A DNA stretch of 64,000 nucleotides from an uncultured Actinomycetes bacterium (GTDB lineage Bacteria > Actinomycetota > UBA4738 > HRBIN12). The notes below the pieces were generated by a model, which saw only the letters and a list, made by a program, of their open reading frames with translations, made no database searches and was not told the origin of the DNA. Within the stretch, counting starts at the first letter, position 1. Every line of letters begins with the position of its first letter. This document shows, piece after piece, positions 1 to 64,000 of this stretch. Location: contig CAWGFO010000012.1 in the NCBI GenBank assembly GCA_963821925.1, forward strand, positions 4,123 through 68,122. The letters run 5' to 3'. The position numbers and the translations under genes are program-made.

Positions 1-1953
1 CGCTTCGCGGCGCCGTCCCGCATCGCCACGAAGCGCCGCCCGATCGCGGTGTCCTCGACCGATCCCCAGACCTTCTCGTAGAGCCGCGGCACCGAGAAGA
101 ACACGGTCGGGCGGACCGAACGGAGGGCGTCGGGCACCCCGCGGATCTCCTCGACGAACGCGACCTCGACCGGCGCCGGCATCGCGTACGGGCCCGTAGG
201 TGCCCATGATCCCCTCGACCACGTGGTTCATCGGGAGGAACGACACGTACACGACCGGCTTCGTGCGCGCCCGCCAGGGCACCAACGACGCGATCGTCTC
301 GGCCATCCACACGAGTTGCCCGTGGGTGAACGCGACGCCCTTCGGGAACCCGGTCGTCCCGGACGTGTAGCGCAGCGTCGCGATGTCGTCGAGATCGACG
401 GGTGCCCGGTCGATCTCCGGCGCGTCCTCGCGATCGGCGGTCAGGTCGTCCCAGCCGAGGACCCCCGCGGGCGGCGCACCCCGGCAGAACGACGCGGTCG
501 GCAGGGATCTCGCGACGGGACCGCGGGCGTCGAGGATCCGTGGCGATCCGACCAGCAGCGCCTCCGCACGACTCGCTTTAAGGATCGCGTCGATCTCGTC
601 GGGTGGCGTCGTGGCGTACAGCGGCACGGACACCGCACCGAGGAGACCCACCGCGATCTCGAGCGTGACGTACCGCGTTCCGTTCGGTCCGACGATCGCG
701 ACGTGCGTCCCGCGGCCGACGCCGACCCCGCGGAGGCACCTCGCGGCGGCGAGCACGTCGGCCCGCACGTCGGCCGACGACCGTGGGTGCCGTCGGCCGT
801 CGACGATGTCGAGGTAGCGGACCGGGAGCCGCCGGCTCCGGAGCCGGAACATCGCCTGCTCGTGCACGGTCCGTCCGGAACGGTGCAGGAATCCTCGCGC
901 TACCGCGAACCGGAGCAGGGCGGGCAGGTACGACTGCCAACGTGGCTCGTACGGTCCGAGCAGCCGATCCGCGTGGTCGCGCCGGAACGTGCGCCGTTCA
1001 TGGAGGTACGGCATAAGGATGCGGAGACGGGTCGCCGAACGGGGCAACGGCACGCGAGGCAGCGGGAGCATGATCGGCCGAGGGAGCCGTACCCCGAGCT
1101 CCGTCCGCGCCCACGAGCGGACCGTACGCATGACCTCGCCCGCGGTCGGCAGCGATGCCCGCGGCGCCGTCAGATGCACGGTGCGTCCCTCGGCGCGCGG
1201 GTCGTCGAGCAGCCTCACGACCGCATCGGCGACGTAGTCGACCGGCACGATGTTCACCCGCAGTCGGGGGCTCACGGGCACGACATGCGGGCGCTGCGCG
1301 AGGTAGTGGCGAAGCGGCAGGTAGAAGGTGTTGAACGTCGTGATCTCGCCGGTTCGCGAGTCGCCGACGATCATGGCCGGGCGCACCACGGTGACCGGGA
1401 GGGCGGCCATCTCCTCGCGCACGAGCCGTTCCGCCTCGTACTTCGTCCGCTCGTAGTCGTTCTCGAAGCCGAACCGGTCGCTGAGGTCGTCCTCGCCGAC
1501 CTCGCCGCGGCGGCGGCCGGCCACGTACGCCGTCGAGACGTGGAGCAGCCGCTCGAGCCCGTGATCCGCGTGAACCGCTCGAGCGAGCGCGAGCGCGTTC
1601 GCCGTTCCCCCCACGTTCGTCCGGCGCAGGTCCTCGAGCGATGCGTCGAAGCGGACGGTCGCGGCCGCGTGCACGATGTGCGTGAGCCGGCCGACGAGCG
1701 CCGCGTAGGCGTCCGGCGCGAGCCCGAACGACGGATGCGTCACATCGCCCGCCACGATCTCGACCCGGCCTCCGATCGCGTCGGGAAGCTGCCCACGGCC
1801 GTACCAGGCCCGGCGTGCCTCCCGGAGCGCCGCATCGTCGGTCGCGGCCTGCACCAGGCAGACGAGCGTCAGGTCGCGCCGATCGAGGAGGCGGACGGCG
1901 ATCTCGGTCCCGACGAACCCGGTCGCACCCGTCAGCAGGACTACGCTGCCCAT
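1..1953 (-). CDS. Fusion of N-terminal fatty acyl-CoA reductase-like SDR (NAD_binding_4) and AMP-binding (long-chain acyl-CoA synthetase) domain; runs off window edge; apparent frameshift near 190
   Basis: Not in ORF track (no stop before the edge). Manual translation from ATG 1953 gives MGSVVLLTGATGFVG...HAAATVRF...HVSTAYV...YERTK...RPAMIVG, then in the same frame YTSGTTGFPKGV and SFLPMNHV. VRPTVFFSVPRLYEKVW follows in a shifted frame after about 190. Confidence 0.85.
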   Translation of the reverse strand, partial: MGSVVLLTGATGFVGTEIAVRLLDRRDLTLVCLVQAATDDAALREARRAWYGRGQLPDAIGGRVEIVAGDVTHPSFGLAPDAYAALVGRLTHIVHAAATVRFDASLEDLRRTNVGGTANALALARAVHADHGLERLLHVSTAYVAGRRRGEVGEDDLSDRFGFENDYERTKYEAERLVREEMAALPVTVVRPAMIVGDSRTGEITTFNTFYLPLRHYLAQRPHVVPVSPRLRVNIVPVDYVADAVVRLLDDPRAEGRTVHLTAPRASLPTAGEVMRTVRSWARTELGVRLPRPIMLPLPRVPLPRSATRLRILMPYLHERRTFRRDHADRLLGPYEPRWQSYLPALLRFAVARGFLHRSGRTVHEQAMFRLRSRRLPVRYLDIVDGRRHPRSSADVRADVLAAARCLRGVGVGRGTHVAIVGPNGTRYVTLEIAVGLLGAVSVPLYATTPPDEIDAILKASRAEALLVGSPRILDARGPVARSLPTASFCRGAPPAGVLGWDDLTADREDAPEIDRAPVDLDDIATLRYTSGTTGFPKGVAFTHGQLVWMAETIASLVPWRARTKPVVYVSFLPMNHVVEGIMGTYGPVRDAGAGRGRVRRGDPRGARRPPFGPPDRVLLGAAALREGLGIGRGHRDRAALRGDAGRRREA

Positions 1954-3212
1954 GGCACGGACCCCCATCCGTGCGCGTTCGCGAACCCGAGGAGCAGCTC
2001 CCGGTTCCGCCGGGCATCGCGGAGATGTCGTCGGTAGCCGGCGAGCAGGATCTTCGAGACGTCGCCGGGAGCCGTGAGCACCTCGTCCATCCGCGCCGAC
2101 GCGACCGCCAGCATCTCGTCGAGATCGCCCGGGTGGCTCGCGAGGTCCCCGCCCGCCTCCGCCGCGACGAACTGGTGTCCGATCCCGAGTTCCTCGTACA
2201 ACGTGCGGAGCCGGAGGTCGTGGCCGACCGCCACCTGGGGCACGCCCGCGGCCAGCGAGAGGACCGAGGCGTGGTACCGGGACGTCAGCATCCCGCCGAG
2301 GCGGCGCAACAGCACGGTCATCTTCGACGCGTCGAGGTCGTGTGAGGAGAAGATCCGCGCGCGGTCCGGGTGCTGCATGCGGGCGTGGATCGCTCCCGCG
2401 ATCGCCCCGTCCAGCTCCTCCATGCAGATCAGCGCGACCGACCGACCGCGCTCCGACACGATGCGGTCGGCGATCTGCGCGTACCCGTCGGCGAGGCGCG
2501 ACGAGGCGCGGGTGCGGGCCGGTGAGCGGCTGAACGAGTACGGCCACCGGTATCGGTCGGCGCGGCGGCTGAACGGGCGGATCACCACCGGCCACAGGAA
2601 CAGATCGACCGCCGCGATCCCGATCGGCGCCGGACCGGCGTCGGGCCAGGCATCCCGGAGCCAGTCCACGTCTCTCGGCTCGGGCTCGAACGTGAACGCG
2701 TTGTCCGCGGTGGACTCGATCGGCGCGGTGACACCCCACGACCGCAGACGTTCGGCGGCCGCCGCGGACCGCACGACGATCAGGTCCGTCCGGCTGGCCT
2801 CTCGACGGACGAAGCGCTGGTTCCGCGGCCGGAGTTGGCCGGCGTCGACGGCGTAGGCCAGGCACGGTGTGTCGTCCACGGCCGCACACCGCGTGGCCCA
2901 CAGGAAGTACCAGAGCAGCGCGGACGTCCAGGTGTCCATGTAGGCGCTGCCCTCGACGAGGATCACGAGGTCGTGCTCGCGCACGAGCCGGCGAACCGTG
3001 AGCGGGAAGATGGTGGGCAGGTGCTCGACCCGCACGCCCGGGATGCCGCCGACGTACCGGTGGAGGTTCGCCGGGTCCAATGCCGGGATCGTGATCCGCG
3101 CGCGGGGTCCGAACACGTCGCGGACATCCGCGATGTCGGAGAGGAGCAGCGCCTCCGCCCCCGTATTGTTCGCGCCGTTGTAGCCGATCAGCAGGATGCG
3201 AGGATCGACCAT
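1941..3212 (-). CDS. Polysaccharide pyruvyl transferase family protein (CsaB/WcaK-like)
   Basis: GYNGANNTGAEALL N-terminal motif, ADNAF, SRYHA; ATG at 3212 after an AAGGGGG SD; 3' end overlaps the start of the downstream gene. Confidence 0.8.
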   Translation of the reverse strand: MVDPRILLIGYNGANNTGAEALLLSDIADVRDVFGPRARITIPALDPANLHRYVGGIPGVRVEHLPTIFPLTVRRLVREHDLVILVEGSAYMDTWTSALLWYFLWATRCAAVDDTPCLAYAVDAGQLRPRNQRFVRREASRTDLIVVRSAAAAERLRSWGVTAPIESTADNAFTFEPEPRDVDWLRDAWPDAGPAPIGIAAVDLFLWPVVIRPFSRRADRYRWPYSFSRSPARTRASSRLADGYAQIADRIVSERGRSVALICMEELDGAIAGAIHARMQHPDRARIFSSHDLDASKMTVLLRRLGGMLTSRYHASVLSLAAGVPQVAVGHDLRLRTLYEELGIGHQFVAAEAGGDLASHPGDLDEMLAVASARMDEVLTAPGDVSKILLAGYRRHLRDARRNRELLLGFANAHGWGSVPWAA

Positions 3213-3376
3213 CGCAGCCCCCTTCGTCGTCACGGTGTCAGACGCGGCGCACCGCGTGGCGTGCCGATGGCCCCGGGTCCACAGGGACTTCCGCCGTCGC
3301 TCGGTCAGAGCCCTTGTTGCCCAAGCCGACACGCCGGAGGCCGGCGTCCCGCACACGCTCGTGAGACGATCGACCG

Positions 3377-4279
3377 ATGCGGCGGATACTGGTCGGCACC
3401 CCGGACGGACTCATGACGATCGACGACGGGGGTTCCGTCGGACCCGTCCAGCTCCCCGGCCGGTCCGTCGCCGCCGTCGTCCGCGACGGACCCGAGCTCT
3501 GGGCGATCGTGGATCGATCCGAGGTCTGGCACGCGCCGGAGGCCGACTGGCGCCGGGTGGCGACGCTCGAGGGCCATGAGGCCACGTGCATCGCCATGAC
3601 CGACGCGCTCCACGTGGGCTCGTCCGAGGCGCGGTTGTTCCGGCTCTCCGACGGCTCGCTCGAGCCCGTGGTCGCGTTCGACGATGCGGAGGGCCGCTCG
3701 GACTGGTACACGCCCTGGGGAGGACCTCCCGCCACCCGATCGATCTCCGAGTGGGGCGACGACGTCTACGTGAACGTGCACGTCGGGGGGATCCTCCACA
3801 CCGGTGACCACGGCCGCGCCTGGAACCCGACGATCGACATCGACGCCGACGTCCACCAGGTCGCGACCACGAGGACGCTGGTGCTCGCTGCCTGTGCCGG
3901 CGGGCTCGCGACGAGCGTGGACCGCGGCACGACCTGGACGATGCGGAGCGACGGTCTCGAGGCCCCGTATTCGCGTGCCGTGGTCGTCTGCGGCGACACG
4001 GTTCTCATCTCCGCCTCGGACGGCCCGCGCGGGGGTCGCGCAGCCGTGTACCGGGGCGAGCTCGCCGCCGGTCCGTTCGAGCGCTGCACGGCCGGCCTTC
4101 CCGGATGGTTCGACGACAACATCGACACCTTCCACCTGGATGCCCTGAACGACGGGTCGTTCGCCGCGTTCAGCACCTCCGACGGCCGCCTGTTCGGTTC
4201 GGAGGACGCCGGATCGACCTGGCACGAGCTCGCATCCGATCTCGGGGCGGTCCAGCACATCCTCGTGCTGCCCGACTGA
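3377..4279 (+). CDS. BNR/Asp-box beta-propeller (WD40/YVTN-like) protein
   Basis: Repeated S/T-x-D-x-G-x-x-W boxes (TGDHGRAW, SVDRGTTW, SEDAGSTW); no signal peptide. Confidence 0.75.
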   Translation: MRRILVGTPDGLMTIDDGGSVGPVQLPGRSVAAVVRDGPELWAIVDRSEVWHAPEADWRRVATLEGHEATCIAMTDALHVGSSEARLFRLSDGSLEPVVAFDDAEGRSDWYTPWGGPPATRSISEWGDDVYVNVHVGGILHTGDHGRAWNPTIDIDADVHQVATTRTLVLAACAGGLATSVDRGTTWTMRSDGLEAPYSRAVVVCGDTVLISASDGPRGGRAAVYRGELAAGPFERCTAGLPGWFDDNIDTFHLDALNDGSFAAFSTSDGRLFGSEDAGSTWHELASDLGAVQHILVLPD

Positions 4280-4286
4280 GTCAGGC

Positions 4287-5510
4287 TCAGAAGACGAAGC
4301 CGAACCACGGCGAGGGGTCGCCGTTGAACATCGCATCGGCCCGCGCGAGCGCGTCGGGCACGAGTTCCCGCGCTTGCTGCGCCCGGGCGAGCTGCCGGAA
4401 CGAGGAGCCGCCCAGGTAGGTGGCGCCGAGCGCCTCGACGCCGCACGAGATCTCCGGCTCGAGGTCGGTCCGCTCGCATCTCCCCTCGCCGTCACGTACT
4501 TCGAGCTCGTAGCGGCCCGACGTCGCGGGCCGGAACGCGTCATGCACCTCGAAGACGATGCGGCCGTCGTGCCCGTAGCCGCGGGCCGCGAACGCGGCGG
4601 GGAGGTCGATCAGGCGCACCCAGAGCCCGTCGGCCAGCATCGCGCTCAGGCGTCGCGGCTCGGCCGCGATCAACAGCAGCTCCTCGTCGATCGGCCGGTC
4701 CCAGGCCTTCACGGTGGCCACGAGATCCACGTCCAGCAGGTACCGCCAGAGCGTCGCGGTCGCGACGGGGTTCGCGCACAGGAGCTGGCGCACCTCCAGC
4801 TCGCCGCGGGGCACGCTGTGCACCCACTCGTGCTTGACCCGGTAGACGGCGTAGCCGTCGATCGTGCCGTCCTCGTCCTCGTGCATCGCGTAGAACGTCG
4901 GCGTCTCGCGGTCCTTCTCGCGCTCGGTGAAGAGCCACGCCCACCAGCGATCGTCGATCGCGATCATGCCCGGCCGCATCGCCGCGACCCGTTCGTGGAC
5001 GGGACGCATCGCCGCGAGCGCCTCCTCCCGCGTCAGCAGACGGATGCGCCCGCCGAGCTCGACCTCGCGAACGAACCCGCCGTGGTCCGTCGGCACCTCG
5101 AGCTCGGTGCACATCGACGCCAGGCCGTAGCCGAAGCGAGGGTAGATCGGCGACTCCGACGCCCACAGGTAGGCGAGCGGCTCTCCCCGCTCGGCCGACT
5201 GATCGAGCAGCGTGCCCATCAGCGCCGTGTTGATGCCCCGGCGGCGGTGGGAGGGGCGCACGCCCACGGCCGTGATGCCGGCGGCCGGCACCGACCGCGG
5301 GCCGGGCACGGTCAGCATCGTCGAGCACGCCGCGGCGGTCCCGACGAACTCGTCGCCGTCGAGCGCGACGAACCACCGGTCGGGCTCGGCGATCAGTCGG
5401 TCCCGCTCGACGTCCTCGTCACGCGTGACCTCGTGGAAGGCGAGGTCGGTCGCCGCCAGGTATCGATGCAACTCCTCGGGCGCGATCGATCGGATCGTGA
5501 CGTCCACCAT
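4287..5510 (-). CDS. Eis-family GNAT acetyltransferase with C-terminal SCP2-like domain
   Basis: VGVRPSHRRRG acetyl-CoA motif, ASESPIYPRFGYG, LWVRLID, C-terminal aromatic residue (..FVF). Confidence 0.9.
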   Translation of the reverse strand: MVDVTIRSIAPEELHRYLAATDLAFHEVTRDEDVERDRLIAEPDRWFVALDGDEFVGTAAACSTMLTVPGPRSVPAAGITAVGVRPSHRRRGINTALMGTLLDQSAERGEPLAYLWASESPIYPRFGYGLASMCTELEVPTDHGGFVREVELGGRIRLLTREEALAAMRPVHERVAAMRPGMIAIDDRWWAWLFTEREKDRETPTFYAMHEDEDGTIDGYAVYRVKHEWVHSVPRGELEVRQLLCANPVATATLWRYLLDVDLVATVKAWDRPIDEELLLIAAEPRRLSAMLADGLWVRLIDLPAAFAARGYGHDGRIVFEVHDAFRPATSGRYELEVRDGEGRCERTDLEPEISCGVEALGATYLGGSSFRQLARAQQARELVPDALARADAMFNGDPSPWFGFVF

Positions 5511-5574
5511 GCCGGGCAGCCTACCGAAGGCTCGTCGGGCGCACCGCGTCGGAGGCCGAGCATAGGATGGGCAT

Positions 5575-5823
5575 ATGCGAGGCGATCGCGTCGAGGTGAC
5601 GATGGACGTCGGCGACGGCGTGAGGATCTACGAGATCGCCGCGACCCGCGCCGGCCGGCGCGTGGAGATCACGACGGGACGGACGATCGTCGAGGTCGTC
5701 GAGGTCACCCGGGGCGGCACGCCGGTCCGGACCGCGCGGTTCATGGCCAGTCGGCTGGTGGCGCTCGTCGAGCACCCCGCCGAACGGGGCGGCCCAGCCG
5801 GCCTCACGCGACCACGCGATTGA
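5575..5823 (+). CDS. Small hypothetical protein (82 aa)
   Basis: GC3-biased frame; TAGGAT -10 box 6 nt upstream of ATG. Confidence 0.65.
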   Translation: MRGDRVEVTMDVGDGVRIYEIAATRAGRRVEITTGRTIVEVVEVTRGGTPVRTARFMASRLVALVEHPAERGGPAGLTRPRD

Positions 5824-6955
5824 CGACGAGCGCGTCGCTCGAGGGCAACCACGAGACGTCGTCGACCGCGGTGGCGACCTCCACGCCGAGATCGATCCGC
5901 TCGCCCGTCTCGAGATCGAGGACCACGACCGACAGGATCGGCATGTCCCGCGCCGCCGGCTTCGGGTCCCAGACGTCGACGGCGACCTCACGATGCCCCC
6001 GGTAGACCAAGAACGCGATCTTCGTCCCGTCGGGAGACCACACCGGTGCCCAGCCGTCCTCGCCTCCAGGCAGCGGACGCGTCTCATGAGACCCGGGGTC
6101 GAGGGTCCAGAGGTGGACGTCGTGCGAGAAGACGATGCGACCGTCGGGCGCGACCGAGGGGGCACGATCCGAGGCGGCGTTCCGGGTGAGGCGCACGGCC
6201 TGCCCGCCGTCGGCGGGCGCGCTCCAGATCTCACTCGTCATCGAGACCAGGTCCCCGTTCACCGGCTCCCGCCCGCTGTTGTCGAACAGGATCCTCGATC
6301 CGTCGGGCGACCATGTCGGGTTCCCGTCTTCGGTGGTGTCGGACGTGATCCGCTCCGGGTTCGTATCAGGCCCCCGGTTGCCCGGCGCCTCGGCGACGAA
6401 GATCTCGGCCGACCCACTCCGGCCCGAGACGAACGCGACCCGCGAGCCGTCCGGGGACCAGGCCGGCTGGCTCACGGGGGATCGTGAGTTGATCGTCAGG
6501 AACCGCGCGTGCTGCCCGTCGAGGCCGATAGCAGCGATCCGGTTCCCGGGACCACACCCTCCGCAGAAGCCGACGGTCGGATCCGCCGTCACGTACGCGA
6601 TCGTGCGACCGTCCGGAGAGATCGCCAACCCGTGAGCGTCGTCCGGGAGGTCGACCGGCAGGTCCTCTACCGAACCGTCCAACCCCACGATCGAGGGCTG
6701 GAAACGCTTCGGCACGACGACCGCGCCCGACGGCTGGGGCGACGTCCCGAGCGGCGCGGTCGGATCCGGCGACGGGTCGCTCAACGAGATGACGATGACG
6801 ATCACCACCGCGGCGGCGACGGCGACGACAGCGAACGCGCCCGCCCTCGCGCGGCGGCGACGCCGGTCCTGCAGCCGGTGCTGCCGTTCCAGCCCGCCCT
6901 GCGGCGGTTCCTTCGTGTCGGTCGCCACGCGGAACACCTCCTCGAGATCAGGCAT
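5804..6955 (-). CDS. Single-pass membrane protein with TolB/PD40 beta-propeller; putative anti-sigma factor
   Basis: Short cytoplasmic N-terminus, Arg-rich stop-transfer segment plus TM helix, multiple WSPDG repeats; overlaps the stop of the ECF sigma gene. Confidence 0.8.
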   Translation of the reverse strand: MPDLEEVFRVATDTKEPPQGGLERQHRLQDRRRRRARAGAFAVVAVAAAVVIVIVISLSDPSPDPTAPLGTSPQPSGAVVVPKRFQPSIVGLDGSVEDLPVDLPDDAHGLAISPDGRTIAYVTADPTVGFCGGCGPGNRIAAIGLDGQHARFLTINSRSPVSQPAWSPDGSRVAFVSGRSGSAEIFVAEAPGNRGPDTNPERITSDTTEDGNPTWSPDGSRILFDNSGREPVNGDLVSMTSEIWSAPADGGQAVRLTRNAASDRAPSVAPDGRIVFSHDVHLWTLDPGSHETRPLPGGEDGWAPVWSPDGTKIAFLVYRGHREVAVDVWDPKPAARDMPILSVVVLDLETGERIDLGVEVATAVDDVSWLPSSDALVVNRVVA

Positions 6956-7478
6956 CGTTCGATCCTTCCGTCGCTCGGAGCGCCTGCCGACCTTGCGTTG
7001 CGAGGGCGCGCACGGTAGACGGGCGAACGCCCAGGATGTGGGCAGCCCGCTCGGACGGATAGCCCAGTAGGTCGACGAGGAGCAACGCCGCCCGCTGACG
7101 GGGCGTCAGGCGCAACAACAACCTGCGGACCTCGACCCGCATGTCCGCGTCGGCGAACGGGTCACGCTCCTCGGTCACGGGGACCGTCCGTCGGGCGGCG
7201 ATCACGGCGCGCCGACGCCGCATCCTCGCGCCGTTCAGCGCGGCGCGGAACAGGTAGCCCTCGGGGTCGTCCATCACGCTCACCTCGTCCCAGCGTTGCC
7301 AGAGCCGCAGGAACGCGTCCTGCGCGAGGTCCTCGGCGGCTCCGGCATCGCCGGTGACGAAGTACAGCGCCTTGAAGAGCCGGCGGTGATGCTCGACGAA
7401 GAACGCGTCGAAGCCCGCCTGCGCCCAGTTCTCGGCCCCCTCGAAGACCGTCGTGGCGATCCCTTCGTCCGATCGCAT
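6948..7478 (-). CDS. ECF-type RNA polymerase sigma-70 factor
   Basis: Region 2 AEDLAQDAFLRLW; region 4 LTPRQRAALLL...ILGVRPSTVR. Confidence 0.9.
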   Translation of the reverse strand: MRSDEGIATTVFEGAENWAQAGFDAFFVEHHRRLFKALYFVTGDAGAAEDLAQDAFLRLWQRWDEVSVMDDPEGYLFRAALNGARMRRRRAVIAARRTVPVTEERDPFADADMRVEVRRLLLRLTPRQRAALLLVDLLGYPSERAAHILGVRPSTVRALATQGRQALRATEGSNDA

Positions 7479-7622
7479 ACCCCTTGAATGCACGGACGTG
7501 GGTTCGCGCTTAGACGGGCCTCCGTGTGGTCTGGCGATCCACGATCCCCCTGGTCACGGCCCGATGATACGGCCACCTCGGGCCCGTCAGCCGATCGGGC
7601 GGCGAGGGAGCATCATGGCCAG

Positions 7623-9269
7623 ATGGCTACGCCTGCCCGAACCGAGGCCCGACCTGCTTGGTCCTTCGCGCTGGCGCTGGCCGTCCCGCTGGCCGGGCTG
7701 GCGCTGCTGCTGGGGTTCCCGTCCCTCGACGCCCAGTGGGAGCACCATCCGTCGCACTTCTGGCTGGTGATCGGGGTCGCGCTCGTGAACGTCGCGTTCG
7801 GCCTGATCGTGAGCGAGGTGTCGCGCCGGAGCGGCGACGAGCGGCTCTTCCTGGTCTCGATGGTGCTCCTGACCAGCGCCGGCTTCCTCGCCTTGCATGC
7901 CCTGGCGACACCTGGGGTGGTGCTGAGCGGGCCGAACGGCGGCTTCGTGCTGGCGACGCCGATCGGACTGCTCCTCGCGTCCGGGTTCGCGGCACTCTCA
8001 GGGATCGAGATGGACGATCGCACCGAGTCGATGTTGCGTCGGTGGCAATCCCCGATGCGGATCGGACTCGTGCTGGTGTTGCTCGTGTGGGCGGCCGCCT
8101 CGCTCGCGGGCGTTCCACCCCTGGACCGGGTGATCGAATCGGAACGAGCGCCGTGGATGCTGGCGCTGCTCCCGCTCGGCGTCGGGGCCTACGCCTTCGC
8201 CGCATGGCGATACCTGGCCATCTACCGGGAGCGCCGACGTCCGCTACCGCTCGCGGTGGCGGTCGCATTCGTGTTCCTCGCCGAGGCGCTGATCGCCATG
8301 GCGTTCGGTCGTGCCTGGCGGGCGTCGTGGTGGGAATGGCACGTGTTGATGGCGGTCGCCTTCGCCACGATCGTGGTCGCCGCGCGGCAGGAGTACCGAC
8401 GCGCACCGTCGCTGTCAGGGACCTTCGGAGGCATCTACCTGCAACGCACGCTGGAACGCCTCGACGATCGCCAGTCATCTGCGCTCGCCGAGCTGGTGAG
8501 GGCCGATACCGACGGCACGCTCGACACGACGGCTGCCGCCTTGCGCGAGCGAGGCTTCACGGCCCACGAGGTCGCGGTCATGACGGACTCGGCGCGTGAG
8601 CTGACTCGCATGGACGGTGTCCTGCGCCAGTACGTCGGTCCGCATCTCGCCGATCGCCTCGGCGCCGACCCCGCGTCGGCCGAGCTGGGGGGAGCGGAGC
8701 AAGAGGTATCGGTGCTCTTCGCGGATCTCTCGGGATTCACGTCGTTCGCCGAGGGCAGATCGGCGACGGAGGTGATCGACATGCTGAACGCCTACTGGGG
8801 CGCGGTGGTTCCGTTCGTCGTCGATCGAGAAGGGGGACTCATCGAGCGCTTCGCCGGCGACGCGATCCTGGCGGTGTTCAACGCGCTGGGCGATCAGCCC
8901 GACCACGCCTCGAGGGCCGTCCGTGCGGCGATCGCGGTCCGGGACCGGTCCGCCGACGCACGGAGATCGGATGACTGGCCGCAGTTCCGCGTCGGGGTGA
9001 ACACGGGGGTCGCGGCGATCGGCAACGTCGGCGCGGGGGCGCAGCGCTCGTTCGCGGTGATCGGCGACACGACCAACGTCGCCGCCCGCTTGCAGGGACT
9101 CTCCGCGCCCGGACACATCACGATCGGCGGTCGCACGCTGGACGAGGCGAACGCGGAGCCGGACGTGATCGTCGACGTCCGACCGCTGGGACCCGCCGAT
9201 CTCAAGGGCAAGACCGAGCTAACGGACGCCTTCGAGCTGTTGTCCATCAGCGCCCCCGACGACGGGTGA
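7623..9269 (+). CDS. Multi-TM class III adenylate/guanylate cyclase
   Basis: About 8 hydrophobic segments, then FADLSGFT, RFAGDA, GDTTNVAARL, LKGK. Confidence 0.9.
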   Translation: MATPARTEARPAWSFALALAVPLAGLALLLGFPSLDAQWEHHPSHFWLVIGVALVNVAFGLIVSEVSRRSGDERLFLVSMVLLTSAGFLALHALATPGVVLSGPNGGFVLATPIGLLLASGFAALSGIEMDDRTESMLRRWQSPMRIGLVLVLLVWAAASLAGVPPLDRVIESERAPWMLALLPLGVGAYAFAAWRYLAIYRERRRPLPLAVAVAFVFLAEALIAMAFGRAWRASWWEWHVLMAVAFATIVVAARQEYRRAPSLSGTFGGIYLQRTLERLDDRQSSALAELVRADTDGTLDTTAAALRERGFTAHEVAVMTDSARELTRMDGVLRQYVGPHLADRLGADPASAELGGAEQEVSVLFADLSGFTSFAEGRSATEVIDMLNAYWGAVVPFVVDREGGLIERFAGDAILAVFNALGDQPDHASRAVRAAIAVRDRSADARRSDDWPQFRVGVNTGVAAIGNVGAGAQRSFAVIGDTTNVAARLQGLSAPGHITIGGRTLDEANAEPDVIVDVRPLGPADLKGKTELTDAFELLSISAPDDG

Positions 9270-9291
9270 ACACGCGTGGGAGCATGGGGAC

Positions 9292-9579
9292 ATGGACAAG
9301 CTGCGGAAACTCATCAAGTGGACGGGGATCGTCCTCGCGGCCGTGGCGATCGTGGAGCAGCTCCAGCGCCCCGCCGACGAGCGCACGTGGGAGGGGACCG
9401 TCGTCGGCTTCGTCCCCTACGACTTCCGTCCGCCGACGGTCGAGCGAGCGCGCAGCCGCTGGTGGAACCCCGACGAGCCCCGGCTCTTCGTCCCGCAGGT
9501 CTTCGGCGTCGGCTGGACGGTCAACGTCGCGCGGTTGATCCGCCTCGCCCGCGACCAGGCCGACGCCGAGGCCGCGTAG
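9292..9579 (+). CDS. DUF5808-like small membrane-associated protein
   Basis: WWNPDEPRLFVPQVFGVGWTVN motif. Confidence 0.75.
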   Translation: MDKLRKLIKWTGIVLAAVAIVEQLQRPADERTWEGTVVGFVPYDFRPPTVERARSRWWNPDEPRLFVPQVFGVGWTVNVARLIRLARDQADAEAA

Positions 9580-9687
9580 CGCCACTCCCGTTCGCGCCTC
9601 GCGCCTACAGGTTCGAGGCCCCGACTGCCGATGCCTCTACCTCAGATCGGGGAGAGGGACATACCTCAGGCCGGGGAGGGCCACGCG

Positions 9688-10203
9688 ATGGACGCTCAGA
9701 TCTCGATCCTGCCGCCGTCGGACCTGCAGGACGCGGAGCAGCAGTTGAAGGACGCGACGAGCGCGCTCGAGGACGCGCGGCTCGCCACCCGCGCCGCCGA
9801 TTCCGTCCTCCGTGAGCGCCGCGCCGAGGAGTCCGAGGCGCAGGCCGCCTACGACCGCGCCTCCGGCAGGATCAAGGAGCTCTACGAAGAGGAGCGCCGA
9901 CGCCTCGAGGAGGCGGCCCGGATCGCCGACGCTGCGCTGAAGCAGCTCGAGGGCAAGCTCCGATCCCTGAGGCCCGGCGAGGTCACGCCGAGCCCGCGAC
10001 GGCTCGAGGCGGTCGCGGAGCTCGCGCCGCCCGCGGAACCTGCGCCGCCCGCGGAACCTGCGCCGCCCGCGGAACCTGCGCCGCCCGCGGAGACCGACGC
10101 CGTCGACCTCACGTCGATCCATGAGACGAACGCGGCGGAGGACTGGCTCGCCCAGCTCCAGGAGGAGTCCGAGCGCGAGCGCGGCGCGGCCGGCGACGCC
10201 TGA
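9688..10203 (+). CDS. Hypothetical coiled-coil protein with Pro/Ala repeat linker
   Basis: GGGGAGG SD; Glu/Ala/Arg helical composition; (APPAEP)n repeat. Confidence 0.6.
   Translation: MDAQISILPPSDLQDAEQQLKDATSALEDARLATRAADSVLRERRAEESEAQAAYDRASGRIKELYEEERRRLEEAARIADAALKQLEGKLRSLRPGEVTPSPRRLEAVAELAPPAEPAPPAEPAPPAEPAPPAETDAVDLTSIHETNAAEDWLAQLQEESERERGAAGDA
10024..10091 (+). repeat. 18-bp tandem repeat GCGCCGCCCGCGGAACCT, about 3.8 copies, in-frame
   Basis: Three exact copies plus a 14-bp partial copy read directly. Confidence 0.9.
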
Positions 10204-10208
10204 CCCGC

Positions 10209-10245
10209 GTGGGTGCGGCACCGCCTCCGGGCGGTGGTCACCCAC
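10209..10245. terminator. Hairpin between convergent genes (possible bidirectional terminator)
   Basis: CACCGCC-TCCG-GGCGGTG stem extended by GTGGGTG/CACCCAC; no U-tract. Confidence 0.5.
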
Positions 10246-10840
10246 TCGGCGGACGTGCCGTGACGTGCTTCGTTCCCGCCGCGCCCCGTTGCTTCCGAGC
10301 CCGGATCGCGAGGGCGAAGAGGACGGCAGCGACCGTGCCGGCCGCGAGCTCGACGCGCCACACGGCGGTCGACCGGTACGAAAGCTGCCCTGTCAGCAAG
10401 AGTGCGACGGGCTCCAGGCACAGGACGCCGGCGACGATCGCGGCGCTCACCCACGACCGGTGTACCCTCCACCGCTGACCCAGGAGCCCGAAGAGCGGGC
10501 CCGTCATCAGGCCGGTCAGGATGTACGCGGGGTTGTACCCCGTCGACGCGATCGCGACCACGCCCGTGGTGAAGCGCTCAACGGACCACGGGTGGATCTC
10601 CAGCGGGCTGTACGTCATCGCGAAGTAGCCGACCAGCGCCGCCACCGTCGCCAGGAGGCCGAGGACCATCGCTCTCCGTGGCCGGTCCTGCGTCAGGCCC
10701 GCCACGAACGCGACGAGGAGCCAGGGGGCCGACATCAGGGAGGCGGACGACGCCCAGGGTCCGAGCGCCGACCGGCTGCCGAGGTACTGATCCGCCGCAC
10801 CGAAGGCGAAGGCACAGAGTGCCGTGATGATGATCGTCAC
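10238..10840 (-). CDS. Multi-TM membrane protein (DUF6518-like)
   Basis: About 6 TM helices; SAPWLLVAFVAG...GPLFGLLG; GTG 10840 preceded by TATCGT -10 box at 6 nt. Confidence 0.65.
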   Translation of the reverse strand: MTIIITALCAFAFGAADQYLGSRSALGPWASSASLMSAPWLLVAFVAGLTQDRPRRAMVLGLLATVAALVGYFAMTYSPLEIHPWSVERFTTGVVAIASTGYNPAYILTGLMTGPLFGLLGQRWRVHRSWVSAAIVAGVLCLEPVALLLTGQLSYRSTAVWRVELAAGTVAAVLFALAIRARKQRGAAGTKHVTARPPSG

Positions 10841-10922
10841 CGGAGAACGATAACGCGGCCCTACCGATAGCCGTTCCCCACCCAACTCGATCGTGCGAGG
10901 ATCCACGCGGAGGGGCGACGGC

Positions 10923-13007
10923 GTGGATCAGCGTGAACAAGGGGCGAGCCCGGCAACCGACACGGGCGTCGCCACCCACCGACGCCGTCGGCCGACGGGC
11001 GCGCCCCCGCCGCTGCCCAAACAGATCGGCTCCACCGGCTGGGCCTGGCTGATCCTGCTCCTGGCCGTGGTCGTGACCGGCTGCTTCTGGCTCCGCTTCG
11101 ATCCCGGACCGCTCGACCGGTTCGACGGCTGGATCACCGACGTCGTGACCTCCTTCCGGGCGGGATGGCTCGACGCGATCGCACGCCAGGTGCACACGAT
11201 CGGCTCCCGTGTCGGGTTCGCGCTCCTCGGGTTGGCCCTCGTGCTCTCGACCGCCTGGTTCCGCCGGTGGCGTCACCTCGTGATCTGGGCGATCGCGCTC
11301 GGCATCGCGGGCGCGCTCCTCCAGGGGCTCGAACTGGTCTCCCTGCGGCCGCGGCCGTTCGGCGTGCGGCAACTCGCGAGTTGGGAGAGCTACGCGACGC
11401 CGTCGATCCCGGTTGGCGCGATCGCGATCCTAACGATCGGCGCCACGTACATGCTGGTCGTGCCCGGACGGCCCCGCGACTGGGCGAAGCTGGCGACGGC
11501 GGCCGCGATCACGATCACGGGGCTGCTGCGGATCTACCTGGGCGTCGACCACTTCACCGACGTCGCGTTCGGCGCGATCGTCGGGGTGTCGATCCCCTTG
11601 GTCGCCTTCCGCGCGTTCGCCCCGAACGACATCTTCCCGGTCGCGTACGGCCGACGCGGCAAGAGCGCGCACCTCGACGTCAGCGGGCGCCGGGGCGAGG
11701 CGATCCGCACCGCATCGGAGGACCAGCTCGGCATGACGGTGCACGACGTCCAGCCGGTCGGGCTCGAGGGCTCCGGCGGTTCGACCCCGCTGAAGCTCAC
11801 CGTGACCGACGAGCAGGGCCGCGAGCGCACGATCTTCGGCAAGCTCTACGCGAACAGCCACGTCCGCGCGGACCGCTGGTACAAGCTCGGCCGCACGATG
11901 CTCTACGGACGGCTCGAGGACGAGACGCCGTTCGGCACCGTCCGCCGGTTCGTCGAGTACGAGGACTACACGCTGCGCACGCTCGGCGACTACGGGTTCC
12001 CGACGCCCGAGCCGCTCGGCATCGCCGAGATCACGCCCGAACGCGAGTACCTGATCGCGATGGACTTCTTCGACGACGCCGTCGAGATCGGCGAGGCCGA
12101 GGTCGACGCGCGCGTGATCGACGAGGGCCTCGCGATGATCCGCCGGATGTGGGACCTCGGGCTCGCTCACCGCGACATCAAGCCGGCGAACCTGATGGTG
12201 CAGCGCGGAGCGCTGAAGCTGATCGACGTGTTCTTCGTGCAGGTCCGGCCCTCGCCGTGGCGCCAGGCCGTCGACCTCGGGAACATGATGCTCGTGCTCG
12301 CGCTGCGGTCGGACGCGCGGACCGTCTACGACGCCGCCCTCCGGTACTTCACGCCCGACGACCTGGCCGAGGCGTTCGCGGCGACCCGCGGCGTCGCGAG
12401 CCCCACGCAGCTCCGTCAGCACATGAAGGAGGACGGGCGCGACCTGCTCGCCGAGTTCCGGGCGATGGCCCCCGAGCGCCGGCCGATCGCGGTGCAGCGA
12501 TGGAGCGTCCGCCGGGTCGTGCTGATCGTCGCGACGCTCGGGCTGCTCCTGCTCTCGGGCCTGACCGGTCTGGCCCTGCTGTTCCCCTCCCGAGGCACGG
12601 TGACGACGCCGAACTGCGGTACCGGGCAGGCGATGCAGCTGATGGCCCAGGCGGTGCCGAGCGCCACCATGCTCCCCTGCGTCGAGGACCTGCCGGTCGG
12701 ATGGAGCGTCGGCTCGGCCGAGACGATCCGGGGCACGGCGACCTTCGATGTCGGCGTCGACGGCGGATCGAACCTGCCCGTGACGGTGACCCTCACCGCG
12801 ACCTGCCCGGCGCCGGTCGAGGGGACCGACCAGATCCCGATCGAGGGCGGCTGCGTGACCGTCGTCCGAGCGCTCGACGACCCGGGCGTGCCGTCGTTCG
12901 CGCCGGAGCGTGGCCTGTCCTTCACCCCCCGCGAGGAGCTCGTCGCCGCGGTCGCCGCCGAAGACGACCAGGTCCTCTGCGGCGCGCTCGCCCCTCCGTG
13001 CCCGTAG
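10923..13007 (+). CDS. Membrane PAP2-like domain fused to protein-kinase-like (RIO1/APH-type) domain and Cys-containing extracellular C-terminus
   Basis: PAP2-like RPRP...PS...RIYLGVDHFTD; kinase-like GKLY, HRDIKPANL, LID; C-terminal TM helix. Confidence 0.8.
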   Translation: MDQREQGASPATDTGVATHRRRRPTGAPPPLPKQIGSTGWAWLILLLAVVVTGCFWLRFDPGPLDRFDGWITDVVTSFRAGWLDAIARQVHTIGSRVGFALLGLALVLSTAWFRRWRHLVIWAIALGIAGALLQGLELVSLRPRPFGVRQLASWESYATPSIPVGAIAILTIGATYMLVVPGRPRDWAKLATAAAITITGLLRIYLGVDHFTDVAFGAIVGVSIPLVAFRAFAPNDIFPVAYGRRGKSAHLDVSGRRGEAIRTASEDQLGMTVHDVQPVGLEGSGGSTPLKLTVTDEQGRERTIFGKLYANSHVRADRWYKLGRTMLYGRLEDETPFGTVRRFVEYEDYTLRTLGDYGFPTPEPLGIAEITPEREYLIAMDFFDDAVEIGEAEVDARVIDEGLAMIRRMWDLGLAHRDIKPANLMVQRGALKLIDVFFVQVRPSPWRQAVDLGNMMLVLALRSDARTVYDAALRYFTPDDLAEAFAATRGVASPTQLRQHMKEDGRDLLAEFRAMAPERRPIAVQRWSVRRVVLIVATLGLLLLSGLTGLALLFPSRGTVTTPNCGTGQAMQLMAQAVPSATMLPCVEDLPVGWSVGSAETIRGTATFDVGVDGGSNLPVTVTLTATCPAPVEGTDQIPIEGGCVTVVRALDDPGVPSFAPERGLSFTPREELVAAVAAEDDQVLCGALAPPCP

Positions 13008-13139
13008 CGGGACGCGACGCAGACCGAGCGCTTCTAGGGCGAATGGCGGATGCGCGGCGGTCGGGGCAGGAGCATCCTGGCCGACGTCGGGTGGGGCGTG
13101 TGGCATCCCCGCCGGCCGCCGGGAGCTCCGGACGTGGGA

Positions 13140-14063
13140 CTATCCCGTCGGCTGGGCGCTCGCGCCCTGCCCGCCCACGTCAGGCGACATGTGGTCGAGG
13201 GAGGGATGGACCCCCTCGGCGACCGTGTAGAGGCGTCCGGTGGCGGCCTCGATCGCGATCGCCTCGGCGCCGGTCGCGACGGCGACCGGACACCCCTTGG
13301 CCCGGAGCGTCGACTCCACCCGTCGATCGCCCGACCACGGAAAGAGGCGTGCACCGAAGTAGTTGAGGACGACGATGCCCTGGGGCCCGCTGTCCGCCGC
13401 CGTGACGAGCCCCAGCGGCACCGTCCCCACGCGGCGGAGCATCCGCGAGGCGCCGTCCTCGACCGAGGAGATATCCGCGCGGTAGACGACGCCGTACCGA
13501 CGGAACAGCTTCGTGATGACGTACAGGGCGCCGTGGTCGGCGTCGACCAGCATCGCCTCGGCGTCGTGCGGACCGTCCTCGTAGCGGAGGCTCAGGACGT
13601 TCGCGACCACCGATGACGCCGTGAGCGCGGGCTCGGGGAACCAGTACGCCTGGACGCCCGCGCGTTCGGCATCGTTGTCGCCGATGTCGCCGATCCACAG
13701 GATGCCGTCGGCGAGCGCGATGTCCTCCCAGTCGTCGTTCACGGCGCCCAGCACCGCGATGGTCGCCTTCACCCGGCCGGCACGGTCGATCGCCACGACG
13801 GCCGGTGGGTTGCCCGAGTCCTCCTGGACCCAGAAGACGTCGTCGCTCGGGCTGGCGACGATCCCCGAGATCTCATCCAGCAGGGCGTCCCGTACCCGGC
13901 CACCGGATCTCGGCGTCGAGTACGAGGGGCATCGGGACGGTGAGGACGAGGGGGCCTCGACCGGGGGGACGGGCGCGCCGGTGCACGCGGCCGCGAGCAG
14001 AAGCACGCCGGCCGCGAGCACGCACAGCCGGGCGCGGGCTCCTGGGGTTCCGCCGGCACGCAT
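13140..14063 (-). CDS. Putative lipoprotein, beta-propeller (SdiA-regulated/phytase-like)
   Basis: Lipobox LAAAC; EISG, DSG, DWEDIA, IGDIGDN, DAEA motifs. Confidence 0.7.
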   Translation of the reverse strand: MRAGGTPGARARLCVLAAGVLLLAAACTGAPVPPVEAPSSSPSRCPSYSTPRSGGRVRDALLDEISGIVASPSDDVFWVQEDSGNPPAVVAIDRAGRVKATIAVLGAVNDDWEDIALADGILWIGDIGDNDAERAGVQAYWFPEPALTASSVVANVLSLRYEDGPHDAEAMLVDADHGALYVITKLFRRYGVVYRADISSVEDGASRMLRRVGTVPLGLVTAADSGPQGIVVLNYFGARLFPWSGDRRVESTLRAKGCPVAVATGAEAIAIEAATGRLYTVAEGVHPSLDHMSPDVGGQGASAQPTG

Positions 14064-14117
14064 AAGGGTTCATCCTGATGGATTCGGAGCGGGTCGAACG
14101 GGGTCGGGGGGAATCAC

Positions 14118-15722
14118 ATGTCGATCGAGGTCTCAGCGGATGCACGGGTGGCGGAACGCAACGAGCTCGGACCGCTGCCACGGTTCCTGCAGCCGTTGGT
14201 GGATTGGGTCGCCGGCATCAAGGCGACGGTCCACACGAAGCTGCTCGCGGGGTTCATGGTGGTCGCCGTGCTGCTGCTGTCGATGGGCACGCTCAGCATC
14301 GTCGTCCTGGGCCGCCTGAACCGGCAGGTCGAGACGCTGACCGCGCTCAACAAGCAGGCGAGTCAGGCGCGCGACATGATCTACGAGGTCACGTCACAGA
14401 GCCACTACCGCGCGATGGCGCTCCTCAAGATCGGCGACCCGATCTGGACCCCCAAGATCTACGCGGCGAAGGCCGCCTTCGCCGCGAACCTCGCCGACAT
14501 GCGGAGCTACGGTGCGCGGAGCGAGCTCCCCCTCCTCGACGACCTCGAGACGGCGAACAGCCGGTTCGCGGCATCGAGCGAGGTCGTGACCCACCTGTTC
14601 CTCGAGGGGCGGACGGACGAGGCGCTCCAGTTGCACATCACGCAGGAGCACGACATCTCCCACGAGCTCGAGGCGTACCTGAACGAGCTGATCACCGACT
14701 CCCAGGCGCTGGTCGTCGCCGAGACGGAGAGCTTCGCGTCGAACCGGCGGTTCCTCACGATCGCCGTGGCGACCTTCTCGGGGGTCAGCCTGCTGATCGC
14801 CCTGACGCTCGGCGCGATCCTGTCGTGGTCGCTGATCCGACCGGTGCGCAAGGTCGACGCGGCGCTCGGGCTGATCGCGGAGGGCCACTTCGACGAACAC
14901 GTCGAGGTCCCGAACCGCGACGAGTTCGGCAGCCTGACGAACAACCTCAACCGCACCACCGAGCAGCTGTCCACCCTGTACTCGGACCTCCACACGCTGA
15001 ACGACCACCTGCAGGAGACGGTCGACGCGAAGGTCGCCGAGCTCGAACGGGCGTCGCGGCTCAAGCGCTACCTGTCACCGGGCCTCGCGGACTCGATCCT
15101 GTCCGGGTCGCAGGACGTCACGCTCGGGTCGAGCCGGAAGTTCCTCACGACGTTCTTCTCCGACATCCGCGGCTTCACGTCGGCGACCGAGCGGATGGAG
15201 CCCGAGGAGCTCGTGACCGAGCTGAACGAGTACTTCACGGCGATGACCGACATCGTGTTCAAGCACGGCGGCACGCTCGACAAGTACGTCGGCGACGCGG
15301 TGATGGTCTTCTTCGGCGACCCGATCCCGCAGGACGACCACGCCGAGCGCGCCGTGAGGATGGGGTTCGAGATGCTCGAGCAGATCCGCGCCCTCGAGGA
15401 CCACTGGTTCCGCCGCTTCGACGTGGAGTTCAGGATCGGGATCGGCATCGCGACCGGGTGGGTGACGGTGGGCGACATCGGCTCACCGGCACGGAGCGAC
15501 TACACCGTGCTCGGCAACCAGGTGAACCTCGCCTCGCGGCTCGCCGACAAGGCGGACCCCGGCCAGATCCTCGTGACCGAGCGGACGATGAAGGCGGTGG
15601 ACCACATCGTCGAGGGTCGCGAGATCGACCAGGTGAGCCTGAAGGGCATCAGCCGGCCGATCAAGATCTACGAAGTGCTCCCCCGGGCGAACGCTCAGGG
15701 CTCCAGCGAGAACGGCGGGTAG
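14118..15722 (+). CDS. Adenylate cyclase with extracellular helical sensor and HAMP domain
   Basis: TM-sensor-TM, HAMP (RPVRKV...RDEFGSL), SDIRGFT, DKYVGD, YTVLGNQVNLASRL. Confidence 0.92.
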   Translation: MSIEVSADARVAERNELGPLPRFLQPLVDWVAGIKATVHTKLLAGFMVVAVLLLSMGTLSIVVLGRLNRQVETLTALNKQASQARDMIYEVTSQSHYRAMALLKIGDPIWTPKIYAAKAAFAANLADMRSYGARSELPLLDDLETANSRFAASSEVVTHLFLEGRTDEALQLHITQEHDISHELEAYLNELITDSQALVVAETESFASNRRFLTIAVATFSGVSLLIALTLGAILSWSLIRPVRKVDAALGLIAEGHFDEHVEVPNRDEFGSLTNNLNRTTEQLSTLYSDLHTLNDHLQETVDAKVAELERASRLKRYLSPGLADSILSGSQDVTLGSSRKFLTTFFSDIRGFTSATERMEPEELVTELNEYFTAMTDIVFKHGGTLDKYVGDAVMVFFGDPIPQDDHAERAVRMGFEMLEQIRALEDHWFRRFDVEFRIGIGIATGWVTVGDIGSPARSDYTVLGNQVNLASRLADKADPGQILVTERTMKAVDHIVEGREIDQVSLKGISRPIKIYEVLPRANAQGSSENGG

Positions 15723-16372
15723 TCGTCCGTGTACAGCACGATCGCGTAGGCCGTGACACGGACGCTCCACCTGAGCACGCCCTCGACGAAGTCGAACATC
15801 CCGCGCGGGTACCGGCCCGTGAACAAGATCGCGAACCACGCGATGATCACCACGAAGAACGCGGCGATCCACAGGAAGATGAGCACGAAGTAGTGCGGGA
15901 TCGCGAGGAACCACTTCACGAGCGGCATCCACCGGTTGAGGTCGCGTGACACGTCCGGGTACTCGGCGTCGAGGTGCACGCTCTGCGTCTCGTCGGCCGA
16001 GGGGTACCGGTCGTCCATCAACGCGAGGTAGGCGCTCACCCGGTTCGTGAAGCGCAGCAGCTCCAGGTTCCAGTCGAACCACCACCGCGGGTATTTCTGG
16101 CGGAAGAGGATCATCAGCAGCGGCGCCATGAAGAGCAGGCCGCCGGCCGCGATCACGATGGTGGTGGTGGTGTTGCCCGTGTCGGTCGTGGACTGCCAGG
16201 TCCCGCCGGAGACGGTCCCGAGCAGGATCAGGATCGGGATCGCCCAGATCAGCCGGAAGAACGACGACAGCCGGTCGAGGTCGCGGTCCGGGTAGTCCAC
16301 CGAGAACCGCACGGGATAGGCACCCCGTTGCGGCTGGGACGGCGGTGGCGGTGGCGGTGGCGGTGGTTGCAT
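15695..16372 (-). CDS. DUF4389 domain membrane protein
   Basis: Two repeats of FTGRYPRGMF...YPPF-type motif; poly-Pro N-terminus encoded by a (CCACCG)n repeat. Confidence 0.85.
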   Translation of the reverse strand: MQPPPPPPPPPSQPQRGAYPVRFSVDYPDRDLDRLSSFFRLIWAIPILILLGTVSGGTWQSTTDTGNTTTTIVIAAGGLLFMAPLLMILFRQKYPRWWFDWNLELLRFTNRVSAYLALMDDRYPSADETQSVHLDAEYPDVSRDLNRWMPLVKWFLAIPHYFVLIFLWIAAFFVVIIAWFAILFTGRYPRGMFDFVEGVLRWSVRVTAYAIVLYTDDYPPFSLEP

Positions 16373-16474
16373 ATCGGGCTCCCCTTCTGTCGGATCGGTC
16401 GATTCGCTTCCCCATCCGACCATCCCTGCTCGCCGATGTCACCCGCGCTCCCCTGCGTGGAGTAGGTTCGCGCG

Positions 16475-17692
16475 ATGACCGATACAGCTAGGTGGCGGCG
16501 GCTCCTCGAGCCCCTGCTCGCGATCGGCGAGTACCCGGGCGAACCGGAGACCAAGCGGAGCGGACGACGGGTCTTCCTCGTCGCCTTCTTGGTCGCGACC
16601 GCGTCGTCGATCCCCCAGGTGTTCGCGGACCTCGAGAACGGCTACACGTGGGTGGCGATCGCGAATGTCGCGACGACCGTCATCACGATCCCGCTGCTGG
16701 TTGCCATCAACGTCTGGCCGCACCACTTCGGCGGGCTGGTCAACGCGATGCTCGTGATGATCTTCGTCTCCTCGCTCGCCGAGATCGCGATGTTCGGAGG
16801 ACTCCTGCCGTCGGGGCTCGTCGTGATGTTCGGCCTGTCCTTCGTGCTCGCCGCGATGCTCGCGATCAGCCTGCGGGCCGCGATCTGGTGGTTCGTGGCC
16901 TACGTCCTGTCCGTCGTCTACGCGGTCGTGGTCCCCGACTGGATCGACCCGATCTACGTGCCCTCGGACCCGACCGCGGATATCGCCTTCAACCTGATCG
17001 CCTTGGGCGTCCTGGTCCTGGCGGTGCTCGGGTACTTCCTGCGGCAGCGCGACCGGTTCCAGGCGCGTTCGGACGAGCTGCTGCGCAACATCCTCCCCGA
17101 CGACATCGTCGCCCGGCTGAAGACGTCCAGCGACACGATCGCCGACGACGTGGACGAGGCCTCCGTGTTGTTCGCCGACGTCGTGGACTTCACGCCGATG
17201 TCGGCGGCGATGTCTCCCGCCCAGCTCGTGGGGCTGCTCGACGAGGTCTTCTCGTGCTTCGACGGGTTCGTCGCAGAGCTCGGCCTCGAGAAGATCAAGA
17301 CCGTGGGCGACGCGTACATGGTGGCCGCCGGGGTCCCCCGGCCCCGCCCGGACCACGCTGAGGCGATCGCGGAACTGGCCCTGCGGATGCGCGACCATGT
17401 CGCGAAGAACCCGGTCGACGGGCGGCGGCTCAGCTTCCGGATCGGGGTCAACTCGGGACCCGTGACCGCCGGGATCATCGGGACCCACAAGTTCGCCTAC
17501 GACCTGTGGGGCGACACCGTGAACACGGCCAGTCGCATGGAATCCTCGGGCGTCCCGGGTGCGATCCAGGTGAGCCCGTCCACGCACGAACTGCTGAAGG
17601 ACGCCTACGTGTGCGAGTCGCGCGGCCCGATCCAGGTCAAGGGCAAGCGCGAGATGGAGACCTGGCTGCTGATCGCGAGGCGCGAGGCGTAG
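16475..17692 (+). CDS. 6-TM class IIIa adenylate cyclase (Rv1625c/eukaryote-like)
   Basis: SDELLRNILP coiled coil, FADVVDFT, KIKTVGDAY, YDLWGDTVNTASRME. Confidence 0.92.
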   Translation: MTDTARWRRLLEPLLAIGEYPGEPETKRSGRRVFLVAFLVATASSIPQVFADLENGYTWVAIANVATTVITIPLLVAINVWPHHFGGLVNAMLVMIFVSSLAEIAMFGGLLPSGLVVMFGLSFVLAAMLAISLRAAIWWFVAYVLSVVYAVVVPDWIDPIYVPSDPTADIAFNLIALGVLVLAVLGYFLRQRDRFQARSDELLRNILPDDIVARLKTSSDTIADDVDEASVLFADVVDFTPMSAAMSPAQLVGLLDEVFSCFDGFVAELGLEKIKTVGDAYMVAAGVPRPRPDHAEAIAELALRMRDHVAKNPVDGRRLSFRIGVNSGPVTAGIIGTHKFAYDLWGDTVNTASRMESSGVPGAIQVSPSTHELLKDAYVCESRGPIQVKGKREMETWLLIARREA

Positions 17693-17713
17693 CCGGCTCG
17701 GTCCTCCGGGCGC

Positions 17714-18436
17714 CTACGCGGGCCGGTCGGGCAGCACGTCGGGGAGCACGACCGTTCGGTCGGCTCGCTCCTCAGGCGTCGGCATCGCGGTCACCGCACC
17801 GCTCTCGGAGCCGGCCTCGCGCCGCGCCTCGTCCTTCCCGCCGCCGATCGAGGCCGCGAGCGTTCCGATGACCTCGAGGAAGTCATCGCACGTGCGTCGC
17901 AGCTCGCCGAGCATGTCCTCGCGCTGCACCGTCAGGTCGGCCACGGACCGAGCGGCCTGGTCGCGGGCCTGCTTCGCCTCGTGGGCGGCCGCGTTGCGCG
18001 CCTCCTCGGCTTCGAGCCGCATGCGATGGGCTTCACTCCTGGCGTCGGCCACGATCTGCCCCGCCTGGGTTTCCGCCTCCGTCCGGATCTTCTCGACCTC
18101 GCGATCCAGATTCACCAGGAGCTCGGTGACGCGGTCGGACACCTGCTCGTAGGTCACGGCCTCGGTCGACGCTTGCCCTCGGAGGGCCTCGTCGCGCTGT
18201 TGCAGGGCCTCGTCGCGCTGTTGCACGACCGCGTCCCGCTGCTTCAGTGCCGTGTCGGCTTCGGATCGCAGTCGTCGCTGCAGGTCCTCGACGGTCTGCA
18301 GACGAGCGGTCAGGTGGCCGATGTACTCGAGCACCTGCCCCTGGTCGAACCCGCGCCTCGACAGCTTGAACCCCGGCGGCGGGACGGCACTCGCTGCAGC
18401 TGAACGCATCGCGGCATCGGATCCAGGTGTGTCCAT
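17714..18436 (-). CDS. DivIVA/FilP(AbpS)-like coiled-coil protein
   Basis: FKLSRRGFDQGQV DivIVA-like motif followed by a long coiled coil with QQRDEAL repeats; AAGGAG SD. Confidence 0.7.
   Translation of the reverse strand: MDTPGSDAAMRSAAASAVPPPGFKLSRRGFDQGQVLEYIGHLTARLQTVEDLQRRLRSEADTALKQRDAVVQQRDEALQQRDEALRGQASTEAVTYEQVSDRVTELLVNLDREVEKIRTEAETQAGQIVADARSEAHRMRLEAEEARNAAAHEAKQARDQAARSVADLTVQREDMLGELRRTCDDFLEVIGTLAASIGGGKDEARREAGSESGAVTAMPTPEERADRTVVLPDVLPDRPA
18183..18224. repeat. 21-bp (heptad) tandem duplication, 2 exact copies plus 1 degenerate
   Basis: AGGGCCTCGTCGCGCTGTTGC twice; encodes QQRDEAL. Confidence 0.85.
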
Positions 18437-18527
18437 CGATGGGGCTCCTTGGGGACAGGTGAAGCGTCGGTCGTCGTCATGAGAAACGTAGTACCGATAC
18501 CCACGTTCGCGCTAGTGGTCGAAGGTC

Positions 18528-18545
18528 GATAACACCGCTGTTACC
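18528..18545. promoter_or_regulatory. Candidate operator TAACA-N4-TGTTA upstream of the DivIVA-like gene
   Basis: AT-rich inverted repeat in intergenic DNA of a very GC-rich genome. Confidence 0.4.
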
Positions 18546-18573
18546 GGGCCGGCCCACCGTGCGGATCGACCGT

Positions 18574-18759
18574 TCAGTTCGCGAGGGCGTCGAAGACGTC
18601 GTAGACCATGAAGGCCGGCCAGAGCAGGCCTTGGAAGAACGCACCCACGTACTCCCAGAAGCTATCCGCCTGCTGCCAGAACCAGACCCAGGCGCCGAAG
18701 ATGCCCAGGCCGTAGATCGCGCCTGCGCCCGCGGCCGAGCCTGCGTTGTTGCTACTCAT
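18574..18759 (-). CDS. Small membrane protein (61 aa)
   Basis: MSSNNAGSAAGAGAIYGLGIFGAWVWFWQQADSFW...LWPAFMVY; GGGAGGG SD. Confidence 0.75.
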   Translation of the reverse strand: MSSNNAGSAAGAGAIYGLGIFGAWVWFWQQADSFWEYVGAFFQGLLWPAFMVYDVFDALAN

Positions 18760-18886
18760 CGCCACCCTCCCTCGTGTCGACAGCTCCAGTGTCCTCGCCG
18801 GACGATCGTGGCACATCGGGCGAAGGTCCCGCGAGACCAGGATCGCACGGAGCCCCGAGGCGCCCCACCCGGCTACGCTGGCGCCG

Positions 18887-19864
18887 ATGACGATGCGCGT
18901 GACCCCCGGCGAGCACGAAGGGCTGGTCGCGGGCGTCGACCTGGGCGGCACGAAGATCCAGACGATCGTGGTCCGCGGCGACGAGATCCTCGGACAGGCG
19001 CGCCTGCCGACGCCGGGGAACGGCGCCGAGCCGATCACGGCCGCCATCATCGAGACCCTCCACGTCGCCCTCGACGCGGCGGGCGCCGACGGGTCGTCCC
19101 TGCGGTCGGTGGGCATCGGCGCCCCCGGCCGCGCGCACGAGGGTGTCGTCTCGAACAGCCCGAACGTCGTCGGCATGAAGGAGCCGTTCCCCCTGGGGCC
19201 ACGGGTCTCACTCGCGTTAGGCGGCGCGCCGGTGCACGTCGACAACGACGTCACGGTCGCGACGTTGGGTGAGCTGGAGCGCGGCGCCGGCCGCCCCTAC
19301 GAGAGCATGCTCGGCGTGTTCGTGGGCACGGGCGTGGGCGGCGGACTGGTCTTCGAGCGCCGCGTCTGGCACGGGCGCGGCGCGGCGGCCGAGATCGGCC
19401 ACGTGACCGTGAAGCCCGACGGGCGCCGGTGTGGATGCGGCGGCCTCGGCCACCTCGAGTCGTACGCCGGCCGGGCGAGCATGCAGGCCAAGGCCGAGCG
19501 GCTGGTCGCCCAGGGCGAGCACACCGTCCTGTTCGACCTGATGGCCAAGCACGGGCGCGACCGGATGACCTCGGGGATCATCGAGCGCGCCCTCAAGCAC
19601 GGGGATCCGATGACCGAGCGCCTGATGGATCAGGCGGTCTGGGCCCTGGGGCTGGCGCTCTCCTCGGCCCAGAACCTGCTCGACGTCGACGCCGTGATCG
19701 TCGGCGGCGGGCTCGCGGAGCGGTTCGGACGATCGTTCGTCGACCGGATCGCCGACCAGATGCAGCCCCTGCTCTTCTCCCCGGACCGCCCGCCCGCGGT
19801 GCTCCCGGCCGAGCTCGGCGACCTCTCCGGGGCGATGGGCGCGATCGTGCTCGCCGGCGGCTGA
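18887..19864 (+). CDS. ROK family sugar kinase (glucokinase-like)
   Basis: GVDLGGTK, DND, GTGVGGG, EIGH...CGCGGLGHLE. Confidence 0.92.
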   Translation: MTMRVTPGEHEGLVAGVDLGGTKIQTIVVRGDEILGQARLPTPGNGAEPITAAIIETLHVALDAAGADGSSLRSVGIGAPGRAHEGVVSNSPNVVGMKEPFPLGPRVSLALGGAPVHVDNDVTVATLGELERGAGRPYESMLGVFVGTGVGGGLVFERRVWHGRGAAAEIGHVTVKPDGRRCGCGGLGHLESYAGRASMQAKAERLVAQGEHTVLFDLMAKHGRDRMTSGIIERALKHGDPMTERLMDQAVWALGLALSSAQNLLDVDAVIVGGGLAERFGRSFVDRIADQMQPLLFSPDRPPAVLPAELGDLSGAMGAIVLAGG

Positions 19865-21007
19865 TCAGCCTTCCTGGACCGCGTCGACCATCGCGAGGAT
19901 GTTCTCGGCCGGCACGTCGTTCATCACCGTGTGGACCGAGCTGACCATGTAGCCGCCGCCCCGCCCGAGGATGTCGATCACGCGCCGGACCTCCGCCCGT
20001 ACCTCGTCGGGGGTCCCGTGCGGCAGGATCCGTTGCGTGTCGATCGCGCCGCAGAAGGTCAGCCGGTCGCCCCACCGGGCTTTCAGCGCCTCGAGGTCGG
20101 ACATCTGCCCCGCCGAGGTCTGGATCGGGTTCAGGATGTCGACCCCGATCTCCACGAAGTCGTCGATCAGGGTGAAGACGTCGCCGTCCGTGTGGAAGAA
20201 GACCTTGGCCGAGGTCCGCTCCCGGATGAACCGGAGGTAGTCGGCGTGGACGGGCTTCAGGATCCGGCGGTACATGTCCGGCGACATCATCGTGCTGTCC
20301 TGCGTGCCGAGGTCGTCGCCGATCTTGATGATGTCGACGTTGTCGCCGAGCGCGTCCAGGAAGTGCCCCATCAGCACCTTGCACCGCTCCTCGATCGTCC
20401 AGAGCAGGGCCTCGGCGAACGCCGGGTAGAAGATCAGGTTCGCCAGGAAGACGTCCATGCCCTGCATCGCGAACGCCCGCTCGAGCGGGAACAGCAGCCA
20501 GGGTGTGGCCATGATCGCGTACCGGTTCTCGGCGGCCAGGCGAGCGGCCTCGTCGGCGACGTGGGCGACCCGGGTCGGATCGTCCATGTCGGGCCAGGGG
20601 TAGTCCTCGAGCTCTTCGACCGTGGTGGCCTCCGCCAGCGGACACACCGCCGGGAACCACTCGTCCGGTCCGATCTGGACGGCGCCCGACCCCCAGGAGT
20701 TGATGTAGTCGGTGCCCGGCGGGCGGGCCGCGTTCCGCTCGAGCACCGCGGCGGGCTCGACGTCGAGGACTCCCCGGACGTCGGTCCCGAGCCGGACCAG
20801 CGTCGCCTCGTCGACCTCGGCCGTCCCCAGCTCCGGCCATCGGTAGAGGTACGCGTCGGGCGCGTCGATGCCGAGCCGCCGCTTCAGCTCGCGGTACGGC
20901 CCCATCTTGATGCCCGTGGCGTTGCTGGGGCCGAGCACGATCGGCACGCGATCGGGCTCCTCGTGCCGCAGCGCCGCCCGCACCCGTTCACGCGGCGTCA
21001 TCGTCAT
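19865..21007 (-). CDS. Uroporphyrinogen decarboxylase family / MtaA-CmuA-like methyltransferase
   Basis: MTPRERV...HEEPDRVP, GDDLGTQ, FFHTDG, LNPIQ, GAIDTQ, GGY...H. Confidence 0.85.
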   Translation of the reverse strand: MTMTPRERVRAALRHEEPDRVPIVLGPSNATGIKMGPYRELKRRLGIDAPDAYLYRWPELGTAEVDEATLVRLGTDVRGVLDVEPAAVLERNAARPPGTDYINSWGSGAVQIGPDEWFPAVCPLAEATTVEELEDYPWPDMDDPTRVAHVADEAARLAAENRYAIMATPWLLFPLERAFAMQGMDVFLANLIFYPAFAEALLWTIEERCKVLMGHFLDALGDNVDIIKIGDDLGTQDSTMMSPDMYRRILKPVHADYLRFIRERTSAKVFFHTDGDVFTLIDDFVEIGVDILNPIQTSAGQMSDLEALKARWGDRLTFCGAIDTQRILPHGTPDEVRAEVRRVIDILGRGGGYMVSSVHTVMNDVPAENILAMVDAVQEG

Positions 21008-21053
21008 ACCTGCCCCCTCCGACACCTCGAGACTAGGGCGTAGGCTCCCGTCC

Positions 21054-21491
21054 ATGCACGTCGCGCAGGTCAACGTCGCGCGGATGGTGGCGCCGCTCGA
21101 CGATCCGCAACTGGCGGGGTTCGTCGCGCGCCTGGACGACATCAACGCGCTGTCCGACACCGCGCCGGGGTTCGTGTGGCGGCTGCAGACCGCCGAGGGC
21201 GACGCCACCGCGATCCGTGCCTACGACGACGACCGCATCCTGTTCAACCTGTCGGTGTGGCGGACCGTCGAGGAGCTCAGGGACTTCGTCTACCGCACCG
21301 CCCACAACGACGTGATGCGCCGGCGCGCCGAGTGGTTCGCGCGCGCCGCCGACCCGTACTACGCGCTCTGGTGGGTCGATGAAGGAGCGATCCCGAGCGT
21401 CGAGGAGGCGAAGGACCGTCTCGAGCGCCTCCGCCGCGACGGCCCGAGCCCGGCCGCGTTCACGTTCCGCCGGATCTACGAACCGGCGTGA
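21054..21491 (+). CDS. DUF3291 domain protein
   Basis: HVAQVN, PGFVWRLQ, NLSVW, ALWWV, GPSPAAFTF. Confidence 0.9.
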   Translation: MHVAQVNVARMVAPLDDPQLAGFVARLDDINALSDTAPGFVWRLQTAEGDATAIRAYDDDRILFNLSVWRTVEELRDFVYRTAHNDVMRRRAEWFARAADPYYALWWVDEGAIPSVEEAKDRLERLRRDGPSPAAFTFRRIYEPA

Positions 21492-21531
21492 CCGTCCGAG
21501 GCGACGAGGTCAAACCCGTGACCGCCCGTTG

Positions 21532-21560
21532 TTGCCATAGCGCGAGGCCTGCGGCACCAT
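21532..21560 (+). promoter_or_regulatory. Housekeeping sigma-like promoter TTGCCA-N17-CACCAT
   Basis: -35 at 21532-21537, 17-nt spacer, CANNNT-type -10 at 21555-21560; predicted start about 21567-21568. Confidence 0.5.
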
Positions 21561-21591
21561 GGCGAGCACGAGAGGAAGGAGGTGGTCCAGC

Positions 21592-21633
21592 TTGCATAGA
21601 CAGCACGAGACCCTCGAGGTGACTGGCTGCTGA
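21592..21633 (+). CDS. Putative 13-aa peptide MHRQHETLEVTGC
   Basis: Perfect SD AAGGAGGTG (21576-21584), 7-nt spacer, TTG start, TGA stop. Confidence 0.4.
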   Translation: MHRQHETLEVTGC

Positions 21634-21783
21634 GCCATCACTCGCGGGCCGAGGCTCACCACCTCGCTCGCTCGCCGGGGTGACCGGCAGAATCCACACC
21701 AGTTCACCGACCTGCGGGTTCCGGCTGGTCCACCGGACGACCTCCTCGGAGGCCGAAGTACCCGTGAGGCGAACACCGCAGCG

Positions 21784-21817
21784 ACGAGCCGGGTCCGGGA
21801 ACGGGCCCGGCTCGTTC
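21784..21817 (+). terminator. Strong hairpin, probable intrinsic (possibly bidirectional) terminator
   Basis: ACGAGCCGGGTCCG-GGAA-CGGGCCCGGCTCGT with a GNRA loop, followed by TTCG. Confidence 0.7.
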
Positions 21818-21854
21818 GCATCTCGTGGCGAGCCGTGCGACGGCCACCGCCTCG

Positions 21855-23003
21855 CTAGCGGATGATCGGCGTCGACGCCACCGCGTGCCCGGTCCGCATC
21901 GCCGGACGGTCGAGTGAGAACAGCTCGAGGTCGTCGCGCGCGACGCCGTCCGCGACGTCGGCCACGAGCGCCCCGAGCGCCGGCCCGAACTTGAAGGCGT
22001 GCCCGGAGCATCCCGCCGCGACGACGATCGGGCCGCGGCGGTCGATCGCGAAGTCGCCGTCGGGCGTCATCGTCCAGGGGTGCCGCTGCGTGAGCGCGAC
22101 GCGCGGCTCGACCGACGGCATCCGCTGGGCGAGCCATGCAAGCACCCGGGCCTCCTCCGCCTCGTCGGGCTCCCATGCCTCGACATCGGGCAGCCATGGC
22201 TCCGTGGAACCGGCGTCGAACGCGATCTTGTAGCCCACGCCCGGCACCGGATGGCCGTACACGCCGACCCCGTCGTCCCGAAGCCAGTCGACGATGCCCG
22301 GGCGACCGACGAGCTGCGGCGCCTCGAGGAACGTCACCTGGGCGACCGCCGGGGCGAGCGGGAGCTCGATGCCTGCGGCCGAGAGCAGCGCGCCCGACCA
22401 CGGTCCCGCCGCGATCACGACGCGGTCGCCGCGGAGGGTCCGGTGGTCGGTGACGACCTCCGCGTGGTCCGGACCGATCTCGAGCGCGAGGCACCGCTCG
22501 GGCATCGCGAGCTCGGCGCCCGCCCCCGTGGCGTCGGCCGCCAGCGCCCGCAACCCGGCGTCGGCGAGCACCGTGCCCCCTTCGGCGTGGAACAGCGCGC
22601 GCTCTCCGTCTCGCGGGACGATCTCGGGGAAGCGACCCTGGATGCCCGCCGGGTCGAGCTCGTCGAACGGGACATCGCCCGCGCTCATCGCGGCGGCGAG
22701 GGCATCGAGCTTCGCCTCGGGCCCCAGGTCGATCTGTCCGCTCTCGACCAGGAGGGTGACGCCCTGCTCCGCCTCGAGGCGGTGCCACCCTTCGAACGCC
22801 TCGCGTGCGAGCCGCACGTACCGCACGTCGTCGTAGGCGACCCGGGTCGAGCGCGACGCGCCGGTCGACGAGGTGACCGGATGGCCGCTCCCCCACCGGT
22901 CGATCCCGACGACGGCCCGGCCGCGTCGCGCGAGCGCCCCGGCCGTCGAGAGCCCCGTCACGCCCAGCCCCACCACGATCACATCGGTGCGTTCGGTCGC
23001 CAT
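21855..23003 (-). CDS. FAD-dependent oxidoreductase, monomeric sarcosine oxidase/SolA family
   Basis: VVGLGVTG, SSTGASRSTR, AAGPW, TPDGDF, GCSGHAFKFGP. Confidence 0.88.
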   Translation of the reverse strand: MATERTDVIVVGLGVTGLSTAGALARRGRAVVGIDRWGSGHPVTSSTGASRSTRVAYDDVRYVRLAREAFEGWHRLEAEQGVTLLVESGQIDLGPEAKLDALAAAMSAGDVPFDELDPAGIQGRFPEIVPRDGERALFHAEGGTVLADAGLRALAADATGAGAELAMPERCLALEIGPDHAEVVTDHRTLRGDRVVIAAGPWSGALLSAAGIELPLAPAVAQVTFLEAPQLVGRPGIVDWLRDDGVGVYGHPVPGVGYKIAFDAGSTEPWLPDVEAWEPDEAEEARVLAWLAQRMPSVEPRVALTQRHPWTMTPDGDFAIDRRGPIVVAAGCSGHAFKFGPALGALVADVADGVARDDLELFSLDRPAMRTGHAVASTPIIR

Positions 23004-23097
23004 CGGCCCAAGCCTCGCAGGTAGCCCCGGTGCTTGTCGGGCAGATCGGTGGGTTTCCGCAGGATCCACGAGGAGGCCGGCCGCGAGACGAGACGGG

Positions 23098-24303
23098 TCA
23101 GCCGCCAGGCACGAGCCCGTAGTCGAGATCCGGATCGCCCGGTGTCCAGGTCCCGTGGAACTGCGAGCGGTCGCCGTTGCGCCGGGCTCGCTCCAGCGCC
23201 GCCCGGCCCACCGCGAGCTGCCGCGCCTCCCACTGCAGGAGTGCCCGTTCGACCTCCATGTCAGAGGACCCGAGGGCATCCGCGAGCGCCCACGCGTCGG
23301 CCGCGGCCTTCGCCGTCCCGGCGGCGATGTGCGGGCGCACCACGAACGCCGCGTCGCCGATCAGGCAGACGCGGCCGAACGCCATCCTCGGCACGTCGAG
23401 GTCGTAGATCGCCTGCGCGAACGGCGCGGCGGCGTGCGCCACCACCTCCGCGATCGGTGGGGCGAGGTACTCGCGGGCGAACGACCGCATCTCGTCGACG
23501 TGGACCGCCCGCACCGCCCCCGGCGGCAGCGACACCTCGCGGCGCACACCGTCGCGGTCGGTCATCAGGTCCTCGAGCTCGGCGCCCTCGTAGTTCCGGT
23601 ACCAGACGAAGTTGAGCAGCCGTTCCCCTGGCTCCGTGGCACCGCCGTGCGCCGGGATCGGGTACAGCAGGATGTGGCTGTCCGCGATCACCTCGTAGAC
23701 GAGCGCGTCGCGGAAGGCGCTGAGCACCCAGGGCGGCAGCTCGGTCTCGGCCACGGTCCCTCGCCACGCCACGTACCCGGCGTAGGCGGGCCGAACCTCG
23801 GGCAGCAACCGCGCCCGGGAACCGGACCCGATCCCGTCGGCGCAGACGACGAGGTCGAACAGGTCGCTCCCGCCGTCCGCGTAGCCGACCTCGACCGTCC
23901 CATCCAGGGCGTCGATCGCCGTGACCTCGCGGCCCACGTGGTAGCGCTCACGTCCCAGGGAATCGAGCAGCGCCCGGTAGATCGTGTGCCACCCCGAGTA
24001 CCGGTAGTGCCGGGGTGCCTCGTAGACGATCGTGCCTTCCGCGTCCAGGTAGCGCAGCACCGTGGTCGAGGTCGTCACCGCATCGAGGCCGAGGTTCGTG
24101 CGCTCGCTCAGGTACCGGGAGGTCTCCGGCAGCACCACGATCCCCGCGCCGCGGGACTCGAGCTCGGCGGTCGAGCGCTCGGCGACCTCGACCTCGCACC
24201 CGAGATCGCGGAGGACGAGCGCCGCGGTCAGCCCGCCCAGCGAGCCGCCGACGATCCCGACGTTCAGGGCTTGCCGAAGACCGCGACGCGTTCGACCTTG
24301 CAC
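23098..24303 (-). CDS. FAD-dependent monooxygenase, 2,6-dihydroxypyridine 3-monooxygenase-like
   Basis: IVGGSLGG, GAGIV, ADGIGS, YAGYVAWRG, LNFVWYRN, IGDAAFVVRPHIAAGTAKA; start uncertain (GTG 24303 or CTG 24267). Confidence 0.85.
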   Translation of the reverse strand: MQGRTRRGLRQALNVGIVGGSLGGLTAALVLRDLGCEVEVAERSTAELESRGAGIVVLPETSRYLSERTNLGLDAVTTSTTVLRYLDAEGTIVYEAPRHYRYSGWHTIYRALLDSLGRERYHVGREVTAIDALDGTVEVGYADGGSDLFDLVVCADGIGSGSRARLLPEVRPAYAGYVAWRGTVAETELPPWVLSAFRDALVYEVIADSHILLYPIPAHGGATEPGERLLNFVWYRNYEGAELEDLMTDRDGVRREVSLPPGAVRAVHVDEMRSFAREYLAPPIAEVVAHAAAPFAQAIYDLDVPRMAFGRVCLIGDAAFVVRPHIAAGTAKAAADAWALADALGSSDMEVERALLQWEARQLAVGRAALERARRNGDRSQFHGTWTPGDPDLDYGLVPGG

Positions 24304-24785
24304 GCGAACATCACCCGGCGTTCTTCCTTCGACGGATCGCGGAGCCCGTAGGGCGGCGGGTTCCCCGTGTACTTCGTCCACGCGGCGTCGATCGTCTCGG
24401 TGGCGAGGTGGCCGTCGACCGGGTCGTCCTCGTGGACCTCGCGGTCGACCGCCGCCCGGATGCTCACCCAGTGGTACGGGTTCGCCGGATTCATCAGGAG
24501 GATCGTCACGTGCGGCTCCCGGCGCACCCACTCGGTCTTCTTGCGATGCTCCGCGAAGTTCAGGATCACGTGATCGCCCTCGTACCCGAACCACACCGGC
24601 GTGAGGTTCGGCCGGCCGTCGCCGCCGATCACCGCGAGGACGGCGGTCACGGGCTCGTCGAGGAGCTGCAGGTACTCGGGATCGAGGTCCGTAAGCGAGT
24701 CGATCTCCTCGCGCCCACCGACCGAGAACTGATCAGGCTGCACGCCCTGCGACACGTCGAGCATCCGTGAGAGACGGAACGGCAT
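24264..24785 (-). CDS. PPOX-class (pyridoxamine 5'-phosphate oxidase family) probable F420-dependent enzyme
   Basis: DGRPNLTPVWF...RKK...PHVT...NPYHWVSIR; AAGGAGG SD. Confidence 0.85.
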   Translation of the reverse strand: MPFRLSRMLDVSQGVQPDQFSVGGREEIDSLTDLDPEYLQLLDEPVTAVLAVIGGDGRPNLTPVWFGYEGDHVILNFAEHRKKTEWVRREPHVTILLMNPANPYHWVSIRAAVDREVHEDDPVDGHLATETIDAAWTKYTGNPPPYGLRDPSKEERRVMFACKVERVAVFGKP

Positions 24786-24886
24786 CGGGTCCTCCTTCGT
24801 GGAGCGGCGCCTGCGGCTCAGGCTCATCGCCTGTGTACCACGGACCCGACCGGGCCGCTCGCGGAGCGCCATCGGGCGCACCGGCC

Positions 24887-25255
24887 CTAGGCGAGGAGCT
24901 CCACCGTGATGAACCGGAGCGGCGAACCCCCGACGTTCTCGAGATCGTGCAGCATCGGGGCGTCCGGCGTGTGCTCCGAGAACAGCGTCTCGCCCCGCTC
25001 GTAGCGACGGATCTTCAGCGTGCCGTCGGGCGCGCGCTGGCGCCCCACGCCCGGATCCACGCAGGTCCAGAAGTACGGGCGCGTGTGCGCGTGGAACGGG
25101 CCGCGGCCGCCGGGCGGCAGGTGCACCTCCCACACCTTGACGCGGTCGTTCTCGTAGAGGAGCGCGGTCCCGACGTCGAGGTTCGTGGGCGCGGCGGCGA
25201 GCTCGTCGGCGTAGTCGGCGACGTCGAACGTGCCTTCCTCGAGGACCTCGGCCAC
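24887..25255 (-). CDS. Cupin domain protein
   Basis: ENDRVKVW, FHAH, HDLENVG...FITVEL. Confidence 0.85.
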   Translation of the reverse strand: MAEVLEEGTFDVADYADELAAAPTNLDVGTALLYENDRVKVWEVHLPPGGRGPFHAHTRPYFWTCVDPGVGRQRAPDGTLKIRRYERGETLFSEHTPDAPMLHDLENVGGSPLRFITVELLA

Positions 25256-25356
25256 GCTCCGACGATAGGCGAGGGCCCCCGAACCCGTCCAGCGAGCCGG
25301 GACTTGACGCGGGTGGTTAGGTGGAGGTGAGAGACGCCTCGGAGAAGGAGGTTGTC

Positions 25357-25545
25357 GTGAAGGCCAACGACCGGCGCCGTGTGTTCCAGGATCCCCCTCC
25401 CCACGTCGAGCCGCGATCGGAGCACATCCCCCTGAATCGGCGGTTCGGGCATCTACCGGGCAGGATCCATCTGCATCGCGGCTACCGATTGCGCGGTCGT
25501 CTGGTCCGGTTCGCGAAGCACCGCCGCAAGAGCACCGCGGGCTGA
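25357..25545 (+). CDS. Small Arg/His-rich hypothetical protein
   Basis: AAGGAGG SD before GTG 25357; no recognisable motif. Confidence 0.4.
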   Translation: MKANDRRRVFQDPPPHVEPRSEHIPLNRRFGHLPGRIHLHRGYRLRGRLVRFAKHRRKSTAG

Positions 25546-25694
25546 CGATCGCCCCTCATAGGATCTCCCGCCGGGGCGGGCCGTCGTGCCGAGCGACGCG
25601 ATCCGTCCCCGCCCTAGGGCTCAAGGGCCCGCGCGCGCGTGTCGACCACAAGGGGTACGAGAAGCATCGGCGGGGAGACGAACGAGGAGCCGCC

Positions 25695-26150
25695 ATGAAG
25701 ATCGACCTGCACCGCGAGCTCTGGTCGCACGACGAATCGTCGGAGGACGAGCTCCTCGACGACCCGATCCGGGTGCTGATCGCCGACGACGACGACCGAA
25801 CCACGACGGTGCTGCGCGACAGCCTCCCGGCGTTCGGGATCGAGGTCGTCGGCAACGCACGCAACGGCGCCGAGGCTGGCGAGAAGGTGGCCGGGCTTCA
25901 CCCCGAGGTCGTCCTGATGGACCTGCGGATGCCCGAGGTCGACGGCATCGAGGCAACCGTGCTGATCAAGGCGCAGGACCCGCGCACCCAGGTCGTGATC
26001 CTCACCGCCTTCTCCGAACGCGACTCGAAGTGGGCCGCCGAGTTCATGGGCGCCGCCGACCTGCTCGAGAAGGACGCCCCCCTCGAGGACCTCGTCGACA
26101 CGCTGCGCCGGGCGGCCCGCGCGTACCGCACCTCGGCGTCCCCGGCCTGA
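25695..26150 (+). CDS. Stand-alone response regulator receiver (NarL-type REC, no output domain)
   Basis: VLIADDD, VVLMDLRMPEVDG, ILTA, LEKD. Confidence 0.9.
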   Translation: MKIDLHRELWSHDESSEDELLDDPIRVLIADDDDRTTTVLRDSLPAFGIEVVGNARNGAEAGEKVAGLHPEVVLMDLRMPEVDGIEATVLIKAQDPRTQVVILTAFSERDSKWAAEFMGAADLLEKDAPLEDLVDTLRRAARAYRTSASPA

Positions 26151-26164
26151 AGACGCCGCCGCGG

Positions 26165-26818
26165 TCAGCGATTCAGGAGCCCCGCCACGACGTTGATCGT
26201 GACCGCGATCACCGCGATCCCGAACACGTACGAGATCAGCGCGTGGCGGAGCGCCGTCGACCGGATCCGTTTCGACGTGAGGTTCGTGTCCGAGACCTGG
26301 TAGGTCATGCCGAGCGTGAAAGCGACGTAAGCGAAGTCCCGGTAGTGCGGGGACTCCTCGCTGTGGAAGTCGATCCCGCCGCCGTCGAGATAGAAGATGT
26401 GGGCGTACCGCAGGACGAACACCGTCTGTACGGCGAGCCAGGACACCACGACCGTGACCACCGCGAGACCCACGGTCAGGGCGCGCGTGTAGCCCGACTC
26501 GTCCGATGCCAGGAGCAGCGCGAAGCCCACGCCCAGGAGGCTCGCCGCACTGGCCGCGACCAACGTCAGGTCCGCTGCCGTGCGCGAATCGTCCTCGCGC
26601 GTGGCGTGCTGCTCGGTCGTGCCGGCGTCCGCCCGGCGCGTCACGGCCCAGACCCACCCACAGAACACGGCCGCGGCCGCGTCCCATCCGAGCAGGCTCG
26701 ACACCTGCCAGGGGCTCACCGTCGCGGCGGCGGCCGCGACCACGAGCCCGACCGCACCGCACACGGCCACACGGGTCAGCGCGGTCACGTGACGGATCGG
26801 GACGCCTTCGGAACGCAC
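26165..26818 (-). CDS. DUF1345 membrane protein
   Basis: YAHIFY, DFAYVAFTLGMTYQVSDT, IRSTALRHALISY. Confidence 0.9.
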   Translation of the reverse strand: MRSEGVPIRHVTALTRVAVCGAVGLVVAAAAATVSPWQVSSLLGWDAAAAVFCGWVWAVTRRADAGTTEQHATREDDSRTAADLTLVAASAASLLGVGFALLLASDESGYTRALTVGLAVVTVVVSWLAVQTVFVLRYAHIFYLDGGGIDFHSEESPHYRDFAYVAFTLGMTYQVSDTNLTSKRIRSTALRHALISYVFGIAVIAVTINVVAGLLNR

Positions 26819-26862
26819 GCGACTACCCTAGAGCCCTCGCCGGCCGTACGAGAGGAGACGGC

Positions 26863-28491
26863 GTGGCCGACACCGGCAGCGGGATCGATCGAGCGCGCGG
26901 CGCGATGGCGCGAGGCGCGTGGGCCGAGGCGTACGACGCCTTCAGCGCCGTCGATCGCGCCGCCCTGACCGGGAGCGACCTCGAGGGCCTCGCCGACGCC
27001 GCCTGGTGGATCTCGCGGCTCGACGTGTCGCTCGACGCCCGCCACCAGGCGTACGCCGCCTACGAGCAGGAGGGCGACGAGCTCGGCGCCGGCACGGTCG
27101 CGGCCCGCCTCGCGATCGAGCACTTCGTGCGGGAGCAGCCCTCCGTCGGCGCGGGGTACCTGATGCGTGCCCGGCGCCACGCCGAGCACATCCCGCCGGG
27201 ATCCGAGCAAGGGTTCATCGCGATGGTCGAGTCGAACGTCGCCCGGTTCTCAGGTGACCCCGACGGCGCGATCGCGAAGGCCCGTGAGGCCGTCGAGATC
27301 GGCCGTCGGTTCGGCGACCGCGACCTGATCGCGATGGCGATCCACACCGAGGGGCTCGCGCGGATCGACGCGGGTCACGCGGCAGACGGCATGGCCCTCC
27401 TCGACGAGGCGATGACCTCCGTGCTCGCCGGCGACCTGGACCCGTACTTCACGGGGATCATCTACTGCAACCTGATCCAGGCCTGTCTGGAGCTGAACGA
27501 CATCCGGCGCGCCGGGGAGTGGAGCGACGCGGCACGCGCCTGGTGCGACGCCCTCCCGCCCGACGCACCCTTCCCGGGGATGTGCCGCATCAACCGTGCG
27601 GAGGTTGCCCGCCTGCGCGGTGCCTGGCCCGAGGCCGAGGCCGAGGCGGTCCGCGCGTGCGAGGAGCTCGCAGCCCTCGAACCCTCCCTCGTCGCGGCCG
27701 CGCTGGCGCAAGTCGGAGAGATCCGACGGCGAACCGGCGACCTCGAGGGTGCCGAGACGGCGTTCGGCCGCGCACAGGAGCTCGGGGGCGAGCCACAACC
27801 TTGGCTCGCGTACCTCCGCCTCTCCCAGGGGAAGATCGACGCCGCGCGCACCGGACTGCGGCTCGCGCTCACCGCCGAGCACCAGCCGGCACGTCGAGCG
27901 CGGCTCCTCGCGGCCCAGGTCGAGGCCGCCGTCACCGCGGGCGACCTCGACGAGGCACGCGCCGCGCTCGGCGAGCTCTCCGCGGTGACGGCGGACGCCG
28001 ACGTTCCCGGCTTCGCCGCCGAGGTCGCCACCGCTGACGGTCAGGTCGCCCTCGCCGACGGGCGCGTCCCGGACGCGCTCGATCGGCTCCGCACCGCGGT
28101 CGCGGCCTGGCAGGCGTTGCGCCTGCCGTACGAGGCCGCCCGCGCCCGGGTCCTCTGCGCCGAGGCGATCCGCGCCGGAGGCGACGAGGACGGCGCCCGG
28201 CTCGAGCTGCGCACCGCCCGCGCCGCGTTCGAACGGCTGGGCGCGATACCCGACGTCGCGGCGGTCACGCGCATGCTCGGCGCACCCGACGCCCTGCCCG
28301 CCGGGCTCACCGCCCGTGAGGCAGAGGTGCTCCGCCTGGTCGCGGCCGGCAAGACGAACCGGGACATCGCCGTCGAACTCGTGATCAGCGAGCACACGGT
28401 GGCCCGCCACCTGCAGAACATGTTCGCCAAGCTCGGGGTGTCGTCTCGCTCGGCGGCGACCGCGTTCGCGTTCGAGCACGGTCTGGCCTGA
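26863..28491 (+). CDS. LuxR-family transcriptional regulator with TPR-like helical N-terminus
   Basis: C-terminal LTAREAEVLRLVAAGKTNRDIA...ISEHTVARH; GAGGAG SD. Confidence 0.9.
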   Translation: MADTGSGIDRARGAMARGAWAEAYDAFSAVDRAALTGSDLEGLADAAWWISRLDVSLDARHQAYAAYEQEGDELGAGTVAARLAIEHFVREQPSVGAGYLMRARRHAEHIPPGSEQGFIAMVESNVARFSGDPDGAIAKAREAVEIGRRFGDRDLIAMAIHTEGLARIDAGHAADGMALLDEAMTSVLAGDLDPYFTGIIYCNLIQACLELNDIRRAGEWSDAARAWCDALPPDAPFPGMCRINRAEVARLRGAWPEAEAEAVRACEELAALEPSLVAAALAQVGEIRRRTGDLEGAETAFGRAQELGGEPQPWLAYLRLSQGKIDAARTGLRLALTAEHQPARRARLLAAQVEAAVTAGDLDEARAALGELSAVTADADVPGFAAEVATADGQVALADGRVPDALDRLRTAVAAWQALRLPYEAARARVLCAEAIRAGGDEDGARLELRTARAAFERLGAIPDVAAVTRMLGAPDALPAGLTAREAEVLRLVAAGKTNRDIAVELVISEHTVARHLQNMFAKLGVSSRSAATAFAFEHGLA

Positions 28492-28492
28492 C

Positions 28493-28512
28493 CGTGGTTC
28501 GTTCTCACCACG
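28493..28512. promoter_or_regulatory. Inverted repeat CGTGGT-N8-ACCACG; candidate LuxR operator for the downstream monooxygenase
   Basis: Perfect 6-bp arms immediately after the regulator stop; TAGCGT -10 box at 28569-28574. Confidence 0.5.
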
Positions 28513-28602
28513 TCGTACCGGCGGCAGGTTGGTGCGTTCCGGCGATGAGGTGACGTGGCCAGCCGCCGTAGCGTCGTCCCATACCGAACGGAGGTACGGG
28601 AC

Positions 28603-29706
28603 ATGGACGTGGAACGGTTCGACACGATCGTGATCGGTGCGGGCCAGGCCGGTCTCTCGGCCGGCGCGTACCTGCAGCGCGCTGGGCGGTCGTTCCTGAT
28701 CCTGGACGCGGGCGAGCGGGTCGGTGACACGTGGCGTCAGCGCTACGACTCGTTGCGCCTGTTCACCCCACCGCGCTACATCGGCCTGCCCGGGAGCCGG
28801 ATCCCGTCGAAGGACGGGCGCATGCCCACGAAGGACGAGCTGGCCGACTACCTCGAGGCGTACGCCGCCGAGACGGCGCTCCCCGTCCGGAGCGGGGTCC
28901 GCGTGGACGGCGTGCGGCGCGAGGGTGAGCACTACCTCGTGACGGCCGGAGCCGAGACCTTCGAGGCGGCCAACGTGATCGTGGCGAACGGCGCTCACCG
29001 CGAGCGGCGCGTGCCGGCGTTCGCGCACGAGCTCGACCCCTCGATCGTGCAGCTGCACTCGAGCGAGTACAAGAACCCGTCGCAGCTCCGCGACGGCGGC
29101 GTCCTGGTGGTGGGTGCCGGCAACTCGGGCGCCGACATCTCGCTCGAGCTGTCGGGCACGCACCCGACGTGGCTCTCAGGCCCCGAGCGCGGCCACATCC
29201 CCCCGGACATCGATACGTGGATCGCGCGACACATCGCGTTCCCGGTGATCCGCTTCATCGGCGTGCACGTGCTGACGCTCCGCACCCCGATGGGACGGAA
29301 GGCAATCGCCAAGATGGGCACGCAGGGCGACCCGCTCGTGCGGGTGAAGCCGAAGCAGCTCGTAGCCGCGGGTGTGCAGCGCGCGCCGAAGACGGTGGCG
29401 GCTCGCGGCGGCGCCCCTGTCCTCGAAGACGGCAGCGTCCTCGACGTCGCGAACGTGATCTGGTGCACGGGGTTCAGCCACGACCTGTCGTGGATCGACC
29501 TCCCGATCTTCGGCGAGGACGGCAGGCCGATGCACGAGCGCGGCGTCGTGACGTCCGAGCCCGGCCTGTACTTCGTGGGGCTGCCCTTCCAGTTCGCGGT
29601 CGCGTCCGACGTGCTGCCGGGCGTCGGGCGGGACGCGGCGTACGTGGTGAAGCAGCTCCGGCGGCGGAGCCGCGAGCTCGTGCCCGCCGAGGTTGTCGCC
29701 GCCTGA
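28603..29706 (+). CDS. Flavin-containing monooxygenase (CzcO/ArsO-like)
   Basis: GAGQAG, WRQRYDSLRLFTP, HSSEY, GAGNSG, WCTG. Confidence 0.88.
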   Translation: MDVERFDTIVIGAGQAGLSAGAYLQRAGRSFLILDAGERVGDTWRQRYDSLRLFTPPRYIGLPGSRIPSKDGRMPTKDELADYLEAYAAETALPVRSGVRVDGVRREGEHYLVTAGAETFEAANVIVANGAHRERRVPAFAHELDPSIVQLHSSEYKNPSQLRDGGVLVVGAGNSGADISLELSGTHPTWLSGPERGHIPPDIDTWIARHIAFPVIRFIGVHVLTLRTPMGRKAIAKMGTQGDPLVRVKPKQLVAAGVQRAPKTVAARGGAPVLEDGSVLDVANVIWCTGFSHDLSWIDLPIFGEDGRPMHERGVVTSEPGLYFVGLPFQFAVASDVLPGVGRDAAYVVKQLRRRSRELVPAEVVAA

Positions 29707-29775
29707 CCTCGGCGGGCGCCGGCCCGACTCGAGCGGCGAAGTGCCCCCCGCAGGACCCTCGCCTAGGCTGGGCGG

Positions 29776-30537
29776 ATGGCGCCCTTGCCGGTCTTCGTCG
29801 TCGCTGGCGCACTGATCGGCCTCCTGACGGGACTCTTCGGGGTCGGAGGATCGTCGGTCGCCACGCCGCTGCTCTCCCTGCTCGGGGTGCCGCCGCTCCT
29901 GGCCGTGGCCTCGCCGCTGCCGGCGACGATCCCTTCGGCCGTGGTGGGCGTGATCCCCTACGTCCGCGCGGGTGAGGCGCGACCGAGGGCGGCGGGATGG
30001 ACGCTCGCGGGGGCGATCCCCGCCGCGATCCTCGGCGCGCTGGCATCCCATCGTGTCGGGGGCCCGGCGCTGCTGGTGATCTCGGGCGTCGTGCTGATCG
30101 TGGTCGGCCAGCGGGTGCTGCGCCCGATCGACCCCTCGATGCGACGCCGCGGCACGGAGCGACGGAAGAACCGGCCGATCCTGATCGCGGCGTCCGCCGG
30201 GCTGGGCCTGTTCACCGGGCTCCTCGCGAACGGGGGCGGGTTCCTCCTGGTCCCGATGTACCTCCTCCTCTTCGGCCTCACGATGCGCGAGTCGGCGGGC
30301 ACGAGCCTCCTCGTGATCGCGGTGCTGGCGGTCCCGACCCTGGCCGCGCACTGGTCGTTGGGTCACGTCGACTGGCCCGTCGCGGGAGCGTTCGCCTTGG
30401 GGGCCGTGCCCGCGAGCGCGCTGAGCGGCCGGTACGCGCACGTCGTGGCGGGCCCTCGGGTCCGGCATGCCTTCGGATGGTTCTTGATCGGCGCGGGTGC
30501 CGCGTTCGTCGCGTTCCGGCTCGCCACCCGCGCGTAG
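29776..30537 (+). CDS. TauE/SafE sulfite exporter family protein
   Basis: GLFGVGG and GLLANGGGFLLVP tandem motifs; about 8 TM. Confidence 0.88.
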   Translation: MAPLPVFVVAGALIGLLTGLFGVGGSSVATPLLSLLGVPPLLAVASPLPATIPSAVVGVIPYVRAGEARPRAAGWTLAGAIPAAILGALASHRVGGPALLVISGVVLIVVGQRVLRPIDPSMRRRGTERRKNRPILIAASAGLGLFTGLLANGGGFLLVPMYLLLFGLTMRESAGTSLLVIAVLAVPTLAAHWSLGHVDWPVAGAFALGAVPASALSGRYAHVVAGPRVRHAFGWFLIGAGAAFVAFRLATRA

Positions 30538-30578
30538 GACTCGCTGCGCCGACCGCGACCTTCATGCATGCTGGTTCC

Positions 30579-31652
30579 ATGGCGGCGCACCCCGTCCCGA
30601 GAGCCGATGGCGCACCGACGAACGGCGAACTGGGAGAGCTGCTCCGCCGTGCGGCGGCCGACGAGTCCGGTCACCGGCGGCTCGCCCTGGAGCGCGCCTC
30701 GCGGGCCGCGATGTTCTGGCCCGAGGAGGCCGCGGCGCTCGCCGCGGAGGGTCGGTCGCTCACCGAACTGACCGGGGTCGGGCCGTGGGTCGACGCCCAG
30801 CTGCACGGCTGGATCGAGGATCCGCCGCCCGCGCCCGAGCCGGACGAGACGCGGGTCGGGTACCTCACTCACGCGGAGGTCCTCCGCGTCCTGCGCGAGG
30901 ACCCGTCGTGGGAGACGACCCCGCACGCGGATCTCCAGGTGCACAGCACCGACAGCGACGGCGGGCTGCCGCTCGCCGAGATGGCGGAGGCCGCCCGCCT
31001 CGAGGGCCGGACCTTCATCGCGGCCACGGACCACTCGCGGAGCCTGACGATCGCGCACGGTCAGGACGGCGAGCGGCTCGCCGACCAGGGCCGGAGGATC
31101 GACGCGTTGAACGCTTCCTACGCCGAGGCGGGAGCATCGTTCCGCGTGCTCAGGTCGATCGAGATGGACGTCTTCGACGACGGCGCGGCCGACATGACGG
31201 CCGAGGAGCTCGCCGGGCTCGATCTCGTGCTCGGCGCCTTCCACTCGAAGCTGCGCGTGCGCGAGGACGCGACCCCGCGATACCTCGCCGCGCTGCGGAA
31301 CCCGACCGTGCACGTGCTCGCCCACCCGAAGGCCCGGATGTACGGGAGGCGCACCGGACTCACGGCCGACTGGCCGCGCGTGTTCGAGGAGGCGGCCCGA
31401 CTGGGCAAGGCCGTCGAGTTGGACGCCACGCCCTACCGCCAGGACCTGAACGTCGAGCTGGCCGCGATCGCCGTGGCGGCAGGCGTGGAGTGGTTCTCGA
31501 TGGGGACCGATGCCCACGGCCCCGGAGAACTCGCGAACCTGCCCTTCGGGATGGCCACCGCCGCGCTCGCAGGCGTCCGGCGTGACCAGCTGCTGATCTA
31601 CCGGACCGCCGAGCAGGTCAGCGCATGGGCGAGGGAGCTGAACGGGCGATGA
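30579..31652 (+). CDS. PHP domain protein with N-terminal PolX-like HhH (8-kDa) domain; no polymerase core
   Basis: N-terminal LTELTGVG HhH; PHP motifs DLQVHSTDSDG, TDHS, IEMD, AHP, GTDAH. Confidence 0.85.
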   Translation: MAAHPVPRADGAPTNGELGELLRRAAADESGHRRLALERASRAAMFWPEEAAALAAEGRSLTELTGVGPWVDAQLHGWIEDPPPAPEPDETRVGYLTHAEVLRVLREDPSWETTPHADLQVHSTDSDGGLPLAEMAEAARLEGRTFIAATDHSRSLTIAHGQDGERLADQGRRIDALNASYAEAGASFRVLRSIEMDVFDDGAADMTAEELAGLDLVLGAFHSKLRVREDATPRYLAALRNPTVHVLAHPKARMYGRRTGLTADWPRVFEEAARLGKAVELDATPYRQDLNVELAAIAVAAGVEWFSMGTDAHGPGELANLPFGMATAALAGVRRDQLLIYRTAEQVSAWARELNGR

Positions 31653-32531
31653 CGCGACGGGTGGAGGTCAGCCGACCCGACAAGGTGCTCTGGCCGGCGC
31701 TCGGCGTCACGAAGCAGGCCTACGCCGACTACCTCGCGTCGGTGGGCGAGCACATGCTTCCCTGGCTCCGGCGCCGTCCCCTCACCCTCGTCCGAGCGCC
31801 GGACGGGATCGACGGGCAGCGCTACTTCCAGAAAGACACCCCGAACTACGCGCCGGGGTGGATCCGGACGGTCAGCATCCCCGCGCCGAGCGCGAAGCGC
31901 GACGTCCGCTACACGATCTGCGACGACGCGGCGACGCTCCGCTGGCTGGGGAACCAGGCGGCCCTGGAGTTCCATCCGGCGCCGGTCCGCGTCGGACCGG
32001 CTCGACCGCCCGGATCAGCTCGTCGTCGACATCGACCCGCCGGAGGGCGCGTTCGACGCCGCGGTCGAGGTGGCCGGGCTCGTGCTGGAGGTGCTCGACG
32101 ACGTCGGGCTCGACGCACTCGTCAAGACCACGGGGGGCAAGGGGCTCCACGTGGTCGTCCCGATCGAACGGCGGACCCGCCAGGAGGGGCTCCGGCGAGC
32201 GGCGGCCGCGATCACGTCGACCGTGGTCGCGCGCCGGCCCGAGCTCGTGACCGACGAATTCCGCAAGGCCAAACGCGGCGAGCGCGTGATGCTCGACCCG
32301 TCCCGGAACGGGGTGGGTGCCACCATCGTTGCGCCGTACTCCCCTCGCGCACGGCCGGAGGGAACGGTGTCCTTCCCGGTCGCGGCGGGCGACCTGTCGT
32401 CGATCGCCCCGGGGGACTTCACGCTCCGCACGGTCCCCGGGCTCCTGGACGGTCCCGGGCCGCGAGCATGGGCCCGCGCGGCGCGGCGCCGACCGCAGCG
32501 GCTGCCCTCACGGCTCCTCGATGAGGGGTGA
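31649..32531 (+). CDS. ligD: Stand-alone LigD-type primase-polymerase domain; apparent +1 frameshift at about 31994
   Basis: [26 protein letters not shown]; after removing one G: [32 protein letters not shown]; ATGA overlap with the PHP gene. Confidence 0.85.
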
Positions 32532-32545
32532 TACCGTCCCGCGCC

Positions 32546-32820
32546 ATGGACGCAGACGTCGTCGTGATCGGGGCCGGGTTCGCGGGGATCGCGGCCGCGC
32601 GGGACCTGCAGGAGGCCGGGCGCCGGGTGCTGGTGCTCGAGGCGCGCGACCGGATCGGCGGACGCACCTGGTACCGGGAGATCCCCGAGACCGGGGTGTG
32701 GGCGGAGTACGGCGGCATGTTCTTCTCGCGGGCCACGCAGCCACACCTGGCCCGGGAGATCGAGCGGTACGCGATCGCGGTGACGCCCGCCGGCGACCCG
32801 GAAGTCGTGTCCTGGATCCG
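32546..32820 (+). pseudogene. N-terminal fragment of a flavin monoamine oxidase family protein
   Basis: VIGAGFAG...[11 protein letters not shown]...EYGG; similarity ends after about 92 codons. Confidence 0.75.
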
Positions 32821-33210
32821 GTGGACCAGCCCGAGCGCGCCCTCGCCACGCTGCACGAGCTCGCCGGGATCGGCGTCGGCCTGTCGGTCGACGACTTCGG
32901 GACCGGGTACTCCTCGCTCGCCTACCTCCAACGCCTGCCGGTGGGCGAGCTGAAGATCGACCGCTCGTTCGTGATGCGTCTGGGCACCAGCGAGTCCGAC
33001 GCCGAGATCGTCCGCTCGACGGTCGAGCTGGGGCACAACCTGGGGCTCTCGATCGTGGCCGAGGGCGTCGAGGACGAGGCGTCGCTGACGTTCCTCGTGA
33101 ACGCCGGCTGCGACGTGGCGCAGGGGTTCTACATCGCGCGGCCGATGCCTGCCGGCGACGTGCCGGCCTGGGTGCGCGGGTCAGCCTGGCCGATCCCCGT
33201 CGAGGTCTGA
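32821..33210 (+). pseudogene. C-terminal fragment of an EAL (c-di-GMP phosphodiesterase) domain
   Basis: [32 protein letters not shown]; the N-terminal half including the EAL motif is missing. Confidence 0.8.
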
Positions 33211-33213
33211 CCC

Positions 33214-33866
33214 TCAGGCGATCAGGACGACGGGGCGACCTTCTCCTTGCCGGAGATAGAGGTCGATCGCCACGCTCGTCACGGCAGCCCATACGCACCA
33301 GAGCGAGGTGAGCCCGTCCACGGTGAGCCATGCCAGCATCGTGACGGCCAGCGAGGTTCGAGATCGCCGAAGTACCTGATCAGTCGATCGCTCGACACGA
33401 GCAGCGCACCGCACGCCGCGATCACGTAGAGGACTCCGGCGAGGTCGCCTCCGGGGATCACGACGAAGTAGGCGATGTGGAGTCCGTCGATGGCGGCATC
33501 CACGGGACCGCGCACGAGCGCGATGAACAGCATCAGCGCGGCGGCGACCCCCACGGCCGCGAGGCCCGTCATGATCGTCCGTCGCTTCCGCGACGGCTCG
33601 ACCCCGCGCACGGCGAGCGGGACCCACACCGGCAGGACGAACGCGATCGCGAGGTAGACCCAGATCGCCCCATCACCCAGGCTCGCCGATCCCGACCCCT
33701 CCAGCCCACGCCAGACGAACACTTCGATCAGCGTGTGGATCCCGAGGAGGAGCGGGAGGGAGGCGAGGGGCATCTCCTCCGGCGACCGAGCCCGGCGGAT
33801 CGCGTCGACGCCGACGGCGGTCACCGCGACGCCGGCGACCAGGTCGACCTCGGGAGAGAAGCACAT
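33214..33866 (-). CDS. DUF6629-like membrane protein; apparent indel(s) near 33345-33365
   Basis: MCFSPEVDL... in one frame; ...TSLWCVWAAVTS C-terminus in another. Confidence 0.75.
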
Positions 33867-33940
33867 CTGCGCTCCACCCTGTCACATAGAGGAGGCGACA
33901 CGGCCGGTCGGCGCACGAACCCCGGGCCTATCCTGGCGCC

Positions 33941-35077
33941 ATGACTACCTCGGTGCTCGTCCTCGGTGCGGGCTTCGGCGGTCTCGAACTCTCGAGTCGC
34001 CTCTCGCAGGAGCTCGGCGACCAGGTCGAGGTCACCCTGATCGATCGCGCCGACGCGTTCGTGTTCGGCTTCTCGAAACTCGACGTGCTGTTCGGGAAGC
34101 GGGAACCGCAGGCCGTCCGCATCCCGTACGAGGAGATCGCCCACCCGCAGATCCGGTTCCGGCAGGAGACGATCACCTCGATCGACCCGGAAGCTCGGCG
34201 CGTCGTGACCGACCTCGACACCTACGAAGCCGACATCGTCGTGGTGGCCCTGGGGGCCGACTACGACCTCGCGGCCACGCCCGGTCTGACCGAGGCCGGG
34301 AACGAGTTCTACACGGTCGCCGGCGCCGAGACCCTCAGCCGCCGGCTCCCCACGTTCTCGACGGGAACGGCGATCGTCGGCGTCTGCGGCGCCCCGTTCA
34401 AGTGCCCACCGGCACCGAGCGAGGCCGCGATCCTGCTCGACGAGTACCTGCGCGAGCGCGGCGTCCGCGACGACGTCCGGATCCAGGTGGTCATCCCGTT
34501 CGGCACCCCGGTCCCTCCGTCGCCGGCGACCTCTGATGCGCTCCTCGCTGCGTTCGCCGAACGGGACGTCGAGTTCATCGCCGGCCACCGGGTGGCGGCG
34601 CTGGACCCGGACACGGGCGACGCGATCCTCGACGACGGCACGCGCCTTCCGTGCGACCTGTTCCTCGGGATCCCGGTACATCGAGCTCCGTCCGTGGTCG
34701 TCGACGCAGGCATGACGGAAGACGGGTGGATCCCCGTCGATCCCCACACCCTCGCCACGCGGTTCCCGGGCGTGTACGCCGTGGGCGACGTCACGAGCGT
34801 CGGCACGCCGAAGGCGGGGGTGTTCGCCGAGCGCGCCGCCCGCGTCGTGGCCGATCAGCTGATCGCCCGGATCCGCGGCGCCGAGGAGCCGCCGGGCTTC
34901 GACGGCACCGGCTCGTGCTACATCGAGTTCGGCGATCGGCGGGTCGCGCGGATCGACGTGGACTTCTTCTCGACCCCAGGCCATCCGACCGGTGTCTTCA
35001 CGGCACCGACACCGGAGATGGCCACCGACAAGGTCGGATTCGGCTCGAGCCGCCGCTCCCGCTGGTTCGGCGCCTAG
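33941..35077 (+). CDS. Sulfide:quinone oxidoreductase-like FAD-dependent oxidoreductase
   Basis: GAGFGG, ALGA, FKCPPAPSE, YAVGD, PKAGVFA, SCYIEFG. Confidence 0.82.
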   Translation: MTTSVLVLGAGFGGLELSSRLSQELGDQVEVTLIDRADAFVFGFSKLDVLFGKREPQAVRIPYEEIAHPQIRFRQETITSIDPEARRVVTDLDTYEADIVVVALGADYDLAATPGLTEAGNEFYTVAGAETLSRRLPTFSTGTAIVGVCGAPFKCPPAPSEAAILLDEYLRERGVRDDVRIQVVIPFGTPVPPSPATSDALLAAFAERDVEFIAGHRVAALDPDTGDAILDDGTRLPCDLFLGIPVHRAPSVVVDAGMTEDGWIPVDPHTLATRFPGVYAVGDVTSVGTPKAGVFAERAARVVADQLIARIRGAEEPPGFDGTGSCYIEFGDRRVARIDVDFFSTPGHPTGVFTAPTPEMATDKVGFGSSRRSRWFGA

Positions 35078-35592
35078 CCCGATCCGGTCCCCTCGCCGGC
35101 CAGCGCCGCTTCGAGTCGGTCGAGGAACGGCGCCTGCGCGTCCTTGATCTTGACGCGGGCCTTCTTCAGCCGGAACCACTCGACCCGGTCGATCTCGGGG
35201 AACGTCTGGATCCGACCGGAACGTGGCGGCCACTCCATCTCGAAGGTGTTGCTCACCGCGTCGGCGGGATCGAGCGCGCCCTCGACCGCCCACGCGAACA
35301 CGACCTTGCCGGACCTCTGGCGGATGTCGCCGAGCTCGATCAGCGTGGCGTCGTCGGGGAGCGGGTGACCCGTCTCCTCGGCGAATTCGCGCCGAGCGAC
35401 CGCCTCCAGCTCCTCGCCGGACTCCACCTCGCCCTTGAGCACCGTCCAGTCGCCCTCGTCCTTGCGGGCCCAGTACGGGCTCCCGGGGTGGCCGAGCAGC
35501 ACCTCGATGTGTCCACCACGCCGGCGCCACATGAGGATCCCGGCGCTGAGCCGGCCCGCCTTGTTCACCTTGGGCTTGCGGGGGCGCGCCAT
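35074..35592 (-). CDS. NUDIX hydrolase
   Basis: KGEVESGEELEAVARREFAEETG Nudix box; EWPPRSG...FPEIDR. Confidence 0.92.
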   Translation of the reverse strand: MARPRKPKVNKAGRLSAGILMWRRRGGHIEVLLGHPGSPYWARKDEGDWTVLKGEVESGEELEAVARREFAEETGHPLPDDATLIELGDIRQRSGKVVFAWAVEGALDPADAVSNTFEMEWPPRSGRIQTFPEIDRVEWFRLKKARVKIKDAQAPFLDRLEAALAGEGTGSG

Positions 35593-35623
35593 CGTTCGAT
35601 GATGCCACGGCCGCCTGCCGATC

Positions 35624-35839
35624 TCAGTCGCGCATGCGTCCGGCGAACCATCCGGCGAGGAACGCGAGGGCCGCGAACGCCGTCAACAACAGCCACAGCG
35701 GCCACGTCACGTCGAAGAACAGGATCTGCAGCTTCGTGTCGCCGGTGTTCTGGAGGATCACGATCACCAGCAGCACCACCAGTACGCCGATCACGATCGA
35801 CTTGACCGACCTCCCTCGCTTCTCGCCTCCGTTGCTCAT
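35624..35839 (-). CDS. LapA/DUF1049-like small membrane protein
   Basis: TM-ILQNT...LFF...WPLWLLL-TM; GGGAGG SD. Confidence 0.8.
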   Translation of the reverse strand: MSNGGEKRGRSVKSIVIGVLVVLLVIVILQNTGDTKLQILFFDVTWPLWLLLTAFAALAFLAGWFAGRMRD

Positions 35840-35938
35840 ACGGGCCTCCCCTGGATCTCCGAAGCATCGCGCATGGGGGACGGACCTCCCGTAGCCGGGG
35901 AGGATCGGCGCCAGGCGCTGCCCGGCTATCCTTCGCCC

Positions 35939-36973
35939 GTGCGCATCGGGATCCATCTTCGGCACTGGGAGGGAACCCCTCGGGACCTGGTGCCGCTCGC
36001 ACGCGAGGCCGAGGCCCGCGGCCTCGACTCCGTCTGGATGTCGGAGACCTGGGGATCCGACGCCATGGTGCTCGCCACCTGGGTGGCCGCCCATACCGAA
36101 CGCATCGGGGTCGGCGTGGGCGTCGCCCAGATGCCGGCCCGCACCCCCGCGAACGCCGCGATGGGTGCGATCACGATCGACCACCTGAGCGGCGGGCGGT
36201 TCCGGCTCGGCCTCGGGACTTCGGGGCCGCAGGTGGCCGAGGGGTGGCACGGCACGGTGTTCGACCACCCGCTCGAACGCACCCGTGAGTACGTCGACAT
36301 CGTGCGTGCGATCGTGGCCCGCGAGGCACCGGTTGCCTACGAGGGCCGCCACTACCGGCTGCCGGCCGTCGGCGGAACCGGCCTCGGCAAGCCCCTCAAG
36401 ACGAACGTGCGGCCGCTGCGATCCGCGGTCCCGATCTACCTCGCATCGATGGGACCGCGGAACGTCGCCCTCACGGCCGAGATCGCCGACGGGTGGATGC
36501 CGCTGCTCTACTCCCCCGAGCACGCCGGCGTGTTCGCTGGGTCGCTGCGGGAGGGGTCCGTCGCCCGGGACCCGACGCTCGGCGCACTCGACATCGCGCC
36601 GATGGCCTGGGTCGCGATCGGCGACGATCTCGACGCCTGCCGCGACACGATCCGCTCGCTGATATCCCTCTACGTCGGCGCCTTCGGATCGAGGGAGACG
36701 AACTACTATCATGCGCTCGTCGCGCGCTGCGGCTACGAGGCCGAGGCCGCCCGGATCCAGGAGCTCGCGCTCGCGGGCAAGCGCGCCGAGGCCGCCGCCG
36801 CGGTGCCCGACCGGCTCGTCGACGAGTTCGCGCTGATCGGCCCGGTCCCGCGCGTCGCCGAGCGCCTGCAGGCGTATCGGGACGCAGGCGTCACGACGCT
36901 GCTGGTCCAGACCACCGACGTGGACACGATCGGCTCGATCGCCGCGGCCATCGAGCGAGGAGGCGTTTCGTGA
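35939..36973 (+). CDS. LLM-class F420-dependent oxidoreductase
   Basis: SETWGSDA, ARTP, LGLGTSGPQVAEGWHG, GLGKPLK, EIADGW. Confidence 0.9.
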   Translation: MRIGIHLRHWEGTPRDLVPLAREAEARGLDSVWMSETWGSDAMVLATWVAAHTERIGVGVGVAQMPARTPANAAMGAITIDHLSGGRFRLGLGTSGPQVAEGWHGTVFDHPLERTREYVDIVRAIVAREAPVAYEGRHYRLPAVGGTGLGKPLKTNVRPLRSAVPIYLASMGPRNVALTAEIADGWMPLLYSPEHAGVFAGSLREGSVARDPTLGALDIAPMAWVAIGDDLDACRDTIRSLISLYVGAFGSRETNYYHALVARCGYEAEAARIQELALAGKRAEAAAAVPDRLVDEFALIGPVPRVAERLQAYRDAGVTTLLVQTTDVDTIGSIAAAIERGGVS

Positions 36974-38127
36974 GGGTCACCCCGACCGATCCCGAGGCCG
37001 AACGCGAGCTCGTCGCGCTCGCGCACTCGTTCGCCGAACGCGAGATCCGCCCCGTGGCCGCGGCCCTCGACGAGGCGGAGGCCTTCCCGTGGGAGGTCTT
37101 CCACGCCGCGTGCGCGGTGGGCCTGGCGAGCGTCGACATACCGACCGAGTACGGCGGCATGGGGATCGAGAGCCTCCTCACCGCGTGCCTGATCACGGAA
37201 GAGCTGACCTGGGGCGACAGCGGGGTCTCCGCGGTGATCAGCGGCAATGGGTTCTTCGCCGGTCCGATCCTCGCCTTGGGCACCGAGACGCAGAAGCAGG
37301 CGTGGGTCGTCCCGCTCACCGCGCCCGACGCCCCCGCGGCGGGCCTGGCCCTGACGGAGCCCGGCGCCGGGTCGGACGCCGCCGCGATCGTGACGCACGC
37401 GCGCCGGACCGACGGCGGCTACCTGCTGAACGGCTCGAAGACGTGGATCTCGAACGCGCCCGACGCCGACCGCTACCTCGTCTACGCGACGGTGGAGCCC
37501 GGATCCCGGTCGCGCGGGATCACCACGTTCGTAGTGGCGAAGGGCGACGAGGGCTTCACGCTCGGCAAGAAGATCCCGAAGCTCGGCACGCGGTGCTGCC
37601 CCAGCGGAGAGCTGTTCTTCGACGACTGCTTCGTGGCCGAGGATCGCCGGATCGGCGATGAGGGGCAGGGGTTCCGCGGCGTGCTCGAGTGGTTCGATCG
37701 CTCTCGCGTACTGCTCGCGGCTGGCTCGTGCGGGGTCGGGCGCGCCGCCCTCGAGCACGCGGTCGCCTACGCGAACGAGCGCGAGGCCTTCGGCAAGAAG
37801 ATCCACGAGTTCCAGGCGGTCTCGTTCCGGCTGGTGGACGCGAAGCTGAAGCTCGACCAGGCGCGGCTCCTCACCCACCACGCCGCCCGGCTCGCCGATG
37901 CCGGCGAGCCCTACACGACGGAGTCGGCGATGGCGAAGGTCGCCGCGAGCGAGGCCGCCTTCTTCGCGGCGTGGGCGGCGATGCAGACGCTCGGAGGGAA
38001 CGGCTACTCGCGCGAGTTCCCGGTGGAGAAGCTGCTGCGCGACGCGAAGCTCGACGAGATCTGGGAAGGGACCAGCGACATCCAGCGCCTGATCGTGGCG
38101 CGATCGATGTTCCGCGACGAAGGGTGA
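36970..38127 (+). CDS. Acyl-CoA dehydrogenase
   Basis: ALTEPGAGSD, GSKTWISN, REAFGKKI, GGNGY, IWEGTSDIQR. Confidence 0.92.
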   Translation: MRVTPTDPEAERELVALAHSFAEREIRPVAAALDEAEAFPWEVFHAACAVGLASVDIPTEYGGMGIESLLTACLITEELTWGDSGVSAVISGNGFFAGPILALGTETQKQAWVVPLTAPDAPAAGLALTEPGAGSDAAAIVTHARRTDGGYLLNGSKTWISNAPDADRYLVYATVEPGSRSRGITTFVVAKGDEGFTLGKKIPKLGTRCCPSGELFFDDCFVAEDRRIGDEGQGFRGVLEWFDRSRVLLAAGSCGVGRAALEHAVAYANEREAFGKKIHEFQAVSFRLVDAKLKLDQARLLTHHAARLADAGEPYTTESAMAKVAASEAAFFAAWAAMQTLGGNGYSREFPVEKLLRDAKLDEIWEGTSDIQRLIVARSMFRDEG

Positions 38128-38279
38128 GCGCGGCGGCGGAGCATGGACGTGCGGTCATCGCTCAACACGCTGAGGGCGTCAGGGGACCCGCCTGCCCGGG
38201 GTCGCCCTGGAGCGCATCAAGGCATAGCCTGGTCCTCGCCAGAGCGTCACGCGAGCCCGTGTTTCTCGAACGGAGGTGC

Positions 38280-39155
38280 ATGCGTCGTTACCTGATCTTG
38301 CTGATCGCCTTGGCGAGCCTCGTGGCGTTCCCGGGCGCCGCGTCGGCGCAGTTCCCGGGAGCGAACGGCGCGATCGCGTTCAGCAGGGTGGTCGGCACCG
38401 GCGGTGGCATCGCGACGATCTCGAGCCCCGGCGACACCCCAGCGATGCTCACGGCGTCGTGGGGCTTCGATCGGCAACCTTCGTACTCTCCCGACGGATC
38501 GCGCATCGTTTTCCTCAGGGGCACGAACGTCTGGGTCATGAACGCCGACGGCAGCGGGGCGACGCGATTGACGCGTGGACGCGAGGCCGAGCAGTGCCCA
38601 GGATGGTCGCCGGACGGCCAGACGATCGTCTACGAGCGCGGCCGTGACCTGTGGACGACCGACGCCGACGTTCCCGATCCGCACCGCCTCACGAACACAC
38701 CGGCGTTCGACGAGTACTGCCCTTCATGGTCACCCGACGGGTCGACGATCGCGTTCATCATCGGAGGGCGACGGGACCACCGGTGGGACCTCGCGCTCAT
38801 GGCGCCCGACGGGACGGATCGACGTCGCATCACCTCCGACCGGCACGCCCAATTCGGCCCGGACTGGGCGCCCGACGGCTCGGTGGTCGTCTTCAACGAA
38901 TACGATCAGTTCGGGTTCTCGTCGATCGTGACGATCACTCCCGACGGCGCCGATCGCACGGTCGTGTTCGAGGGAGGCGTCCGGGGCGCCTTCGACCCCG
39001 TCTTCTCGCCCGACGGGCTGTCGATCGCCTTCTGGCGCTCGACGCGGGACCACACGCACGTCTGGGTCGTCGGCGCCGATGGAAGCGACCCCACCCGGGC
39101 GACGATAGGACCGGCGGATGACGCGTTCCCTGGGTGGCAGCCGGTCACCACCTGA
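38280..39155 (+). CDS. Secreted TolB-like PD40 beta-propeller protein
   Basis: Signal peptide then FPGANGAIAF; repeated W/YSPDG; GGAGG SD. Confidence 0.85.
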   Translation: MRRYLILLIALASLVAFPGAASAQFPGANGAIAFSRVVGTGGGIATISSPGDTPAMLTASWGFDRQPSYSPDGSRIVFLRGTNVWVMNADGSGATRLTRGREAEQCPGWSPDGQTIVYERGRDLWTTDADVPDPHRLTNTPAFDEYCPSWSPDGSTIAFIIGGRRDHRWDLALMAPDGTDRRRITSDRHAQFGPDWAPDGSVVVFNEYDQFGFSSIVTITPDGADRTVVFEGGVRGAFDPVFSPDGLSIAFWRSTRDHTHVWVVGADGSDPTRATIGPADDAFPGWQPVTT

Positions 39156-39204
39156 GCGTCGGCCTCGCTGTCGACCCTCCTGGGATGATCCGACGGAGCC
39201 GGCG

Positions 39205-39720
39205 TCAGGCGGTGACGAGCGCGGTCGCGAGCGTCGTGCCCCACGCGGTCGCGCGAGCGAGCTCGCCGTCGACCAGCTGGTTCTGTTTCGTGACCAGGAA
39301 GCTCTCGCGGTCGACCACGAGGTGGAACCCTTGACCGGTCAGCCGCTTCGCGATCCCCTTCGAGGCCGCGCCCGTGAACGCCACCGGGGCGTCGATCCGC
39401 GTGTCGAACGCCACGGCCGGGTGGCCGTCGCCGGAGAGGCGGTCGATCCACTCGCGGAGGCCCGGGCCCATCGTCGGTTCCTCGTAGGTCCGCTTCGCGT
39501 CCTCGATCGCGGTCTTCCTCGTGGTTCCACGCGACATGCCGTGGGCGTGGGTGGGTCCCCCGACGACCAAGAGATCATTCGCGACCGCGTCCTCGGGCGT
39601 GACCTCGTTCACGCCGGCGATCGAGACCTCGGCGCCGCCGGCCCGGATCCCTTCGGCGATCGCGCGGGCGATGGCGGCGGTGTTCCCATACATCGACTCG
39701 TAGACGATGCGCACCTGCAT
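39205..39720 (-). CDS. Flavodoxin family protein
   Basis: VYESMYGNT, VGGPTH, AFDTR. Confidence 0.9.
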   Translation of the reverse strand: MQVRIVYESMYGNTAAIARAIAEGIRAGGAEVSIAGVNEVTPEDAVANDLLVVGGPTHAHGMSRGTTRKTAIEDAKRTYEEPTMGPGLREWIDRLSGDGHPAVAFDTRIDAPVAFTGAASKGIAKRLTGQGFHLVVDRESFLVTKQNQLVDGELARATAWGTTLATALVTA

Positions 39721-39860
39721 GACGAACCCCCAGACGTCTGCCTTGGGAACCAGGCTAGGCAGACGTCGCGTCCGCCGACCCGGCCACCCGTCCCTGCTCG
39801 GGGGGGGCGGACGGGCCGGCGTCGGGCGACCTCTGGTGCGCGGCCGAGGTCGACCGCGGT

Positions 39861-40148
39861 CTACATCTTCGACATGATGCCGCGGACGGCGGTTCCATCG
39901 AAGGCGCGCATCGTCTGCGTGCGAACGTTCCCCAGGGAGGAGAGCTTCGCGAGGAACGTCACGGCGGTTTCGTCGTCGGGGAACTCGGAGATCGCCACCA
40001 TGTCGAACTGGCCCATCGTCCAGTAGACCTGGAGCGAGCCACCCATGTCGGCGACGAGTTTCTGCGCGGCCTCGGCGCGATCCACCGTGTTCGAGGCGGT
40101 CTTGGCCCCCTCGTCGGTCCAGTTGATCAGGCTGACGTACGTGGTCAC
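39861..40148 (-). CDS. GYD domain protein
   Basis: YVSLINWTDEG...WTMGQFD...GNVRTQTMRAF. Confidence 0.85.
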   Translation of the reverse strand: MTTYVSLINWTDEGAKTASNTVDRAEAAQKLVADMGGSLQVYWTMGQFDMVAISEFPDDETAVTFLAKLSSLGNVRTQTMRAFDGTAVRGIMSKM

Positions 40149-40270
40149 GACAACTCCTTCCACTCCGGGCAGGGTTCGATCCTAGGACGATCGCCCGTGT
40201 CGTGCTCACGGCGCCGCATGGACCGGACGCGCTCGGGCCGCTAGCCTCGCTCCGCGATGAGGGATCCCGG

Positions 40271-40852
40271 ATGCACCTGAGCCCCACCGAAGTGGCGCGC
40301 CTACGGATCTTCCAGGCCGCCGAGCTGGCGCGCCGGAACCGCGACTACGGGCTCACGCTGAACGCCCCCGAGGCGATCGCGATCGCCTGCGACGAGATGC
40401 ATCTCGCGGCACGAGCCGGCGGATCGATCGAGGACGTGCTCGCGGCCGGGAGGGCCTCCGTGGCACCCGAGGACCTGATGGACGGCGTCGCCGATCTCGT
40501 CGCCGAGATCAGGCTGGAGGTCGTCCTCGACGAGGGCACGCGGCTCGTCGTGCTGCGAGGCCTCGCAGCACGCGATGACGACGAGCATCCCGGCGAGGTC
40601 GTCACCGTGGTGGGCGAGGTCACGATCAACGCCGGCCTCGACCCCGTCGAGCTCGCCGTGACGAACGACTCGGACCACACGGTGCGTGTCTCGTCGCACT
40701 TCCCGTTCGATCGGAGCAACCCGCGGCTCACGTTCGACCGGGCGGCTGCGCGCGGCACCCGGCTGGACATCGCGGCGGGCGACACCGTGCGGTGGGCGCC
40801 CGGCGAGACGCGCACGGTCCGGCTCGTGCGGATCCCCGAAGGTGGCGCCTGA
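40271..40852 (+). CDS. ureAB: Fused urease gamma/beta-like subunit
   Basis: MHLSPTE...LNAPEA...EGTRLV (gamma); PGEV...VRVSSHFPF...N..L.FDR...RLDIAAG (beta). Confidence 0.85.
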   Translation: MHLSPTEVARLRIFQAAELARRNRDYGLTLNAPEAIAIACDEMHLAARAGGSIEDVLAAGRASVAPEDLMDGVADLVAEIRLEVVLDEGTRLVVLRGLAARDDDEHPGEVVTVVGEVTINAGLDPVELAVTNDSDHTVRVSSHFPFDRSNPRLTFDRAAARGTRLDIAAGDTVRWAPGETRTVRLVRIPEGGA

Positions 40853-42577
40853 TGCCCTTCGGGATGTCGCGCGATGAGTACGCGCGCCGGTACGGCCCGA
40901 CCACGGCCGACCGCGTGCGGCTGGGCGACACCGACCTGTGGGTCGAGGTCGAGGCCGACCACGTCGGGTTCGGCGACGAGCCGCTGTGGGGCTACGGGAA
41001 GAACATCCGCTCGCGGATGACGCAGTCCGACCGGGTGCCCGCCGAGAGCGAGCTCGACGTGCTCGTGGCCGGCGTGCTCGTGCTCGACCCCTACCTGGGC
41101 GCCGTGAAGGCGAACATCGGGATCAAGGACGGCCGCATCGTCGGGATCGGGCGGGCCGGCAACCCGGACATCACCGCCGGCATCGACATGACGATCGGCC
41201 CGAACACGCTGCCGATCATGGGGTACGGACTGATCGCGACGGCGGGAGCCGTCGACAGCCACGTCCACCTGATCACGCCAAACCTGCTGCCCGTGGCCTT
41301 GTCGGCCGGGGTCACGACCCTGATCACCGCGGGGTTCGAGGAGCCGCCGATCGCGATGGGGATCACGATGCGTGCGATCGAGGGGTCGCCCGTCAACCTG
41401 GGACTGCAGGCGAGCGCACGTACCGACGTTCCCTCGGCCGTCGAGCGCGTGATCGAAGCGGGCTCGATCGGGCTGAAGATCCACGAGGACTGGGGCGCGT
41501 ACCCCGAGGTGATCGACGCCACGCTTCGGCTCGCCGACGCGTACGACGTCGCGGTCTGCCTGCACACCGATTCCCTGAACGAATCGGCCGAGCTCGCGGA
41601 CACCGTGGCGGCGATCGCGGGCCGCGCGGTGCACGCGTACCACGTCGAAGGCACCGGCGGCGGTCACGTCCCCGACCTGCTGGGCCTGGTGCGCGAGCCG
41701 AACATCGTGTGCTCCTCGACCACGCCGACGGTGCCGTTCGGGACGGGGACCGCGCGTGAGCACGGCGACATGATCCTGATGGTCCACGCCGGCAACCCCG
41801 ACGTCCCCGGGGATGTCGAGGCCGCGGCGGAGCGGGTACGCCCGATCACGATGGCCGCCGAGGGGCCGCTGCACGACCTAGGCGCGATCTCGATCATCAA
41901 CAGCGACTCGCAGGGCATGGGGCGGATCGGCGAGACGGTGCGCCGGACCTGGCAGCTCGCGCACGCGATGAAGGGGTGGCGCTCGACGGAGGCCGGACAG
42001 GGGTGGCCGTCGCCGCCCTCGCTGCCCCGCCCCGCGGGGATGACGCCCGGCGGCGCCGACAACGAGCGCGTGCTCCGCTACCTCGCGAAGCACACGGCGG
42101 AGCCGGCGATCGTGCACGGCGTCGCCGACGAGGTGGGGTCGCTCCGGCCCGGGCGTCTCGCCGACATCGTGCTGTGGGAGCCCTCGCGCTTCGGCGTGCA
42201 GCCCGCGCTCGTGCTGAAGGCGGGCCACGTCGCGTGGGGACCACTCGGGCGAGGGCAACGCGTCGGTCGAGGGGGCGGAGCCGGTCGCCTACGCGCCCCA
42301 TTGGGCGGCCACGGGACGCGCCGCCGCATCCGTCGCGACCACCTTCGTCTCGCGGGCGGCGCTCGACGCCGGCATCCGCGAGCGCCTCGGGAGCGCCCGC
42401 CGGTTCGTGGCCGCGCACGACACGCGCGGGGTCCGGCGCGACACGCTGCTCGCGAACCGCGCGGCGCCGCCGATCGAGGTCGACCCCGCCGATGGCACGG
42501 TCCGGCTCGACGGACGGGAGCTCCGATGTGAGCCCGTCGCCGAGGTGCCGCTGAACCGACGCTACCTGCTGGGCTGA
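40852..42577 (+). CDS. ureC: Urease alpha-like subunit (divergent); apparent +1 frameshift at about 42248
   Basis: YGPTTADRVRLGDT, DSHVH, GLKIHEDWG, HTDSLNE, YHVEGTGGGH, SDSQGMGR; the C-terminus ..PLNRRYLLG continues in the shifted frame. Confidence 0.88.
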
Positions 42578-42720
42578 CCGGCCTCGATCGGTTCGTCCTC
42601 CTCGCCGAGCTCCGCGAACCGCACGTACGCCAGCCCGAGCGCGGCGGTGAACACCGCGATGAAGATCACGCCGCCGATCGCGAAGATCACGCCGTCGGTG
42701 ACCGCCAGCCAGGGACTCAT
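42562..42720 (-). CDS. Small single-TM protein (52 aa)
   Basis: Hydrophobic helix plus acidic tail; ATGA coupling to the upstream gene. Confidence 0.6.
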   Translation of the reverse strand: MSPWLAVTDGVIFAIGGVIFIAVFTAALGLAYVRFAELGEEDEPIEAGQPSR

Positions 42721-42908
42721 CGCCGAACCCCCGTGGGGGCGAGCAGGGCGCCGAGCGCGAGGATCGAGGGAACCCACAGGCCTACGAACAGCCCGAGTTC
42801 ACGGTCGGGATCGCCGAACACCCCGAACCACAGCGACACCGACAGCAGGAACGAGACGAACGCCGCCGCCAGGATGATGAGGATCGAGGTCTTGGGGTCG
42901 AGCTTCAT
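42717..42908 (-). CDS. Small 2-TM protein (63 aa) with GLFVGLWVPSIL motif
   Basis: AAGGAG SD; two hydrophobic helices. Confidence 0.7.
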   Translation of the reverse strand: MKLDPKTSILIILAAAFVSFLLSVSLWFGVFGDPDRELGLFVGLWVPSILALGALLAPTGVRR

Positions 42909-43037
42909 GCGGTGCTCCTTCCGGTCGCTGTGGATTCGGAAGCGATGCGGGAGCGGACCGCGGATCGCCGGTGGGTGCATGGGTTCGGTCGGGCGGTCGG
43001 TGCGGACGTCGTACCGGGGAGCAGTAGGGTCCGTGCC

Positions 43038-43418
43038 ATGCGAACGCGCATCGAGGCTCGAGGGACCGCGAGCGCCGCGACGATGTGGGCCGCCTACGCA
43101 GACTCCTCGCGATGGGCGGACTGGGCGCCGCAGATCCGGCGGGTCGAGCCGCTCGGACCGCTCGAGGAGGGTCTGCGAGGTCGGGTGGACGGACCGTTCT
43201 TCTCGCGGGCGAGGTTCGAGGTGACGCACGTGGACGAGACCACGAGGCGATGGTCGTGGAGGGTGGCGATCGGACCCGCGCACCTCGCGATCGATCATGA
43301 GGTGCGCGAGGGCGCCACAGCCGTCGTGATCGAGGGACCCGCTCCGCTCGTCCTCGCCTACGCGCCCGTGGCCCGACTGGCGCTCACCCGGCTGGCGAAC
43401 CTCGCTCGGGCCGGATAG
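43038..43418 (+). CDS. SRPBCC (polyketide cyclase-like) family protein
   Basis: WAAYAD..RWADWAPQI; TAGGGT -10 box 7 nt upstream. Confidence 0.75.
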   Translation: MRTRIEARGTASAATMWAAYADSSRWADWAPQIRRVEPLGPLEEGLRGRVDGPFFSRARFEVTHVDETTRRWSWRVAIGPAHLAIDHEVREGATAVVIEGPAPLVLAYAPVARLALTRLANLARAG

Positions 43419-43421
43419 GTC

Positions 43422-44711
43422 CTACCGGAACAGGCGCTCGGCCGCGAACCGGGAGACCGACACGAGCCCGACGGCGCCGACGACCACGACCCGGGCGCCG
43501 TCGAACGTGGCGGCCGACGCGACGCTCGGGCCGGCGGGCCACGGGGTCGCCTGGACGCCGTGGTCCCCGAAGCTCGTGTCGCGCGCACCCAGCGGCTTGT
43601 ACCGGGCGACGAACATGTCGGGGTTGCGGAACCCCACCACGATCAATCGGCCGTCCCGCTGCCGGATCAGCCCGCCCGCCTGATCGGCGCTCCCGACGTC
43701 GTCGATCACGAGCCCGTCCCCACCACCGAAGCTCGTATCAGGCGTCCCGGACGGATCCAACCGGAGGAGGGCCACGTCGGGTGGGTCGACGCCGTTCGAG
43801 ACCGTCCCGGCGAGGACAACGCCACCGTCGGGAAGCGGCACGACGCCGGTGGCGCGGTTGCTGACCGACTCCGGGGTGAACGTCGCGAGCCCGTCGCCGT
43901 CGAATCCGGGATCCAGATCCCCGTCGCTGCGGTACCGCGCGGCCGCGAACGCGTACGTGGACCCATCCCAGACCGTCCCGACGGCCACGACCTTCGCGCC
44001 CACGCGAGTGATGGCCGTGCAGATCGCTTCCGTCTGTCCGGGGAACGTGGTCAGGACCCGACCCGCGGACCCGAACGAGGCGTCGAGGCCGCCGTTCGCG
44101 CGGTAGCGGGCCAGCGCGAACCCCGCCGGAGAGCCCGCGTAGAACCCGCACACCACGAACCGTCCGTCGGGCAACAGCGTCATGGCATGACCGAATGCGC
44201 CGTCGGGCTGGAACTTCGTGACGACGATCCCGTCACCGCCGCCGAACGTGTGGTCGAGGCGTCCGTCGGGTGTCAGCCGCAGCACCACGAACCGACCGGT
44301 GGACGACACGGGGTCGAAGCCCTGCCCCGCCACGAGGATCTTGTCGTCCGGCAGTACCGCGACGGCGTTGGCGATGTCGGCATCCCCGAACAGGTTGCGG
44401 GTGAATCGCCCGTCCCCGCCGCCGAAGGTCCGGTCCAGCGTCCCGTCGGCCCTCAGTCGGACCACGGCCATGTCCTCGTCCGCCTCGAACCCGACCGCGC
44501 CGACCACGATGGCTTCGTGACCCTGCATCGCGACCGCACGGGCCTCGGCCACCTCGCCGCCGAACGCGACCTGGGCGCGCCCGCCTTCCCCGAACGATCG
44601 GTCGAGCCGCCCGGGGAGCCCGGCCACGGCGGCGCTCGGCGCGCCGAGCAGGAACGCGGCCGCCGAGACGACCGCCACGAGCCCACGGAACTTCGTTCCA
44701 TGCGAACCCAT
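43422..44711 (-). CDS. Secreted delta-60 repeat (beta-propeller) protein
   Basis: Signal peptide; about 7 repeats of DG.LD.(T/S)FG..G and PDG(K/R)I(V/L)V.G. Confidence 0.85.
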   Translation of the reverse strand: MGSHGTKFRGLVAVVSAAAFLLGAPSAAVAGLPGRLDRSFGEGGRAQVAFGGEVAEARAVAMQGHEAIVVGAVGFEADEDMAVVRLRADGTLDRTFGGGDGRFTRNLFGDADIANAVAVLPDDKILVAGQGFDPVSSTGRFVVLRLTPDGRLDHTFGGGDGIVVTKFQPDGAFGHAMTLLPDGRFVVCGFYAGSPAGFALARYRANGGLDASFGSAGRVLTTFPGQTEAICTAITRVGAKVVAVGTVWDGSTYAFAAARYRSDGDLDPGFDGDGLATFTPESVSNRATGVVPLPDGGVVLAGTVSNGVDPPDVALLRLDPSGTPDTSFGGGDGLVIDDVGSADQAGGLIRQRDGRLIVVGFRNPDMFVARYKPLGARDTSFGDHGVQATPWPAGPSVASAATFDGARVVVVGAVGLVSVSRFAAERLFR

Positions 44712-44842
44712 CCGCACCCTCCCGTCGACGGCCTGGCTCCCAGGAGAACCTAGGCGCGGTCCGGGCCAGTGGTCAATCCCAAGGCCGGGCAGGGGCACGG
44801 AGGTCGCAACCTCGGTCGCCGGATGCGGATAGCCTGCCTCTG

Positions 44843-45271
44843 ATGGATGCGCAGGCACTCGACTTCTGGCTCGGCGAGTGGGACTGCACCTGGGACGGGG
44901 GCTCCGGCACGAACGCGATCACCCGCGACCTGGGGGATGCGGTCATCGTCGAGCGGTTCGAGGCGATCGAGCCCGACCGGTGGTCGGGGATGAGCGTCTC
45001 GGTCTTCGATCCGTCCAGCGGCTGGCGGCAGACCTGGGTCGACTCGAACGGCAGCTACTGGCACTTCCACGGGACCCTCGTCGACGGCGACCTCGCGTTC
45101 GCGACGCTCGGGCCCGTGGACGCGGACGCGACCCTCAAGCGGATGGTCTTCTCGGCGGCGACGCCGGAGGGATTCGATTGGCGCTGGGAGCGGTCGCCCG
45201 ACGGTGAGTCGTGGGAACCCCGCTGGGCGATCGCGTATCGGCGGAGGGGCGTCGCTCCCCCGACCGCGTAG
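44843..45271 (+). CDS. Hypothetical protein (DUF1579-like beta-barrel)
   Basis: LDFWLGEW, WRQTWVD, WRWERS.DG.SW...W...Y.R. Confidence 0.75.
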   Translation: MDAQALDFWLGEWDCTWDGGSGTNAITRDLGDAVIVERFEAIEPDRWSGMSVSVFDPSSGWRQTWVDSNGSYWHFHGTLVDGDLAFATLGPVDADATLKRMVFSAATPEGFDWRWERSPDGESWEPRWAIAYRRRGVAPPTA

Positions 45272-45283
45272 ACGCCGGGCCTC

Positions 45284-45634
45284 TCAGCAGGTCACGTGCA
45301 GGACCGCGTTCGTCCCGGCGTCGGCCTGGCGCAACAGATCGATCGCGTCGACGGTGGGGACGATGACCAGCTCGACACCGCGGCGCGCGGCCTCCTCGGT
45401 CACCTCCGGGAGCACCGGGAGGGCGCCGTCCGCCCCGCTGCCGATCACGAGGCGGTCGCACGCCCACGGCAGGTCCTCGGCGGCCGACAGCGGCGTGTGC
45501 CCGTAGCCGGCACGCAGCGCCTTCGATGGACCCTTCTTCCGTTTGCGGAGATGCCCGCCGTCGATCACGACGTCGTGCTCGTACGTCACCCCGTCGATCT
45601 CGATCTCACCGAAGGCGTACCGACCGAACTCCAC
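45284..45634 (-). CDS. Mth938/DUF498-like domain protein
   Basis: FGEIEIDG..Y..D, LVIGSG, C-terminal LHVTC. Confidence 0.85.
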   Translation of the reverse strand: MEFGRYAFGEIEIDGVTYEHDVVIDGGHLRKRKKGPSKALRAGYGHTPLSAAEDLPWACDRLVIGSGADGALPVLPEVTEEAARRGVELVIVPTVDAIDLLRQADAGTNAVLHVTC

Positions 45635-45765
45635 ACCGACACGGTACGCGTTCGTCGGACGCAGCACTGACCGAAGGCCCTGCGGACCCGGGGACGGGCG
45701 CCCTCATCCTCCGTTCGGCGCGCGCGGAAGACTCGAGGCACTACGCCGATGAACCGGAGGTCACG

Positions 45766-46491
45766 ATGGCGTCGACACGGATCGCCGAGCCCACGCGCTC
45801 GGGGCCACACCCCGTCACGGAGCGATCGGCGCCCGCCGCCGCAGCGCACCCGAGAGAGCTACGAACCGCCGGCTTCCTGCTCTCGCTCGCCGGGATCGGG
45901 ATCCTGATGGGGAGCATCACGGCCGAGGCGCTCTACCCCGCCGTGTTCACGACCCACGCGAACACGCTGAGCCACCTGGGGGCGTCCGAACCGCCCGACA
46001 GCGTCGTCCTGCAGCCATCCGCCGCGATCTTCGACCTCACGATGGTGGTCACGGGCGGGATCATCGTGGCGGCCGCCTGGTACCTGCATCGTGCGCTCGG
46101 CAGGAAGAGCGTGACGATCCCGGTCGCGCTGCTCGGGGCCGGCGTGCTGGGGGTCGGTGTGTTCCCCTTGAACCACCTCGCGCCTCACACGCTCTTCGCC
46201 CTGCTCGCCTTCGTTGCCGGAGGTGTCGGCGTCATCACGGCATCCCGGATCACCGAGACAGCGTTCCGCTGGCTCTGGACGATCCTCGGGATGGTCTCGC
46301 TCGTCGCCATCACCCTCGGCATCTTCTTCCTCGAGTGGGGACCGGTCGCCGAGCTCGGTGAGGGCGGGATCGAACGCTGGAACGCCTTCCCGGTCGTACT
46401 GTGGCTCGTGGCCTTCGGGAGCTACCTGATGGCGAAGGCAGGGGTACCGCGACGCCCGGAGGAGACCGATGGCGCACACCACGATCGATGA
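45766..46491 (+). CDS. DUF998 membrane protein
   Basis: LSHLG, GVGVFP...H, GGIER; GGAGG SD. Confidence 0.82.
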   Translation: MASTRIAEPTRSGPHPVTERSAPAAAAHPRELRTAGFLLSLAGIGILMGSITAEALYPAVFTTHANTLSHLGASEPPDSVVLQPSAAIFDLTMVVTGGIIVAAAWYLHRALGRKSVTIPVALLGAGVLGVGVFPLNHLAPHTLFALLAFVAGGVGVITASRITETAFRWLWTILGMVSLVAITLGIFFLEWGPVAELGEGGIERWNAFPVVLWLVAFGSYLMAKAGVPRRPEETDGAHHDR

Positions 46492-46787
46492 CCTCGCGAA
46501 CACCGTCACGATCCAGCCGGGGGCCGTCGTGTCGAAGGTCGTGCATCGTGACGGGCGGCCTCGACGTTTCCATCTTCGGCTTCGACGCCGGCGAGGGCCT
46601 CACCGAGCACACCGCGACCCGTGCCGCGATCATCCAGGTGCTCTCCGGCAAGATGGGCGTCACGGTCGACGGTGAAGAGGTCGACGCGGGCCCCGGCAGT
46701 TGGATCCACATGGATGCCGGGGCACCGCATGCGCTCGAAGCCGTCGAGCCGACCGTGATGCTGCTGACGCTCCTCCCCCCGTCATAG
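46469..46787 (+). CDS. Cupin domain protein; apparent +1 frameshift at about 46553
   Basis: VVSKVVH then (shifted) FGFDAGEGLTEHTA...HALEA...MLL. Confidence 0.8.
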
Positions 46788-46860
46788 CCGCCGGGCTTGC
46801 CCGGATCCCGCCCGCCGCGCGACGATGGCCCGACGGTCGAACGGCAGGGAGGGGACCCAC

Positions 46861-47724
46861 ATGTCCACGCATCGACGATCCGTGTCCACCATGGCGCTGC
46901 TGCTCGTGGCAGCGGTCTCGATCGGCTTCGCGGCCGGCGCCGCGTCGGGATCGGGCGATCCGAACGCCGGCGCCCCGCGCGGCGAGCGCATCTCGATGCC
47001 GGGCTTCGGGCGGGTCGTGTACCTGAGCCACGTGAACAGCCCGTCGCGGACACCCGTCTTCCCCGGTGACCCTGCCTTCGCGCTGCGAACCGTGTTCACC
47101 GTCCCGCAGGACGGCTTCTACCTCCAGGAGGTCCGCGAGGGCGAGCACACCGGCACCCACTACTCCGCGCCGTGCCACTTCCACACCGACGGGCGCTGCG
47201 CCGACCACCTGGCGGCGGGCGACTTCGTGCTGCCGGCGGTCGTGATCGACGTCCGGTCCGAGGTCGCCGCCGACGTCGACTACCAGGTGGGCGTCCAGGA
47301 CCTGAAGGACTGGGAGACCGCTCACGGTCCGATCCCGGCCGGCGCCGCCGTGCTGCTGTGGACCGGGTGCGACGCGTTCTGGGGACCGGCGATCGCGCCC
47401 GACGAAGCGACGTACTACAACTGCGGCTCCGCCGACGGGAAGTTCCGTCAGCCCGGGTTCTCGAAGTGGGCCGTGAAGTGGCTGATCTCGACCGGCGCGC
47501 TCGCGAAGCGCGGCGCGCTCGGCACCGACACGTTCGGCCCCGATCCGGGGAGCGATCCGATGTTCCTCGAGACGTGGCTCACGCTCCGGCGCCACCGCCT
47601 GACGCTCGAGAACCTCACGAACCTCGACGCCATGCCGACCACCGGCGGCTGGATCGTCGTGGGCGGCCCGCGGAACCGCAACGGGAGCGGGGCGCCGAGC
47701 ACGATCTTCGGCCTCGTACCGTAG
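46861..47724 (+). CDS. Cyclase family (kynurenine formamidase-like) protein with signal peptide
   Basis: EHTGTHYSAPCHF, LLWTG, PGFS, GTDTFGPD, ENLTNL, GSGAP. Confidence 0.85.
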   Translation: MSTHRRSVSTMALLLVAAVSIGFAAGAASGSGDPNAGAPRGERISMPGFGRVVYLSHVNSPSRTPVFPGDPAFALRTVFTVPQDGFYLQEVREGEHTGTHYSAPCHFHTDGRCADHLAAGDFVLPAVVIDVRSEVAADVDYQVGVQDLKDWETAHGPIPAGAAVLLWTGCDAFWGPAIAPDEATYYNCGSADGKFRQPGFSKWAVKWLISTGALAKRGALGTDTFGPDPGSDPMFLETWLTLRRHRLTLENLTNLDAMPTTGGWIVVGGPRNRNGSGAPSTIFGLVP

Positions 47725-47729
47725 GACCC

Positions 47730-50700
47730 ATGGCGACGTGCCCGTCGTGTCACGAGACGAACGACGATGACGCTCGATTCTGCGCGTCGTGCGGCACGTC
47801 GCTGGCGGCGGTCTGCGAGACGTGCGGGACGGGACTCCCCGACGACGCCCGGTTCTGCCCCGCGTGCGGCACGCCGGTCGCGGCGCCCGAGCAGGAGCCG
47901 CGCGGCCAGGAGCGCCGCGTCGTCACGCTGCTGTTCGCGGACCTCAGCGGCTCGACGGCGCTCGGCGAACGGCTCGACCCCGAGCGACTCCACGAGGTGC
48001 TCGACCGCTACTTCGCGGCGATGCGGATCGAGATCGAGGCCGAAGGCGGCACGGTGGAGAAGTTCATCGGCGACGCGGTCGTGGCCGGCTTCGGCACGCC
48101 GGTCGCCCACGAGGACGACGCCGCGCGCGCCCTCCGTGCCGCGCTCCGGATGCAGGTGCGCCTTCCCTCGCTGAACGAGGAGCTCGAGGCCGCCTTCGGC
48201 GTGACGCTGGAGGTCCGGATCGGCGTGAACACGGGCGAGGTGCTCGCGACGGTCGACCCGAAGCCCGGGGAACCGATGTTCACGGGCGACGCCGTCAACA
48301 CCGCGGCGCGGTTCGAGCAGCACGCCGGGCCGGGGCAGGTGCTGGCCTCGGAGCGGACGATCCGGGCGGCTCGCGGGTTCGTCGTGACCGACGCCGGAGC
48401 GATCGAGATGAAGGGGAAGGCCGCCCCTGTCCGGACGTACGTCGTCCTCCATGAGGACGAGGAGGCGGCGGTGCGTGGGGTCCCGGGCCTGTCGGCACCG
48501 ATGGTGGGCCGCGAGGCCGAGTTGGCGCTCCTCGGTTCGACCCTCGCGCGCTCGGCGACCGAGCGCCGGCCGCACCTCGTGACGATCTACGGGGAACCCG
48601 GCGTGGGCAAGAGCCGGCTCGTGCAGGAGTTCCTCGCCGCGGCCGCCGACGCGGACGACCGGTGCACGGTGGTGCGCGGACGGTGTCTCCCCTACGGCGA
48701 CGGGGTGACCTACTGGCCGCTCGCCGAGATCTTGAAGGACGTCGCCGGGGTCAAGGACACCGACCCCACGGGCGTCGCGCTCGACAGGGTGCGGAGCGCC
48801 GGCACCGGGCTCCTCGGCGACGGCGCCGAGGCCGCGCGCGCGACGGCCGCGCTCGCGTTCACGATGGGCCTCGACGACCCGGAGCAGCGATTCGACGAGC
48901 TCGACCCGAAGCAGGTGCGCGAGGAGATCGGCGCCGCGTGGCGGGGCTTCTTCGCCGCGCTCGCCCGCGACGCGCCCGTGCTCGCCCTGATCGAAGACAT
49001 CCACTGGGCGGACCCCGCGCTGCTGGACCTCGTCGAGCAGCTCGCCGAGTGGATCGACGCCCCCGTCCTGTTCCTGTGCCCGGCCCGGCCCGAGCTGCTC
49101 GGCGGCCGGCCGACATGGGGCGGCGGCAAGCGCAACTACAGCGCGATCGCGCTCGATCCCCTGACCGCGGACGAGTCCGAGGACCTGATCCGAGCGCTGC
49201 TCGACATCGACGACCTGCCGCCCGCCGTGCACCTGCGGATCCTGGAACGGGCGGGCGGGAACCCCTTCTTCCTCGAAGAGATCGTCCGCCGCCTCGTGGA
49301 CGGCGGACACGTCGTGCACGACGGCGATCGGTGGCGCGCCACGGGCGAGGTCGGGACGGTCGAGATCCCCGACACGGTGCAGGCGGTGCTGGCCGCGCGC
49401 ATCGATCTGCTCGAACCGGCCTCTCGCAGCGCGTTGCAGGCCGCCGCGGTCGTGGGACGGACCTTCTGGCCCGGCGCGGTCGCGCGCCTGGTGAACGGCG
49501 ACGGCCCTGGGCTCGATGCGGCGATCGCGCCACTCGTGGCGCGCGATCTCGTCCGGCGTCGGCCCGGCTCTGCCCTGGCCGGCGAGACGGAGTACAGCTT
49601 CAAGCACGTGCTCACGCGCGACGTCGCGTACGAGACCCTCCCCCGTGCCGATCGTGCCATCGCGCACGCCGCCGTGGCCGTCTGGCTGGACGACACCGTG
49701 GGGGAACGGCGCGGCGAGTTCGTGGAACTGCTGGCCCACCACACCGTCGAGGCCTACCGCGCGGGCCGCGAGACGGCCGCCACCACGGTGGATCTCCCGT
49801 CGCTCCGCGAGCAGGCGTTCGAGCTGAGTCTGCAGGCCGCGCGCGCCGCGCGCGCACGCAATGCCCTGCACCGCGTCGAGCGGTTCGCACACCAGGCGCT
49901 CGATCTCGCCGACGGCCCCGCCGAGCGATCCCTGGCGGCCGAGTCGCTCGCGATCGGCTACTTCGACGCGTACCGAGGGTCCGACGCGTGGGACGCGTAC
50001 CTCGTGGCGATCGACGAGGCGCTCGCCGTGCCGAAGCCGGACGGTCGGCGGATCGCGGATCTCTGTGGGAGGGCGGCGGCGGTCGCCACGCGATGGCAGG
50101 GCTCGATGCGGGAAGGCGCCACAGAAGCCGAGGTCACAGGCATCGTCGGCATCGGGATGGCGCACCTCCCCGACGGCGACTCGCGCGAACGCGTCGAACT
50201 CCTCGCGATCCGCTCCTCGTGGCCGTTCGCCTTCCCCTCGATGGAGATGGACGACGACGAGGTGCTCGCCTGCGAGGCGGACGGGCTCGAGGCGGCCGAG
50301 ACGGCGCTCCGGCTCGGGCTGCCCGATCTCGCCTCTGCGGCGCTCGATGCGGCCGCAGGACCGGCGATGGCGCTCGGCGATTACGCGCGCACGCTCGAGA
50401 TCGAGCGGCGCCGCGTCGAGCTGTCGGACCGGCTCCGCGATCCGCTCGAGATCGGCGACACGTTCGCGATGATGTGCTGGGTCCTCGGGTCGCTCGGGCG
50501 CTACGAGGAAGCCGAGGGATCCGCGGAACGTGGCCTGGCCCTGGACCGACGGCCGACCACGGCGGTCCACCTGTGCGCCTGGCTCGTCGACACGCGGTTC
50601 CGGCTCGGCGCCTGGGATACGGCCCTCTCCGCCTTCGACGATCTCATGGAGCTGCTCGACGACCAGCGGGACGATCCGCCGAACTTCGCGGTGCACGCGT

Positions 50701-51302
50701 ACGTCGCCATCGCGACGATCCAGCAACTCCGGGGAGCGCGCGCGGAGGCCGAACGTCTCGCCTCGATCGCCTCGCGGCTCGGCCTCCTCGCATCCGGCGG
50801 TGGCAACGCGCTCCGGCCGTGGGCCAGCGAGATGGCGTTGCTGGCGGCCAGCGGCGAGCTCGAGGTCGTGCGAGCACGACTCGACGAACGGGAGCCCGGC
50901 TGGATGACGCACGGGGTCGCGTTCTTCGAGGGTGCCGCCGCGTGGGCCGCGGAGGCGCGGGCGTGGGACCGAACGCCCGACCTCGTGGAGGAGATGCGAT
51001 CGTTCGCGACCCGCACCGGATGCCGGCCGATCGCCTGGGAAGCGGATCTGCTGGAGGGTCGGTGGCGGGCGGCGATCGGCGAGACGGAGGTGGCGGCGGC
51101 CGCCTTCGCCCGGGCGCGCGGCGGGTACGAGGAGGGTAAGGCGGTACGCATGGTGGCCGTCTGCGACCTGGAGGTGGCGACGGCAAGAGGCGTCGACCGA
51201 CTCGATCCGGAGGAGCGCTCCCGCTTCGACGCGGCGGTCGCGACGTTCGAGCGGCTCCGCTCGGTCGCCGATCTCGATCACGTCAGAGCCCTGATGAGCT
51301 GA
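47730..51302 (+). CDS. Double zinc ribbon - class III cyclase - STAND/AAA ATPase - TPR protein
   Basis: Four CxxC pairs, FADLSGST, EKFIGD, GDAVNTAAR, Walker A GEPGVGKS, EDIHWAD, GGNPFFLEE. Confidence 0.92.
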   Translation: MATCPSCHETNDDDARFCASCGTSLAAVCETCGTGLPDDARFCPACGTPVAAPEQEPRGQERRVVTLLFADLSGSTALGERLDPERLHEVLDRYFAAMRIEIEAEGGTVEKFIGDAVVAGFGTPVAHEDDAARALRAALRMQVRLPSLNEELEAAFGVTLEVRIGVNTGEVLATVDPKPGEPMFTGDAVNTAARFEQHAGPGQVLASERTIRAARGFVVTDAGAIEMKGKAAPVRTYVVLHEDEEAAVRGVPGLSAPMVGREAELALLGSTLARSATERRPHLVTIYGEPGVGKSRLVQEFLAAAADADDRCTVVRGRCLPYGDGVTYWPLAEILKDVAGVKDTDPTGVALDRVRSAGTGLLGDGAEAARATAALAFTMGLDDPEQRFDELDPKQVREEIGAAWRGFFAALARDAPVLALIEDIHWADPALLDLVEQLAEWIDAPVLFLCPARPELLGGRPTWGGGKRNYSAIALDPLTADESEDLIRALLDIDDLPPAVHLRILERAGGNPFFLEEIVRRLVDGGHVVHDGDRWRATGEVGTVEIPDTVQAVLAARIDLLEPASRSALQAAAVVGRTFWPGAVARLVNGDGPGLDAAIAPLVARDLVRRRPGSALAGETEYSFKHVLTRDVAYETLPRADRAIAHAAVAVWLDDTVGERRGEFVELLAHHTVEAYRAGRETAATTVDLPSLREQAFELSLQAARAARARNALHRVERFAHQALDLADGPAERSLAAESLAIGYFDAYRGSDAWDAYLVAIDEALAVPKPDGRRIADLCGRAAAVATRWQGSMREGATEAEVTGIVGIGMAHLPDGDSRERVELLAIRSSWPFAFPSMEMDDDEVLACEADGLEAAETALRLGLPDLASAALDAAAGPAMALGDYARTLEIERRRVELSDRLRDPLEIGDTFAMMCWVLGSLGRYEEAEGSAERGLALDRRPTTAVHLCAWLVDTRFRLGAWDTALSAFDDLMELLDDQRDDPPNFAVHAYVAIATIQQLRGARAEAERLASIASRLGLLASGGGNALRPWASEMALLAASGELEVVRARLDEREPGWMTHGVAFFEGAAAWAAEARAWDRTPDLVEEMRSFATRTGCRPIAWEADLLEGRWRAAIGETEVAAAAFARARGGYEEGKAVRMVAVCDLEVATARGVDRLDPEERSRFDAAVATFERLRSVADLDHVRALMS

Positions 51303-51460
51303 ATCTCGGTTTCAGGCGGCGCTGTCAGGCCCTCGGCCGACGAGCCGTTCGACCCGCCTCGGGCGGCACGCCGCTGCCTACGCTGGCCTCAGATGGGGTC
51401 CGTCCGCCGGATCCCCTCTGCCGGGCCACAGCGACCCGGGATCGACGTGAGGAGGTCGTC

Positions 51461-52750
51461 ATGTCACGGACACGACCGGTCACGATCGCGATCTTGGCGG
51501 TGTTCGCGCTGATCGCCGCCGCGTGCTCGAGCTCGAGCGAACCGAGCGCCTCGGACACGGCGGCGAGTCACGAACCGGTCACGATCGCGGTCTGGGACTA
51601 CTACGGGAAGGCGACGCCCTTCCAGGACACAGTGATCAAGGGCTTCGAAGCGAAGTACCCCTGGATCACGGTGGACCACCAGGGGATCGGCTGGGACGCG
51701 GCGCAGCAGAAGTTCGCAGTGACCGTCTCTGCCGGCAACCCGCCCGACGTGGCCACGATGGACATGACGTGGCTGCCGACGTTCGCATCGAACGGTCTGT
51801 TCGCCGACCTGACCGAGCTCTCCGGCGGCCAGCTGAACGGCGCGCCGATCGAGGACTCGTACACGGAAGGCGCCCTCGAGGCGATGACCTACGACGGCTC
51901 GTACGTCACGATGATGTTCGACTTCGACGTGTACGCGCTCTACTACCGGGCGGACCTGTTCAAGGACAAGGGCATCGACGTGCCGACGACGTGGGAGGAG
52001 ATGCAGGCGGCCGCAGCGAAGCTCGTCGAGGGCGACAAGTACAAGTTCGAGATCGTGCCGAACGACTGCTTCCACTGGTGCCAGTTCCTCTTCCAGGGCG
52101 GCGGCTCGCTCCTGAACGCGGACAACACGCAGGCAGCGTTCGACAGTGAGGCCGGCGTCGCGGCGCTGGACTACCAGCGGAGCTTCCTCGACGATGGCAC
52201 CGGGGTGCTGTGGGGCACCGAAGAGGGCGACGCGATGGCCGGGATCAAGGACGGCCGGATCGGGATGTTCCAGGACGGCCCGTACTGGATGGGCTTGCTG
52301 AAGGACGGCGCCCCGGAGATGAAGGGCGACTGGGCGATCGCGACCGCGCCGTACTCGGCCCAGCCGGGCAGCTACCTGGGCGGCACGGGATTGTCGATCC
52401 CGGTGAATGCGGCGCACCCGGACGAGGCGTGGCTGTTCGTGCAGTACATGCTCGAGCTGCCGCAGCAGATCGGCGTGTACCAGTACGCGGGGGCGGCCCC
52501 GGCGACGACCGAGGCGCTGAACAGCCCCGAACTGAACACGCCGGACCCCTACTTCGGGGGCCAGGCGCCGTTCGCGATCTTCCTGGACGCGATGTCGACG
52601 GCCACGCACTTCCCGTACGTGTCGTCGTGGAGCGACATCGACACGGAGATCGGCACGATGGTCGAGTCGGTGATGCTGGGCAAGAGCGAGCCACAGCCGG
52701 CGTTGGACAGCACCGCGGCCACGGTCAACGACCTGTTGGCCTCGGGGTAG
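51461..52750 (+). CDS. Sugar ABC transporter substrate-binding lipoprotein
   Basis: Lipobox IAAAC; PDV, LYYRADLF, PTTWEE. Confidence 0.9.
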   Translation: MSRTRPVTIAILAVFALIAAACSSSSEPSASDTAASHEPVTIAVWDYYGKATPFQDTVIKGFEAKYPWITVDHQGIGWDAAQQKFAVTVSAGNPPDVATMDMTWLPTFASNGLFADLTELSGGQLNGAPIEDSYTEGALEAMTYDGSYVTMMFDFDVYALYYRADLFKDKGIDVPTTWEEMQAAAAKLVEGDKYKFEIVPNDCFHWCQFLFQGGGSLLNADNTQAAFDSEAGVAALDYQRSFLDDGTGVLWGTEEGDAMAGIKDGRIGMFQDGPYWMGLLKDGAPEMKGDWAIATAPYSAQPGSYLGGTGLSIPVNAAHPDEAWLFVQYMLELPQQIGVYQYAGAAPATTEALNSPELNTPDPYFGGQAPFAIFLDAMSTATHFPYVSSWSDIDTEIGTMVESVMLGKSEPQPALDSTAATVNDLLASG

Positions 52751-52757
52751 CGCGGGC

Positions 52758-53651
52758 ATGAGCGACGCGATCGCGTTGCCGAAGCGGCGCGCGCGCGGGC
52801 GGTTCCGCAAGGTGCTGCCCGCGTACGTGCTGATCGCCCCCGCGATCGTGTCCTCGGTCGTCTTCCTCTACATCCCGATCGTGTTCTCCGGGTATTGGAG
52901 CTTCACGAAGTACAACGGGCTCGCGTCGCCGCAATGGGTCGGGCTCCAGAACTACACCGACCTCTTGTCCGATCCGCACTTCCAGAAGGCGCTCCTGAAC
53001 ACCGTGATCTTCGTGCTGATCGGCATGGGGATAGGCCCGGTGCTCGGCCTGATGTCCGCGCTGCTGCTGAACCAGGCGGTGCGCGGCCGAGGGTTCTTCC
53101 GGACCGCGTACTTCCTGCCCGTGATGACCTCGCTCGTGGTCGTGGCCACGATCTGGAAGGTCCTGCTGAACCAACACGGGATCGTGAACCAGCTCCTCGG
53201 GTTCTTCAGCATCCCGGCACACAACTGGCTCGGTGACCCGTCGACGGCCCTGGTCTCGGTCACCATCACCAGCATCTGGCAGGGTTTCGGGTTCGAGACC
53301 GTGGTCTTCCTGGCCGCCCTCCAGTCGGTCTCGCGCGACCTGTACGACGCGGCGCTGGTGGACGGCGCCGACGCCTGGCAGCGGTTCCGGTACGTGACGT
53401 TACCCGCGCTCCGTCCGACGATCGCCTTCGTCTACATCATCGGGATCATCGGAAGTTTCCAGGTCTACGACCAGATCTTCGTGATGACGAGCGGCGGCCC
53501 CCTGAACTCGACGCGCACGATCGTGTTCGATCTCGTCGACCGCTTCGATTCCTTGAAGTACGGAGAGGCATCGGCGGTGGCCTACATCCTCCTCGTGATC
53601 CTGGCCACGCTGTCCTACGTGCAGATGCGCCTGTTCGAGGAGCGGTCATGA
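52758..53651 (+). CDS. Sugar ABC transporter permease
   Basis: VGLQNY, FRTAYFLP, EAA-like YDAALVDGA..WQRF. Confidence 0.92.
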   Translation: MSDAIALPKRRARGRFRKVLPAYVLIAPAIVSSVVFLYIPIVFSGYWSFTKYNGLASPQWVGLQNYTDLLSDPHFQKALLNTVIFVLIGMGIGPVLGLMSALLLNQAVRGRGFFRTAYFLPVMTSLVVVATIWKVLLNQHGIVNQLLGFFSIPAHNWLGDPSTALVSVTITSIWQGFGFETVVFLAALQSVSRDLYDAALVDGADAWQRFRYVTLPALRPTIAFVYIIGIIGSFQVYDQIFVMTSGGPLNSTRTIVFDLVDRFDSLKYGEASAVAYILLVILATLSYVQMRLFEERS

Positions 53652-54535
53652 CCGCCACAGGCGCCACGGTCGCGAAGGGACAGCAGACCGGTCGGCGGCT
53701 GCGCCCGGGCGTCCGGGTGGCGATCTACGTGTCGCTGATCGTCACCTCGATCGTGATGATCGGGCCGTTCTACTGGACGTTCGCGACCTCGTTCAAGCAG
53801 GCGGGCGACGTGTTCGCGTCGCCCCCGAAGCTGATCCCGAACCCGTGGACGATGCAGAACTACCGAGACGTGTTCACGCTGCTTCCGTTCCAGCGGTACT
53901 TCATCAACAGCGTGATCGTGACCACTGCGATCGTCGGACTGAACGTGGTGTTCGACACGGCAGCCGCCTACGCGTTCGCGAAGCTGCGGTTCCCGGGGCG
54001 CAACGTGCTCTTCTTCCTGCTGCTATTGACGCTGATGGTCCCGTTCCAGGTGAACCTGATCCCGCTCTACCGGATCATGGTGCTGCTCCATCAGGTGAGC
54101 CCGGCGCTCGGCGTGGACACGTACTCGGGCATCGTGCTCCCGGGGATGATCCAGGTCTTCGGCATCTTCCTGATGCGGCAGTTCCTCGCCTCGATCCCGG
54201 ACGAGGTCTTGGAATCGGCCCGCGTGGACGGCGCGTCGGAGTTCCGGATCCTGCGCTCGGTGATCTTCCCGATCGCGAAGCCGGGCATGGCCACCCTCGC
54301 GATCTTCACCTTCCTCGGGGCGTGGAACGACTTCCTGTGGCCGAACATCGTGATCAACTCCGACTCGATGCGAACGATGCCGGTCGGGTTGGCGCTGCTC
54401 GCCTTCCGCAACACGATCAGCGTGGGGCCCACGATGGCGGGCACCGTCCTGGTGGCCGCGCCGATGATCGTGATCTTCCTGTTGATGCAGCGACGGTTCA
54501 TCGAGGGCCTGACGGCCGGCTCGGTGAAGGGCTGA
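53648..54535 (+). CDS. Sugar ABC transporter permease
   Basis: AAYAFAKLRFPG, ESARVDGAS, WNDFLWP. Confidence 0.92.
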   Translation: MTATGATVAKGQQTGRRLRPGVRVAIYVSLIVTSIVMIGPFYWTFATSFKQAGDVFASPPKLIPNPWTMQNYRDVFTLLPFQRYFINSVIVTTAIVGLNVVFDTAAAYAFAKLRFPGRNVLFFLLLLTLMVPFQVNLIPLYRIMVLLHQVSPALGVDTYSGIVLPGMIQVFGIFLMRQFLASIPDEVLESARVDGASEFRILRSVIFPIAKPGMATLAIFTFLGAWNDFLWPNIVINSDSMRTMPVGLALLAFRNTISVGPTMAGTVLVAAPMIVIFLLMQRRFIEGLTAGSVKG

Positions 54536-56558
54536 CCCCCGGGCCCGCCTCGGTCCCCGGCTCTTCGCCCGCTCGCCGCTCGAGCAGCGCGTAGCCGAAC
54601 GGCTCGACCTCCACGCGCGCCTGCTCGCCGTCGGGGAGCGTCGCCGCGACGGACACCGGGACGGACCCATGGTTCGTCAGGACGGTGACCGTGCCGCCGG
54701 GTCCGCGGAGCTCCCCGGCCGTGACGTCGGGGTGCCCGGTCACCTGCCGGAGGCCGGCGAGCTTCGCGAGTCCGTCGTAGAGCCCCCAGGTGCGGTCGGC
54801 GGGCCGGTGCGCATCGGGAACCGTGGCCAGCAGCAGCTCGATCGGGTAGGCGCACGTCACGACCGCGCCGGCGCCTCGGCGTGCCACGACGAGCGCGGGC
54901 TCGCCGTCGGCGTCGACCGCGATCGTCTCAGCGTCGGTCTGGCGGAGCCGGACGCCACGGGTGTGCAGCTCGCCGTCCCACGCGGGCAGCCGTAACGCAT
55001 CCCCCACGGGGAAGGGGCCCCAGGGCGTGACGAATCGCAGGATCGGCGGATCGGTGGCCGGCGCCCGGTCGGCGATCCGGCAACCCGCGAGCGCATCCAT
55101 CTCGGGGATCGCCGTCTCTGCCGAGCACGAGAGATAGAGCACGCCGCCGTGGTCGAGATGCGCTCGCGCGCCTTCCCACCAGCTCGTGCGGACGTGCAGG
55201 AGGGAGGAGGTCGTGGAGGTGAGCGGCGCGGGCAGCAGCACGAGCTCGGTCTCGGGCCACACACCGTCCACGCGCTCACGTGGGAACGAGACGGCGACGT
55301 CGGCCCGCGCGGCCATGACGAACGCGTTCAGCCAACCGCGCACCAGGGGGCGCACGTCGCGGCGAGGGTTCCAGGCGGTCTCGGCGGGGACGTACGGACC
55401 GGCCGGCGCGTCGTCGAGACCGTACGCGGCGCGGTCGTAGGGATGGGCGTACTCGTGCGGCACGACGATCGCGGCGGGCGGCGGGATCGGACCCTCGGAT
55501 GCGAGGGCGTCGAGGTCGAGCGCGCCGATCCGGGCGGCCACCTCGGCCAGCACCTGGCCGCGCGGGCGCAACGTGCCCTCGTGGTCGGTCACCCCGAACT
55601 GGGTCTCGTGCGGCTGCCGGACGTACGGGGCACGCCGGTACGCCGCCGGCTCCGCGTCGGTCCAGCACCACGCGTAGTAGCCGATCGCGCCGCGCCCGAA
55701 GCTCGACCAGGTGAGCAGCCGGTCGTACATCGCGATACGCCCGGGGTCGAACTGGGTCGACGAGGCGCCGTACTCGTGCACCATCACCGGGCGTCCGGCG
55801 CCCGCCGCCAAGGCCGTCTCGAACGCGGCGGCGTGGGTCATCCGCGGGGACAAGAGCGCGTCCGGGTACAGCTCCTCCTGGTAGATCGGGTACGGGTGCA
55901 CGCAGGCGACGTCGAGGAGGTCCGCCACGACGTCGGCGCGGAACGGACCGTGGCCGATCTCCTGGCCGCTCGTGCCGATCGTCACGAGGTGGTCGGGATC
56001 GACCTCACGGAGCGCCTGGGTCAGGGCGTCGGTCCACGCCCGGGCCTCGTCGTCGGTCGTGTCCTGGAAGATCCAGAGCGGCGGCTCGTCGGTGAGGTCC
56101 CACGCGACGACCGCGGGATCGCCCCGCCAACGCCGGGCGAGCGCCGCCACGTGCTCGGCCTGGCGCTGCACGAGCTCGGGATCACGGTGAGGGTGCGCGC
56201 CCTCGCGCCACGGGACATCCCAGAAGGCGTCCCCGACCTCACCCCCGATCAGGAACGTGGGGTGGAGCAGCAGCCCGTGGCGACGTGCGGCGTCGAGCAC
56301 CTCGTCGAGCACCTTCAGGTGGGTCTCGTCGAACCGGCCGGGTTCGGGCTCGAGCGCCGCCCACAGCAGGTCGATCCGGACGGTGTCGAGCCCCGCCCCG
56401 GCCATCGCCGCGAACGCCCGATCGAACTCGGCGGCCCCCACCCGCCACGGCCAGTCGGGGCCCTGGATCGGCACGTAGTGCGCGCCGATGGGGAGGATCG
56501 AACGTCCGCCTCGGCGCAGGTAATGCCGTCCACGCGAGACCAGCTCGCCGTCGGTCAC
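54498..56558 (-). CDS. Clan GH-A glycoside hydrolase (GH5/GH42-like) with C-terminal GATase-like domain
   Basis: GLDTVRI..LW..LEP.PG, WDLTDEP (acid/base), VHEYG (nucleophile), WCWTD; GTGA coupling to the upstream gene. Confidence 0.85.
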   Translation of the reverse strand: MTDGELVSRGRHYLRRGGRSILPIGAHYVPIQGPDWPWRVGAAEFDRAFAAMAGAGLDTVRIDLLWAALEPEPGRFDETHLKVLDEVLDAARRHGLLLHPTFLIGGEVGDAFWDVPWREGAHPHRDPELVQRQAEHVAALARRWRGDPAVVAWDLTDEPPLWIFQDTTDDEARAWTDALTQALREVDPDHLVTIGTSGQEIGHGPFRADVVADLLDVACVHPYPIYQEELYPDALLSPRMTHAAAFETALAAGAGRPVMVHEYGASSTQFDPGRIAMYDRLLTWSSFGRGAIGYYAWCWTDAEPAAYRRAPYVRQPHETQFGVTDHEGTLRPRGQVLAEVAARIGALDLDALASEGPIPPPAAIVVPHEYAHPYDRAAYGLDDAPAGPYVPAETAWNPRRDVRPLVRGWLNAFVMAARADVAVSFPRERVDGVWPETELVLLPAPLTSTTSSLLHVRTSWWEGARAHLDHGGVLYLSCSAETAIPEMDALAGCRIADRAPATDPPILRFVTPWGPFPVGDALRLPAWDGELHTRGVRLRQTDAETIAVDADGEPALVVARRGAGAVVTCAYPIELLLATVPDAHRPADRTWGLYDGLAKLAGLRQVTGHPDVTAGELRGPGGTVTVLTNHGSVPVSVAATLPDGEQARVEVEPFGYALLERRAGEEPGTEAGPGVSPSPSRPSGPR

Positions 56559-57868
56559 GCCGTCACCTCGTCTCGGATCGGTTCGACGGACCATCCCGCA
56601 TCCGGTCGGAAGACCTCCAGGGCCGCGCCGGGCGGTGGGTCGTCGAGGCGCACGCACAGCCCGTCGCCATCGAGGCGCCAGCCGAGCCGGCCGATCGCGT
56701 CCGCGCGAGCCCGCCACCACGCGGCGAGCTCCGCGGCGCTCATCGGGGCCACGTCGTCCCGGCGCACGGCCGCCGTGAGCCACCGCTCCACGGCGCCGGC
56801 GTAGTCCCGCGTGTCCCCTTCGAGCCGGCCGTAGCCGGCGTCGGGCGGATCGATGAAGACGTGCGCCAGCCCGCCCGCGACGACCGCCCGATCGAGCACT
56901 TCCTGCAGCACCGCCCCGTAGTCCTCGGGCGCGGCCGTGCGGTTCCGGACCCCCTCGTCGAGGCTGTTGTAGGAGCAGCAGCCGTTCGGGAACGCGCGAT
57001 CCGAGGGATCGGCCGAGATCGGGAGCTGGAGGAAGCGGTGCCGTCGCGCGGGATCGGGATGCGTGCGCAGGAGCGCAGCGTCCTCGGGACGATCGCTCCA
57101 CGGCTCGACCGCCTGCTGGTAGGGCAGCCCGCCCGTCACGGCGTGGTTCGCCCCCACCGAGGACTCGGCCACGTACCCGAGGCGCTCGAGCACGGCCGCG
57201 GATCGCTCCCACGCCTCCCACTGGAAATGCGGGAGCCGGAACATCCGGTGGTCGCCGGAGCCGAGCTCGGTCCGGAACGTCGCGTCGCTCCGCTCGATCT
57301 CCTCCGCCATCCGTTCCCCCGAGAGCGTCGCCCACGCCGCGGGCTCCCAGTAGGAGTACGGATGGCTGAAGGAGTGGTTGTAGTACTCGGCGCCCGGCGG
57401 GAACGAGCCGGGCTCGGCATCGACGTTCGCGGCGGCGGCGAAGATCCCGTATCGGTCGTACCCGGCTCGGCGCATCGTCTCGATCGCGGGCGCTACGTAT
57501 CGGGCGCACTCGGGATCCACGCCGGTCGGGTGATCGACGTCGCCGTCCACCACGAGGGCCGCGACCTTCCCGTCGGGCCATCGCGAGAGTCCCACCAGCC
57601 CCGCCGACGCGTGCGCCTCCAGCACGGCGAATGCCGCCTCGGCCAGCTCGTCTTCGCGTCCCGGACCCTCGAGGACCGGGAGCATGTCCGGCGTGAGGAT
57701 CGTCGTCCACCGCTCGGGCGTCTCCCGGTCCGTGATCTCGAACGGGAAGCCCCAGGCCTCGAGGAGCGCGCACCAGCGCGCGCCGGCTGACCACGAGGGA
57801 TCACGTTCGGGGGGGAGGACGACGGCGACCCGCGGCTCTCGCGTCCATGGGAAGGTCCGCTCGCTCAC
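56555..57868 (-). CDS. Polysaccharide deacetylase (CE4/NodB)-like protein
   Basis: RWPDGK...VDGDVD, NHSFSH, FRLP motifs. Confidence 0.7.
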   Translation of the reverse strand: MSERTFPWTREPRVAVVLPPERDPSWSAGARWCALLEAWGFPFEITDRETPERWTTILTPDMLPVLEGPGREDELAEAAFAVLEAHASAGLVGLSRWPDGKVAALVVDGDVDHPTGVDPECARYVAPAIETMRRAGYDRYGIFAAAANVDAEPGSFPPGAEYYNHSFSHPYSYWEPAAWATLSGERMAEEIERSDATFRTELGSGDHRMFRLPHFQWEAWERSAAVLERLGYVAESSVGANHAVTGGLPYQQAVEPWSDRPEDAALLRTHPDPARRHRFLQLPISADPSDRAFPNGCCSYNSLDEGVRNRTAAPEDYGAVLQEVLDRAVVAGGLAHVFIDPPDAGYGRLEGDTRDYAGAVERWLTAAVRRDDVAPMSAAELAAWWRARADAIGRLGWRLDGDGLCVRLDDPPPGAALEVFRPDAGWSVEPIRDEVTA

Positions 57869-57975
57869 GACGCCTCCGGTCGCCGACCTCTCGAACGTAT
57901 GCTAGCCCTGCGAGGGTCGCCGCGACCCTGCCCGGTCACCGGCGCGCGGCTTCGCCGGTCGGGAGCGTGTCGGTG

Positions 57976-58737
57976 ATGGAGACCACCCGAGACCTGATCG
58001 ATCGGTTCGACGGGACGCTCGACGGCGAGGTGGCGCTCATCACGGGTGCGGGCTCGGGGATCGGTCGTGCCTGCGCCGCGGCGCTCGCCCGTGCCGGCGC
58101 GGACGTCGCACTGATGGGTCGGCGTGAAGCACCGCTCGACGAGTCGGCCACCCTGGTGGAGACGGCGGGACGCCGCGCCGTCGTGTTCGCCGGGGACGTG
58201 ACGGACCACTCACAGGTGGACGCCGCGGCGATCCAGATCGAGGAGATGCTGGGCCCGATCGGCATCGCCGTGGCCAACGCGGGAGTGAACGCCTGGGGCG
58301 AGCTCGACACCCTGCCGCCCGAGGCGTTGCGTGCCGCGCTCGCGACGAACGTCGAGGGTGTCGCGAACCTCGCGCGGGCCGTGGTGCCCGGGATGCGGCG
58401 TCGAGGGACCGGGAAGCTCCTGGTGATCGCCTCGGACAACGGCCGGCGCGCCGAGGCCGAGGGCGCGGGCTACGTCGCCTCCAAGTTCGGCGCCGTCGGG
58501 CTGGCGCTCTCCCTCTCGCAGGAGCTCTACGGCACCGGGGTCGGAGTCCACGTGATCGAGCCGGGGTGCGTCGACACCGAGTGGTACGGGGACGACGAGG
58601 CGGACGTGCCCCGAGACCGGATGCTGAGCGCGGACGACGTCGCGTACCTGGCGCTGTTCCTCGCCACGCTGCCGAACGCGATCGTGCTCGAAGAGTCGCT
58701 CCTCGTGCCGCGCGGGCTCCTGGTCGATCCGTGGTGA
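57976..58737 (+). CDS. Short-chain dehydrogenase/reductase
   Basis: TGAGSGIG, NAG, YVASK, PGCVDT. Confidence 0.92.
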   Translation: METTRDLIDRFDGTLDGEVALITGAGSGIGRACAAALARAGADVALMGRREAPLDESATLVETAGRRAVVFAGDVTDHSQVDAAAIQIEEMLGPIGIAVANAGVNAWGELDTLPPEALRAALATNVEGVANLARAVVPGMRRRGTGKLLVIASDNGRRAEAEGAGYVASKFGAVGLALSLSQELYGTGVGVHVIEPGCVDTEWYGDDEADVPRDRMLSADDVAYLALFLATLPNAIVLEESLLVPRGLLVDPW

Positions 58738-59675
58738 GCGGCGGCGCGCCGACGTCGGCGATCACGGTGATCGGCAACGTGAACGCCGACCTGATCGTGC
58801 GCGACGTGTCGGAGCTCCCGCCTCCCGGCGAGGAGTGGGAGGTCGACGCGGTGGAGCTGCGGCCGGGCGGCGCGGCGGCGAACTGCGGGCTCGCGTTGGC
58901 CGCCCTCGGTGAGACAGCGCGCGTCGTCGGGTCGGTCGGCCGAGACCGCATCGGGGCGCTCCTCCTCGAGCAGCTGATCGCCGCGGGGGTCGCGACCGCG
59001 GACGTCCGCATCGAGCAGGGTCAGGCGACGGGCGTGTCGATCGCGTTCGAGGCCCCAGGGCGGGACCGATCGTTCCTGACCTCGCTGGGGTGCCTCGCCA
59101 CCTTCGACGCATCGGCCGTGTCCGAGGACGCCCTCACGGCGCGCCTCGTGCTGCTGGGTGGGTACTTCCTGCTCCCGGCGCTGCGTGGGTCCGGCGCGGC
59201 CGACCTCCTGCGACGGGCACGGGCGCACGGCGCGATGACCTGCTTCGACCCCGGGTGGGATCCGGTGGGCTGGCCCCCGTCGACCCTGGGCGAGCTCGCG
59301 GGGATCCTTTCCTCGGTCGACGTGTTCCTTCCGAACGGGGCGGAGGCGGCGGCGATCGCCGGTGCGCAGGATCCCCGCGAGGCGGCCCGACGGCTGCAGG
59401 CGATGCTCGCTTCGGGGGGGTGGGCGATCGTGAAGCTGGGCGCGGAGGGATGTATCGCCGCCGGACCGGAGGGGGCGGAGACCGCGTCGCCGGCGCCAAC
59501 CACCACGGTGGTCGACTCCACCGGCGCCGGCGACGCCTTCAACGCCGGACTGCTGGCCGCGATGCGGGCGGGGGCCGACGTTCCCGAGGCGCTCGGGTTC
59601 GCCGTGCGCGTCGCCTCGGCCGTCGTCGGCCGACCGTCGGTCGGTCGCTATCCGACGCGCGCCGAGCTCGGGTAG
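58734..59675 (+). CDS. PfkB family carbohydrate kinase
   Basis: GGAAAN, VGRDRIG, PNGAEA, VKLGAEG, DSTGAGDAF. Confidence 0.92.
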   Translation: MSGGAPTSAITVIGNVNADLIVRDVSELPPPGEEWEVDAVELRPGGAAANCGLALAALGETARVVGSVGRDRIGALLLEQLIAAGVATADVRIEQGQATGVSIAFEAPGRDRSFLTSLGCLATFDASAVSEDALTARLVLLGGYFLLPALRGSGAADLLRRARAHGAMTCFDPGWDPVGWPPSTLGELAGILSSVDVFLPNGAEAAAIAGAQDPREAARRLQAMLASGGWAIVKLGAEGCIAAGPEGAETASPAPTTTVVDSTGAGDAFNAGLLAAMRAGADVPEALGFAVRVASAVVGRPSVGRYPTRAELG

Positions 59676-60481
59676 CGCGGACGCAGGATCGCGAACGCGC
59701 CGTACCCCACCACCCGCTCGGGGTCGCCGGCCGTGTCCCCCGACGTCCGCAGGTCCAGGAGCTGGATCTCCATCGACGCCGCGCGGGCGAACGCGATCGC
59801 CCCACGGAGCGCGTACGCGCCACACGCTTCCCACGGCCCGATCGCGTCGGCGTCGAGCGCCAAGATGGCCTCGGCGGTACGTCGATCGTGAGCGCGCGCG
59901 CTCGCGAGATCCTCGTAGTGGCTCAGATCGGTGCTGACGACGACGAGATCCGCCTGCCGGCCGACCGAACCGAGCACGCCGGCCACCTCGCCGGGCGTCG
60001 CTCGACCCACCGCGATCGGCAGGATCCGAAGCGCCGATCCCAGCAGCCGCTGCAGGAACGGCACCTGCACCTCGAGCGCATGCTCAGGCGCGTGGGGGCC
60101 GTCGTCGAGGACACATCCGGCGCACCTCGCGAGCTCGCGCAGCTCTGGGTCCACCGGAACGTCGCCCAGCGGCGTTCGCCAGGCGCCGGACACCGGCACC
60201 GCGCACCCCTCGAGCGGCACGAAGTGCGCGGGGCCGAGCACGACGACCCGGGAGGTCGTCTCCACCCACGGGCGAACCGTCGCGTAGCCGCTCGCCGCCA
60301 CGGGTCCCGAGTACCGGTAGCCGGCGTGCGGCACCACGACCCCCCATGGCCGCGCACCCGACCACGGCTCGGCCTCCTTCAGCAGGCGATCCACCTCTCC
60401 GGCCAGGCGTGACGCACTCCTCGGGTAGAACGTCCCCGCGGCTGCGGGCGGACGAACGGACCCGGTCGCCATCGCACTCAC
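59648..60481 (-). CDS. amrB: AmmeMemoRadiSam system protein B (MEMO1 family)
   Basis: RPPAAAGTFYP, PHAGYRYSG, GPAH, EHALEVQVPFLQ, STDLSHY, VVGYGA; start at 60481 or 60472. Confidence 0.92.
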   Translation of the reverse strand: MSAMATGSVRPPAAAGTFYPRSASRLAGEVDRLLKEAEPWSGARPWGVVVPHAGYRYSGPVAASGYATVRPWVETTSRVVVLGPAHFVPLEGCAVPVSGAWRTPLGDVPVDPELRELARCAGCVLDDGPHAPEHALEVQVPFLQRLLGSALRILPIAVGRATPGEVAGVLGSVGRQADLVVVSTDLSHYEDLASARAHDRRTAEAILALDADAIGPWEACGAYALRGAIAFARAASMEIQLLDLRTSGDTAGDPERVVGYGAFAILRPRYPSSARVG

Positions 60482-61560
60482 GCTCCCAGCCGAACCGGGC
60501 GACGCCGCTCCCCCCACGTACCAGGCGACGCCTCGAACACCCCGGTGCACGCGGCGCCGCACCCACGGCAGCGTCCGGCCGGATCGAGTCCCCATCCCGT
60601 GATCTCGTAGCCGTCACGGCCGATCAGCACCGCGTCACACGCGTGGCACCGGGTCGTCTGACCTTCGGGGTCGACGACGTTCCCCGTGTACGCGTAGCGG
60701 ACCCCGTTCCGGATCGCGATCCGGCGGGCGCGCCGGAGAGTCTCTCGCGGGGTAGGTGGCCGGTCGAGCATCTTCCAGTCCGGATGGAACGCGGTGAAGT
60801 GCATCGGCACGTCGGGGCCGAGATGCTCGACGACCCACCGCGTCATGTCGTCGAGCTCGGGGTCCGAGTCATTCAGTCCCGGGATCAGCAGCGTCGTGAG
60901 CTCGAACCAGACGCCGGTCTCGTGCGCGAGGTGCTCCAGTGTCGCCAGCACCGGCGCGAGATGCCCGGCGCAGACGTCATGGTAGAAGCCCTCGGTGAAC
61001 CCCTTGAGATCGACGTTCGCCGCATCCATGTGCGCGAAGAACTCCCGTCCCGGCTCCGAGTTCACGTAGCCGGCGGTGACCGCCACGGCCTTGATCCCAC
61101 GCGCGCGGCACGCGTCGGCGACGTCGATCGCGTACTCCATGAAGATCACCGGGTCGTTGTAGGTGAAGGCCACCGAGCGGCACCCGAGCCGGACGGCCGC
61201 GTCGGCGAGCGCCCCCGGTGAGGCCGCGTCGGCCAGGGTATCGACGTCACGGGACTTCGAGATGTCCCAGTTCTGGCAGAAGCGGCAAGCCAGGTTGCAG
61301 CCGGCGGTGCCGAACGAGAGCACCGGCGTCCCCGGCAGGAAGTGCGCGAGCGGCTTCTTCTCGATCGGATCGACGCAGAAGCCCGAGGACCGCCCGTAGG
61401 TCGTGAGCACGATCGCGTCGCCCTCGCGCTTCCTCACGAAGCAGAGCCCGCGCTGATCCTCGTGCAGCGCGCACGCACGCGGGCACACATCGCAGCGGAT
61501 CCGCCCGTCGTCCAGACGATGCCACCACATGGTCGGATGGGACGTCTCCCTCACCGACAT
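60478..61560 (-). CDS. amrS: AmmeMemoRadiSam system radical SAM enzyme
   Basis: CDVCPRAC, DPIEKKPL, CNLACRFCQNW, TYNDP, DLKGF. Confidence 0.95.
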   Translation of the reverse strand: MSVRETSHPTMWWHRLDDGRIRCDVCPRACALHEDQRGLCFVRKREGDAIVLTTYGRSSGFCVDPIEKKPLAHFLPGTPVLSFGTAGCNLACRFCQNWDISKSRDVDTLADAASPGALADAAVRLGCRSVAFTYNDPVIFMEYAIDVADACRARGIKAVAVTAGYVNSEPGREFFAHMDAANVDLKGFTEGFYHDVCAGHLAPVLATLEHLAHETGVWFELTTLLIPGLNDSDPELDDMTRWVVEHLGPDVPMHFTAFHPDWKMLDRPPTPRETLRRARRIAIRNGVRYAYTGNVVDPEGQTTRCHACDAVLIGRDGYEITGWGLDPAGRCRGCGAACTGVFEASPGTWGERRRPVRLGA

Positions 61561-61672
61561 CGCACGCCTCCATCTCCATCATCGCTCAGGTGCCGGCGAC
61601 CGTCCCAGGGGAACGCGGCGTCGCTCAGGGTCGGTAGGCTCACAGCATCCGAGAGGGTCGGTGAGCGATCTC

Positions 61673-62215
61673 ATGCGACAGATCTGGCTCCTGCGTCACG
61701 CGAAGTCGAGCTGGGACGACCCGACCCTGGCCGACGCAGATCGGCCCCTTGCGGCGCGAGGCAGACGAGATGCCGCGGTGATGGCCCCCTACTTGGCGAC
61801 GCTCGATCTGCCCCGGCTCGTGCTGTGCTCGGCGGGACTCCGGGCCCGGCAGACCCTCGCCGCGGTCCTCCCTTCGCTCGGCAGCGGGCTGGAGATCAGG
61901 ATCGAGCCCGAGCTCTACACGTTCGACGCCGACGTACTCCTCGCCCGGCTCCGCCGGCTAGACGACGACGTGACCTCGGTCATGCTCGTGGGCCACAACC
62001 CTGCCTTGGAAGAGCTCGCGATGGACCTCACCTCCGACGGCGAGCTCCGCGAGCGGCTCGATCAGAAGTTCCCGACGGGAGCGCTCGCCACGATCGAGCT
62101 GCCCGGGGAGCGCTGGGCCTCGCTCGGCGATCCCAGCGGTCGGATCACGCGGTTCGTCACGCCGAGGGATCTCGGCGGGGCCACGCCCCCGAGCTCCACA
62201 GCGCCCACAGGATGA
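61673..62215 (+). CDS. SixA-like histidine phosphatase
   Basis: LLRHAKS, DRPL..RG, RARQT, LVGHNP. Confidence 0.9.
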   Translation: MRQIWLLRHAKSSWDDPTLADADRPLAARGRRDAAVMAPYLATLDLPRLVLCSAGLRARQTLAAVLPSLGSGLEIRIEPELYTFDADVLLARLRRLDDDVTSVMLVGHNPALEELAMDLTSDGELRERLDQKFPTGALATIELPGERWASLGDPSGRITRFVTPRDLGGATPPSSTAPTG

Positions 62216-62546
62216 GGATCGGCTGCAGCACGAGCCGGCCCCACCGCTCGGACGGCGTGTCGAGACCGAACGCGTCCGTGCCGGCGATCGCCTGGTAGAG
62301 GTTCCCCGGGAACACCACCAGCAGGAAGAACGCGAGCGCCCATCCGGTTCGACGCCGCCACGTGCCGCGAGTGAGCGCGAGCGCGACCCCCAGCCCGATC
62401 TCGACGACGCCGCTGACCCACACGATCGGCGTCCGGAAGGGCAGCCAGGTGGGCACCTGCCCCAGGAACGCGTCAGCCGACACCAGATGGCTGATCCCGG
62501 CGAACACGATGAAACCGGCGAGCACCCACCGGAACGCGGCTCGCAC
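62157..62546 (-). CDS. DoxX-like membrane protein
   Basis: AGISH, VP.WLP, SGVVEI, VFPGN, RL..QP. Confidence 0.85.
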   Translation of the reverse strand: MRAAFRWVLAGFIVFAGISHLVSADAFLGQVPTWLPFRTPIVWVSGVVEIGLGVALALTRGTWRRRTGWALAFFLLVVFPGNLYQAIAGTDAFGLDTPSERWGRLVLQPILILWALWSSGAWPRRDPSA

Positions 62547-62564
62547 GACGGTGGCGCTCGGCGA

Positions 62565-62702
62565 CTACTTCCCGCCGACGCTGAAGTTCGAGCCGGAGGA
62601 GCCCGAGTTCCCCTTCGCCTTCTTGGCGGCGCGCTTCTCTTTCAGGCTCTTGCTGGCAGCGGTCTTGGAACCCTTGCCGCCACCCTTGTCCTTGCTGGCC
62701 AT
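62565..62702 (-). CDS. Small Lys-rich protein MASKDKGGGKGSKTAASKSLKEKRAAKKAKGNSGSSGSNFSVGGK (45 aa)
   Basis: Below the ORF-track cutoff; GGAAGGGG SD, ATG 62702, TAG 62565, strong GC3 codon bias (AAG, GGC). Confidence 0.75.
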   Translation of the reverse strand: MASKDKGGGKGSKTAASKSLKEKRAAKKAKGNSGSSGSNFSVGGK

Positions 62703-62762
62703 GGCTACCCCTTCCTGGGAGGGAATGTCTCCTCACCATGTCACAACCGGGGTCGTCTGGGG

Positions 62763-62957
62763 CTACTCGGCCGCCAGGCTCATCCGGTACCGCTCATCGC
62801 CCGTGTCGAGGTCGCGCAGCGCCACGTGGGTCGTGCCGTCGGCCGAGAGCGACTCCCATGCCGTGCCGAACCACGCCTCCGCATCGGCCTGCGTCGCGAA
62901 CGTCTCGGAGGTCCCGCGCTCGGCGCCCTCTGCGTCGATGAATACCCACTCGACCAT
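62763..62957 (-). CDS. Small hypothetical protein (64 aa)
   Basis: F.TQADAEAW.G..W..L...G...MSL pattern; AAGGA SD. Confidence 0.7.
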   Translation of the reverse strand: MVEWVFIDAEGAERGTSETFATQADAEAWFGTAWESLSADGTTHVALRDLDTGDERYRMSLAAE

Positions 62958-63057
62958 CGGTTCCGTCCTTCGCGTCTCGGTTCGGCTAGTGCCGCACGAC
63001 GAACGTTGCGGAACGAACCTTCATCCGTCGGCCCTTCGTGCGGGTTACGAGCCGACC

Positions 63058-64000
63058 CTACAGCGGGAGGTGGGACGAGTAGAGGGCGATCCCCTGCTGG
63101 TCGACGCCGCCGACCCTCGTGAAGTGCCCGACGAACGCCACGGTCCCCGGCCCTTTCTGGATCGCCCACACGCCGTTGCTCGAGTTCGCGCTCGGCTTCC
63201 AGGAGAGGAGATCGCCCGTGGTCGCGTTCACGGCCGCCACGTGGTGTCGCACGGTCGAGTTGTCGGCGGTGCACTTCTGTGTGTGCGTCCCGGGCGGAGG
63301 GTTCTGGGAGCACGCCGCACCCGCGTAATTGAAATGGCCGCCGAGGTAGAGCACGTTCCCACGCAGCTCACATCCCGTCGTGTCCCCGTCGTCGCCCGCC
63401 GCGAACACGGGGTTGGGCGCGCCCGTCGTGAGGTTCGTCACGAGCACGTTGAAGGCCAGCTGTTGCTCATGCCACACCTTCCAGAACCCGCCGCACATGT
63501 ACGCCTTCGTGTCCGTGATGATCACGCGGTAGACACGGTGGGTCTCGTTCGGGATGCAGGTCGGACAGTTGGTCGGCGCGTAGATGTCGGGGTTCCACGG
63601 ACGCAACGTCTTGCCGGTGCTCGCGTCGACCGCTGCCGCCTCGTTCCGGTTCGTACCGTTCACCGTCCCGAAGTGTCCCCCGAAGTAGACCGTGGAGCCA
63701 TCGGTGGACAGGTCGATCGAGAAGATCACCGGCGCGCAGCGGGGTGGGCAGGTCGTGCCGCCGACCTGCCCCACGGTGGGTGCCCACGGCAAGAGCGTGC
63801 CTTTCCGGTCGAGTTGCGCCAGTCGCTGTCGCGGTTCGCCGTTCACCGAGCTGAAGGAGCCGCCCAGGAAGATCTGCCCGGCGTCGTCGAGCCGGAAAGT
63901 CCGGACGACCCCGTTCGCCCGCGGGCTCCACTTCAAGACCTTGCCCGTCGTGGCATCGACCGCGGCGAGGTTGGACCGCGGCTTCCCACGGACCGACGAG
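63058..64000 (-). CDS. Beta-propeller surface/secreted protein, C-terminal part (5' end outside the window)
   Basis: Repeated (Y/F).GG.F..V.G..R...A...TG...W.P units; Cys-rich loops. Confidence 0.8.
   Translation of the reverse strand, partial: SSVRGKPRSNLAAVDATTGKVLKWSPRANGVVRTFRLDDAGQIFLGGSFSSVNGEPRQRLAQLDRKGTLLPWAPTVGQVGGTTCPPRCAPVIFSIDLSTDGSTVYFGGHFGTVNGTNRNEAAAVDASTGKTLRPWNPDIYAPTNCPTCIPNETHRVYRVIITDTKAYMCGGFWKVWHEQQLAFNVLVTNLTTGAPNPVFAAGDDGDTTGCELRGNVLYLGGHFNYAGAACSQNPPPGTHTQKCTADNSTVRHHVAAVNATTGDLLSWKPSANSSNGVWAIQKGPGTVAFVGHFTRVGGVDQQGIALYSSHLPL

What the first reader, a model, noticed from the sequence alone, without database searches (positions are those of the whole stretch)
21532..21817. 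Self-contained structured RNA unit with a sequestered-SD micro-ORF
Seen: a 360-bp gap between two convergent genes, so it cannot be the 5' leader of either. It has a TTGCCA-N17-CACCAT promoter, a perfect AAGGAGGTG SD and a 13-codon ORF (TTG 21592 to TGA 21633, MHRQHETLEVTGC). The 3' half of the ORF folds into a long hairpin (21611-21648) with the stop codon at the loop. ACCACCTC (21658-21665) is exactly complementary to GAGGTGGT, so it can sequester the SD. Downstream are a GGTGA/TCACC hairpin with a CAGAATCCACA loop, a three-way junction (CCTGCGGGT/ACCCGTGAGG enclosing TCCGG/CCGGA and CCTC-CTCG-GAGG) and a GGAA-capped terminator. Knowledge: it lacks the signatures of tRNA, tmRNA ends, SRP (GGAAGG/AGCAG) and RNase P (GAAAGTCC). 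Inference: an unassigned sRNA or dual-function RNA, for example a conditionally translated peptide, a ribosome- or RNAP-binding RNA, or a type I TA-like mRNA. The stop-in-hairpin layout loosely resembles tmRNA helix 5.
Basis: partly seen in the sequence, partly recalled or inferred. Interest (0 to 1): 0.78.

Follow-up and report, generated by a model that had tools for sequence, protein, structure and literature searches.

The report
Known small RNA with conserved mini-gene
This is a divergent copy of a small RNA family already catalogued in actinobacteria (Ms_IGR-5), whose function is still unknown, but whose unchanging ribosome-docking site and tiny 13-codon gene suggest that it works by engaging ribosomes.

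Summary
The unit is real. It is a stand-alone gene of about 250 nt (window 21568 to ~21815, + strand) between convergent genes.

It is not unassigned. It is a divergent homologue of Rfam RF02471 (Ms_IGR-5): 36.2 bits against a cut-off of 45, E 1.4e-6, full model length. A model built from its own clade finds canonical Mycobacterium and Cellulomonas members.

This scan met the family twice before on other DNA (e1-755541, e1-5202622).

- The promoter, the SD, the 13-codon ORF, the three-way junction and the terminator hairpin are all confirmed and conserved.
The GGTGA/TCACC hairpin is not conserved.
- In 137 of 137 distinct relatives the stop codon lies exactly three codons after GAG GUG, while the peptide itself varies freely.
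- The SD region pairs with all 16 nt of the organism's own 16S tail.
- RNA-library contigs from 4 studies carry the core.

Best reading: a ribosome-engaging RNA in which translation, not the peptide, matters. The function is untested.

The parts
21532..21537 (+). -35 element TTGCCA
   Evidence: Read. TTG plus three bases lies at a fixed 17-nt spacing from the -10 element in 52 of 53 distinct clade upstream sequences.
21555..21560 (+). -10 element CACCAT (family pattern NANNRT)
   Evidence: CACCAT 28, CAGCAT 9, CACGAT 5 and others. The A at position 2 and the T at position 6 are always kept. The generic sigma-70 scan misses it.
21568..21815 (+). Whole predicted RNA: from the inferred +1 A (6-8 nt after the -10 element) to the end of the terminator stem
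   Evidence: The Rfam match starts at 21568. The A is invariant in 54 of 54 rows of A1. M. smegmatis IGR-5 has a +1A by NAD captureSeq (bioRxiv 10.1101/2021.12.14.472595, passages). RNA-library contigs cover 21571-21781. The ends are inferred, not mapped.
21569..21572 (+). H1 5' strand CGAG; it pairs with 21613-21616
   Evidence: 100% paired in the clade. Family-wide pair types are AU 76/GC 7/CG 6, CG 78/AU 9, and AU 41/GC 40. These are among the top mutual-information pairs.
21573..21588 (+). AGGAAGGAGGUGGUCC: complement of the whole 16S 3' tail GGAUCACCUCCUUUCU (16 pairs, 2 of them G-U). 21573-21583 is a bulge between H1 and H1b.
   Evidence: The organism's own 16S tail was read. GGAGGTGGTCC is invariant in A1. 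Note that it was also the anchor of the pattern search.
21584..21587 (+). H1b 5' strand GGUC; it pairs with GACC 21609-21612 and closes the loop that holds the start codon
   Evidence: Invariant in the clade. GUC/GAC is kept in 93-94 of 94 sequences family-wide. The outer pair is not kept outside the clade.
21592..21633 (+). Mini-ORF: UUG start, 13 codons, UGA stop (MHRQHETLEVTGC)
   Evidence: The stop is fixed 3 codons after GAG GUG in 137 of 137 distinct relatives. A canonical in-frame start in the loop is present in 122 of 137.
21613..21616 (+). H1 3' strand CUCG (codon Leu plus the G of GAG)
21616..21621 (+). Invariant GAGGUG, a second SD-like site. It lies 9 nt before the stop codon.
   Evidence: Invariant in A1. 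It was part of the search anchor, so its constancy outside the clade is partly by selection.
21618..21626 (+). P2 5' strand GGUGACUGG (last ORF codons)
   Evidence: 99.2% paired in the clade. Family-wide 96-99% paired with many pair types, for example CG 60/GC 17/UG 12/AU 2/UA 2. Top mutual-information pairs.
21644..21671 (+). P5 hairpin. Its loop CUCACCA (21655-21661) and 3' stem carry the anti-SD-like ACCACCUC (21658-21665).
   Evidence: 92.5% paired, and 6 of 9 pairs show compensatory changes. CACCT lies in the interior of 20 of 52 clade sequences, against 1.9 expected.
21674..21688 (+). P4 hairpin GCCGG/CCGGC with loop GGUGA
   Evidence: 91.4% paired. The outer pair shows UA 32/CG 5 and is unpaired in 17, including this window.
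21690..21695 (+). Conserved single-stranded GAAUCC (family GAAUYCC), just before the P2 3' strand
   Evidence: Junction tally; conserved columns.
21699..21708 (+). P2 3' strand CCAG-U-UCACC (the UCACC resembles the 16S anti-SD)
21711..21769 (+). Three-way junction: closing stem 21711-21719/21760-21769, hairpin 21720-21737, hairpin 21741-21752
   Evidence: The three helices are 93.0%, 95.9% and 81.9% paired. Compensatory changes occur in 7 of 9, 3 of 5 and 4 of 4 of their pairs.
21784..21815 (+). GC-rich terminator-like hairpin with GGAA loop and no U tract
   Evidence: 89.8% paired, and 12 of 14 pairs show compensatory changes. The rule-based scan does not call it.

Best explanation
The region is a stand-alone gene for a structured RNA of about 250 nt. 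This RNA is a divergent subfamily of the Ms_IGR-5 family (Rfam RF02471).

The RNA doubles as a miniature mRNA. Its 5' end folds into a rod (H1, H1b). From the rod an 11-nt bulge presents a sequence that, together with the next five bases, pairs with the entire 16-nt 3' tail of the cell's own 16S rRNA. The start codon sits in the loop above the bulge. The 13 codons run through the 3' strands of H1b and H1 and the 5' strand of the long-range helix P2. The stop codon is fixed three codons after an invariant second SD-like GAGGUG.

My reading is that 30S subunits dock on the bulge and translate the mini-ORF, and that the act of ribosome binding and passage is the function, not the peptide. A ribosome must unzip H1, H1b and P2, which frees the UCACC-containing 3' strand and the 3' domain. 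At the stop codon, GAGGUG lies at SD-like spacing from the P site.

What is shown: homology, conservation, the covarying helices, the frame constraints, and presence in RNA libraries.
What is inferred: translation in this organism, the structural switch, and any downstream effect.

Rough odds: homologue of Ms_IGR-5 0.9; expressed as its own RNA 0.85; ORF translated 0.6; function through ribosome engagement or switching rather than through the peptide 0.4. The single confidence figure of 0.5 is for the statement as a whole.
For: Homology:
- RF02471 matches at 36.2 bits, E 1.4e-6, model positions 1-184 of 184.
- Model R1, built from this clade alone, hits 94 of 100 loci, 87 of them outside the clade. 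These include Mycobacterium L045, which Rfam scores at 176.5 bits.

Stand-alone gene:
- The neighbours are convergent.
- The promoter is conserved in 52 of 53 and the terminator stem covaries.
- There is one copy in the genome.
- It is found in 116 of 151 sampled genomes of the class and in 18 of 18 of the genus.
- Neighbouring genes vary.

Structure:
- Family alignment A3 is 90.7% paired, and 24 of 33 pairs show compensatory changes. 0 of 500 shuffles reach this, and slid controls reach at most 50.8%.
- The H1 and P2 pairs are the top Watson-Crick mutual-information pairs.

ORF:
- The stop lies exactly 3 codons after GAG GUG in 137 of 137 distinct sequences (TAG 95, TGA 36, TAA 6).
- A canonical in-frame start lies in the loop in 122 of 137, against 49 and 1 of 137 in the other two frames.
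- 12 of the 14 sequences without one have CTG at the homologous in-frame place (read from the output).
- The peptide is not constrained: 38 distinct nucleotide versions of the variable codons give 33 distinct peptides.

Ribosome link:
- The organism's own 16S tail is GGAUCACCUCCUUUCU.
- Ribosome footprints on Ms_IGR-5 homologues are reported in M. abscessus and M. smegmatis (PMC4974804, passage).

Expression:
- Contigs from 4 of 4 RNA libraries laid (4 studies) cover 21571-21781 at 99-100% identity.
- Family members were validated by RNA-seq in S. lividans (PMC8079986) and as an sRNA transcription unit in S. avermitilis (PMC8780764).
Against: - The score is below Rfam's curated cut-off (36.2 against 45).
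- There are no translation data for this organism.
- 14 of 137 relatives lack ATG, GTG or TTG in frame. One has its TTG out of frame (L042, from a genome flagged unpublished) and one has no NUG at the expected place (L068).
- The constant stop and the GAGGUG could in part reflect RNA-structure constraints around a local palindrome.
- GAGGUG and the SD were the anchors of the pattern search, so their invariance outside the clade is partly circular.
- Alignment A3 was fitted to the model's structure.
- Thermodynamic folding of this sequence prefers another fold by about 15 kcal/mol. P2 appears in the single-sequence MFE of only 3 of 52 clade members, against 81 of 102 others.
- A 13-nt near-complement of the 16S tail is not unique in this genome: 22 sites have at most 1 mismatch, against 2 in the control.
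- RNA-library contigs do not prove transcription, because DNA carry-over was not controlled.
- No phenotype, partner or target is known for any family member. The NAD-capping preprint calls IGR-5 'uncharacterized'.
Confidence: 0.5

Rival explanations
1. A purely non-coding regulatory RNA (base-pairing or protein-binding). The SD-like and start- or stop-like triplets would be structural or binding elements, and the ORF would not be meaningfully translated.
For: - The strongest constraints are at the RNA level. H1 and P2 covary, and they dictate the codons before and after GAG GUG.
- The peptide varies freely.
- 12 relatives have CTG at the start position and two have no usable start.
- The SD is predicted to be mostly paired in single-sequence folds: mean 6.6 of 8 nt in the clade and 5.98 elsewhere.
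- Rfam and all papers seen treat it as an sRNA.
Against: - A stop codon of any of the three kinds is kept at one exact codon position in 137 of 137. It is kept even across a 1-nt indel right after it, TGAGCC versus TAGCC.
- The start varies only in its first base (N-UG), as start codons do.
- The frame is open in the expected frame far more often than in the control frames.
- Ribosome footprints are reported for homologues (PMC4974804, passage).
Confidence: 0.2
2. A sponge for the 16S tail or for 30S subunits. The RNA would hold 30S subunits or 70S ribosomes through its 16-nt complement, much as 6S RNA or Ms1 holds RNA polymerase. Productive translation would be secondary.
For: - The RNA is complementary to the full 16S tail and this sequence is invariant across phyla.
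- A second SD-like site and anti-SD-like motifs lie inside the RNA. CACCT is found in 20 of 52 and 29 of 101 sequences, against 1.9 and 3.4 expected.
- The gene is near-core and single-copy.
Against: - Abundance is unknown. A sponge must be plentiful.
- The exactly kept stop position is not needed for a sponge.
- Other sites in the genome have similarly long SDs.
Confidence: 0.15
3. A small-protein gene whose 12-16-residue peptide is the active product.
For: A strong SD, a start, a fixed stop and a '..T-x-E-V-x-x-x' end are kept in several phyla.
Against: - The kept residues are exactly those encoded by RNA-constrained bases (GAC of H1b, GAGGUG).
- The residue before E follows the H1 covariation (C, R, L, P, S).
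- 38 nucleotide variants of the variable codons give 33 peptides.
- About 200 nt of covarying structure downstream would be left unexplained.
Confidence: 0.07
4. A type I toxin-antitoxin-like mRNA, or a cis-acting leader or attenuator of a neighbouring gene.
For: A short ORF with a possibly sequestered SD resembles type I toxin mRNAs. Translation-coupled refolding resembles attenuators.
Against: - Both neighbours converge on the RNA.
- It has its own terminator and variable neighbours.
- The peptide is short, polar and not conserved.
- No antisense gene, repeat or second copy was found.
- It is near-core in the lineage.
Confidence: 0.02

Closest known systems
Ms_IGR-5 sRNA, Rfam RF02471 (M. 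smegmatis IGR-5 = ncMSMEG15794c, between MSMEG_5794 and MSMEG_5795)
   Same: - A full-length, significant match, and a reciprocal match with a clade-built model.
- The same invariant SD block, GAGGUG, GAAUYCC and UCACC.
- The same covarying helices H1 and P2.
- The same mini-ORF with a fixed stop.
- A likely +1A start, as reported for IGR-5.
   Different: - It scores below the Rfam cut-off. In the class sample only 1 of 151 genomes has a match over the cut-off.
- The ORF has 13 codons rather than 12, and the stop is mostly UGA.
- There is an extra hairpin (P5) between the stop and P4.
- The 3' domain is a three-way junction followed by a separate terminator hairpin.
- One genome (G152) carries both types on one contig.
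- The helices H1 and P2 found here are not the ones in Rfam's consensus line.
Dual-function sRNAs with a small ORF (SgrS/SgrT, RNAIII/hld, SR1/SR1P; recalled, not searched here)
   Same: A stand-alone structured sRNA that also carries a short translated frame.
   Different: In those cases the peptide is conserved and active, and the RNA has a separate base-pairing seed. Here the peptide is unconstrained, the ORF is built into the conserved helices, and no target is known.
tmRNA
   Same: A structured RNA with a short frame whose stop lies at a hairpin, and one that engages ribosomes.
   Different: There is no tRNA-like domain and no resume codon. This RNA has an SD and a start codon instead. 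ARAGORN finds no tmRNA and Rfam gives no tmRNA match.
6S RNA and Ms1 (RNA mimics that hold RNA polymerase; Ms1: PMC4191392, seen in the search listing only)
   Same: A widely conserved, stand-alone, highly structured RNA that looks built to bind a core machine. It combines an SD with an anti-SD-like strand.
   Different: The presumed partner is the ribosome, not RNA polymerase. No binding data exist.
Translation-coupled leader switches (for example erm or trp leader peptides; recalled)
   Same: A short ORF whose translation must remodel alternative helices.
   Different: There is no downstream gene to regulate, and the unit ends in its own terminator between convergent genes.

Membership tests
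Ms_IGR-5 (Rfam RF02471) | Covariance-model score at or above the curated gathering cut-off (45 bits) | tested here: not met
   36.2 bits. No match at gathering level anywhere in the window. This is an operational cut-off, so I file the RNA as a divergent homologue or subfamily, not as a member by Rfam's rule.
Ms_IGR-5 (Rfam RF02471) | Significant, end-to-end alignment to the model | tested here: met
   E 1.4e-6, model positions 1-184 of 184, window 21568-21761 +.
Ms_IGR-5 (Rfam RF02471) | Reciprocal detection: a model of this clade finds accepted members | tested here: met
   R1 hits 94 of 100 loci at E <= 0.01, including L045 (Rfam 176.5 bits), L050 (66.8), L064 (57.3) and L024 (74). Six loci were missed: L062, L069, L150, L100, L108, L136. 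All six are from non-actinobacterial MAGs.
Ms_IGR-5 (Rfam RF02471) | Shared secondary structure supported by covariation | tested here: met
   H1 and P2 are kept and covary across clades. The alignment was fitted to the model, but the slid controls reach at most 50.8% against 90.7%.
Ms_IGR-5 (Rfam RF02471) | Expressed as a discrete small RNA | tested here: inconclusive
   RNA-library contigs from 4 studies cover 21571-21781. Contigs cannot show ends or exclude DNA. Family members were validated elsewhere.
tmRNA | tRNA-like domain with tag-peptide frame | tested here: not met
   ARAGORN finds 0 genes in 21300-22000. No Rfam tmRNA match up to E 10.
Type I toxin-antitoxin | Small hydrophobic toxin peptide plus a cis- or trans-antisense RNA | tested here: not met
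   The peptide MHRQHETLEVTGC is polar and variable. The antisense ORFs have no Pfam match. No antisense promoter was found by the scan. Toxicity is not testable here.
Cis-regulatory leader, attenuator or riboswitch | Lies upstream of, and on the same strand as, the regulated gene | tested here: not met
   The downstream gene is on the opposite strand (DAO oxidoreductase, 21855-23279 -) and the upstream gene ends at 21491.

The most novel reading that the evidence does not exclude
Ms_IGR-5-type RNAs would be a multi-phylum 'ribosome counterpart of 6S RNA'. They would be near-core RNAs that dock on the entire 16S 3' tail and are test-translated through a 12-16-codon frame. That frame forms the RNA's own helices, including an internal SD/anti-SD mimic (GGUG/CACC). 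Ribosome occupancy would flip the RNA between two states, and so report or buffer the pool of translation-competent 30S subunits. The clade in this window would be a second, paralogous version of that device.
Probability: 0.15. Interest if true: 0.85.

Novelty: new variant of a known kind. Interest (0 to 1): 0.5.

Why it matters
Ms_IGR-5 has been in Rfam since its discovery in M. smegmatis. Every paper I could find still treats it as an uncharacterized sRNA.

The comparative picture here suggests something more specific. The family has an invariant complement to the whole 16S tail, a mini-ORF whose start and stop are kept while its peptide drifts, and helices made of the ORF's own codons. It reaches beyond Actinomycetota into Acidobacteriota, Nitrospirota and Myxococcota MAGs. 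This points to an old, ribosome-directed RNA whose role is unknown.

For this window the practical gains are three:
- A clade-specific model finds the RNA in 116 of 151 genomes, where Rfam's model finds 57 and accepts 1.
- The secondary structure is revised.
- There is evidence that two subfamilies can coexist in one genome.

The hypothesis is directly testable in M. smegmatis or Streptomyces.

Tried and rejected
- **Rfam at gathering level:** no hit in the window.
- **Generic promoter and terminator scans:** 0 and 0. The promoter and terminator were accepted on conservation instead.
- **SD:anti-SD sequestration as a conserved feature:** the duplex energy against shuffles has a mean z of -0.81, and 31 of 144 sequences fall below -1.64. 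This window scores z -0.78. I keep it only as a possible alternative state.
- **Pseudoknot or other long-range contact:** the mutual-information scan of A3 gave no Watson-Crick pair beyond H1 and P2. The 'pseudoknotted fold' noted in e1-5202622 was therefore not reproduced here.
- **A P3 pairing (CUGCU with GGCAG) and a small stop-codon hairpin (GGCU/AGCC):** both are plausible by eye in several clades, but their registers differ and they overlap P2 or P4. I did not pursue them.
- **The H1 count** (0 of 52, 6 of 102) probably suffers from my indexing. I do not use it.
- **Overlapping ORFs** on either strand (478, 103 and 61 aa): no Pfam family.
- **tRNA or tmRNA:** none.
- **Second copies in the genome:** only two matches, at E 0.69 and 0.97, taken as noise.
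- **Read laying:** no RNA-library contig covered 21400-21416 or 21791-21900, and only one low-depth contig (X15, 7 differences) covered 21418-21598. Absence of cover proves nothing, no DNA run was laid, and contig ends at 21759-21781 cannot be read as RNA 3' ends.
- **The search of earlier findings by sequence:** nothing.
- **Li et al. 2013 (PMC3527728):** not held, so the original description is known to me only through citing papers.
- **Supplementary tables:** I did not request any. Dataset S2 of PMC4974804 and Table S4 of PMC10454040 may hold footprint counts and coordinates.
- **Literature searches for a described function:**
  - 'Ms_IGR-5': 3 papers.
  - 'RF02471': 1 paper.
  - ncRv10812, ncRv0812, ncMSMEG15794c, ncRv10813, ncRv0813: 1 paper.
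  - MSMEG_5794 / MSMEG_5795: 4 papers.
  - A generic five-term search: 24 papers, listing only.
  - None describes the mini-ORF or a function.
- **Not attempted:** complex prediction, protein searches and structure prediction. The peptide is too short.
Full report
**What is in the sequence**

- TTGCCA 21532-21537, a 17-nt spacer, CACCAT 21555-21560.
- AAGGAGGTG 21576-21584.
- A TTG-started 13-codon frame, 21592-21633, ending in TGA.
- ACCACCTC 21658-21665.
- A three-way junction, 21711-21769.
- A GGAA-capped GC-rich hairpin, 21784-21815.

The flanking genes converge on the region. A DUF3291 gene ends at 21491 on the + strand. A DAO-type FAD oxidoreductase gene ends at 21855 on the - strand. 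This leaves 363 nt between them. The three ORFs that overlap the region have no Pfam match, and ARAGORN finds no tRNA or tmRNA. The + strand folds better than shuffles, with z -3.67.

**Identity**

At Rfam's gathering thresholds the 64-kb window has no match. With E-value reporting, the region matches RF02471, 'Actinobacteria sRNA Ms_IGR-5'. The match spans 21568-21761 (+) and the full model (1-184). It scores 36.2 bits against a cut-off of 45, with E 1.4e-6.

The same model finds one copy in the genome. It finds sub-threshold copies in 22 of 41 relatives and in 57 of 151 genomes sampled from the class. Only one of those 151 is over the cut-off.

They include:
- Actinomycetes: Mycobacterium, Cellulomonas, Kineococcus, Nocardioides, Saccharothrix, Gordonia, Rhodococcus.
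- Acidimicrobiia and Thermoleophilia MAGs.
- A few MAGs labelled Acidobacteriota, Terriglobia, Nitrospirae or Myxococcota.

Of 13 such loci scanned with Rfam, 4 pass the cut-off: Mycobacterium 176.5 bits, Cellulomonas 66.8, Luteococcus 57.3, and L024 74.

I built a covariance model (R1) from 54 sequences of the window's own clade. It hits 94 of 100 loci at E <= 0.01, and 87 of these lie outside the clade, among them the canonical members. Homology to Ms_IGR-5 is therefore well supported, although Rfam's curated threshold is not met.

R1 finds the RNA in 116 of 151 genomes of the class sample. That is 79 of 101 good-quality genomes and 18 of 18 in the genus. It is nearly always single-copy.

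One genome, G152, has both a window-type copy (149.3 bits with R1) and a canonical copy (74 bits with Rfam) on the same contig. The window's type therefore looks like a distinct subfamily.

**Structure**

In the clade alignment A1 (54 rows), a structure of ten helices is 93.4% paired. Compensatory changes occur in 37 of its 65 pairs. 0 of 500 shuffles reach this, and slid controls reach at most 52.5%.

The supported helices are:
- **H1:** the first bases of the RNA, CGAG 21569-21572, pair with CUCG 21613-21616.
- **H1b:** GGUC 21584-21587 pairs with GACC 21609-21612.
- **P2:** GGUGACUGG 21618-21626 pairs with CCAG-U-UCACC 21699-21708.

In the family-wide alignment A3 (94 sequences), H1 and P2 stay 96-99% paired through many pair types. 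An unbiased mutual-information scan ranks exactly these pairs on top. A3 was fitted to the model, which favours the structure. Even so, the slid controls reach only 50.8% against 90.7%.

- Long hairpin 21611-21648: pairing potential is kept (89.3%), but there is no compensatory change.
- SD:anti-SD duplex: 78.3% paired, and the SD side is invariant, so covariation is impossible. In this sequence it is no better than shuffles, z -0.78.
- GGTGA/TCACC hairpin: not conserved.

These three elements are nevertheless the predicted minimum-energy fold of this RNA, at -124.0 kcal/mol. The covariation-supported fold scores -108.8 kcal/mol when enforced. They could be an alternative state.

An anti-SD-like CACCU in the interior hairpin is enriched. 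It occurs in 20 of 52 clade sequences against 1.9 expected, and in 29 of 101 others against 3.4 expected. It is not universal.

**The mini-ORF**

Across 137 distinct relatives the first stop in the GAG GUG frame lies exactly three codons after GUG in all 137 (TAG 95, TGA 36, TAA 6). It is kept even where a base is lost right behind it.

A canonical in-frame start lies in the H1b loop in 122 of 137. The other two frames give 49 and 1. The start is TTG 91 times, ATG 23 and GTG 9. Twelve of the fourteen remaining sequences have CTG at the homologous in-frame position. One has its TTG out of frame (L042, from a genome flagged unpublished), and one has none (L068). ORF lengths are 12-15 codons, with one exception of 6.

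The peptide itself is not conserved. In the clade, 38 nucleotide versions of the variable codons give 33 peptides. The 'conserved' residues T, E and V are those encoded by H1b and GAGGUG. The residue before E follows the H1 covariation.

So the signals for starting and stopping translation are kept, but the product is not.

**Link to the ribosome**

The genome's own 16S rRNA ends in GGAUCACCUCCUUUCU. AGGAAGGAGGUGGUCC (21573-21588) can pair with all 16 of these bases, two pairs being G-U. The first 11 bases are the bulge between H1 and H1b.

GAGGUG, 9 nt before the stop, is a second SD-like site, and inside the RNA it is paired with UCACC. That a terminating ribosome could re-pair with it is my inference from the known SD-to-P-site spacing.

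A long SD is not unique here. 22 sites in the genome match the 13-nt tail or its complement with at most one mismatch, against 2 for the control.

**Expression and literature**

Contigs from 4 of 4 RNA libraries laid (four studies: paddy, sediments, ice) cover 21571-21781 at 99-100% identity. Contigs cannot prove transcription or define ends.

From passages of papers:
- An Ms_IGR-5 copy is RNA-seq-validated in S. lividans (PMC8079986).
- It is an sRNA transcription unit in S. avermitilis (PMC8780764).
- It carries ribosome footprints in M. abscessus and M. smegmatis (PMC4974804).
- It corresponds to ncMSMEG15794c (PMC10454040).
- It is NAD-capped with a +1A and 'uncharacterized' (bioRxiv 10.1101/2021.12.14.472595).

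The +1A fits the invariant A at 21568. The original paper (Li et al. 2013) is not held. Five searches found no description of the mini-ORF or of a function.

In Mycobacterium the RNA follows a class IV aminotransferase gene on the same strand in 44 loci. In the window's clade the neighbours vary.

**Verdict**

This is a real, conserved, probably expressed RNA gene. It is a new, sub-threshold variant of a known family of unknown function.

The most likely mode of action is engagement of ribosomes and translation-coupled refolding, with the peptide incidental. That step is inferred.

This scan reached the same family twice before on other DNA (e1-755541, e1-5202622).

Three rows of A1 and A2 (L028, L031, L042) and parts of the tallies come from genomes flagged unpublished. 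Only the single out-of-frame exception (L042) rests on one of them.

Noticed in passing
G152 contig C5: 752365-752504 (L168) and 93958-94104 (L169/L024): One genome of the same family carries both a window-type copy (149.3 bits with R1, 21.8 with Rfam) and a canonical Ms_IGR-5 copy (74 bits with Rfam) on the same contig. The two types therefore look like paralogues rather than one diverging orthologue.
   Followed up: partly
L062, L069, L150, L088, L110, L112, L136, L100, L133, L108: MAG contigs labelled Acidobacteriota/Thermoanaerobaculia, Terriglobia/Bryobacteraceae, Nitrospirae and Myxococcota carry the same SD block, a 12-15-codon frame, GAG GUG and a stop three codons later. In L062 an H1-like and a P2-like pairing are visible by eye. 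None of the five of these that were scanned passes Rfam's cut-off. R1 hits only L088, L110 and L112; it misses six others, and L133 was not searched.
   Followed up: partly
L104: A MAG labelled Gammaproteobacteria holds a Mycobacterium-type copy that is nearly identical to mycobacterial ones. This may be a binning contaminant.
   Followed up: no
own genome, 22 sites listed: The 13-nt 16S-tail sequence or its complement occurs 22 times with at most one mismatch, against 2 for the reversed control. GGATCGCCTCCTT occurs five times. This organism seems to use unusually long Shine-Dalgarno sequences at a set of genes.
   Followed up: no
window 21759-21781: RNA-library contigs from four studies all end between 21759 and 21781, before the terminator hairpin (21784-21815). 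One contig carries adapter letters right after 21781, and others carry them right before 21571 and 21583. This could mean a processed 3' end, or only strain variation that breaks the contigs.
   Followed up: no
L045-L164, Mycobacterium loci (for example L059:2-796): In 44 loci, mostly mycobacterial, the RNA lies about 45 nt downstream of a same-strand ORF of one family, a class IV aminotransferase gene in L059 (Pfam PF01063). In L059 a THAP4-like heme-binding-domain gene lies on the opposite strand further on.
   Followed up: partly
window 21573-21583: The bulge AGGAAGGAGG partly fits the A-R-N repeat pattern bound by E. coli Hfq (recalled). This might explain why the family was first recovered by pull-down with a foreign Hfq.
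   Followed up: no
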